Assembly: GCA_951406725.2 (NCBI GenBank)
Contig: OX597824.1
Location: forward strand, 77,872,001 to 77,936,000
Reading direction: 5' to 3'
DNA: 64,000 nucleotides
Source of the DNA: Octopus vulgaris
Lineage: Eukaryota
Shown here: in pieces, positions 1 to 64,000 of the stretch
Layout of the letters: each line of letters opens with the position of its first letter
How positions within the stretch are numbered: the first letter of the stretch is position 1
Notes under the pieces: generated by a model
Seen by the model: only the letters and a program-made list of their open reading frames with translations
Database searches by the model: none
Told to the model about the DNA's origin: nothing
Made by a program: the position numbers and the translations under genes

Positions 1-6
1 TTAATA

Positions 7-3000
7 ATGGATATAATATATGAAGAAAACAGACATGTAATACACCAATGCAATATCCATTTTAAGAGGAAGTTATCGTGGTTGAAACAGAAACGTCAAT
101 ATGAGCTCGCAAAGGAAGAAAAGCAGAAGTATCCAGATACAATAAATGGAATTATTATGGAAGATGTGCTACTACCAGAAGAGTTCAATAAAGACAATGA
201 AGCGAACATCTATGGGGGAGTAACAACGGACCCAGATGAAATATCGATACTTCAACTACCACCAAAGTATGCAGTGTATAGTAAAGTGAATACCATCAAA
301 TGCCTGTCCGAGATTGAAAAGTCGTTCACAAAAATACGTTGGAATTTAAATAGATACTATGACAACAACACTTGCGACAACAACAACAACGCGAAAAACA
401 CTAACCGCAGCAACAACAACACAAACAATAATGACCGCAACAATAACAACCGTAGCAACAAAAGCAACACGAACCCTAACAGCAGGCAACAACAACAACA
501 ACAACACGAACCCTAACAGCGACAACAACAATAACAATAGAAAAAATGTATGCATAGACACAAACAATAGATACAAAAACAAAAACACAAACAGAGAGAG
601 AAAAATCGTATACAACAGCAACAACAACAACAATTATAGGGAGAACCGACACACAAACACACACACAGATAGCCATAGTCACAAAAACACGAATAAAAGT
701 TGTGTCATAGGGGTCACGATGGAGAATAAAGTTGAATGCAACAGGATCCTTGGACAGGGAGTCAGCGGACTTGAAACAGATAACAATACTCATAGGAACA
801 AAAATAACGACCGCAACAGGGGGATTGACAGGGACCAACAGACAGACATAAAACCCAACACTAATATAAACAACACATATACCAGAAACAGGAACAATGA
901 ATATATCACTAGCGATGATAGTAATAATGGCAATGGTAGGAATAAAGGTAATAACAATAATAGTGGTAGTAGTAGTGGTGATGGTAACAGTAGAAGTAGT
1001 AATGAGGATAGTAGTGATAGTTGTGGTGGTAATAGGAATACTAGTAGTAGTAGTAGTAGTGGTAATGGTGATAATAATAATAGGAAGGCTGATGTTGGAA
1101 ACAGTAACGATAATGAAGATAACCCTAGAGAGACCATTGACATGTATACCCATCCCTTTGACACTCAATTCTTCAACGTATGCGACAAAACTTACTGCAT
1201 GAACCGAATTTATCCAACAACATTACCCTTCAACAAAAGGGTATACATCCCAAGACGTACTAATGACCACATGGAAGCACAGTTCACTATAGCTAGGACC
1301 AAACTTAGACAGATTTTAGGTTTATACATTAAGAGACAGAGACAGAATAAGACAGATGCCCAACAACTAGGGATTAAACCTGCATGTGGCCTACAGAAGC
1401 TCATTCAGCGCACGAGGAACGGAGAGGTGATATGCCTTCCCACGGATAAGTCCGGCAGGATGTCAATAGACAGCTTACCGAACTACATCCAGGCAATGCA
1501 ACCTCATATCGCCAATACAAAAGTAACAACTGTACAGGCGCATGAGGAGAGAGAAAAGGTCCTCAATGCCCACATGATGATGTGGACAATTGTTCTGGGA
1601 CCTCAGAAACGTACTGCAAAGAATTTCCAAGCCTGGAACAATGATATCCCGGCACTGTATGGACTTCGCAAGGACCATAAAGGTTTTACTGACCCTATAG
1701 CAGGACCACCAACAAGACCAGTCTGTGGAGCAAATATCGCTAGCAATTACAGAATCTCCTACTTCCTCTCAATGATCATACGCCCTATAATCAGGATGTC
1801 ACCTGATGTATGTGACAGCACAGAAGATCTCCTAAGCAGGATCAGTGACTGTAACAAAACTTGTGACTTGACAGGATGTATAGTAGGTAGCATGGATGTG
1901 GTATCCCTATACCCATCGATTGACGTAGATTTTGCAGTGGAGAAGTGCGTGGAGATGATCAACGAGAGCCAGGTGGAGTTCTGTAATGTCGACACAGAAG
2001 AACTGGGCCTCCTACTTAGACTGACATATAATAGTGAATACTTAGATAAACATAATCTTAGTAGTTTCTGCCCCAGTAGATGTTTAAGAGGTAGACCGCC
2101 TACAATTACTTCTATGGCTAGGAAGACACATATAGAAAGATGGCGCGGATGGACCAGAGCCATACGGAGCCCCGCAAATGTCCATCAGGTAAAGAAAATG
2201 ATCGCACATGCACTAGGAGCTAGTATAAGAGTTACCCTAAAAGGCCACACATTTAAATTTAATAATAAAATATATGCCCAGGACGAGGGGGCAGCCATCG
2301 GTGTTAGTATCGCTGGTGATGTGGCCAACCTCTTCATGGTATGGTGGGACAGAAGGCTTAAAGAATGCCTACTGCAGAAATCCATACTCGTAAACATGTA
2401 CTCTCGCTATGTTGATGATATCAATATAGTAGTAAAGGCACCCCCACAAGAAAGTACTGTTGATATAGTAATAGAAACTAATACTATGGAGAGCATCCAG
2501 CAAATAGCTAACTCCATCCACCAGAGTATTAAGGTCACAATAGACTACCCCACTAAACACCCCAACCATAGACTACCAGTACTAGACACTGAACTCTGGC
2601 TAGAAATTGTGAAAAATAAAACCCAAATCCTTCATTCATACTATGCAAAACCTATGGCCTCAAAATACCTGATCCACCGGAACTCAGCCATTGCGGGCAA
2701 TGCCAAATTCAATATTTTGATGGCAGACCTCGTCAGAATAATGAGAAATGTGTCACGCATGTGCGAGCCTACAGAATTAAAGAGACACATACAGTATTTC
2801 ATTCACCGCATGCAGTTCTCAGGTTACAGCCATAAAGAAAGGATCAGAGTATACAAAGGAGCCATGAAGAAATTTGATAATATATTATGTAATGATAGGA
2901 ATGGGATTTGCCCACTCTACAGGAACAAGTCATGGAACACTATAGAAAGGACAAAAAGAAAATAAGGAAGGCCAACTCTTGGTATGATAGCCATAAATAC

Positions 3001-3542
3001 CAGAGTGTCATGTTCGTTGACACCACCCCTGGAGGTGAACTAGCGTACCGCTTTAGAAGGACCCTAGATAAACTTAAACTAAGAATTAAGGTTGTTGAAA
3101 AGCCAGGCAACCCTATCAGATCTATAATTGGTAGAACCTATCCTTTTAGTAGAACTCTCTGTACGGATAACTATTGCACTGTATGTAGATTTAGCCCACA
3201 AACGAACTGTAAAGCCAGAAATGTGGTCTATAGTATAAGATGTATAGAGGGACGATGCAGTAACAAGACAGTAACATACGTAGGGAAACTGCAAGAAGCA
3301 TTGGTGAGCGGGTGAATGAACATTGGAGACAACTCAAGGAAGGTAAAAGCTCATCGATTCTGTACCAACACGCCGAACAAGAACACGGGGGATCAATCAA
3401 TAACATAGAGATTAAGATATTGTCCACACATAGAACAGATGCAACAATTAGACAAATTACAGAAGCTACACATATAATAGAAAATAAACCTAGCCTGAAT
3501 AGAAAACTAGAATGGAGCAATAGCGCACACCACAACATATGA
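7..3542 (+). mobile_element. Penelope-like retroelement, nearly intact RT + C-terminal GIY-YIG ORF broken by about 3 frameshifts (ORFs 7-516, 359-2965, 2908-3315, 3312-3542); 5' end runs off the window
   Basis: RT motifs LYGLRKDHK..PTRPV, GSMDVVSLYPSI, YAQDEGAAIG..ANLFM, YSRYVDD, LPVLD; Cys linker [21 protein letters not shown]; GIY-YIG YVG(ET)..ERVNEH..LYQH..RQITEA..LNRK. Breaks fall in the (AAC)n tract and short A/G runs. Confidence 0.93.
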
Positions 3543-3915
3543 CAATAGTGGATCCTGCAAACATAATAAATACACAGGTAATTAAAGAAATAGAAATGAA
3601 TATCTATATATATGTATATGTGTATATATATGTATATGTATATGTGTATATATGTGTGTATATATGTATATATATATATATATATATGTATATGTATATG
3701 TATGTATATATATATATATGTATATGTATATTCTTTTTTTTTTTTTTTTTTTTTCTCGATTAGATTTATTATTATTATTACTAATATTGTTGTTATACAT
3801 ACATACAAGCATATGTAATGATAATAATGGGTGGATGTAAACACATGAATAAAATTAGAACAAAAGCAACAACAACAAAAACAAAATACAAATTACAAGA
3901 ATGTATATAACCAGA

Positions 3916-3956
<41 letters not shown>

Positions 3957-3958
3957 TG

Positions 3959-4016
<58 letters not shown>

Positions 4017-4018
4017 TG

Positions 4019-4081
<63 letters not shown>

Positions 4082-4120
4082 CGATTTATATATATAAATA
4101 TATATATACATATATAGTTC

Positions 4121-4160
4121 GATTTGAAAACCCCACTAGGATGGGAGAAACCGCTAATAC
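4121..4160 (+). ncRNA. Degenerate hammerhead-like motif downstream of PLE-1 (U3-A8 type core)
   Basis: TTGAAAA (4124-4130), CCCA-ctagga-TGGG hairpin, GAAACCGCTA; stem I weak and stem III palindrome broken. Confidence 0.35.
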
Positions 4161-4235
4161 ATGATCTAAGTTATATGATGTATAAAAACATGTAATATAC
4201 AAATAAATATCTGTAAATATAAAACCATCCGAATT

Positions 4236-5455
4236 TCTGAGTCTCAAAGTCATGGTCGTCACGGAGGAATTGGGAAAGCTTGGTGTGTTTGGGGTGGGAA
4301 GAAGAGAAGTTTAGGTATGAGTGTGAGTCTGTGTGTTTGTAGTGAATGGAGGTGGTAAGAGTGGAGTGATGAATGCTGACCGAAATGTCGAGCAAGGAGA
4401 CAGAGGTGTTGGAGATAGTGGAGGTGAAGTGGAGGGCAGGATGGAAGTATTGAACGAAAGAGAGGAAGGAATCTAGATGTTCACGGGAGAGTGAGGTGGC
4501 ACCGATAATGTCGCCAATGTAACGACCGTATAGTTCGGGAGTGGGACCAGTGAAACTAGAGAATATTTGGGCCTCAACATAGCCAACGAACAGGTTCGCA
4601 TAGTTGGGGACCATTCGCGTTCCCATAGCCACTCCCGAGAATATTGGTAGAACTCGCCCGCGAACGAGAAGCAGTTAAGAGAAAGGACAAGTTCGGCCAG
4701 ACGAATGAATGTGGAGGTGGCGGGTTCGGGGTTGGGGCGGAGGTCGAGAAAGTGTTGAAGTGCCTGCAGTCCTTCGTAGTGAGGATGACGGTATAGAGGC
4801 TCTGGATGTCCATTGTAAAAGGGATTTTGGAGGAGCCGGGAGGAAAGAAGAAAGAGTTGAAAAGCCGCAGAGCATGGTTGGTGTCGTGGATGTGGGAGGG
4901 AAGAGACGCCACTAGGGGGGCAAGGACACGGTCGAGGTATTTTGAGATGAGCTCCGTGGGGCAGTTACAGGCGGAGACGATGGGGCGGCCAGGGTTGTAG
5001 GTTTTGTGGATTTTAGGGAGGAAGTAAATGATGGGGGTGCGGGGGGTTCGGACAATGAGGTTGGATGTGGTGTGGGGGAGACGGGAGGACGAGATGAGGT
5101 CGTAGACAGTAGAGGATACCGTCCGTTGGTAGCTAAGCGTGGGGTCAGAGGACAGAGGGAGTATAAGGAGGTGTCATTGAGTTGGCGGAGCGCCTCGGCC
5201 CTGTAGAGGTCCGCGCGTCACACCACCACAGCTCCACCCTTGTCAGCCGCCGTTGGAGGGACCGAAGAGCCGAGAGCTCAGCCGGGGAAATGTTGAGGCG
5301 GCGGTGGCGCCTGGAGAAGTTGAACCGCTGCAACGCACGCTGACAAGCACCCGCTGACAAGCACCCGCGAAAAGATCCACTGCTAGGAACTGGCCGGGGG
5401 CAGGAGACCACAGGGACGGTCGGCGGCCCAGGTCAGTGAAGCAGTCCTCATCGTC
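4236..5455 (-). mobile_element. Penelope-like (Neptune-type) RT fragment, frameshifted; same family as 35519-37307
   Basis: Minus-strand PGRPIVS, FTMDIQSLYT, AMGTRM.PNYANLF, YGRYIGDI, HYKHTDSHSYLNFSSSHP; overlapping part nearly identical to 35520-35730. Confidence 0.9.
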
Positions 5456-5467
5456 GGATATATATTT

Positions 5468-5543
<76 letters not shown>

Positions 5544-5759
5544 CCAGATATGTTATATATAATTTAAGGAAGCCAGGGGAAAGAAAGCATTCACATGATG
5601 CACTACTATTACTGTTACACGAAGTTAAACACTCTGCCAACGGCTCACTGTGAAATGCTTGCTCAGATACTGCTAGTACTTTATTTTACAGCCATGTGTC
5701 AGTCCACTTTTAGAGATATGGGAGTGGTCGGAATCCTTCAACAATATATAGACATGAAG

Positions 5760-6330
5760 AGAGAGGAGGAGGTAAGGGTAAAAAGAAAGAGAAGTAAAGT
5801 GAGAGAGAGAGAGAGAAGAGAGTAGAGAGGAGAGAGGAGAGAGGGGAGGTAAAGTGAGAAAGCAAGTGGAGAGAAAGAAGAGAGTCAGATATTACGATTC
5901 ATTAACTGAACATTATTGACATAAACTCTCATGCATATAAATTATGCTAACAAACATGAGAAGAGAGAAAGAGAGAGAAAGAGAGAGAAAGAGAGAGAAG
6001 GGAGAGAAAGAGAAAAAAGAAAGAAAGAAAGAAAGAAAGAAGGAAGGCAGGAAGGAAGGAAGAAAGAAGGAAAGAAGGGGAGAAAGAAAGAAAGAAGGAA
6101 GGAAGGAATAGAAGGAAGAAAGAAAGAATGAGTGAATAAATGAAAGAAGTAAGAAAGAAAGAATAAATGAAAGTGGGGAAGAGAGAAAAAGGAAGAAAAA
6201 AGAAAGAAAGAAAGAAGGAACGAAGGAAAGAAGGAAGAGAAGAAAGAAAGAATGGGTGAATAAATGAAAGAAGGGAAGAAAGAGACAAAGAATGAAAGGA
6301 AGAAATAAAGGAAGAAAGAAAGAAAAAGAG
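5760..6330. repeat. Polypurine (GA/GAAA/GGAA)n tract
   Basis: About 570 bp almost purely A/G on the + strand. Confidence 0.9.
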
Positions 6331-8415
6331 AGATATTTGAGGGAGTACGAGTGAAGCATTAAAATGCCTGATGTTAAATAAGGCAGCGTCGGATCAACGA
6401 TGCCATATCGGCTGCACCAAAATGTTTCATACTCAGATATTGCTTCTACACTTAATACGCTTATTTTCATTACAAGTTACGTGACGCGTATTATGTGCCG
6501 CACAGTCGTCTATGTGAACAGTGATGTTCCATATAGTCTAGCAAGTTTATGATAATTCTGCTTGTCATTCCGTTACTTAGCCTGGCGGTAACGCTTTCCC
6601 TAAAGAACACTTGACTAAAGAAGGCGCAGAAAGGAAAGAGGGAAACAGGAAAAGATGGAGAGAGCTACAGATTGAGAGAGGAGGAGAGGGAGTGTCAAGA
6701 GTTTATGACGTGAGATAGCGGGAACATAACTGTATTGCTATCACGAAATTAATTGAAGGGAAAAAGAGTATGAGAGGGGGAAAGAAAAAGGAGACAATAA
6801 AAGGGGATAAGGCGAACAGTGAGACAGAAAGGATAAAGAAAAAGAGGAAGGCAGTAAAAGATAGTGGGAAACGAGAGTGAGAAGTGTTCATGATGTGAGG
6901 TAGAGGGAACGTAATATTTATTACGTGGTTAAAAAATGTGGCTGAAGGTAGCAATGATATAGAGGAGGAGAGTTTAAAATATAATTTTAGCAGAGGGGTG
7001 ATGTTCTGATGGTAAGGTTAAAGGCAGAGAGACGGAAAAAGATAGAAGAGACAAAGAGAGAGAGGAGGCAAAGAGAGAGATGATGATGATGATGGTACTG
7101 GTGGTGCTTGTAATGGCGGTGGTGGTAGTGGAGGTGATGGTGGTGGACGTGTCGGAGGTGAGTGAATAGTGAAAAGTATATATTTTTAAAAACTGAACTA
7201 GTTATTTTGTATATCATCTATCACTTAACGCATGTACTTAAGTGCATGTCTATGAAATATTCACGCTTACTTATGTGACAGATATATACAATTTAACTAA
7301 AGGTTCTATTGTATGTATAGCGATATTTTTTTCTTTTTGTTTATGGGGAAAATAGAAAAATAAGTGTGAATATTTTTTTTATGATTGCTGTGTATTAATT
7401 CTATAGAATTGTGCATAAAGTATATAAAGTGCATTAGCTAATCATCGCATTCCAACTTCTTTCAGTTATCAATGAAGAGCAGATGAGCGACTGTCTTTCC
7501 ATACAGACACAACATAAGCTGCGCTTTCAGGAATTTTGCATAACATTTTCTGACATAATCCAATAGGCTTACTGTCAAATATTCACGGGTCCCGCTGCTT
7601 GTCATAATTCTAGAACAGGTGGAGTTCCACAAGTTATACTGGAGGAATGTTGTTTTAAGGCATTACAAATTGGTAACCAGGTAAATACGGAGCGGTTTTA
7701 ACCTGCTGTTTTATCTCCAAATATACGTACTGGAAGGAAGTTGATTGTATTTTGGGAATTTATGTAAACATTTACAAACCCTTCAGGAAACACGCGATTG
7801 TATTAATATATGTATGTGTATGTGTTTAGACATATACAAACATTTATATGTGTGTGTATGTATATATATATATATATATATATGTATATGCGTGTATACA
7901 CACACATTTACACACACACGCACACATATACACATTCGCACACACACACTCACACGCATATATACATATATATATATATATTCAAATGCATACGCGTGCA
8001 AAAACTGATAAAGCAGTGCTTTCGAACTAATATGTTTTCTCTAATATTACTTCCACCCAAATTGCACAGACGTTCCTTTGTCACTCTAGCCAACATTTTA
8101 GTCTGCGAACCGGTGATTATACCGCAGGAAATCTGTAACGTTCTTGTTCACACCAAACGATATACAATAAAAAAAATGTAAATAAATTCATGTTTTACTT
8201 CTCATTTACTGCGGCATAGTTATCTGGTGAAAATCAAGCTGTCATTTGAAGGGCAAAAGAATTGTTCTGCTGTTTGTAAAGAGAGAAAGAGACGTAAGCT
8301 GCTTTGAAAATTACGATTAACTGTGTTCTACATTATATATCTATGTGTATGTATGTGTGAATGTTAAAATGTATATGTGTTTACCCACACACGAGTACAC
8401 ACATACTCTCTCTCT

Positions 8416-8447
<32 letters not shown>

Positions 8448-8489
8448 TACACACATATATATATATATATAGGTCTATGTGTATATATA

Positions 8490-9660
8490 AAATTAAGAAA
8501 CACTAAATTTAGATAACGGCTTATTCTATCCTTACCATAACCCTAATAAAACTATTAAGTATATCCACGCCTTATCAAATCATCCCCAATGGGTGATTAA
8601 CGGGATAATCAAAGGTATGTCGATAAGAATCTCTAACTTATCCGCAAACGAAAAGTTTTTTGATGGTTTTGCACCCTTTTATAATACACCATTAAAAGAC
8701 AGTGGATTCAGTAGGAAGGTATATTATATTGAGAACACTAATTTAATAGTATATTTATTCCCTCTCACCCTTATTAATTAATTATATTGAGAACACAATA
8801 TTTAAGGATAAATTAGATAAACGCTTTCCAAATACTGCGAATTTAAATATCGACACACCTTCCATGAACACCCCGCCCCTGAACATAAGAACCAACAACA
8901 TTTTAGAAGATACTAGAATTTATTTAATTATAATAACAATAACTATACTGGACAATTCGGGGAGGAACGGAAATTATATGCTTCACACCTTTTTTTTACC
9001 AGGTTAGAAACCTCCCTAAATTATTTTTAGGATTATCGATAGGAACTTCCCATTAAGCCATAAATATCATTCCATATTTAATAGATCCTGCCTTAAATTA
9101 TCTTACTCAACCACACCCAATCTAGGATCTATAATCGCGGCCAACAATAGACTTAAACTTAGAAATAACGGCATTAATAGGGATGACATTATAGCTGACC
9201 TTAATATGAAGAACAATAATATGAACCTTGATATTAAAAATAGAAAGGTCAAGCATGGAAATAAGACATGTGATTGTCATAATATGGAGTGTTTTTCCCT
9301 TAAAAGGAGAAATGTCGTATATAATGTTAGTTTCATCCCTTAATGAACCTAAAAAGATATACATAGGAAGTACGACTGATTTTAAGATTAGATATAGGGC
9401 ACACACAATTTCATTTATCAATCACGAAACAAAAACTTCAACCACACTAGCTACCCACATTAATAAATTTTAAATGTGCAATAAAGAATTCAATCTAGAT
9501 TGGTCTATGATAACGAAAACCACACCATATAATACACGCAGTAAAAATTGCACTTTGTGCACAAAAGAAGAGATCCACATTCTCCCTGCCGACAAAAAAA
9601 AATAGCTTACTCAATAAGATATCGGATTTCAATATAATGTGTAGAGATAAATATTTATCA
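8490..9660 (+). mobile_element. Third Penelope-like family, degenerate RT C-terminus + GIY-YIG, 5' truncated at a (TA)n run
   Basis: FYPYHNPNKTIKYIHALSNHP..RISNLSANEKFF..LKDSGF; KIYIGSTTDFKIRYRAHTISF..STTLATHI; downstream CTLC..E motif. Confidence 0.8.
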
Positions 9661-9961
9661 GCTCTTCAATTTTTTCCCCAAAATAATTAGCCTATTTGAT
9701 TTTAATCTAGCCACCCTTCATATATTTGGATTCATCTTAAAATATTATAATACATAGAGTGATAATTTATCTTAACATGTAGGGGCACATCAAGAAGAAG
9801 TGCCCCAAAAGCGAAAATGAGCCGGGAAAAGCAGTAGAGAACCTGTCTGAGCCCGTGAGTACAGCAAAGGTAGCGGAAGGAAACCAAGACGCAGTTGATT
9901 TGGAAGAAACAGACGCCGAAGAGGATTATTATAAAGGTTACCAGAAAGAGAGAGGGGGAGA

Positions 9962-10245
9962 GATCATCATCATTGTTCGACCGTGGTCGAGACAATGGAA
10001 TTTACTATGTTACGCCAGACTTCACGGTCCATCATAGCATTACGGAGGTCCTGTTGCTGGATGCCTGTATCCCTGGAGATTAGATCAGGGTAGGAGAGTG
10101 TGCGCCCTCTGGTATTGCGAGTAGATGGCTTCCAGAGGAGAAGAGTAGAAATTACTTCTTTTTCAGCTCTACAACAATGTCCAGCAAACTGGACTCTCCT
10201 ACCTTTCACAAGAGATGACACAGGTGGTAGTCTCCCATATATTTG
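9962..10245 (-). mobile_element. RTE-clade LINE 3' end with short (TGA)n tail
   Basis: IYGRLPPVSSLVKGRRVQFAGHCCR..LLWKP..RGR..AMMDREVWR followed by TGATGATGAT. Confidence 0.85.
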
Positions 10246-10520
10246 CAAATACAAATACAGATACAAATAACTCACCACCAAAGTGATCACAAAAAGAAAA
10301 AAAAAGCAAACAGAAACAATACCGACAACTACAGAAAACAACACCCTCACACAGCACATACCACTGCTAGCATCCCCCGAAAAAAAAAACAGCACAGATT
10401 CTCTCACCAAACAGACTCCTACAGACATTCAAACGCCAACATTGCAAACTGCAGATTTAGTGACTTATAGAACTAGTAAATCCATTGAAAAAAAATACTA
10501 TCAACAAATTTAAAAACATC

Positions 10521-10885
10521 ACTAGCGTTGAGCTATCCAACTTCCGGATCTTTCCACTTTGACCGGCAGATTTTTAAAATAAGTTCTTTGTAACTAAACA
10601 CTTTTAAACTTCCGTATACTGGTAGAATGTGTTACATAAAACGTCTTTCTCTCTTGGCTATCTTGAGAAAATTCTGTAGTTTGTAAGCTATTTCTTGTTA
10701 AATTTCTTGCATTTCGTTAATTTCAACCAATCAATGACGTCGATTGAGGTGAATACAATTTCTGCGGTTGTTTGTCAATGCGGTGTCTACTCAGTTTGTC
10801 ACTGTTGTTTATGAGAAAAAAAGATACCCTTCTTCCCACACCTAACCCTAACCCTAACCCTAACCATAACCATAACCCTAACACC
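10521..10885. repeat. Interspersed repeat ending in an interstitial telomere-like (CCCTAA/CCATAA)n array (10842-10881)
   Basis: cctaaccctaaccctaaccctaaccataaccataaccctaac seen directly; class of the surrounding element not identified. Confidence 0.5.
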
Positions 10886-10904
10886 ACATATATATAAAAG
10901 TAGA

Positions 10905-11290
10905 AACTCCTGTACTGATAGGAACGGTAGGAACTGTATTGTATGTAGATTTAGCCCACAAACAAATTGTAAATCTAGGAATGTAGTCTATAGAATAAGA
11001 TTTACAGAGGGGTGGTGCAGTAACTGGACAACGACGTACATCGAGGAGACAGCACGGAGCATAAGAGAGCGGGTAAATAAGTATTGAAGGGAACTTAAGG
11101 AAGAGAAGAGCTCATCAGTTCTGTAACAGCACGCCGAGCAGGAACTCAGGGGTTCACTCAGCAACATAGAAGTTAAAGTCCTGTCCACACATAGAACAGA
11201 CGCAACGTTTAGACAAATTACAGAAGCTACACATATAATAGAAGATAAACCTAGCCTGAATAGGAAACTGGAATGGAACACCACATCTTG
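10905..11290 (+). pseudogene. Diverged GIY-YIG fragment of the PLE-1 family, followed by a CAC-rich tail (11280-11660)
   Basis: Colinear with 3150-3530 (gtatgtagatttagcccacaaac, gtccacacatagaacaga, cagaagctacacatataatagaa, aaacctagcctgaatag). Confidence 0.9.
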
Positions 11291-11699
11291 CAACACCGCA
11301 CCGCACACCACCACCCCACACACACCACAACACACCACACATCACCACGCCACCACGCCACACCACTCCATCACACCACAACACAACGCACAAAGGAAAA
11401 CACATCAACACACTACCATACAACATCGTACCCCCCTGCACACACTAGCATTGACTACTTCCCAGCACCAACACCATACCACATACCACCACACCACACC
11501 ACACCAAATCACACCACACCACATCACTCCATCGCACACACTAGCACTGACCACATTCCAGCACCCACACCATCATGAACACAATTGCACATGCACACCC
11601 ACACGTCAAGGTCACCAGCCACAATCCACACGCATTCACACGATTTCACATACACGCACGCGCACCTTCGTTTTGGGATCACCACTACTTTATTATCTC

Positions 11700-11885
11700 C
11701 CCTTCTTCCTTGCTCTCCTGTCTGACCACCTCTGTCCAGCCATCGCCATGATCAACAGCTAGCCACTAAAGCTTTTTTATTCTCTCTCTGTTTATTTTCT
11801 CGAGTTCCTCTCTGTTGAAGAGCGTAGGCTCGAAACGTAAAAGACTTTCTCACCTTCCAGAGCGTTGAACTAATACACATGTTTT
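11700..11885 (+). mobile_element. Solo pseudo-LTR of the Neptune-type PLE containing a minimal hammerhead at 11808-11843
   Basis: Homologous to 37070-37260 and 48915-49100; CTGTTGAA-GAGC-gtag-GCTC-GAAACGTA-AAAG. Confidence 0.75.
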
Positions 11886-11997
11886 TCTTTTTTCTTCTTT
11901 TTTAATTGTTTTTTTTAGATTGTCTATACATACATACATACATACATACATACATACATACATACATACATACATACATACATACATACATACATGC

Positions 11998-12035
<38 letters not shown>

Positions 12036-12119
12036 ATATCATAAGATTCAAGTCAGTATACATAATATGGTACTTAACTATACCAGAAATCTATATATAT
12101 ATATATATATATATATTTC

Positions 12120-12152
<33 letters not shown>

Positions 12153-12195
12153 GAAACAATTGTACCGAAATATTGATCCATTCTTGTTGCTTTTT

Positions 12196-12233
<38 letters not shown>

Positions 12234-12641
12234 TTATCGTTAATATAAGCAAGTGAAGAAACTGAAGGAACGAAGCTCTTTGACACAAAAGAATATATTA
12301 GAATCAATTAGAATTTGTTTACATTTTAAATTATAGGAATACACTTTACTGGTTTCACAGTTTATTTTCAAAAGTGTATAGTGTACGGATATGTGTCGTG
12401 AATTTATGTCTCTTTCAGGCGTTCTTATAAAAACAGAATGTTTTTAGGATAGAAATGCGACTCAGAACAGTATTTGCTAACGCACGAATTGTATGGTCAA
12501 TGTTGATGAAGTAAAACCTAAGTAATTCTAATTTTAATATTAATATTATAATTTTAATATTTTAATTTTAATATTTTCTAATTCTAATATTTTCTCTGTG
12601 CATTTTCAACTTCATTTATTACGTACATCCATCCATATATA

Positions 12642-13208
12642 TTGGGTTGTCCGGAAAGTTCGTGCCGATTTATAGTAGCTTAATTTTCGACTTATTTTAG
12701 AACATGGTTGAATCCATAAAATAGGATTTGACTACACCTCCATTTAGAGCACAGTTTAAGCTATATTTCTGTGGAAGAAGGTTTATGTTCCTATAACCTG
12801 TGTTAATTCTGTAACCCTTTAAAATGGAAGATAAGAAAGTTCATTTTCGACACTTGAAGCTTTGGGAACCAGAACAAAATTGCTGCAGCTCGGCTGGGAT
12901 GTGTTACCCCACCCTCCATATTCACCAGATATTGTTCCTTCGGATTTCCACTTGTTCAGGTCTCTGCAGAATAGTCTTAATGGTAAAAATTTCAATTCCT
13001 TGGATGACGTAAAAAGATACCTTGATGAATTCTTTGCCATGAAACCACCTCAATTCTGGGAAGAGCGTATTTTCAAGTTAAAGGAAAGATGGAGACGTAT
13101 TGTGCAATAAAATGGTTCATATTTGGTTGATTAAAAACTGTAATGGCAAGTATTTATTGACATTTTTCTTTCCTCTAAAAATCGGCACGAACTCTCCGGA
13201 CAACCCAA
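12642..13208 (+). mobile_element. Non-autonomous mariner (internally deleted), copy 1
   Basis: TIR TTGGGTTGTCCGGAAAGTTCGTGCCGATTT and its inverse, TA target duplication; remnant MEDKKVHFRH fused to WDVLPHPPYSPDIVPSDFHLFRSL. Confidence 0.95.
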
Positions 13209-13214
13209 TATATA

Positions 13215-13430
13215 TAGTTGAAATTTATAGAAAAACAAAAGACGAAAGCAGGTTAATGAAACACAAGTAAGTGTATTAGTCTGACGCTCCGGAAAATGGA
13301 AAAAAAATCTTTTATATTTCGGGCCTACGGTCTTCAACACAAAGGAATAGGAGAAAATAAATAGAGAGAGATTGAAAAAAAATTTGTAGATTTCAGCGGT
13401 CCAGTAATCCCTCGCCATATCGCGTTTCAC
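13215..13430 (-). mobile_element. Degenerate Neptune-type pseudo-LTR with decayed hammerhead (13309-13345)
   Basis: Reverse complement matches 37100-37300; GTGTTGAAGACCGTAGGCCCGAAATATA. Confidence 0.7.
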
Positions 13431-13639
13431 CTATAGTGGTTTATTAATTAAGCTTACGTGGATTCCTCCGTGGTGTTGTTTTTGCATTTATAATAAAATA
13501 AATACATACAAATTATAAAAATAATTTTAAAAAATTATACAGTACTGTTTCTACTTCACAGATTTTCACCTATCACGTGGTGTTTCAGAACGTAACACCT
13601 GCGATAGTCGAGGACTACTGAATGTATGTATGTATATAT

Positions 13640-13853
13640 ATGCTCTTAGCGTAGTTTTTCCTTGGGGCTGGCCAGATTGGAGCAATCTCAAGATTAATCA
13701 GCCGAAATTGCGTGGATGATCCGATTCCTGACTGAAGATAAAAGGCTTCGAATGACCCGTCCTTGTTTTTTTGTATCGTCTATCTTGATGTTTTGTTGTC
13801 CCTTTTTGTATCACCTAGTTATCCGGATGTTTTGCGTTCTTGTCCCATTTTTT

Positions 13854-13857
<4 letters not shown>
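13640..13857 (+). repeat. Short (TA)n-bounded repeat, second copy at 39885-40203 (probable PLE terminal repeat)
   Basis: Shared ttccttggggctggcc..tctcaagattaatcagccgaaattg..gactgaagat..ggcttcgaatgacccgtcc..gttttgcgttcttgtcccatttt then (TA)n. Confidence 0.75.
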
Positions 13858-13928
<71 letters not shown>

Positions 13929-14292
13929 GTATATTCATTGTCATATTTAACAACCTTGAGGATCCTTGAACATGGGAAGACTTACCGCTGCAGACGTAGT
14001 GCCGGGGGAACATTTCCCCCTCTACGACGTGTTTGGAAATACATTGCGCTGTAAATGATGTTCTTTGTAAGCCCAGTACTTATTCTATCGGTCTATTTTG
14101 CATCGTCAGCTACGAAAAATCTACAACTATATTAAACATATATGCGTACGTACCTTCTACTCGTATTTAGTATTTAACATAAATTTATTTACTGCACCTA
14201 TTTATTTTTTGTTTTTTTGCTTTTTTTGTCACAATAACTTCGGAAAATCTGTGAATCCAGGGATACGTAATTTTGTCTCTTAACTACGTCTG

Positions 14293-15824
14293 ATTTTTGA
14301 AGAAAGCTGTACTTTACTTCATCATTTTTCTCTTCGGTACTTCGTTATTCCGTTCAAAAGGGATTTCATTGTAGTGAGGACAAAAATGTCTCTCCTCAAT
14401 TGTTGTCATTGTTATGCTGGGTCTTTTGTCCTCATTTCTTTCTTTTTTTATCTTTTGAGTTTTCATTGACCATTTGTGTATTTTCTTTTATGGCTATTAT
14501 TTCTTCATCGTACGATAATAATGTTGCAATCCGGTAACGAGCTGTTAGCTCGTCTAATTCTAATAATGAACATTAAAGTTCTTTATTTGCCATTCCTGTG
14601 TTTGCTTTACTCTTCATTAATTGCATTTTACGTTTTTTCTCTTTTCCTTTGCTTCATCATTAAAGTTCTTCCAGGTATTCAGCTCTGATCTGTGTTTTAT
14701 TGCAACAAATGTTGCAAATATTGGGTTGTCCGGAAAGTTCGTGCCGATTTATAGTAGCTTAATTTTCGACTTATTTTAGAACATGGTTGAGTCCATAGAA
14801 TAGCATTTGACTACACCGCCATTTAGAGCACAGTTTAAGCTATCTTTTCGTGGAAGAAGGTTTATGTTCCAATAACCTGTGTTATATCTCTAACCCTTTA
14901 AAATAGAAGTTAAGAAAGTTCATTTTCGGCACTTGATGCTTTGGGAACCAGACAATAATTGCTGCAGCTCAGCTGGGATGCGTTACCCCACCCCCCATAT
15001 TCACCAGATATTGTTCCTTCGGATTTCCACTTCTTCAGGTCTCTGCAGAATAGTCTTAATGGTAAAAATTTCAATTCCTTGGATGACATAAAAAGATACC
15101 TTGATGAATTCTTTGCCATGAAACCACCTCAATTCTGGGAAGAGGATATTTTCAAGTTAAAGGAAAAATGGAGATGCATTGTGCAAGAAAATTATTCATA
15201 TTTGGTTGATTAAAACTGTAATGGCAAGTATTTATTGACCTTTTTCTCTCCCTTAAAAATCGGCACGAACTTTCCAGACAACCCAATAGATTTTTATTCA
15301 TTGGATTGCTGCCTTTTGACTCGGCACTTTCTACTAAGCACAGCTTCGTTTGGGTCTATGACCTTCAAGTGCCTTAAGGTCTTGTAAATTCATCCTGACT
15401 CGAAGTTATCTTACTGTAGCACTATTCTACCCATTCTCCCATATTTCGATGCAAATGTGACTAACAGCCATAAATCATTTGCGAAATATTGAAATGATGA
15501 GTGAAGCAAACACATGAATAACACGGGAATGGCAAATAAAGAATTTTAAGGTTCATTATTAGAATTAGACGAGCTAACAGCTCGTTACCAGATTGCAACA
15601 TTATTATCGTGCGATGAAGAAATAATAACCATAAATGAAAATACACAAATAGTCAATGAAAACTCAAAAGATAAAAAAAGAAAGAAATCAGACAAAAGAC
15701 CCAGCATAACAATGAGAACAGTTGAAGAGAGACATTTTTGTCCTCACTACAATGAACTCCTTTTTGAGCGGAATGACGAAGAACCGAAGAGAAAAATGTA
15801 AACTACAGCATTCTTCAAAATATC
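14293..15824. repeat. Inverted duplication of about 320 bp (14293-14620 vs 15493-15824) of LINE-like sequence, with a mariner inserted in the spacer
   Basis: ORFs 14476+ and 15646- give the same peptide; arms align as reverse complements with scattered substitutions. Confidence 0.85.
14721..15286 (+). mobile_element. Non-autonomous mariner (same internal deletion), copy 2
   Basis: Same TIRs and TA TSD as 12642-13208; same deletion junction after ..cacttga. Confidence 0.95.
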
Positions 15825-16691
15825 TTATTGTAACTTTAGTGTTCACTCATGTATTGGCACGCAAATATAAAGTCACAGATATTTCAGAGAAGTTTTCCTT
15901 TTTTTTTTTCAGTTGACAAAAATGGAAGGCTATGGTGATGTCTGTTCTGCATTTAAGACTGAAAGCGCAGCCGACCGAACTCGTATTACGTAGAGCACAT
16001 TCAACAAAGTACAAAGAAATAGCAGCACCAAAACAAGCCGCAATACATATCCAAGGTCTCATAGAATTGTGCATGGTAGTGCTGTAAGAGCTAGCAAATG
16101 AAAATAAGACAACTGAATCATAATGATGATGATGAGGAGGAGGAGGAGGAGGAGGGGGATAAGGGGAGGTGTTGATGGTGGTTTGGAAGGAGAAGGTGGG
16201 GCAGCAGTTGGTGGTGGTCGACGACGACGATAGTAATATAACGCTGAATGGAGCAGGCTATATAATTTCATAAACATATTTGCAGTTGATTTCTGCATCC
16301 GTGTCCAGTAAAACGATATATAATGTGTGTTTATTTTGAAGCAGGTCCTTTGATTAATTTTCAATATGTCACTCCGTTTAATCTATTTTTATGTATATTA
16401 TACATATTTTCCATCATTCTCAAATTTCAATATTTTTCTATTTCACCGAAACTTTTCCGAAGCTTTTTACAATGACATAATCTTGTTATGTCTACAAAAT
16501 ATTTATTGATATTCCTATTAATATATAATTGTATATATATATATATACATGCACACGCATAATTGTTTGTGTCCGTGTATGCGTATATGTGCACGTGTGT
16601 GATAATCATGTATATATTACACACACATATATATATTTATTTATATACATATATATATATATGTATATAAATAAATATATATATATATATA

Positions 16692-16724
<33 letters not shown>

Positions 16725-17272
16725 GCATATGTATATATATATATATATATATGCATATGTATATATATGCATATATATATATATGTATCCTAACACACAC
16801 ACGAATACGACACACAGACGCGCACTCATCTTTGAATTACTTAAACATGCTCAATTCCATTACTTTCAGGCAATAGACATACGATTTCGATTTATTAATC
16901 TTCTCTGTTTTTTTTTTCTGGGTTTTTTTTCACCCTCTTTGCTGCTACGCAAATAATTCAATTTTCGCACAAAATATTCTTATATGCAGATTTATACATA
17001 AGATGATATTCAAACGTGTAGACATCATTTTCAACGTCTGATGAACATTATGCAGGCAAATTGCAACGATATCAACTAGTAATGGTGGTAGGTATTTACA
17101 TCTTAGCATAACGAAGAAAGATGAGAAGAGCTAGCGTTGCAATATGACAGCATAACGTAAGTAAAAATAGATTTCAGCACACTTCAATTATATCGTGCCA
17201 GATTGTCTTAGTTTTGTGTAAAAAATATCAGTGACGCCTTCTCGACTTATATTACTGGAACTAGCAAACTAA

Positions 17273-17718
<446 letters not shown>

Positions 17719-18815
17719 GGGACGTTTAAGAGGAACACCGGGGACGTTTAAGATGTAAGAAGGAAAATACAGAGCTCCGAAATCTATCCACAAACATCGA
17801 AAACAAGGACTTCCTATGGAGCCAAAGATTTACTAACAAAGAATTGGACTGTATCCGAGTAAGTAATACTAATTGAAATTTATTACTATTTTCGAAACGA
17901 AATGATGTATTTTGACTCGATATTATCTCCACCTCTAACACAACACATGTAAACATGCGTGGAACATCACGATCATCCCCGACCTCAAACACCATGTACA
18001 AAGGAACTACGAAGAAATTAAATGCCACCGATACTATTCAACCCAAGAATAACAATCGAGCGGTACATACATTAAACTTACAACAAAAAATGTACGAAAA
18101 ACTACACGTGCGAAATAATGTGACAACAGAAATAAACGGACCGGTACGCTACGAAAATGACGACCGTCAAAATAATGGGCCGGACGTTGTACCTCATGTC
18201 CCGCAAATAAAACCCAAAAGACGTAAATGGACACGTGAGGAATATATTTCTATCTTACACGCATACTTCACAGCAATGCTCTACCCAAAACATGAAAATA
18301 CAACAACACATACATATAAAATATGGAAGGAAAATAATAGAGATATAGACTTGGATACAGCAATGAACCCTAATAAATTAGCTAACGTACGAAGATACAT
18401 TCTCAAAGCCAAAAAAATATCAGAAATAGAAAGAGAACATTTAAAAGAAAAAATACACCAGGAAAATGTAGATAGAAGCCACACAACAATGCCCAATAAT
18501 ATAAACTCTCAAAATACAAAGACCTGGAAATAGAGGTAACTAGAATGTGGAATCTGAAAACAGAAACAATTCCTATCATAGTAGGTGCATTAGGTATGAT
18601 AAAAAAATATTCAGACAAATACATAACAAAAACACCAGGACTTACAAACACATATAACATACAGAAAATTGCACTACTAGGCACTGCACACGTCCTACGC
18701 AGAACACTTTCCATACAATAACCATCAGAGCATCACAACAAATCACAGCACATACCCAAGGCACACAGAGCTGCGCTCGGTAGTGAAGTGAAAGCACGCT
18801 ATAAAAATAAAACTA

Positions 18816-18818
<3 letters not shown>
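17719..18818 (+). mobile_element. R4/Dong-type RLE LINE, internally deleted copy (5' UTR + N-terminus joined to 3' end) inside (TAA)n
   Basis: ORF 17955-18533 with RRKWTREEY..ILHAYF..NKLANVRRYIL N-terminal motif; from 18503 nearly identical to the 3' end at 55501-55821; (TAA)n on both sides. Confidence 0.88.
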
Positions 18819-18885
<67 letters not shown>

Positions 18886-18890
18886 GTAAT

Positions 18891-19518
18891 GGTTTCAGAT
18901 TGTGCCACAAAGGTAGCAGTTTGGGGGAGGGAATGAGTCGATTACATCGATTCAGTACTCAACTGGTATTTAATTTATCGACCCCGAGAGGATGATAGTC
19001 AAAGTCGATCTCGGTGGAATTTAAACTGTGAACGTAGCAACGAAAGAAATATCTATTTCTTTACTACCCACAAGGGGCTAAACACAAAGAGGACAAACAA
19101 GGACAAACAAACGGATTAAGTCGATTAAATCAACCCCAGAGTGTAACTAGTACTTATTTAGTCGACCCCGAAAGGATGAAAAGCAAAATCGACCTCGGCG
19201 GAATTTGAACTCAGAACGTAGCAACGAAAGAAATACCGCTAAGCATTTCGCCTGGCGTGCTAACGATTCTGCCAGCTCGCCGCCAAGTATAATAATGATA
19301 AAAATAATCCTTTCTGTTATAGGCACAAGGCCTGAAATTTGGGGGAGGAAGATAGTCGATTACATCGATATCAGGGTTCAAATAGCACTTAATTTATCGA
19401 TCCCAAAATGATGAAAGGTAAAGTCGACATCTGCGGAATTTGAATTCAGAACGTAGCGGCAGAAGAAATACCGCTAAGCATTTTGTCCGACGTGCTAACG
19501 ATTCTGCAAGCTCGCCGC
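18891..19518 (-). mobile_element. Two tandem copies of tRNA-derived SINE family B (18891-19284, 19308-19518)
   Basis: Head GGCGGCGAGCTGGCAGAATCGTTAGC, B-box GAGTTCAAATTCC, central CCGAGGTCGA..TTTCATCC..GGGGTCGA..AAGTACCAG. Confidence 0.9.
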
Positions 19519-19569
19519 ATTAATGATGATAATAACAGTAATAATAATAATTATTATTGTTATATTAAT

Positions 19570-20010
19570 TTCATTTCTTAGCCACAAGGGTGAAAATGAG
19601 TGGGACAATGCTAAGACAGGCATAAAGTGAGGGGATTTACATATAATGAAGTGATTATAAAAGAAAAGAAACTATACACGGTATACACCGAAAACGAAGG
19701 GACATATGCATAGCAAACAAAGGTTAAAAAAGTGGTGGTGAGGATCATAGAGATATGCCCCTCCTGATACAGGAAGGTCTCTACGGATAATCGAGGAACC
19801 CAACTGTCCGAGAGTTCCCTGAAACCCCAGGAGCAAGTGCCCTCTTCAATTCCCTCCCTCCTACTCACAGGTCTACACTTAGACATGTAGCATCCACTCT
19901 TGACATTTTCGCAACTTTCACCCACCTTTCAATAAACTCACTCGAGGACTGCACTTCCCTCTCCACTCTCAATTTCTTTTTCAAGTGTCACCCTCCACAA
20001 AAATTCCAAA
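19570..20010 (-). mobile_element. L1/Tx1-like LINE 3' end remnant
   Basis: Minus-strand HLKK..RVEREV..EFIERWVKVAKM, similar to 22290-22410. Confidence 0.5.
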
Positions 20011-20506
20011 CTTTAATTAATTTGCTTTGCGGGAAGGTCTGTTTCAACGAACTCGCGTCTTGTCCATGCCTTCACGACATGGAGTAGTTGAAACTGGGAC
20101 AACTGAAGAAGGGGAATATTCTTTAGATTGTATGTCTCGTTTCTCTGTTTGTTGTTTTTCGTTATTCGAAAATAAGTTCGTTTCTATGTTTTTGTTTTTA
20201 TTTTTCGTTTCTCATCGTGTTCAATGTTTTTCTGATGTCCTGTACCCATTTATGCATGTATAATTACATACATATGTAGGTATGTACATACATGTATGTA
20301 TATATGCATATATTTATATATTATTTATATTATTATATGATCGAACGCCACGCAACCTTTTCCGTGAGAGTTTTATATATCTATCAATCTATACACATAT
20401 CTCTTATTATAATATAATAATAAAGGGTAAAATCAATTAATAATTAATAATTCTACCAAGTAGTTTCGGCATGTTAAAAGGACCACTATTGGTAAAACTT
20501 GAACAA

Positions 20507-20877
<371 letters not shown>

Positions 20878-22109
20878 TCTATATTACTTCCTGTGCGCTG
20901 TTTTCAGAATATTTATAACTAAACAATTAAAATGTTTTCTTCACAAACATGAGGCTGGGAGTTCGGCAAGTGCCTTCGCCCGTACCTTCGATTTTCTCCA
21001 AATGCCCTGAATTAAATTGATGGAAAGGAATCAGTTTAGGAACCCGTCGGAGATTAATTGCACCTTTATTTACATTACTAACCCGCATTGTTATTGACTG
21101 TATCATGCGGGATTCAATGTAAAAAAAAAAACATACTAAGGTCAGAATTAACACTGGAATACAACCAAGTAATTCATCTGCTTTATACACTAATTCAGCA
21201 AATAAATAACTCCATTGATCAAACAACTGGGACCGTCGTCGTTGGAACTGATGGAGATCCATTCATTATTTATTGATATATAATAAATCATATGATTATT
21301 TGTAGATTATATCCTCAAGTGGTACAATTGCCAAGAGATATTTTATTCTAGGCTCTATATATTAGATGTCCTTACGGATTACGATGCCGTCGATGCTGCG
21401 GTTTATTCGTTTGTCGTTATTGTTGTTTTCATAAACATTGTTGCTGTAGGTTGCTGCTGCTGTTGTTATTGTTGTTTTTGTTGTTGTGGTGGTGCCGGTG
21501 GTGGTGGTGGTGATGCTGGTGGCCATTATGTTTGTTATTTTTGTTTGTAAGCAGTTTTCATTGTTCTCTTTGTTGAATATGTTTATTATTGTTTTAGCTT
21601 CTTACGTTGTGTAATTTTTTCTGTGTCATTGTTAGTGCTTCTTCTTCTTCTTCTTCTTCTTCTTCTTCTTCTTCTTCTTCTTCTTCTTCTTCTTCTTCTT
21701 CTTCCACTTCCACTTCCGCCTCTTCTTTTTCTTCTCCTTTTTCCTCTTGCTGTCATAAGCGACAATATTTCAACTGTTGTTATTGCTGCGGTTCGAATTG
21801 TTGTTGTTGTTGGTGGTGGTGGTGGTGGTGGTGGTGGTCGTCGCCGTCTTGGTGGATTTACCGTTGTTGTTCTCGTTCTTGTAACAAATTGTATAGTTTT
21901 AAATATAACGATTATTGTTATATTTAAAACGGTGTTGGATAAGTAAAACTGCTTCAGTATAGCCAAATGCTTTGTGGCATTTCTTTCGGAGCTATGTGTT
22001 CTGATTTCAAATCCTTTGCCACTCGTCCTTTTGGAGGTGAAAAAATAAAATACCAGTCATGTACTGGAATCATTACTTGAAAATTGCCGATCGTAACTTA
22101 TATTATAAA

Positions 22110-22680
22110 ATTATCTGCGTGTAGGACGAATCCGATTACTTGACGAATCCATTGTGAGGATCGCCCACCTCTCACCTTTAGTAAGGCAAAGCAGGCGGTG
22201 TTCCTCTGTTTAGCCACAATGAGGTAAGTCATTGTCTGGATGAAGCTGAGGAAATATATCTTCCTCTACGGCGAAACTCTCATCGACTTTTTAAAGTTTC
22301 ACTTGGAAAGGAAAGAGAAGGTGGAGAGGAAAGTGTTGGCTCCCAGTGAATTTGGGAAAAGATGGGTGACTGCGGCAAAAATGGTGCGAGTGAATGGCCA
22401 TACTCTAAGAATGCACCAATAGATTGGAGAACAACTTTTCGGTGAGAGCTCGTGCCTTTTGTGGTCAAGATAATCCTGAATCTGTGGGGATAATTGATTG
22501 GTCATAATTAGAGCTTCTCTTATATCAGGAGGACTGCATAATTCATGTAATCTCTTAGTTTGTATAGTAGTAAACTTTTATTACATCTTTTCCTTTTTCA
22601 TCTTTTACATAAATTCCCACAGAAATTGTTCTCTGGCCTCATGATGTCCCATTAACTAATGGCACTCTGGTTAATAAAGA
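22110..22680 (+). mobile_element. L1/Tx1-like LINE 3' end remnant
   Basis: LIDFLKFHLERKEKVERKVLAPSEFGKRWV, homologous to the 19.9 kb copy; ends near AATAAA. Confidence 0.5.
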
Positions 22681-22726
22681 GAAATCATAATCATCATTTT
22701 CATCATCAATAATGATAATGATGATA

Positions 22727-23100
22727 AGCAAAATGTGGAACCTGGAGACTAAAACAATACCTGTTGTCATAGGTGCCCTGGGAACGATAGCAAAAGGAGC
22801 TGAGTGCTAACTAGCTCACATACCAGGAAACCCCAAAATGGCAGAAATTCAAAAGATGGTGCTCATGGGAACTGCCGATATCCCACGCAAAATACTTTCT
22901 ATGTAATCTCAAGTTTTAAAACAAACAAAATTTTCTTATGGTTTCTTAAACATTCTCTGAAACAACGCTGTGTACAAAACCAAATATATGGCACCTTAGG
23001 CATAACACCAACATGAATTTCCAACTTGTTGTCTCTTGAGGTCTCTGGGTGAGACTTCGAGGTAACTTGTACAAATGTAAAGCAAAAGTCAAACATAAAA
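22727..23100 (+). mobile_element. R4/Dong-type LINE 3' fragment, subfamily 2
   Basis: KMWNLETKTIPVVIGALG..EIQKMVLMGTA; matches 53595-53990; flanked by AAT/AAC repeats. Confidence 0.88.
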
Positions 23101-23231
23101 TAACAACAACAACAACAACAACAACAACAATAATAATAATAATAATAATAATAATAATTATCCTTTCTACTACAGGTACAAATGTAAAGCAAAAATCAAA
23201 CATAAAATAATAATAATAATAATAATAATAA

Positions 23232-23440
23232 TCCTTTCTACTAAAGGCACAAGGCCTGAAATTTTGTGTGAGAGGATTATTGGATTAGACCGACTCCAGT
23301 GTTTCACTGGTACTTAATTTATCGACTCCGAAAGGATGAAAGGTAAAGTCGACCTCGGTTGAATTTGAACTCAGAACGTAGCGACGGGTGAAATACCGCT
23401 AAGCATTTCGCCTGTGCGCAAACGATTCTGCCAGCTCACC
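23232..23440 (-). mobile_element. SINE family B copy (another partial copy at 24062-24215)
   Basis: aaggcacaaggcctgaaatt..gaaaggatgaaaggtaaagtcgacctcgg..gaatttgaactcagaacgtag. Confidence 0.88.
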
Positions 23441-23453
23441 AATAATACTAATG

Positions 23454-23454
<1 letters not shown>

Positions 23455-23531
<77 letters not shown>

Positions 23532-23559
23532 TATTATCATTATTATTATTATTTTATTA

Positions 23560-23655
<96 letters not shown>

Positions 23656-23660
23656 TATTA

Positions 23661-23746
<86 letters not shown>

Positions 23747-23777
23747 ATATATTATCATTATTATTATTATTGTATTA

Positions 23778-23873
<96 letters not shown>

Positions 23874-23901
23874 TATTATCATTATTATTATTATTGTATT
23901 A

Positions 23902-23934
<33 letters not shown>

Positions 23935-23939
23935 GTAAA

Positions 23940-24018
<79 letters not shown>

Positions 24019-24062
24019 TATTATCATTATTATTATTATTGTATTATTATTTATTATTATTA
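23455..24062. repeat. Higher-order array of alternating (AAT)n and (TTA)n blocks, 5 units
   Basis: Junctions AATATATTATCATTA (5x) and TTATAAAAATAAT/TTGTAAAAATAAT (4x) recur. Confidence 0.92.
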
Positions 24063-24934
24063 TTTCTACTATAAGCACAAGGCCTGAAATCTCAGGGAGG
24101 TAGTTAAGTCGATTAAATCGAACTCAGCACTCAACTGGTACCTATTTTATCCACCCCAAAAAGATGAAAAGGCAAAAGTAGACCTGAACGGAATTTGAAC
24201 TCAGATCGCGTAAACAGCAGGAGGCTCCTTTTCTGATATTCTGTGGTGGTTATTATTATTATTATTATTAGTATTATTTGTTGTAATTGGCCTGAATATC
24301 GCCATGGTTGTTGTTGTAGTTGTTGTTGTAGTTGTTGTTGTTGTGGATGTTGTTGTTGTTGTTAAAAATTTATGCAGTTCCCACCGTGGTTTATTGATGT
24401 TCATCTCTGTGTTGTTATTTGTGTATATTTCTTGCAAATATTGTTACCGCCGTCGCCAGCGTCGTTGCAATCGTCGTCGTCGTCTTTATTGTTTTGCGAT
24501 GGTGTTGCTTGTGTCCGTTTTGTTTTCGTCTTTGCTTTGCTGTTTTTAACTATACCAAGGGACAGCTATTCAAACATACAGTCTCTAACAGTCTAGACAT
24601 CGTATAAATGCTTCAATTTCTCAACAATGAAGTCTCCAAAGAGCCAAATTGTGTGCGCATATTCCATCTATGCTTGCCTGAACCTATTCATATGTGCAAA
24701 TATATATGTACGTACGCCTGTTCGATTGTATGTGTATGCGTGTGTATACATATATACATCTTACACTCTACACATCCATATATCTGTGTATATAACCACG
24801 TCTATATAAATATATTCATAAATTTATATGTATGTATAAACACATATACATGAATGTACAAACACACACACACACAAACATATATAAGTAAATATAAATA
24901 TAAGTGTATATAGATATATTTCTATGTACATATA

Positions 24935-25008
<74 letters not shown>

Positions 25009-25572
25009 CGTATAAACACATATACATGAATATGTAAACACACACACGCAGATATATATGTAAATATAAATATAATAATATAGATATATGTATATATATG
25101 TGTGCGTGCGTGTGTATATGTAAAACAAGACTCGTTAGCTGTGAATTATATATATATATATATATATACTTTGATACTTTGATACTTTGATAGGTTTCGG
25201 CCATTATTGGCCCAGGCCATGTCTAACTTAATAGCACCACCTATATAGAGAGAGAGAGACACACTTCTTACACACCACAAACTGAAACATAAACATACAC
25301 CTGTATCCGTGTGTTTGTCGCTGTGCGGTGATACAGGTGACATATTTTCCATTACTTTCATCCTTTACTATAAACAATTTCGTATTCATATTTTCAATAT
25401 TTATAAATGTGTCTTCGGTTGTCTTGTATTTATATCACACGATACATCTTTCTCCAACAGACACACATTGATTCTTTACAAACACAAACACGCCCACACC
25501 TACACAAACATACACACACACACAAACACACGCACACACATACATACGCCCATGCACGAGCGTACTCACACG

Positions 25573-25621
<49 letters not shown>

Positions 25622-25643
25622 GTGTACTTCCAAATATCATATT

Positions 25644-25959
25644 GTGGAGACGCAAAGGCCCAGTGGTTAGGGCAGCGGACTCGCAGTCGCAGGATCGTGG
25701 TTTCGATTCTCAGACCGGACATTGATTGTGTTTACTGAGCGAAAACACCTAAAGCTCCACGAGGCTCCGACAGGGGTGGTGACGACCCCTGTTGTACTCT
25801 TTCACCCCAACTTTCTCTCACTCTTTCTTCCTGTTTCTTGAGTAACGCTGCGATGGAGTAGCGTCGCATCCAGCTGTGGAGAACACATACGCCATTGAAA
25901 CCGGGAAACCGGGCCCATGAGACTAGCTAAGATTGAAAAGGGCGCATAATTTTTTTTTA
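25644..25959 (+). mobile_element. tRNA-derived SINE family C1 with 12-bp TSD (other copies 43136-43400, 46115-46370)
   Basis: A-box AGGCCCAGTGGTTAG, B-box GTTTCGATTCT; TSD AAATATCATATT at 25632-25643 and 25960-25971. Confidence 0.92.
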
Positions 25960-26069
25960 AAATATCATATTATCGCGATTTTTACAAAGACGGCGATAAC
26001 GGTGGCGATGACGACGACGGTAATGACGACGTCGGTGAAGATGATGATGATGATAATGATGATAATGTC

Positions 26070-26100
<31 letters not shown>

Positions 26101-26197
26101 ATAATAATGTCGATGAGTTAGAACGATTCTCCGTGTATTCGAGAATTCAAGAGATGATTTCCACTGTGCTGTGCATAATATACAGCATATATATATA

Positions 26198-26827
<630 letters not shown>

Positions 26828-27155
26828 TAATAATAATAATAATAATGATATTGATATTAGGGAATGTTATTCCAAACTTACAGGGAAAAATTCAATTTAG
26901 AAATACTAGATCAAATTTCACAAAATATAATATAATATATATATATATATATATAAACTAGAAAGAAAAAACACATTTTTCAATTCAACTGTGAAAAAAT
27001 TAAATCATGCCATACAGAAAAAAATTAGAGATGATCTATGCAGTGTAAACACCTTTCCTCACATGCTCCAAAGAAGCCAAGGTAGTTTCATTTGCAGGTG
27101 ATGAGGTAGGTTCAGTTTTGGGGGATGCAAAAGGATTTGTGGTTATTGACTATCT

Positions 27156-27387
27156 TATTTCTTTATTGCCCACAAGTGGCTAAACATAGAGGGGACAAAC
27201 AAAGACAGACAAAGGGATTAAGTCTTTTATATCGACTCCAGTGCGAAACTGGTACTTATTTTATCGACCCCGAAAAGATGAAAGGCAAAGTCGACCTCGA
27301 CACAATTTGAACTCAGAACGTAGGCAGCAGACGAAATAGCTCTAAGCATTTCGCCCGGCGTGCTAACGATTCTGCCAGCTCGCCGCC
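27156..27387 (-). mobile_element. SINE family B with 13-bp TSD
   Basis: TTATTGACTATCT at 27143-27155 and 27388-27400. Confidence 0.93.
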
Positions 27388-27734
27388 TTATTGACTATCT
27401 GGCAAACAGCCACATCATTGATGGAGAGTATCATGCCAACTTGCTGAAACAGTTACGAAAGGCTATCAGGAACCAATACCCCGGAAAACCGACAAGAGTG
27501 GTCTTGTTTTATCGGGACCATGCTCCAGCGCCTAAGTCCTTCAGTTCAACGCACGCTGTGCGTAACTGTGGCTTTGAACTGGTTGATCTCTTTCCCAACT
27601 CTCCTGATTAGGTCCCCATCTGATTATATGTTTGCCAACATGAAAAACCACTTGGCTGAGAGCAAGTGTTTCAGTGATGTTGCCATATGTGCTGTTCATA
27701 ACATTTTTTACCAACAGGATGAAAACTTTTTAAC

Positions 27735-28120
27735 GGCGGCGAGCTGGCAGAAACGTTAGCACGCCGGGTGAAATGCTAAGCGGTATTTCGTCGGCCGTTA
27801 CGTTCTGAGTTCAAATTCTGCCGAGGTCGACCTTGCCTTTCATCCTTTCGGGGTTGATAAATTAAGTACCAGTTACGCACTGGAGTCGATGTAATCGACT
27901 TAATACCTATGTCTGTCCTTGTTTGTCCCCTCTGTGTTTAGCTCCTTGTGGGTAATAAAGAAATAGGTATTTCGTCGGCCGTTACGTTCTGAGTTCAAAT
28001 TCTGCCGAGGTTGACCTTGCCTTTCATCCTAAATTAAGTACCAGTTGCGTAGTGGGGTCGATCTAATCGACTGGCCTCCTCCCCCAAAACCTTTGGGCCT
28101 TGTGCCTCGCGTAGAAAAGG
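27735..28120 (+). mobile_element. SINE family B, dimeric (internally duplicated core)
   Basis: gtatttcgtcggccgttacgttctgagttcaaattctgccgagg occurs twice (about 27784 and 27968). Confidence 0.9.
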
Positions 28121-28286
28121 AGGAAAATGTTGAACAATGAAACTCAATTAGTAACATTCAATGAAAGCATCTTTGTCAGCCTATAAACCTTTCAACCGAC
28201 CTTCGCGTGCAAACCCACTACGCAAACACATACATATACAAATACATTTCTGTGAGTTCTATAATGTATATAGCACAGAGCATTCA

Positions 28287-28628
28287 ATGTGAAGGCGCAT
28301 GGCTCAGTGGTTAGAGCATCGAGCTTACCATCGTGAGGTTGTGAGCTCGAATCCCGGACCGGGCTGCGTGTTGTGTTCTTGAGCAAGGCACTTTATTTCA
28401 CATTGCTCCAGTTCACTCAGCTGTAGAAATGCGACGTCACTGGTGCCAAGCTGTATCGGTTTTTGTCTTTCCCTTGGATAACACTGGTGGCGTGGAGAGG
28501 GGAAGCTGGTATGCATGGGCGACTGCTGGTCTTCCATAAACAACCTTGCCCGGACTTGTGTCTAGGGGGGTAACTTTCTAGGTGCAATCCCATGGTCAGT
28601 CATGACCGAAGGGGGTCTTTACCCCTTT
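28287..28628 (+). mobile_element. tRNA-derived SINE family C2 with 12-bp TSD
   Basis: GGCGCATGGCTCAGTGGTTAGAGC..GAGCTCGAATCCC; TSD ACAGAGCATTCA at 28275-28286 and 28629-28640. Confidence 0.92.
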
Positions 28629-28983
28629 ACAGAGCATTCATATCTGTCAAGTTGTATGTCACTGCTAAAGTATCATGTTCATTCTTTTCGCATTTTGATA
28701 TATATTTACATTTATTCTTCATTATCTCCCATTTCTTATGTATTGGAAAGTATGTTTCATATATGTTCTGTATTGTTATTTTTTGTACATTGATATTTAT
28801 TCCTGTAACTCAATAAATTCACCAGAGAGAAAGAAGAAAAATAACAGTCAGGAATACAACTATATGTGTGTGTGTGTGTGTGTGTGGGTGTGTATGTATG
28901 TATGTATGTATGTATGTATGTATGTATGCGTATGTATAAAATGATACAAGCACAAACACACACATATATATACAGGGCCAATC

Positions 28984-29025
<42 letters not shown>

Positions 29026-29095
29026 GCAAGCACATGTATATATCTATAAATATATATGTATGTAATGTATATGTGTGTGTGTGCGTAAGCGTGTG

Positions 29096-29178
<83 letters not shown>

Positions 29179-29181
29179 TAT

Positions 29182-29263
<82 letters not shown>

Positions 29264-29284
29264 GTATATATACACACACACATA

Positions 29285-29640
29285 GTTGAAATTACAGAAA
29301 AATGTAAAAAGAAGACATGTGTATAAACAACAAGAAGGTGTATTAGTTTGATGTTCGGGAAGGTGAGAAATTATTGTACGTTGCGAACCTACGCTCTTCA
29401 ACAAAAAGGAACGCGAGGAAATAAAGAGAGAGAATGAAAACAAAAAACTTGTGGATTTAGTGGCGTATAATTGGTGACTGGTTGGAAAAAGGTAGTTGGA
29501 CAGGAAAGCTAGGAAGGAGGCAAGGTAATAACGTACTGGTGATCCCAAAACGAAGTTGCGCGTGCTTGTGTGTATGTGAGAGTGTGTAAGTGAGTAAGCG
29601 TGGATAGGGGCTTGTGACTATGACGTGTAGATATGTAGCA
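29285..29640 (-). mobile_element. Degenerate Neptune-type pseudo-LTR with decayed hammerhead (29372-29409)
   Basis: Reverse complement TTGTTGAAGAGCGTAGGTTCGCAACGTA; flanks match 11700-11885 and 37100-37300. Confidence 0.7.
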
Positions 29641-29774
29641 GGCACAAATTTTTATCCCACGAATAATATGAACTTCTTTACCCCCTTACTTAGCGGTCAT
29701 TCAAATAGCTCTTTTGACTTTACAGTAACTTCCCTTTGTATAACGGTCATTTAGCTCGCTAAGATAAATATTTC

Positions 29775-29849
29775 AATTACCTGAAGATTGACTGTAACCA
29801 TAACTCGAATTATTACGAATTGGACAGCCATGAAACGATCGTAGTGTTT
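29775..29849 (+). ncRNA. Type I hammerhead ribozyme with palindromic stem III (predicted cleavage after 29843)
   Basis: CTGAAGA 29781-29787; stem II TGACTGT/ACAGCCA with an inner hairpin; GAA-ACGATCGT-A; imperfect stem I AATTAC/GTGTTT. About 225 nt upstream of (TA)n; 3' end also present inverted at 26857-26935. Confidence 0.78.
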
Positions 29850-30066
29850 TACTCATTATCTTTTATTAAACTTATAATACTTTTGATATATATTTAAAAT
29901 AATATAAATTAATTAATTTTATATATTGGCTTAAGTTTTTCATTGTTTGATTTTCCTAATAGTGGTTTTATCTCTAATTTAATATAATATGATATTTTAC
30001 TATAAAATTGGATTCAATCCTAAATCTGATTTTTCCCTGTAAGTTTGGATTTATTCCCTAATATTT

Positions 30067-30149
<83 letters not shown>

Positions 30150-30440
30150 CGTAAATACTTACACGTATTTGTTACACACATACATATAAATACGAATATT
30201 GGCTTACCTAAAATGTGTGTGTGTGTGTGCGTGCATGAATGTAAATGCAAATAGCGAAGTACGCACAAACACATACACACACACTTACACAGAGAATGCA
30301 GATTTTTTATACACAGGTAAATGTAAGTAAATGTACTTAGTTAATGTTCTTTGATGCTAACATAGCGGAAATATGTACCTAATTACTGTCTATCTGTTAA
30401 TCCATACGTTTAGAATTTTTTCTTCGGAATAGTAAGTATC

Positions 30441-30560
<120 letters not shown>

Positions 30561-30690
30561 AGGAGTGATACATATTTTTATACATACGCACATACATACA
30601 TATATATATATATACATAAATATATTGTATATATATATATATATATATGCGTATTTTAGCTGTATATATATCTGTCTCTCTTTCTCTCTT

Positions 30691-30723
<33 letters not shown>

Positions 30724-31859
30724 GCACATACATACGCACACGCGCACACACACAGGCGAGCGCACACACACACATATTATATTTTTATATACAAATAAAT
30801 ATATAAATATGTACATATATATGTTTGTGTACGTGTGCGTGTGTGTGTGTGGTTGTATGAATGTTTATTTATAGTAAGCTAATAAATTATTTGAAAGTAG
30901 GAATTAATTGTTAGTCTGGTATTTTATTCATATATTGTTATTGTTTATTATTATTATTGTAATTCTTCTTCTTATTTTTTTAAATTTTTATTATTAACAT
31001 TATTATTGTAGTTATTTGTGTTCTTTTTTCCTTTGTTTTTGTCATTGACTTTAATGGCAGCCATTTTCTCATTGTTATTATCTATCTATCAATCTATCTA
31101 TATATATATATATACATATATATATATACATATATATACATACATACATGCGTGCATAGATACATGTAAATGAATATGCATAAATATATATCGGGACGGG
31201 TGTATGTATATATATATTTACTCAATACGGAACTCAGGATATAACAGAACATCGCCTAAGAAGTAATAGTAAATTTTAATAGTAACTGCTATTCGTAAGG
31301 TTGTATTTACATATACATAGACATATATATACATATACATATATACAATCTATGTATATTGATATATATGTGTATATATATGTATACAGATACAGAGATA
31401 TATATGTCTGTTTCTGTGTACTTGTGTATTTGTACGTGTACATAGACAGGTAATCAAAAAAGTTTCGGCTGAAAATTTATTATTGGAGTTGTTGGGATAT
31501 AATAAGGTGTTGACTGAACTTCGCGTTATTTAAAGTTTCTCAAACATTGTTTGCGCCTATAACTTCAGATATGCGGAGCCACAGTGGAAGTCACTTCCGA
31601 TGTTTGACGATCAGGAATCTGTTGTTTGATTAACTTAAGGACCTGATCTCAAATATACGCTTAATTGGTTGAGTTCTTCACACACTAATTACCTTTAAAG
31701 CTATAGTCATGCTAAACCAGTTTGACATAGTTGTGTGAAGTTGAGCTACATGTAACATACAGTATTTTTCAAGAAATCTGAAACTGCCGACCGTCGATCA
31801 GAAGATCAAGAGCTGAACCTCTAGGCCACTCAACTCACATTCTTCACACTCTCTGCCAC

Positions 31860-31922
<63 letters not shown>

Positions 31923-32034
31923 TATCTATATATATATATATATATACTTCTATGCATATATGTATACATTCACACAAAGACATACACACAGATAAGCTCA
32001 CGCAACGGGCTCACACGTATACTCATACATATGA

Positions 32035-32085
<51 letters not shown>

Positions 32086-32088
32086 GAC

Positions 32089-32119
<31 letters not shown>

Positions 32120-32318
32120 AATACATATATATATATACATCTCTCTCTCTCTCTCTCTCTCTGTATATATATATATATATATATAAACATTCAGCAAAAA
32201 ATTTGATTCAGATGAATATGGTACTTAAGTTGAGGTACCAGAATTTAACACGGTATTATCCATACAATTTCAAAATAAGGTGATTAAAATCAATATAAGG
32301 TGAGTGTTGCTCATTTTG

Positions 32319-32394
<76 letters not shown>

Positions 32395-32961
32395 TAGATA
32401 AATAAATTGATAGATAGATAGATAGATAGATACACACATATACATACATATATATATATATGTGTGTGTGTGTGTGTATATATGTGTGTGTGTGTGTATG
32501 TGTATGTGTGTATCTGTTTGTGTCTCTGTGTGTACATATATGTATAAAGAATGTTGGTTAGAATGAAAACAATGAAATTCTTACACCATGAAATATGTAC
32601 AATGGTATTAATATTAAAAGCGCAACGACTGTTCATGTCATTGCTTATAAGATTAAAAGATACAGAATGGTCTATTCGGGAAAGTTAGTCTGCAGAGAAT
32701 TTATAAAAAGCATTGGATAAATATCAATTTAATGTTCATTATCTTCATTGTGTGTGTTTGGCTTTCTGCCGACTAAGTGTTAGAATCTTCTTAACAAATG
32801 GATAACTGTTTATGAGATGTTTTAGTATAGACAGAAGCAGAAAATATGTAGAAGGAAAAATTGTTTAGGTAATTACTAGTATGTGTTTGTATGCACGTGT
32901 GACTTTTTCTGAGTGTACTTGTGTGCGTTTCTCTGTGTGTAGGTGAGATATTGAGGATATA

Positions 32962-33697
32962 CAGTACCGTACGGAAATATTCGTCCACTTTAAATTATTG
33001 TAAATTTCTACTAATTGCCAGCTTATAAGTGGATGTTTCGTATTGCGTTTTTTAGAGATGAAACATTGGTCCTGTTAGAGTCCTTTCCATACCTAATTGA
33101 TATATTTTGTAATAAGGATTCTGAATGAGAGGGGAAGTTGCGAGACGATCTTTAAAAATGGCCGTGCAAAAGTTTTCGGCCAGCTCACATAAGCCAATCA
33201 TAGTACAGTGTTTTGAAAGAGAAAAGTGTCTATGATAAAAATTTATTACATTATGTTCATTCCAAAATAGTTATTGTACTTTGTTAGTATTTCTTGTGGC
33301 TTCCCTTAGCGAGCAACACAACAGAGTCTGGCTGATGAAGGTGTTTCCAAATTGAAAGATTGGCCAGGTCAGAGCCCTGATTTAAATATCATCGAGCAAA
33401 TGTGGACAGAACTAAAGAGAAGAGTTCGTTAGAAGAATACATGCAATCTTGAAGAGATATGGAAGCTTAGCCACAGAGAATGGCATCTCATACCTGTGAA
33501 GATGGCGAAGGATTTGTGCGCGTTTCTTCTCAGGTGCATTGAAGTGCTTATTATAGCTACGGGAAGCCACACGAAATATTAACAATGTACAGTAACTTCT
33601 GGAAATGAACATTAAGTAATGAATTTTCATTATAGATATTTTTCTCTTTTAAAAGACCGTATCTCGAATAGTTGAAAACGCAACGTGCACGGTACTG
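32962..33697 (+). mobile_element. Non-autonomous Tc1-like element
   Basis: TA-CAGTACCGT..ACGGTACTG-TA ends; internal WPGQSPDLNIIEQMW motif (33361-33405). Confidence 0.85.
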
Positions 33698-34369
33698 TAA
33701 TTTGTGAGACACATAGAAATAGCTTTGCTAATCTTCCAGTTCTGCTTACAATGTCACGTGGAAAAGTACAAAATTTTATTTACTTTGTTAATCTCCACGC
33801 GACAATGTAAATAACTTTTAGTTAGTAGGACCTGAGGATTAGCCAAGCTTGTATGTATGTTACTAAATATGACGAACATTGTTCATAGCTATGAAATGAT
33901 TGTAATCGGTGTTTTAACTGTTCCATTCCTTACATACTCCGATTATTATACACATTTTAAGCAAATTTCATTATTAAATCATGAACTGTATGGCAACTAT
34001 CAAGTTAGTGAATTTTCCTCTGATTTCAACATTGGCACGAAGTGTGTAAATTTCGATGTTAATAAACATATTTTAAGGTATATTGTACAACTTTTGTCAT
34101 CGGTAATAGCTGCATAGATGCTTAAAGCTTACCAACTTCCTACGCCTGGATCCCTGGATCATACACACCTATTACTCCCCTCGTGCTCTCTCTCCCCTGT
34201 CTCGCTCACTCCTTTCTCTCCTCTCTTTCTAAACACACACATATATATATATATATATTTATATATGGGAGGTAATATAGTGACATATGATATAATTACC
34301 TACCTCTCTATCTATTCTTTTATGCATTTAACTGTCAATATATATATATATATATATATATCGGTGTTG

Positions 34370-35410
34370 CAGTGATTGGATCTCATTCGTGAAGAAGCTT
34401 TCATCCTGTTAGTCAAAAATTCATGAATAGCTGCTATGAAATCATAATGATTATCAGCCAAGTATTTTTTTCAAGATGAAGAATAGATAATAGACAGATG
34501 GAGCCAAATCAGGACAACAGGCTGGGTTATCAACCAGTTCAATGCTACGGTTATGCACAACAGCCATCGAAACGAAGAACTTGTGTGCTGGAACATTGTC
34601 CTGATGAAACAAGACCCATTTCATCACTTTTCCAGGACGTTTGGTTTGGTTAGCGTTTCGTAACTACCTCGGAAATTTGGTGTAGTACTTTTCATCGGTG
34701 GTTGGTCCTTTGTAAGATAGTGAATAAACACAATGACATTCACATACTAAATAACTGAGGCCATTACTTTCCTTGCAGATGAAACTACCTTGGCCTCCTT
34801 TGGAGGTGAGGAAGGATGATTTCTCTACAAAGATTGTCTCTTTTTCTCTGACTAAAAAGTTCACAGGCTTCAGAGACATTCAAAGAAGCCGACTGGACCT
34901 GCCTCAAAGGTAACCAACTCACCTGTGAGATTTTCACGTTGTGTGGTAAGCCTGGAGCACTTTTGATTAGATGTTAGATGACTCGGCTTCTACCGAATAG
35001 AAACCTTCGTCATGTCGAGTTCATTGTGCAGAATATTCTCAAATCTCTTATGGTATAGATCCTAATAACACTGGCTATTCCATTTATAGTCAATTGCCAG
35101 TCATCTATCACTATGTGGGGAATACGATAAATGTTATCTTACGTAGTGGCAGCTGCAAGACATCCCGAGCTTGGGCCATCTTCAAAATTCCCTCTCTTCC
35201 TCCTAAATTCAGCTGCCCGCTTTTCAACTGTTGAAAAAGCTGGAACGTCTTTGGGGGTTAAAACGTTTTCCGCAGGTAGAGTATATTGCCAATTTGCCAA
35301 ATATTGTCCAAGATCAAGAGAAGTCACTACTAGTTAGCTTTGAAGACTTCCTTGAATAGTGAGATTTCAATTTACTCCGAAAGAAACAATGCAATTATTA
35401 AGATGAATTC
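34370..35410 (-). mobile_element. Decayed mariner transposase
   Basis: Minus-strand LFHQDNVPAHK..ELVD..PDLAPS and N-terminal DVPAFSTVEKRAAEFRRKR..EDGPSSG. Confidence 0.78.
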
Positions 35411-35518
35411 CAATTAATGCATGCAAGATTTTCCAGCTTTAGCATCAGGCATTCATGGTCCTCCTATGAACTCTTCAGCCCACCCTCGTGTGTGTCTATA
35501 TATATATATATATATATT

Positions 35519-37307
35519 ATCTCCAACACCTCTGTCTCCTTCCTCGACATTTCGGTTAGCATTCTTCACTCCACTCTTACCACCTCCATTCACTACAAAC
35601 ACACAGACTCACACTCATACCTCAACTTCTCTTCCTCTCCACCCAGAACGCACCAAGCTTTCCATCCCCTATTCCCAATTCCTCCGTCTACGTAGGCTCT
35701 GTAGTGACGACCATGACTTTGAGACTCAGTCTCAACGTATGGCTCACCACTTCACCCTACGTGGATACCCCCTCACCACTATCCACACCGCCCTTGCCAG
35801 AGCACGGTCCGTGGACCGTGTATCTGCTCTCTCTCCCCGAACCCGCCCTGTAGTCTCCCGCCTCCCTTTCCCCTCAGACCCTTCTCCAACGCACCATTCT
35901 TCGAGCTTTCCGTCATCTCCAGTCCGACCCGTCCACTTCACACCTCTTCCCTAACCGACCCCTCCCCTCTTTCAAACGAGCCCACAACCTTCGAGACCTT
36001 TTGGTCCATAGCTCCTTCCCTGACCCTACCTCCCAACCCGGCTCGTTCCCCTGCTCCCGCCCACGTTGCCGCACTTGCCCTTACCTCTCCAACACCACCC
36101 GCCTCACTAGCACCCACCATCGACCCTATCCCATCATCCACTCATTCACCTGCACCTCCAGCAATATTATCTATTGCGTCTCTTGCTCTCTCTGCAATTC
36201 CTTGTACATCGGACAAACGGGACGCCGCTTGGCTGACCGGTTCGCGGAACACCTTCGTGACATCCACCTTGCGAACGACACACCGGTCTCACGCCATTTC
36301 CGCTCCACCGGTCACTCCTTGCAACACCTATCTGTGTTCGGTTTGTCCTTACACAGAGGCCATCCGGAGTCCCGTTTGCGCCGTGAACAGGAATTAATCT
36401 TCTCTCTTCGCTCTTATACGCCATTTGGTCTCAACTCTCCCCCCTCCTCATCTAACCCCCCTGTCCCCCCTCCTCACCTATCCTTTCCCCCCGACCCCTA
36501 CTTCTTCAGTCCTTCATCCTTTCACCCCTACTCCCCTTCCCTTCTTCCCTCTTTCTCCCTCCTTCCCTCTTCCCTCTGCTCCCTCACTCCCCTTCTCTTT
36601 CCCCCTCCCCCTATTTCCTCCTTCCTCCCCCCCTCCTCCCCCCCTTCCTTCTCCCCTCCTCTCCTATTCCCCCCTCTCCTCCCCCTCTTCTTCCCCTCCC
36701 ATTCTCTCCCCCTCTTCTCCCCCTCCCCCTCTTCTCCTCACTACACCACACGACTTTACACATCACATCATATATGATGTGCCATACTAATACATACACC
36801 AACTAATACATACTAATACGTACTAATACATACTAATACATACTAATACATACACCAACCCTATACATACACACGTCCAGACTCCTCATACGCACTTATA
36901 CTCTCTCATACACACACACACACACTTATACATACTAATACGCACTAATACATACTAATACATACACCAACCCCATACATACGCCTGTCCAGACCTATCC
37001 TAGGGTCATTCAACCCTATTATCAACCCTATTATCTTCCCTTATTTCGCTCTCGCGTCTCATGTTTGATCTTTGACCTCTGGCCGAAATCAGATCGCCAT
37101 GTTGATTCGTTAGTTACTGCACGCATTTTTTTTCTCTCCTTCTTTCTGTGTTTTTTTTTCTCTCTGTGTATCTTTCTGTTGAAGAGCGTAGGCTCGAAAC
37201 GTTAAAGACTTGTTTTATTTATATTTCCTGAGCGCCATACTAATACAATTGTTTGTTTGTTTTCCCACCTGCCTTCGTCTTTTGTCTATTTTCATAAAGC
37301 TTCCCGT
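35519..37307 (+). mobile_element. Neptune-type PLE 3' half (RT end, Zn-linker, GIY-YIG, pyrimidine-rich 3' UTR, pseudo-LTR), bounded by (TA)n on both sides
   Basis: SIPYSQFLRLRRLCS..RGYP; PCSRPRCRTC..FTCTSSNIIYCVSCSLCNSLYIGQTGRRLADRFAEH..HF..EQELIFSL..GLN. Confidence 0.93.
37171..37208 (+). ncRNA. Minimal hammerhead ribozyme motif with atypical CUGUUGA core (predicted cleavage after 37203)
   Basis: Stem I TCTTT/AAAGA; CTGTTGA-A; stem II GAGC-gtag-GCTC; GAA-ACGT-T. Confidence 0.72.
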
Positions 37308-37350
<43 letters not shown>

Positions 37351-37613
37351 ATACGTATGTGTGTGTGTGTGTGTGTGGTGTGTGCGTCTGTGTGTGAGTT
37401 AGTGTGTGTATGTGTGTGTGTGTTTGGTGTGTGTATACATACATATATAGATATAGATAGACAAACAGAGAGACAGACAGACAGATAGAAAGATAGATAG
37501 ATAGAGAGACAAGCAGACAGACAGATAGATAGATAGATAGATAGAAACTTCTTGTCTGTTTTTGTTTCGCAAAACAAAGAGCAAAAATAGAACTCATATA
37601 TGTATAGAACTGC

Positions 37614-37671
<58 letters not shown>

Positions 37672-37685
37672 ACACACACACACAC

Positions 37686-37756
<71 letters not shown>

Positions 37757-38635
37757 TAATTTTTTTCTTTATGATCTGGTACAAAGTTGCACAAACCAAT
37801 CGAGGGCAGAGGACTTCATCCAGTACTTAAATCTCTCACTATTTGTATCTCTTCTGTAACTTTTCGCTATTCAACAAAATATGTAAATTCACACACACTT
37901 GTGTGTGTATGTGTATGTGTGTGTGTGTGAGCACGCACGTACTTCGTCCTTGCCGAAGGATATATACGGAACAATTCAATTTACATAAATAATGCCCTGT
38001 TGGCGATATATTCAAATTAATGAATTGTGAGTTAAACAGCGTTCATTCTCTATTGAATCTAATTGCAAGGTAAAAGTTTCTTGCAACACACCGGAGTTCT
38101 TCGTATATTGTGACTTACATAGACAAAGATTTTTTATTCATTTAGTACAATAAATTTATTTATTTAGTCATTTTTTTCAACTTTTTACATTATCTCTGTG
38201 GACAAAACAAATGGTTCTATTTGAGCTGTTTCACGTCATTGTGTTGTTTTTTTTATTCTCGATAGACTCATAATAACATTTGATCTTCCGGCACATTGAA
38301 ATACTGTTGATAGCAACACAGATTCAGCAGATTTAATGAGTTACTCGAACCAATTAATGTTGTTTGCATAAATAGAGGTCTGTTACGGTTTTAATGTAAT
38401 CAATTAATTAACTGTGCATTTATCGTTCAGTTTGTGATACACTAACACATACATACATGTATGTATGCATGTATGTATGCATGTATGTATGCATGTATGT
38501 ATGCATGTATGTATGCATGTATGTATGCATATATGTATGTATGTGTGTGTATATATACATGTATATATAAATACACATATGTATATGAGTACATATGCAT
38601 ACACACACAAAGATAGATATATATACATATATATG

Positions 38636-38666
<31 letters not shown>

Positions 38667-38672
38667 GGATAT

Positions 38673-38720
<48 letters not shown>

Positions 38721-38770
38721 ATATATGTATATATATTATATATTTATATATATATATATATACATATATT

Positions 38771-38847
<77 letters not shown>

Positions 38848-38872
38848 GTATGTATGTATGTATGTATATAAA

Positions 38873-39300
38873 TCCTTAAATCCTTTAAAATGTTTTAGCC
38901 CGAAGGCCGCGGCCATGCTTGGGCACCACCGCTGAATGAGCTACACTAATTTGTGAATCCACCTCTGATACGTGGTACTTGATCAACAAGGGAGTTCGAT
39001 GCTGCTGCCCGCATCTGTGTCTCCTGTCGTGAGGTAGGTTCATCTGGGACTCCCGACAAGAAGAGATCCAGTTTAGTTTTAAAGAAACCCACATCCACAC
39101 CATGCAAGTCTCTCAGGCATTTAGGGAGGATGTTAAAGAGCTGTGGTCCTCTGAAACCCAAGCTGTTGCAGTATCTAGTCCTGTACTTTCATGGTGATGT
39201 TAGAATCTTTGGCACCATGCAGTGGCGCCCCGTTCTGCGGTTGGGGTAACTTTGAATGCCAAAGTTTGGGACAAGACCCTCCAGGATTTTCCAGATGTAT
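38873..39300 (-). mobile_element. CR1/L2-group LINE 3' end with stem-loop and short tandem tail
   Basis: FRGPQLFNILPKCLRD..FFKTKLDLFLSGVPDEP..AASNSLVDQ; tail GCATGGCCGCGGCCTTCGGGCTAAAAC(ATTTAAGG)n. Confidence 0.82.
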
Positions 39301-39304
39301 ATCA

Positions 39305-39355
<51 letters not shown>

Positions 39356-39359
39356 TATA

Positions 39360-39402
39360 TATTATTATTTAATTCATATATATTATCCATTTCCAAGTAA
39401 GG

Positions 39403-39450
<48 letters not shown>

Positions 39451-39494
39451 CCTTACTTGGAAATGGATGCGTCGCTGTGAATTAAATAATAATA
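39360..39494. repeat. Inverted repeat centred on a (TA)n run
   Basis: ATCCATTTCCAAGTAAGGAAAT (39385-39406) and ATTTCCTTACTTGGAAATGGAT (39447-39468), plus outer TATTATTATTTAATTCA/TGAATTAAATAATAATA. Confidence 0.93.
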
Positions 39495-39808
39495 AATAAT
39501 ATATTCAACGACAATATCAGAATTCAGACAGTTTCTCCCATAAATTTTAAAATAACGTTTAGGATTTACGATGGGTCAAAGTTGGGAACAAAAAATGACA
39601 GTGAAGACATACAAGGAAACCGAACGAAAACATGTAGGGTCGTTAGGCCAGAACGAGAGGAAAATAATGAACGCTAGAAGAAACATGTTTTTGAACAAAG
39701 GAGTGGATAGACAGACGACAACTGATGAAGGGTATTTTTCAGAGTTTACTTGTCCTGTTTTACATTTTTCTCGTTATTCACGCATTTCCTGTTATTTGCA
39801 ATAATATT

Positions 39809-39881
<73 letters not shown>

Positions 39882-40309
39882 AGTTGAACTGTCTAAAGTC
39901 GTAAGACACCCGCTGTTTTTGTCATTTTATTACTATTATTGTTTTTTGTATTTATATTCGTGTGGCATCATCCGTTTTTCTGTCCTTGTTTCGTATACAT
40001 TCGATCTTTTTTCCAAGAAATCTAATGCTCGTAGCTTAGTTTTTCCTTGGGGCTGGCCGGATCGGATCGATCTCAAGATTAATCAGCCGAAATTGAGAGG
40101 ATGATCCGGTTCTTGACTGAAGATTAGAGGCTTCGAATGACCCGTCCCATGTTTGTGTCGTCTCTTTGAGTGTTTTGCGTTCTTGTCCCATTTTGTATTT
40201 TTATATATATATTTTTATACATATATATATATATATAGATATAAACAAATAAAAAGAAGCTAATCTTGATTAGTATGTAGCTATTTCATCGTTTTAATTC
40301 TGATGGAGA

Positions 40310-40460
40310 CGTTCTGAAAAGTGCTATAACAGGTGACGAAAGAAGGGTATATATTTATGTTGTCAGAACAAAACTTAACCGTCGCAGCGAGTTAAATAAT
40401 CGTCGCCGCAACAGAAAAATGTAAACCATAGTTGCTCAAACATGGAAGTGATATCGGTCG
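40310..40460 (+). pseudogene. Small mariner transposase remnant
   Basis: ITGDE.RVYIY motif (ITGDETWVY-like). Confidence 0.45.
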
Positions 40461-41102
40461 TATTTTTCAAAAGGAAAGGCGAGTTGTAATCGAATAAGCA
40501 CGTGGCCAAAATTTGGCAGATTGTTTAGAAATTAAAATTGTTATACCGAAGTACAATTCGATTCAAATATATACAACATATATATTTAGGGATTTAATAT
40601 AAAAACTCTAATTTTCAGACCTATGTTCCAAACTTTAGTCCAAGAGATGATATATTGCAAATTAAATATAACTTTGGGAATTTTATATGAAAATTCTAAT
40701 TTTCATACCTATGTTCTAAACCTTTCGCCATGATTATATCTTGAACATTTCAGAGAGACAATTGGATGGAAAAAAACTGAAGGTATAAACAAATAAAACT
40801 GAGCAGTTGCACAACTCGTTCGCCCGTCACCGTGCTTCCTTGGTTTACTCTTTGCGGTAGAATTTATACCTAAATTTGAAATTCTCTCTGAAAGATGATT
40901 GATTTTTAGATAGTAGATGACATCAAAGATAATTGGTTATGGAAGAGGAAGCGTACCAAAACTGAGAAACCATTGGAAATAGTGTGTCAACCATGCTGGA
41001 AGCCTGGGGATTTTTTTGAAGCACTTAAAACTAAATACATTGTGCATGAGATTGATAATTTGTTTTTCATAAGTTCTGCTTATTTTCGAAGAAAACTTCG
41101 AG

Positions 41103-41150
<48 letters not shown>

Positions 41151-41175
41151 TATATATATATATATAAATTATATT

Positions 41176-41523
41176 GAGGTGGAAATAGCACAGAAGTAAA
41201 TATAAGACGTTTCACTTTAGAAAGAATTTAATAAAATGATTTAAAAATCATATAAAGAAAGTATAGAAAAAAATACCCGCTTCGATGATGAATCTTATCT
41301 TATCAAATATTAGTAAAAATTTATCTTCTGTCTGGGGGTCAAAAGTGTTTGACACCTACACAGAAGATAAACTGTTTTACTTCAAATTTTTATAAATTTT
41401 TACTAATATTCATCATCGAAACCGGTAAATTTCTATATTTTCTTTATATGATTTTTAAATCATTCTATTAAATTCTTTCTAATGTGAAATGTCTCCGGTT
41501 TACGTCAGTGCTATTTCCACCTC
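41176..41523. repeat. Diverged fold-back palindrome (about 348 bp, 4-nt loop) between (TA)n runs with a decayed hammerhead signature
   Basis: GAGGTGGAAATAGCAC..ATGATTTAAAAATCATATAAAGAAA vs TTTCTTTATATGATTTTTAAATCAT..GTGCTATTTCCACCTC; apex GTCAAA-agtg-TTTGAC; GAA-ACCGGT-A near 41418. Confidence 0.9.
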
Positions 41524-41597
41524 CGTCTTTTATATATGAAAATTTGATTTGCATCGATCTCTTCTAATACTTCTTCAACCCGTATATATGTATATGC

Positions 41598-41663
<66 letters not shown>

Positions 41664-41889
41664 CACACCACACACATACGTTTTTACCGTCAGAGAATTA
41701 TTTTTCAGAAGGTAACTGCAGCGAATATGTTTTTAAGATTTGGAATGTCACAAATTTTTACTTATGCGTAAACACTGTGGATACTGATGTAATTTATTCT
41801 GACTTGGCAGTCGAATGGCGCAACAAGATCGATGTGTTTTAGTTAATGCCACGGTTTTAATTAAGTCTGTAGAGTTGCCTGTCTACAGT

Positions 41890-41936
41890 GTTTCTCATTG
41901 ATAATGGCTAAAGAGCTAGAAACGCGTCTGGGAAAC
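41890..41936 (+). ncRNA. Minimal type I hammerhead ribozyme with U3-A8 covariant core (predicted cleavage after GUC at 41928)
   Basis: Stem I GTTTCTCA/TGGGAAAC; core TTGATAA; stem II TGGCT-aaag-AGCTA; GAA-ACGCGT-C; distal stem I extension GTTGCCT/AGGCAGC. Confidence 0.85.
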
Positions 41937-42089
41937 CTACAGGAGGCAGCACTAGAGAGAAATGGTATACTTTTTGTCATACGGTAACTGCAGGGAATTT
42001 ACCTTTAGAAATTAAAATATGTCACAAACACATTTTCACTACCCTCAAGTTGGCTTATCCCTAAACACTGCTCGGCACTAATACTGCTG

Positions 42090-42138
<49 letters not shown>

Positions 42139-42232
42139 TAGTAAAAAGGTAATAAAATAAATTATTATTACCGGTGATCTAGCACAAAAGACATCTTAGC
42201 AATTAGGCTATATGTTATTCATATATAAGTAC

Positions 42233-42469
<237 letters not shown>

Positions 42470-42676
42470 GTGAAATAGAAGGATGAATAATCTTGTAGTA
42501 GATTAATCAAAAGTTTAACCGATACCTTAGTAGCAAAAATCACAGCAGTAAAACAGCACGGTTGGAGGTACAACCATATGGTGTTGCAACCGTGCGTTGG
42601 TGCGGATAATTGAAATTAGAACATTATTGGTGAATTGAAGAAATGGAGCTGAACGCAGATTGAACAGAAATCGTTT

Positions 42677-42770
42677 TATTTCATTCTACACGTGTTTCGA
42701 AAGGCACAAATTACCAAAATCCGATGGAATAATGGGACCATATTGTGTCTTTCTCTTCAGGAAGAAAATA
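42677..42770 (-). ncRNA. Type I hammerhead ribozyme (left arm of palindrome)
   Basis: Reverse complement of the 42902-42995 motif. Confidence 0.85.
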
Positions 42771-42901
42771 GGAAATCCGTTGGAAAAACAAAAACAGAAC
42801 AGAGGCGGAGCAAAAACAAATCGAACTATGCTCCTAAGAGCCCATAGTTCGATTTGTTTTTGCTCCGCCTCTGTTCTGTTTTTGTTTTTCCAACGGATTT
42901 C

Positions 42902-42995
42902 TATTTTCTTCCTGAAGAGAAAGACACAATATGGTCCCATTATTCCATCGGATTTTGGTAATTTGTGCCTTTCGAAACACGTGTAGAATGAAATA
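42902..42995 (+). ncRNA. Type I hammerhead ribozyme with long stem II (predicted cleavage after GUA at 42985)
   Basis: Stem I TATTTTCTTC/GAATGAAATA; CTGAAGA 42912-42918; stem II GAAAGACACAA/TTGTGCCTTTC; GAA-ACACGTGT-A. Confidence 0.87.
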
Positions 42996-43050
42996 AAACG
43001 ATTTCTGTTCAATCTGCGTTCAGCTCCATTTCTTCAATTCACCAATAATG

Positions 43051-43088
<38 letters not shown>

Positions 43089-43414
43089 CTATATACGTGT
43101 GTGTGTCTATTTTTATATATGTATATATACATATGTTGAGGCGCTTGGCTTCGTGGTTAGGGTGTCAACATCATGATCGTAAGATTGTGGTTTCGATTCC
43201 TGGACCGGGTGACGCGTTGTGTTCTTGAGCAAAACACTTCATTTCACGTTGCTCCAGTCCACTCAGCTGGCAAAAATGAGTAACGCGGCGATGGACTGGC
43301 GTCACGTCCAGCTGGGAAACACATACATATGACATTGAAATCGGGAAACGGGGCTCATGAGTCTGGCTAGGCTTTAAAAGGGCGCATTTATTTTATTTAT
43401 ATATACATATACAA

Positions 43415-43475
<61 letters not shown>

Positions 43476-44064
43476 TGCATGCATATACATATACCTGTTA
43501 CTTTACCGGGACATCTTAATGTTTCGATGACTAGAGACTGCGTAGGGTTGAGGTTTCTCGACGTTTGGTTTTTATTTATACCAGTAATATAACACAGTAT
43601 AGAATTAAATCGACTATTTCTCTTAACATACAAACATTTGGCTTTGTTCCTAGTCAAAAATAATCTTTATACCTCCAGGCCATTCGCACACACACACACA
43701 CACATTGACACACAAACACATTCACACATGCACACCCACATGAAGAGTGTTTACTACACCTCCTTCTCTCACAAGATCTAACGATCACTCAATCAATAAT
43801 TTACATTGATAATTTGTATTTCAAAACTAAGAAATCTCTATTGATTTTTCTTCTAACTTCTTCAACAGTGCCAAGAACACTTGTATTATTAGCAATCGCA
43901 TCACTTTGTGCCAAGCTGATCTCCAATGATGTTGCTAGAAAGTGTGTAGGTGGTTGAAAATACACATATCTAGCAAAGCATTGCCCACAAACACCTTTCA
44001 TCTTACGATGGTCTGCTGATGTGTTTTCCCACCAGACTCTGTCCATACACTGTTTTCACAATAA

Positions 44065-45530
<1,466 letters not shown>

Positions 45531-47008
45531 CAGATTTACTTTAAAACCATTTGATCTTTTACCCACCAACCAACCATCCATCCAGCCAACCAACCAACCA
45601 ACCTCACACCCATCTTTGTACCACGTCTGACGTCTTCTACAGAACATGTTTCTTCTCCAATCCTTCTTCGCCAGAACTTTAACATAATCCTCTCAAATTC
45701 CTTTTGAGGCCATGTCCGCCTCTCTTCACCAGCTCCAACCCGAACACTCAACGGTAACATTATAAATTGAACACTAATCCCACTCAGAAATTACATAATC
45801 ATTGATTACAGTCGTCGTTTAGCCCCCAGTAAGCCGTGGTGGAGAAACTTATGATCAAAGACATGTTATCCATGGTCGTCCAATTCTATACCATTCTGTG
45901 TTTCATTTTGCATGAATTAATATGAGAGAGAAGATCAGCAGTCGTGACCCTTACCAGAGCCCTTGAAACGGGTGAGAAAGTTATCTTTAGGTTACAGATG
46001 CTTAAATATATGTAACAAAGTGGATCCCAGTAAATTTACCCATGGGTGAGTAGGAGATGTCAATCTGGGTGATAGATTATGTTAACTTGTTAGCATTCAG
46101 ATATAACCTGTTAATGGAGACGCGTGGCTTAGTGGTTAGTGTGTCAGCATCATGATCGTAAGATTGTGGTTTCGATTCCTGGACCGAGCGACGCGTTGTG
46201 TTCTTCAGCAAAACACTTCATTTGACTCCAGTCCACTCAGCTGGCAAAAATGAGTAACGATGCAATAGACTGGCGTTCCGTCCAGCTGGGGAGCACATAC
46301 GCCATTGAAACCGGGCACATGAGCCTGGCTAGGCTTTAAAAGGACGCATTTATTTACTTATTTATTTATATAATCTATTAAATGTAATGTTTCTTTAATC
46401 CTGTTGTTTCTGATTAATCATACATTATCTTGTATGTTTAAGATTTAGACGATGCGATTGTTTATTTCTTAAATGACATTGAAAGGTTGGTATGAGAGGC
46501 CTGATCTAGTCAGTTTGAATATGGAACAAAATATTTTGACAAGCTATGCTCAGTTTAAATGCTAAAGGTTTAAACCAACAATAACAGAAATGACTCCCTC
46601 CCCACCACCAAACCGATTTCCACATTGTTTCAAAATCTCATTCACAAAGTTTAGATCTAGCTGACAGGAGAAGATTTGTCTAAGGGATGTTATTGTTACA
46701 GTCATTGTTGCTCCAGGATAAAGCTCATTGAAAAGTCTTCTGATTCAATCCAACCTGGTTTTCTATACAATTTATTCTACAGTACTGAAAATGTCTTTTT
46801 TTTCTTAAAACTGAATGCACAGCGCTAGAAGAGAAATATCAAGCCATCCTGTTCGGCGATTTAAAATCTCCATCAATTCACCATCATGAACTTATGCTTT
46901 ATTAATCGACCCCGAAATGATGAAGGGCAAAGCCTCTCTAGGCAGGATTTGAACTCAAATCACAGAGAATTGGAACAAATACCTCGAGGCATTCTATCCA
47001 TTGCCCTA

Positions 47009-47850
47009 ATATCGAAAATTTGGTGAGAGCGTGCCGAGGTTGCGCGCTCGCAGCCAAAGTCACCGGTAAAATATCAATCGTGGCCAGAGAATGAGGACCC
47101 ATGGTCTAGGTTACACATTGACTATGCCGGATTAGTAAACGGTGCTTACTACCTAATCGCAGTAGATAGCTGTACTAAGTGGCTGGATGTTTGCGGGTGC
47201 TATAGACCAACCTCTAAAACAACTATAATTTCTTATATGAATTGTTTGTGCGATACCGTGTCACTTACGCGCTAGTTTCAGACAACGGAACGCAGTTCTT
47301 TGGATATGAATTCAAGAACTTCTGTAAAAAGTATGCAATAAAGCATATTTTCATTCTGCCCTACAACTCGGGGTCAAGCGGGCGGGTAGTAAAATTTGGG
47401 GACACCTTTAAGAGAGTGTTAAGAAAAGCACGGAATGCATTAAGCAACGATGAAGCACTGAGAAATTTCTTAAGAATATACAAAGTGATCTCCAATCCAA
47501 ATACAAATTCAGGGAAGTCTCCCGCAGAATTAATGTTCGTAAGAAGAATAAAATCCATTTTTGATAAGCTATTACCAGAGAAAAAAAACGTAAAGGAAAT
47601 ACGAAAGAGCCAACGAAATACGTCGAGATATGTGATAAAGTGCATTTCAAAACCTACAGAAACGCTAAAAAGGCTGGGAAGATAGTCTCGTTACTAGAAA
47701 AATTGGAAATATGATGAATCTAATTAAAGGGTCACATGAGGAACATAAGAGACACATAAACCAACTAAGAAAGAGGCATTCCAATATCTGGAAGGAATTC
47801 CCATGGAAGTATTCTGTGAAATAACCGATGTACCGTTACCAAAATTAAGA
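47009..47850 (+). mobile_element. Gypsy/Ty3 LTR-retrotransposon integrase remnant
   Basis: VRACRGCA..PWSRLHIDYAG..YYLIAVDS..KW..LVSDNGTQF..PYNSGSSG..SPAELMF.RRIKS; no LTRs seen. Confidence 0.88.
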
Positions 47851-48841
47851 GACTAGGCTGAACACCTTGAGATAATATATCCAAGGGAAAGAGCTACTAA
47901 AATATATAAATAAAACATTTCTTTATTCCTTTGGAACTCGAAATCTCAAAAGGAGAACTGTGCGAGTGTACGATGCCCTCTGGCGAGAACGGACCATTAC
48001 ATATAAATATCGATCTGAGTAAATGATGTAGTTCGTTTGTTGATAGGCGCAGGAGTGGCTGTGTGGTAAGTAGCTTGCTTACCAACCACATGGTTCCGGG
48101 TTGAGTCACACTGCGTGGCACCTTGGGCAAGTGTCTTCTGCTATAGCCCCGGGTCGACCAAGGCCTTGTGAGTGGATTTGGTAGACGGAAACTGAAAGAA
48201 GCCTGTCGTATATATGTATATATATATGTGTGTGTGTGTGTATATGTTTGTGTGTCTGTGTTTGTCTCCCTAGCATTGCTTGACAACCGATGCTGGTGTG
48301 TTTACGTCCCCCTCACTTAACGGTTCGGCAAAAGAGACCGATAGAATAAGTATTGGGCTTACAAAGAATAAGTCCCGGGGTCGATTTGCTCGACTAAAGG
48401 CGGTGCTCCAGCATGGCCGCAGTCAAATGACTGAAACAAGTAAAAGAGTAAAAAGAGTAAAGAGAGTTCAAGGCTGGAGTTCAAAGTTTACAGTTCATGT
48501 TAGCGTGTTGGATTGTTGATTTTTGAAATGTTATTTCGTTCCTTGTGGTTACTGCTGTTTTTTTGGGTTTCTTTAAATATTGTTATTACTCTGTTGCAGT
48601 GTATTCGTTTATCCATACGGATATAACAAAAACCGAAACATTAGATGCTCTGAATTACAAAAGACACGGAAATTTCATATTTAGTCGCTGGTTTCCCAGT
48701 CTATCCGTAAGCAAGACGTGCCTTGCAAAAAGCATGTGAATCAAATTGTAACAGGACACAGCCGAACGATACCTCTGTACATTGGTGAATTGTTCCTACC
48801 ACACACTATACATTTACAACTAGTTAAACTAGGCTATCAAA

Positions 48842-49120
48842 CTCTGTTCGGATTGTCCTTGTACAGGGGCCATCCGGACTCCCGTCTTCACCTTCTTCCT
48901 AGCTCTCCTGTGTGACCCCTCTGTCTGGCATTGGCCATGTTAGATCACTAGCCACTAAACCGTCTTAATTTTCTCTCCCTGTTTATTTGTGTTCCTTTCT
49001 GTCGAAGAGCGTAGGCTCGAAACGTAAAAGACTTTCTCACTTCCCGAGCGTTAAACTAATATATCTGTTTGTTGTTTACACACCCATCTTCGTCTTTTGT
49101 TTTTTTATAAATTCTCATTT
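48842..49120 (+). mobile_element. Neptune-type PLE 3' fragment/pseudo-LTR with minimal hammerhead at 48995-49030 (CUGUCGA core)
   Basis: Starts with the GIY-YIG tail (LFGLSLYRGHPDSRL); CTTT-CTGTCGAA-GAGC-gtag-GCTC-GAAACGTA-AAAG. Confidence 0.8.
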
Positions 49121-49902
49121 ATAAGTAAAGTGTATTGACTTTTGATACAATTCATTGTCACTCATAGAATTACAAACCACGAAATTCTCGGTTCATTTTC
49201 TTCTAATCATAAATATGAGAGATGACAGCATTAGGGAAACATTACAGTGTATTTATTTCTTAAGTCACGGGGAGCCTCTCCGCAAGTGCTCCAACTGCTC
49301 GAAATAATAGCCAAATCTTTCTGAAAATTTTCCGTATTGAAAGAAAAACTGCAGTGGGTGATGTACTACAAGATATATAATCTTTAATCTCTAACTGGCC
49401 AATTTCATTGGTCACTCTATCTTTCAGTGATGGCTGCCTCATCTTATCCCGCTTTGCTAAGCTATGACTTTGATTCATTAAAGCTGTGTCCAGTGTCACT
49501 AGAATTACTTAATGTTTATCGTATGTTTATTGTTTCATTTAGTAGGTATTATATACTTGCCTGTTCATTACGTCATTCATATCCTGTTTTTCTCAAGTTG
49601 TTGGACTGTCTTCATAAATTATTTTTTATTTGCTGTTACGAAACAATATTCCTGGTATACTTTGTGACCGGTTTACGAGTTACATCTAATGTCTCTAAAT
49701 TTTCATTTTCTGTAGTGTCATGCACACACACACGCACTCACATATAAGCACATTCATACTCTTATACGCGCGCACATACACACTCTCATGCATACATACA
49801 TACATACATACATACATACATACACACACATACATACATACATTCATACATACATACATACATACATACATACATACATACATACATACATACATACATA
49901 CA

Positions 49903-49934
<32 letters not shown>

Positions 49935-50594
49935 CATTGCGCCGTTTTGCTAGCAGATATTTAATTCCCAATACTACTATAAGACCAACTATAAGTAAAT
50001 AGTAAATATTCCCAAACGAACAAATATTATGCTACATTTGTTTAGGAAAATAAATATAGAGAAAGTAATATGTTTTAAAAGAGTTAAAACATATTATGCT
50101 AAGATAATTAAGCATGATATTAATACATATTTATTATATATATTGCAATGAAAGATTTCACATTATAATGTTTTCTATTCTTTTCCATTTTCTTTATATT
50201 CTTTTAATTAATATTTTATTTGTTTCAGTCATTTGACTGCAGCCATGCTGGAGCACCGCCTTTACTCGGGCAAATCGACTCCAGGACTTATTCTGTTGTA
50301 AGTTTAGTACTTATTCTATTGATCTCTTTTGCCCAACCGCTAAATTACAGGGACGTAAACACACCAGCACATCGGTTGTCAAGCTATCTTGGGGTGGGGA
50401 CAAACACAGACACACACACATACATACATATATATGTGTGTGTGTGTGTGTGTACGGCGGGTTTCTTTTTGTCTACGTATACTAAATCCACTCACAAGAT
50501 TTTGATCGGCCAGAGGCTATAGTAGAAGGCACTTGCCCAAGGTGCCACGCACTAGGACTGAAGCTGGAACGATGTGGTTGGTAAGCAAGCTACT

Positions 50595-51263
50595 TTATTT
50601 CATAAAATTGGCTATGCAGCCTTACAAAGATGTAGCTGCGGGCTGGACACAAACACAATGATAATGAAATGAAAAGAAGGGTTGGTGGGAGAAGCAAACA
50701 ACGCCTGCCGATTGCTGCTTCTCCAAAACATTGTTCTCATATTTTTCCAGCGAAACAAAATGAGGTATTGAACTTCTTATCACAGTTCAAAGAATGGACG
50801 TAATCGTCCTTACAAATTGAGGCGCTGAGCCTCTTACCAAAATATTTAAAAATTCAATTTCAAATCGAGGCGCTAAGGCCTTTTACTTTTTCTCCTCATC
50901 CAGGTAATATGCCTCCCGCAGGCAATCCTGCAGTTCTAAGTCGGGGGCCCAGATAACATAACTGTATTGGTCCTTGGGAAAGGTGTCCAACGCCCTGAAC
51001 ATATCATTTCCGATTATGACTTATAAAGTTACCTGCAGAGGCCAATCCGGGTCTTCAGTACAGGACAAGAGTCCCGCTCCGTCCCTCTAGCTTCTTCACA
51101 AATGTCTGTACAACAAACAACAAACCCCCGCTAAATCCCCACCCCCCAAATCCCCAAATATCCTACCTTACAGCTGCGCCTTCAGAGTTCTTCAATTCAA
51201 GACCGCTGCAAAGCAACGTCTTCACAACACCAGTACAGAATTAAAACTAACTAACGAAGGCGC
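50595..51263 (-). mobile_element. 669-bp unidentified retroposed insertion inside the tRNA-like head of a SINE-A copy, 14-bp TSD
   Basis: GTAAGCAAGCTACT (50581-50594) and GTAAGCGAGCTACT (51264-51277); the SINE resumes after the second copy; minus strand ends in AATAAA. Confidence 0.75.
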
Positions 51264-51342
51264 GTAAGCGAGCTACTCACCACACAGCCACTCCTGCACC
51301 TATTTGTTCGCTTTTTTAATAGCGTCAGTGTTTACAATAGTC

Positions 51343-51393
<51 letters not shown>

Positions 51394-51399
51394 CTATTC

Positions 51400-51993
51400 G
51401 GAGACTCCTTCTGTCACGACGCAGACCATGGGATTGCACCTAGAAAGTTACCCTCCTAGACACAAGTCCGGGCGAGGTTGTTTATGGAAGACCAGCAGTC
51501 GCCCATGAATACCTATTTCTTTACTACCACCCACAAGGGGCTAAACACAGAGGAGACAAACAAGAAGAGACAGACGGATTAAGTCGATTATATCGACCCC
51601 AGTGCGTAACTGGTACTTAATTTACCGACCCCGAAAGGATGAAAGGCAAAGTCGACCTTAGCGGAATTTGAACTCAGAACGTAACGGCAGACGAAATACC
51701 GCTCAGCCATTTCGCCCAGCGTGCTAACGTTTCTGCCAGCTCGCCGCCTTCCCCTCTCCACGCCATACCATCTTCCCTTCTCCACGCCACCAGTGTTATC
51801 CAAGGGAAAGACAAAGGTCGATACAGCTTGGCACCAGAGAACTCGCAACTCATTTCTACAGCTGAGTGAACTGGAACAACGTGAAATAAAGTACCTTGCT
51901 CAAGAACACAACACGCAGCCCGGTCCGGGATTCGAGCTCACAACCTCACGATCGTAAGCTCGACGCTCTAACCACTGAACCATGCGCCTTCAC
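51400..51993 (-). mobile_element. SINE C2 copy with nested SINE-B (51514-51748)
   Basis: Reverse complement of 28287-28628 split by a SINE-B copy. Confidence 0.88.
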
Positions 51994-53155
51994 TATATGT
52001 ATATATATATAGCTGGTAATATCGAACAGTCAGAATGTGTGCTCAACACCACAATGGTGCATAGCCTTTATTTCTAGGTAAAATAGACTACCAATGCTTT
52101 CATGTAGTGAGATCTCTCAACAATTTTCAAGGCTGCTACATAGGAAGCTTGGTACTCGTCTCTATGGGAGCGGATTTATAATCATTGAGAGATCTTATGC
52201 TGCATGAAACCATTGGTAACTTTTTAAACAAAAGAATCATTTATCCACCAATGCAAACTACTCTGTTTGATATTTCACGTACATTTTCCGCCAAATGTAA
52301 CTGGAAAACTTTGCTTGAAAGACTCACTGTGATTGGTATTTCGGCCTTTGAACCTGCCCTCTATCATTCTTATATAATTATAATTTTTCACTGATCTGTT
52401 CGAGTAGGTAGAATTAACGTCGGTATCGTTCACTAGTGTTGTAGAATCACAAGGCTGGATATGCTTCGGTGACTTTACATCTTTATATCTTTATATCTTC
52501 ATATACGCGACCTATTTCTGTCTTAACTGATTGAGTGTTATTCAGTTCTTATACTAAAGTGCAGTAATATCTCACCATGAAACTCAACTTGTCGGATGTT
52601 TTCCAGTTACAGTAACAAGAAGGAAACGTGCTATCACTTATCTTACCCATCGAGGTTACTGAGGATTCTAACAGATATGGAAGTATTGGGTGAGACCCAA
52701 GGACGATATTGCTAGCTCTGGAGATTATATAATTCATAAACTTCGAATTATTTCGTTTTGAAATCTATCTTCTTCTCCACTGTAAGTCATATTACATACA
52801 CAAGCGCATGCACACAATACGCACACACACGCACTCACACACAAACGAACACAAGCAACAAAAAAACAAACACACACACATATATATATATAGATACATA
52901 CATACATACATACATACATACATACATACATACATACATACATACATACGTACGTACATACATGTGTGTGAGTACATAAGGTGTACTACATTAACGGATT
53001 ATATTTATCAGTACGTTTTTGAGACATGAAAGTTCAGCTTCGAAATATATAAGAAAATTTACTTAACTATGATAGGTTTGTTCATTAATACATAGATAAA
53101 TAAGGATGATAATGAGGACGTCGACAACAGCAACAACAAAACAACATCAACACAA

Positions 53156-53217
<62 letters not shown>

Positions 53218-53234
53218 TAATGTTAATGATAATG

Positions 53235-53268
<34 letters not shown>

Positions 53269-53300
53269 TAATAATAATAATAATAATAACAATAGTAGTA

Positions 53301-53345
<45 letters not shown>

Positions 53346-53385
53346 GAAATAATAATTATAATAATAACAATAATTATAATAATAA

Positions 53386-53416
<31 letters not shown>

Positions 53417-53443
53417 TATAATAATAATAATAATAATAATAAT

Positions 53444-53478
<35 letters not shown>

Positions 53479-53481
53479 TAT

Positions 53482-57006
<3,525 letters not shown>

Positions 57007-58200
57007 CAACAGCACATCACTAACAGAACAACCACGAGCAACAGTATGATGATAATAGTAATAATAACCTCCCGACAATTGCCGGAATGGAAAAGTCATA
57101 GCATGCTGTTTGAAGTCTACTTCAGAAACGTAGGCATATAACATGTTGAAGAAGCAAATGTTCAATGTTTATTAGATGTCGACAAACACTGATTATATCA
57201 ATAACTATAAGTTACCCAAACTGTCAACACTTTATTACATAAATTTGTATATCACTGCACACAAAGACATACATACACACACACATCCATATAAATATAC
57301 ATATATACATATATATATATATACACACACCATACTGCGCATCTCCAGCTGGTTACTTTATTTCAGGTCTCTCAGAGATGACTGATTAATATTCTACTTC
57401 ACAGAAACAGAGGCAGTTAATTTCTCTGTTGTTGTTTATTTTGGCACAGAATATATATATATATATATGTGTGTTTGCGTGTGTTTTTTCTTCTTCTTTT
57501 TTTGTTTTGTTTTGTTTTTCCTTCCAAAAGGAAAAGCGAGATACAAAAACAAAATAATACTATATTTATGCTAGCAATCTAAAACAGTAAGAAGTACCAG
57601 TGATAGCCATAATTTCTTTGACTCTTAATTTATATATCTACTTCGTAAATATATACACTATACTTAATATTCATAAACAGCTGGATTCCTTTGATAACAC
57701 AACGTTTTTATCAGACATGAATTATGAAATTTAGCCAAGTAAAATTGCTGATTCTAAAAAAGTGAGTATCGTGGGAAAATTGATTTCCAAAAGCGGAAAC
57801 ATTATCCATATCATCTGTCTGTCTGTCTCGTAGAGTTGTAGTTATTGTTGTTGCCGATTTATCGCCCTAGGTCATCTCTGCTACATTGGACAGAACTATA
57901 ATGAAAAACCACCTGTAACCATTCTAAGATTCTTTCAGTTTATTTCCGGCGATGTCCGAATTGTCATTTCCTTTCTAAAACGTGTGTTTTGGCCGCTTTT
58001 CCTATTAAATTTTCATCTGCTCATGGACGGTGGGTGTTCAATTTTTGTTTAGCTAAAGAAATGATCAAATAGTTCTATAACCAACAGATATATTTCAGCC
58101 ACAATCATATAATACTTCTTTTCAGAAATGGGCCATATTACCATATGAATACTTCTCTTTCTCTAGACTTTACATGTGGATGGGGGAGATTTGGTCAATA

Positions 58201-58817
58201 TTGGCCTCAAATTTTGGCACAAGGCCAGTGTTTTCAAGGATGGAGGTAAGTCAATTACATCAATCCCATCCACCACCACCACTACCACTTCTCGACTAAT
58301 AGTTATTTTATTGACCCCGAAAGAATGAAAAGCAAAGCTGACTACAGCGGAATTTGAACTCAGAATGTAAAGACGGATGAAATGCCGCTAAACATATTGT
58401 CTGCCGTCTTGAGATTTGATTAATATAGGTTTCACAAACCTATATTCTTTTCTACTCTAGGCACAAGGCCCGAAATTTGGGGGGAGAGAGCCAGTCGATA
58501 TGTCGACCCCAGTACGCAACTGGTACTTAATTTATCGACCCCGAAAGAATGAAAGGTAAATCAACCTCGGCGGAATTTGAACTCAGAACGTATCGGCAGA
58601 AGAAATACCTCTGAACACAGAGAGGACAAACAAGGACAGACAAACGGATTAAGTCGATTATATCGACCCCAGTGTGTAACTGATACTTATTTAATCGACC
58701 CAGAAAGGATGAAAGGCACAGTCGAATTCGGTGGAATTTGAACTCAGAACGTAGCAGCAGACGAAATACGGTAAGCACTTCGCCCGGTGTGCTAACGTTT
58801 CTGCTAGCTCGCCGTCT
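58201..58817 (-). mobile_element. Two SINE family B copies (58201-58407 degenerate, 58445-58817 dimeric)
   Basis: Same head, B-box and central domain as the other SINE-B copies. Confidence 0.88.
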
Positions 58818-59433
58818 TAGGTTTGGTCAATATTTATATTTATATTCAGACAGAGAGCTGCCAGAATTGTTGCGGCATCGGAAAAATGGATTAGCAGCGT
58901 TTCTTCTGGCTTTATGTTCGCCGGGGTGAACTTTACCTTTCTTTCTTTTGTGACCACCACTTGCAAAATTGCTGACCTTGCAGCAAATTTGAAATTACTA
59001 TTTAAATCTGATTTGGATGACTGCACAGATGTTCCTTTCTAATACATACTGAATATTGTAGACAAGGATAGATTATTCAAAGCGTACAAGAAAAGCCAAT
59101 GAACACCCAGTAAAGCTGCTAGAAATAACAGTCACATCTTCGTGCAATTGCCCCCTCAAGAAACTTGATTAGAAATGGCTGACGATTCATAACAACATCA
59201 TCAGCATAAGAAAATACGATATTTCAATAATGTAAATATATCAACATGTATACTTATTTACCATACATATACACACAGAGTTATATACTTATATATAAAT
59301 GCATATACATATATACATTCATATACACACATGCATGCAAATATATATACATATATATACTTATACACACATGCATATACGTATCACACATGCATATCTG
59401 TCAGTGCGTGTGTATGGTCGTATACCTTGAAAG

Positions 59434-59496
<63 letters not shown>

Positions 59497-59577
59497 ATGA
59501 ATTTAGACATATATATATTTATGTATATATATATATATATATATATGTTTATATATATATATATATGCACACATATG

Positions 59578-59608
<31 letters not shown>

Positions 59609-59635
59609 TTATATATATATATATACACACATATG

Positions 59636-59747
<112 letters not shown>

Positions 59748-61035
59748 CGAGGGGCGTTCAATAAGTAATGCCTCTGACCCACTTCCCATAGCAGTAGAGC
59801 AACGAAACTTGGCACAGGTATTAGTCTTTTTCTACATAGGAACAACCCAGAGGTACGCATTTCTCCCATCGTTTGATGCAGTTCCGGAGACCGTTTTCGT
59901 AGAAGACCCCACTTGGTCCTCCAACCACGACGTGACTTCAGAAATCAAGGCTGCATCATCTGGGAAACGCTTTCCTTTCAAAAACAACTTCATGGCTGGG
60001 AAGAGGTGAAAATCAGAGGGTGCAAGGTCAGGTGAGTAGGGGGATGGGGGAAGAGTTCATAGCCGCACGCCTGTGCTTCTGATCTGGCGACACGCGAGTT
60101 GTGGACCTGAGCGTTGTCCTGCAGGAGGAGGATGCCTTTGCTGATCTTGCCCCGTCTCTTGGTTTCGATAGCTTCTCTTAATTTCCTCAAAAGTGAAACA
60201 TGATAGGCTCCTGTAATTGTGGTACCCTTTGCCAGGAAATCTGTCATCCCTACTCCGTCCTGGTCCCAGAATACTGTGAGCATGACCTTGCCAGCGGAGG
60301 GCTGCACCCTTGCCTTCTTTGGAGGAGGTGAGTCATGGTGCTTCCACTGCATTGACTGGGCTTTGGTCTCTGGATCATAGTGATGGACCCAGGTCTCATC
60401 CTGTGTAATAAGTCTTTTGAAAAATTTTGACTCATCTTCTTGGCACATCCCTAAATTCTTGCTTCTGGAATTCTTGCGTTCTTGCTTCTGGAAAAGTGTG
60501 AGCAACCTGGAAATCCATCTGGCAGACACCTTTTGCATATGCAAATGGTCATGAATGATAGTTTCCACAGACCCGGTACTAATCTTGACCTCATGGGCTA
60601 TTTGGCGAATAGTTATGCGTCGATCTTCCAAAATGGCAGCCTCAACTTGACGGACAGATGCCTCATCAATGGCAGAAGGGGCGACCAGATCTGGGAGCTG
60701 TTTCCACAAAGTTCCAACCATGTTTGAATTCACGATGCCAGCGTTTTACAAGGTCATATGATGGGGCATCATCACCATGAGTTACTTTCATTTCATTAAA
60801 AGTCTCCTGTGGTGTGCGTCATTTCAAATACGAAAACCGGATCACTGCTCGACACTCAACATGCTCCATTTCCCACTTCACTCATTTCAAACACCTGTAA
60901 ATCAGAAACCACAATTAATTCAGAGCTGTAATTTGCCACTTACTCTATAGAGATATAAATGTTTGCACATGCAACATTTCAGCTAGATCAAACAAAGGCA
61001 AGTGGGTCAGAGGCATTACTTATTGAACGCCCCTC

Positions 61036-61036
<1 letters not shown>
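59748..61036 (-). mobile_element. Full-length mariner (about 1.29 kb) with pseudogenised DD34D transposase (60869 to 59821)
   Basis: Long TIR CGAGGGGCGTTCAATAAGTAATGCCTCTGACCCACTT with TA TSD in (TA)n; MEHVECRAVIRF.., ITQDETWVHHYDPE, LLLQDNAQVH, HPP(Y)SPDLAPSDF; stop and frameshifts present. Confidence 0.96.
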
Positions 61037-61089
<53 letters not shown>

Positions 61090-61178
61090 GTATATATACA
61101 TATATACATATATATATGCATATTTCCATCCTATATTACCTCGTAGCGGCAATGTAGACTTACATTTAATCAACATAT

Positions 61179-61273
61179 CGTTGGTCTGAAGAGAAGCCTG
61201 CGGTATACAGCTCGCTTGTACATTTAAGACTGCCGAGGTTACGGCTGCGATGAAACATATGTAGCCCGGAGCG
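61179..61273 (+). ncRNA. Type I hammerhead ribozyme in a 180-bp (TA)n-bounded element (61121-61298); predicted cleavage after 61263
   Basis: GGT/GCC stem I (+CGTT/AGCG); CTGAAGA 61186-61192; stem II AGCCTGCGGT..ACTGC-CG-AGGTT with imperfect base; GAA-ACATATGT-A. Confidence 0.7.
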
Positions 61274-61301
61274 TATAAACTTCATTCCGTAACTCTTGTA
61301 T

Positions 61302-61409
<108 letters not shown>

Positions 61410-61551
61410 ATATATATATATATATATAGATAGATAGATAGATAGATAGATATATAGATAGATATATATATATGTGTGTGTGTATACACACACAAAACTA
61501 TACATATGTATATATTTTTATATATGTGTATATATACATACATATACATGC

Positions 61552-61611
<60 letters not shown>

Positions 61612-62424
61612 TACTGTTCGCTTGAAGCTATGTGTATTGTTTGTAAAACGTAATGTGTGTTGAATGGCACAGCAATGGGCTCTAATAACTCTGATAATTA
61701 AATCTTTCTTAGTCTGACATAATATTTCGGAATATAAAAATTCCTTCTACAGATATCCCTAGGAATTGATCGAGTCACCGCTATAATTGGTTGTCCAACG
61801 GTATTTCTTTTCTTCTGGAAGTGTCTCTGCAGACGACTCACGAAGCTTCTTCCGGAATTCCTCATGAGAAGTGAATGAGAGCCGCCGTGTCTCAGTCTCG
61901 TGTGTACTGGCACATCCGTAGCGCTGCTTCTAAGTTATGTATTATACCTGCAGCTTTCCTGTTTTTCCTCCTTCTTGCCTTTTTTTTTATTAATAATACA
62001 TGAGCATGTTATCAAAATGGAACCTACACGCATCGAGATGTGGCTAAATAATATGACTGCCAACCTCCAGCTACAAACTCATAGCTACAAATATATCTGT
62101 GACGCCAAATGATATATCAAACAGGGTGTGCTCAGAGTTTGATTCGTCAATGCTGTTCAGATTAATCATATCCGGATTGCATGTATATATATATATATAT
62201 ATTATATATATATATTATATATTATATATAAGAGATAATGGTGTCATTGAGACCCAAATGTTTCAGGTAATGCTGAATATGTGCTATATACAGACCATAG
62301 TTAACTTTCAGATACGGTAATTTTGTAAATAAAGGGTTCAACGTTGGTTCTATGCCAGCGTGTGTATATAAGAATTTTTTGCGTAATAAGATAAAAAACA
62401 GATATTAGAGAATTTAGATAGAAG

Positions 62425-62476
62425 GTCTTACAGCTGTTTCTGGGATATTTATTAATAATATCCCTTAATCGGAGAC
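62425..62476 (-). ncRNA. Degenerate hammerhead ribozyme motif
   Basis: Minus strand GTCT-CCGATTA-A-GGGATATT..AATATCCC-A-GAA-ACAGCTGT-A-AGAC; core has 2 substitutions versus CTGATGA. Confidence 0.62.
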
Positions 62477-62541
62477 GATGTGAGAGGAAAGTTAAATCAT
62501 AGTTAGTTTAGATGTGATACAAAATAGAGGTGGAGGAGAGG

Positions 62542-62622
<81 letters not shown>

Positions 62623-63159
62623 GAAACATAGCGGGCGGGAAAACAATGACATACACAATAAATTATATAAAGGAAAGAAAGATTGAAGATGCTTTCAAAT
62701 ACATGAACTTTCAATTCTTTTGTTTCATTATTCTTTAAGAATACTTAAATGCGTGATTAGCAGCTGTACCAAAATGTCTTACTCATAATTCTTTCCCATG
62801 CTATAAAGACGGTCTTCCTAAATCAATATCGTCTGTGTGGATAGGTGGAAGATATGTTCGGACCTACGTTTCTTAGTTAAGTATATACAATGTTATCAGT
62901 TAAGATATTACCAAACTTTAATCATAAATATGGTTTTACATTTATACTCTTTATTTGTTTCAGTCATTTGACTGCGGCCATGCTGGAGCACCGCCTTTAG
63001 ACGAGCAAATCGACCCCGGGAGACCCTGGGACTTATTCTTTGTAAGCCCAATACTTATTCTATCGGTCACTTTTGCCGAATCTCTAAGTGACGGAGACGT
63101 AAACACACCAGCATCGGTTGTCAAGCAATGCTAGGGGGACAAATACGGACATACAAATG

Positions 63160-63225
<66 letters not shown>

Positions 63226-63660
63226 CAACGGGCTTCTTTCAGTTTTCGTCTATCAAATCCACTCACAAGTCTTTGGTCAGCCTGAGGCTATAGTAGAAGA
63301 AATTTGCCCAAGATGCCACGCAGTGGGACTGAACCCGGAACCATGTGGTTGGTTAGCTAGCTATTTACCACACAGCTTTATACACACATATAATTATGCA
63401 TAGATAAACACAAATATATTGCATGCATGTGAGTGTGAGTATATATATATAGTCGGAGGCGTGGTTGTGTGGTAATAAACTTCCGTACCAAACCACATGT
63501 TTCCAGATTCAGTCCCACAGTGTGGCACCTTTGGCAAGTGTCTTCTATCGACTTGGCCCGACCAAAGCCTTGTGAGTGTGTTTGGTAGACGGAAAATGAA
63601 AGAAGTCCATCCTATATAGATAGATAAATAGATAGATAGATAGGTAGATAGATAGATAGG

Positions 63661-63731
<71 letters not shown>

Positions 63732-64000
63732 ATACATACATACATACATACATACATACATACATACATACATACATACATACATGCATACATACATAGA
63801 TATGTGTGTATGTCTATGTGTGTGTTTTTGTGTCTGCATATGTCTCCTCAACGCCGCTTGACAACTGGTTTTGGTGTGTTTACCTCCTCGTAACTAAGTG
63901 GTTCGGTAAAATGGACAGATAGAATAAGTACTAGGTTTAAGACATAAGTCGGGGATCATGGAGGTGCTCCAACATGCCCGTAGTCAAATGACTAGAACAA

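Follow-up and report, generated by a model that had tools for sequence, protein, structure and literature searches.

In the window, the 64,000-nucleotide stretch of Octopus vulgaris DNA analysed here, we identified what is probably (probability of about 0.6) a decayed and probably inactive copy of a non-coding hammerhead repeat of ~337 nt, an animal non-LTR retrozyme that the enzyme of a Penelope-like element (PLE) likely inserted into microsatellites by copying an RNA, most likely a circle, with no break at the predicted cut site. The family to which the copy belongs is dispersed in the genome as head-to-tail monomers of 335-338 nt, which fall within the 150-450 bp class, are non-coding, carry one type I hammerhead each and share no upstream ORF.

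The hammerhead motif of the window lies on the forward strand at 41890-41936, with the core UUGAUAA and a GUC ending at 41928, as the sequence-only reading had described it. It was the single match of a relaxed hammerhead descriptor in the 64-kb window, and the descriptor gave a mean of 0.07 matches in 60 block shuffles (0 at the strict setting). The Rfam scan of the window recovered no hammerhead at the gathering or E-value threshold, and none among its 18 weak matches. The motif has the type I core (U4 G5 A6 N7, A9, G12 A13 A14, A15.1-U16.1, H17 and a 3-8 pair), the 3-8 pair being U-A, a variant already in print. Reading along the forward strand, it consists of the 5' strand of helix I (41890..41897, of which 41892-41897 correspond to the 6 bp of the family), the core U3-U4-G5-A6-U7-A8-A9 (41898..41904), helix II with its six-base loop (41905..41918), the stretch 41919..41928 with G12-A13-A14, the palindromic helix III ACGCGU (41922-41927) and C17, and the 3' strand of helix I (41929..41936). 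From hammerhead numbering, the cut is predicted between 41928 and 41929. Extended arms of helix I surround the motif (41864..41960, +) and exhibit compensatory changes between the subfamily consensuses.

In fold predictions, helices I and II of the window copy had pair probabilities of at least 0.90, whereas helix III had a pair probability of 0.0 in the monomer fold, so that the description of the motif as fully foldable holds for the first two helices only. Decay moreover accounts in part for the 8-bp length of helix I and for the first pair of helix II. The two outer pairs of helix I are specific to this copy, and the two changes close the internal loop of the family, with the predicted loss of a loop-loop contact; the 10.1-11.1 pair, usually G-C in type I hammerheads, is U-A, the U at 41905 having arisen by CpG decay from an ancestral C that faced A. 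The hammerhead had also been called minimal. In PMC4209133, this term designates motifs with a helix II of 7-8 bp, a helix I of 4-5 bp and a helix III that is absent or reduced to the core, and it does not suit this family, which exhibits the canonical animal type I with a 6-bp helix I bearing an internal loop, a 4-bp helix II with a six-base loop and a palindromic helix III.

The whole insertion spans 41678..42093 (+) and corresponds to 1.43 monomers of the subfamily that we named A1, with 86% identity to the subfamily consensus (14% divergence) and 68 nt deleted. A copy of roughly 1.3 units at 41683..42093 had been proposed; the copy does exceed one unit, with a start at ~41678 and a somewhat greater length. 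It is composed of an upstream partial monomer without hammerhead (41678..41790, +), 5'-truncated and covering monomer positions ~+47 to +190 after the cut site, and of a second, near-complete monomer with the sole hammerhead (41791..42093, +). The second monomer contains an AC-loop hairpin common to all subfamilies (42011..42039, +), located ~15 nt before the first of two fixed end sites and possibly a recognition element for the reverse transcriptase, and a "tail" (42055..42093, +) between the short (~+152) and long (~+187) end sites. The window copy terminates at the long site, next to a (TA)n tract (42092..42131, without strand) that was probably the target; another (TA)n, together with a CA-rich simple repeat, borders its 5' side (41583..41677, also without strand). 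The direct repeats and (TA)n end reported earlier are present, the repeats being spaced by 272 and 293 because 68 nt were deleted from this copy, and the proposed period of 270-300 nt must be replaced by that of the family monomer. With one hammerhead and one cleavage site, the window copy cannot release a circle, and the anticipated circle of 280-300 nt is thus discarded, the family monomer being in any case of ~337 nt. The circular fold of its own 272-nt unit reached z = -1.2 only; the consensus circular folds were strongly self-paired (z = -5.0 to -11.4). We consider that the window copy underwent ordinary decay and is probably inactive.

A DNA search of the octopus' own genome (2.8 Gb) returned 1114 candidates, of which 40 were scored and gave 59 matches. 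The 29-nt hairpin pattern had 88 exact matches and 868 with at most two mismatches (control, 0), and a binomial estimate gave ~2000 family copies (1000-5000 for plausible divergences). A pattern with an open core matched 230 times with at most one mismatch, 100 of these matches being listed. As for the conservation of the core, which the sequence-only reading had proposed to examine along with tandem copies, the U3-A8 pattern had 13 exact matches and the C3-G8 version none, and 21 of 178 arrays had two or more cut sites. Among 190 non-redundant segments, 153 covered the hammerhead, with U3-A8 in 95, U3.G8 in 37, C3-A8 in 9, C3-G8 in 7 and other combinations in 5. The alternative in which other copies would be canonical and the window copy would have suffered two decay mutations is therefore contradicted: U3-A8 is the family state, found in 90/108 copies of subfamily A. 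A canonical C3-G8 sister family, sought with two patterns, was not recovered, and the C3-G8 copies (7/153, 6 of them in subfamily B) correspond to the rate of ordinary T-to-C decay.

We could place 188 of 225 hammerhead-spanning copies in subfamilies (37 remained unplaced), namely A1 (64, the window type), A2 (34), A3 (10), B1 (37), B2 (6), C (33) and D (4), these counts mirroring the search patterns used and not abundance. The subfamilies differ in their 3-8 and 10.1-11.1 pairs. In subfamily A, the dinucleotide at position 10.1 was CG in 33, TG in 31 and CA in 23 of 103 copies, which indicates an ancestral C.A mismatch at the base of helix II. Subfamily B carries U3.G8 in 34/43 copies and an A.A mismatch at the base of helix II (43 pattern matches with at most one mismatch), and subfamily C combines U3-A8 with G10.1-C11.1 (211 pattern matches with at most three mismatches), U4C being present in 7/33 copies. 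The subfamily tree formed a chain C, A3, A1, A2, B, weakly supported and unrooted, and U3.G8 may be either an intermediate or a later relaxation. The family is old, with a median non-CpG divergence from the consensus of 0.11-0.15. On the side, we observed U4C on top of U3-A8 (core UCGACAA) in the subfamily C loci L293, L294, L295, L300 and L303, and such cores in about one fifth of the 100 subfamily C pattern matches listed. A second tandem U3-A8 hammerhead repeat (L305, G000:C15:57399438-57402472), of ~360 nt and better preserved, was not matched by the family profile.

The double change at positions 3 and 8 had been taken as an argument for selection on the pair. This can be retained for the source elements and not for the window copy, given its divergence, and the existence of a sister subfamily with U3.G8 shows that the family did not retain strict Watson-Crick pairing between positions 3 and 8 throughout. 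Nor is the core new, since U3-A8 already appears in PMC3088659 and PMC4209133. We set aside a comparison bearing on selection after insertion, in which invariant core letters differed in 26/412 cells versus 10.6% elsewhere, because it is confounded by base composition and subfamily mixing.

We then considered the pairing itself in 20 copies from four subfamilies, hand-picked by eye as well preserved. The 15 named pairs were paired in 90.9% of cases, with 29 cells showing two-sided change, which fell in helix I at the outer and third pairs and in helix II at two positions; 0/500 shuffles reached either value and slid controls gave 11-55%, a test that is inflated because the copies were chosen by eye and are related. 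Measures counting pairs or types were not above shuffles (249/500 and 255/500). Between the four subfamily consensuses, 73 pairs were invariant, 8 showed two-sided and 10 one-sided changes, and 12 were broken, the predicted fold being thus disrupted in 12/30 varying pairs. Helix III occurs in five distinct forms of 6, 8, 8, 9 and 10 nt, all self-complementary (an 8-nt CG-repeat form was reconstructed through CpG decay), as would be kept by a hammerhead acting as a dimer (PMC4209133). The maintenance of the core letters, helices and palindromic helix III through compensatory changes argues that catalysis, or at least the active fold, was under selection. A 2017 paper is said to describe PLE hammerhead variants cleaving as dimers. 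The C.A and A.A mismatches at 10.1-11.1 and the U3.G8 pair are expected to slow cleavage.

The ends of the insertions turned out to be informative. Our first set comprised 140 non-redundant loci, two duplicates and segments scoring <100 having been dropped. The 3' ends of 138 segments from its pattern-picked loci clustered at +144-156 (46 segments) and +183-195 (32 segments) after the cut site, with 5.4 expected per 13-nt window, and the same windows contained 2 and 3 5' ends, respectively. There are thus two fixed 3' end sites ~35 nt apart, the 5' ends being spread out. Inversions were head-to-head in 34 cases and tail-to-tail in 0, and those with both outer ends at a site always combined a short and a long end (14/14). 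Simple repeats followed 33/78 ends at the fixed sites versus 9/60 elsewhere. In a second set of 95 hairpin-picked loci, a few of them in common with the first, we recovered the same two peaks, with 23 head-to-head and 0 tail-to-tail inversions and the short and long combination in 14/17. In the hairpin-picked loci L180-L274, we also observed some excess of 5' ends between +31 and +50 after the cut site (19/107). This interval, at the foot of the long arm of helix I, may correspond to a pause of reverse transcription.

The combination of fixed 3' ends with random 5' ends, and the strictly head-to-head orientation of the inversions, point to reverse transcription. Partial tandems, an adjacent inverted 5'-truncated copy, a tail of 30-40 bp at one end and microsatellite targets characterize PLE insertions (Craig 2021, 10.1101/2021.04.23.441226; Frangieh 2024, PMC11167929), and the family exhibits the partial tandems, head-to-head inversions, tail of 30-40 nt and microsatellite targets, as well as two fixed 3' ends downstream of the hammerhead near an AC-rich hairpin. 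In vitro, a PLE starts reverse transcription at two internal sites, and their spacing equals the length of the tail (PMC11167929). In the anole PLE studied there, initiation takes place within the AC-rich stem-loop; in this family, the first end lies ~15 nt past the hairpin. Unlike PLEs, the family has no ORF. From the match to the PLE tail and the inversion pattern, it is likely that a PLE protein made these insertions, and the proposal of a small non-autonomous element mobilised by PLEs finds support in this insertion anatomy. In the literature covered, mostly outside subscription journals, we found neither a tail or inversion signature reported for a retrozyme nor a cephalopod retrozyme.

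The ends also bear on the RNA template. When aligned to subfamily references, 57/109 segments ran through the cut site and no 5'-end peak was present there. An apparent pile-up at the cut site with a single reference (9/107 within 0-3 nt) was an alignment artefact, the diverged helix III of subfamily C having failed to align, and it disappeared with the subfamily references. There is thus no fossil trace of a cut linear RNA, and the template was intact at this bond, either as a re-joined circle or as an uncut multimer. We favour the circle because similar elements produce circles, such as the mussel and axolotl retrozymes of 330-390 nt, which carry the same type of hammerhead (PMC7229834), and because source arrays with several hammerheads are few (131/178 arrays have one cut site). 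In four runs whose RNA status we guessed, 43-88 contigs of at least 80% likeness were found, none spanning the monomer. Copying by the PLE machinery from uncut linear multimers, with a slow or protein-dependent hammerhead and a minor role for circles, is the main competing explanation, which we regard as rather unlikely. It would account equally well for the copies running through the cut site, it has a precedent in the anole PLE, for which uncut RNA is the main template in vitro and cleavage is dispensable (PMC11167929), and core features that weaken the hammerhead are fixed in whole subfamilies. Against it, the core, the helices and the palindromic helix III were kept through many compensatory changes, and long multimers are scarce, yet 70/178 insertions exceed one monomer.

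Under the favoured reading of a retrozyme circle copied by a PLE, the transcript of a tandem array would fold two hammerheads together via the palindromic helix III and be cut to monomers, whose ends the long helix I would keep together for re-joining. As the insertion anatomy suggests, a PLE protein would nick the two strands of a target rich in AT or made of simple repeats, and reverse transcription would start at two fixed internal sites, ~+152 and ~+187, one for each strand. Such a two-site start would produce random 5' ends, copies longer than one unit, head-to-head inversions and a 35-nt tail at one end. The window copy would then have decayed by losing 68 nt, closing the helix I internal loop and being left with a single hammerhead, and in this state it would be unable to form a dimer in cis or to release a monomer. 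We tentatively propose a broader interpretation, possible at best, in which the family would be the fossil record both of a PLE protein copying a retrozyme circle from two fixed internal starts, one per target strand, and of a lineage of catalytically active cores, U3.G8/A.A, U3-A8/C.A and U3-A8/G-C (some with U4C), that always kept a palindromic helix III. If true, slow and dimer-gated cores were selected in vivo.

The family could also derive from truncated pseudo-LTRs of an old autonomous PLE, followed by local tandem duplication at the DNA level, an explanation close to the model discussed in 10.64898/2026.07.22.740005. PLE-type ends are indeed present, and hammerheads are known from PLE pseudo-LTRs, those of Schistosoma including U3-A8 versions (PMC4209133). 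The upstream flanks of 73 free 5' ends, in which only two pairs were shared, one of them through a segmental duplication, nevertheless argue that the copies are not the cut-off ends of an ORF-bearing element. The monomer also loops back on itself at the tandem junction, the hammerhead is canonical and not of the minimal PLE type, and PLE protein matches were few in the family loci, with no common adjoining of a family copy seen. This origin is thus largely refuted and we consider it improbable. A DNA-level repeat (satellite or Helitron-like non-autonomous element) whose hammerhead is a relic or a chance fold appears very improbable: satellites and Helitron-like elements can also show tandem units, hairpins and microsatellite flanks, but the descriptor shuffles (mean of 0.07 matches) exclude chance, the covariation, G-U included, fits RNA pairing, and the 3' ends are fixed, the 5' ends random and the inversions exclusively head-to-head.

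The retrozyme that we favour belongs to a known class, with an already published core swap, to which the family adds a series of core variants and clear PLE-type ends. Like the metazoan non-LTR retrozymes (350-390 bp in mussel, 330 and 350 bp in axolotl; Cervera and de la Pena 2020, PMC7229834), it is non-coding and of similar size, with one type I hammerhead per unit, a short palindromic helix III, a GC content <50% and a predicted circle with strong self-pairing; helix II of axolotl HHR_Amex2 has a mismatch (U.U) at its base, too. Unlike them, it mostly occurs as dispersed, 5'-truncated 0.3- to 1.7-mers with inversions (the longest array among the loci examined has ~3.6 monomers), its core is U3-A8 or U3.G8 with a C.A or A.A mismatch, its copies are 11-15% from the consensus, and it is known here from genomic DNA. 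The same 3-8 covariation exists in the U3-A8 hammerheads of Perreault 2011 (PMC3088659) and in the Schistosoma Cercyon PLE (~1300 matches, PMC4209133), the motifs of the latter being of the minimal PLE type with a long helix II and a short helix I. U3 together with G8 is mentioned as occurring naturally in a halophile variant that contains additional inserted bases (PMC7151607). PLE machinery and a PLE origin were also proposed for vertebrate non-LTR retrozymes (Li, Clavereau, Pollet 2026, 10.64898/2026.07.22.740005), from co-occurrence and pLTR phylogeny, the word "tail" being absent from that text; as it reserves the term "active" for two consecutive units with hammerheads, the window copy does not qualify. 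The movement of animal retrozymes having been argued so far from co-occurrence and phylogeny, the insertion ends name two exact predicted starts of reverse transcription and a rule, one short and one long end on opposite strands. The subfamilies also provide a natural series of core variants, all invisible to Rfam.

A sequence link between the family and an autonomous PLE was not found in a DNA-level comparison with one very young PLE family. The latter, represented in the window by a 5'-truncated copy (350-3918, +) with a frame break near 3285, has 76 scored matches, most of them 99-100% identical, and a full ORF of ~1312 aa with RT followed by a GIY-YIG-like region; we take it to be a member of the Neptune-like clade. 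We rejected it as the partner, as it had no profile match to the hammerhead family, and its tail region, with a different spacing of ~55 nt, aligned no better than shuffles (34/500 as high). A hammerhead-like motif, altered at position 9, lies in its pseudo-LTR, the end of which falls at either of two sites ~55 nt apart: among 20 loci (L160-L179), the element ended in (TA)n at ~+127 in 7 and at ~+180 in 8, 2 being slightly shorter and 3 unresolved. Remnants of another PLE type, with RT pieces and a weak GIY-YIG match, are present at 4171-5217 (-) and 35418-36777 (+).

Other repeats surround the element in the window. Three long inverted repeats, fold-back or MITE-like, are located at 42617-43055, 42216-42387 and 41162-41537, with arms of 177, 89 and 108 nt, respectively, that are 85-95% complementary. 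A SINE-like repeat at 43140-43390 presumably begins with a tRNA-like sequence. Farther away, we observed two tandem C-terminal fragments of a non-LTR retrotransposon ORF at 55218-56825, with what we take to be restriction-like endonuclease motifs, and an apparent mariner-type transposase remnant at 59990-60745.
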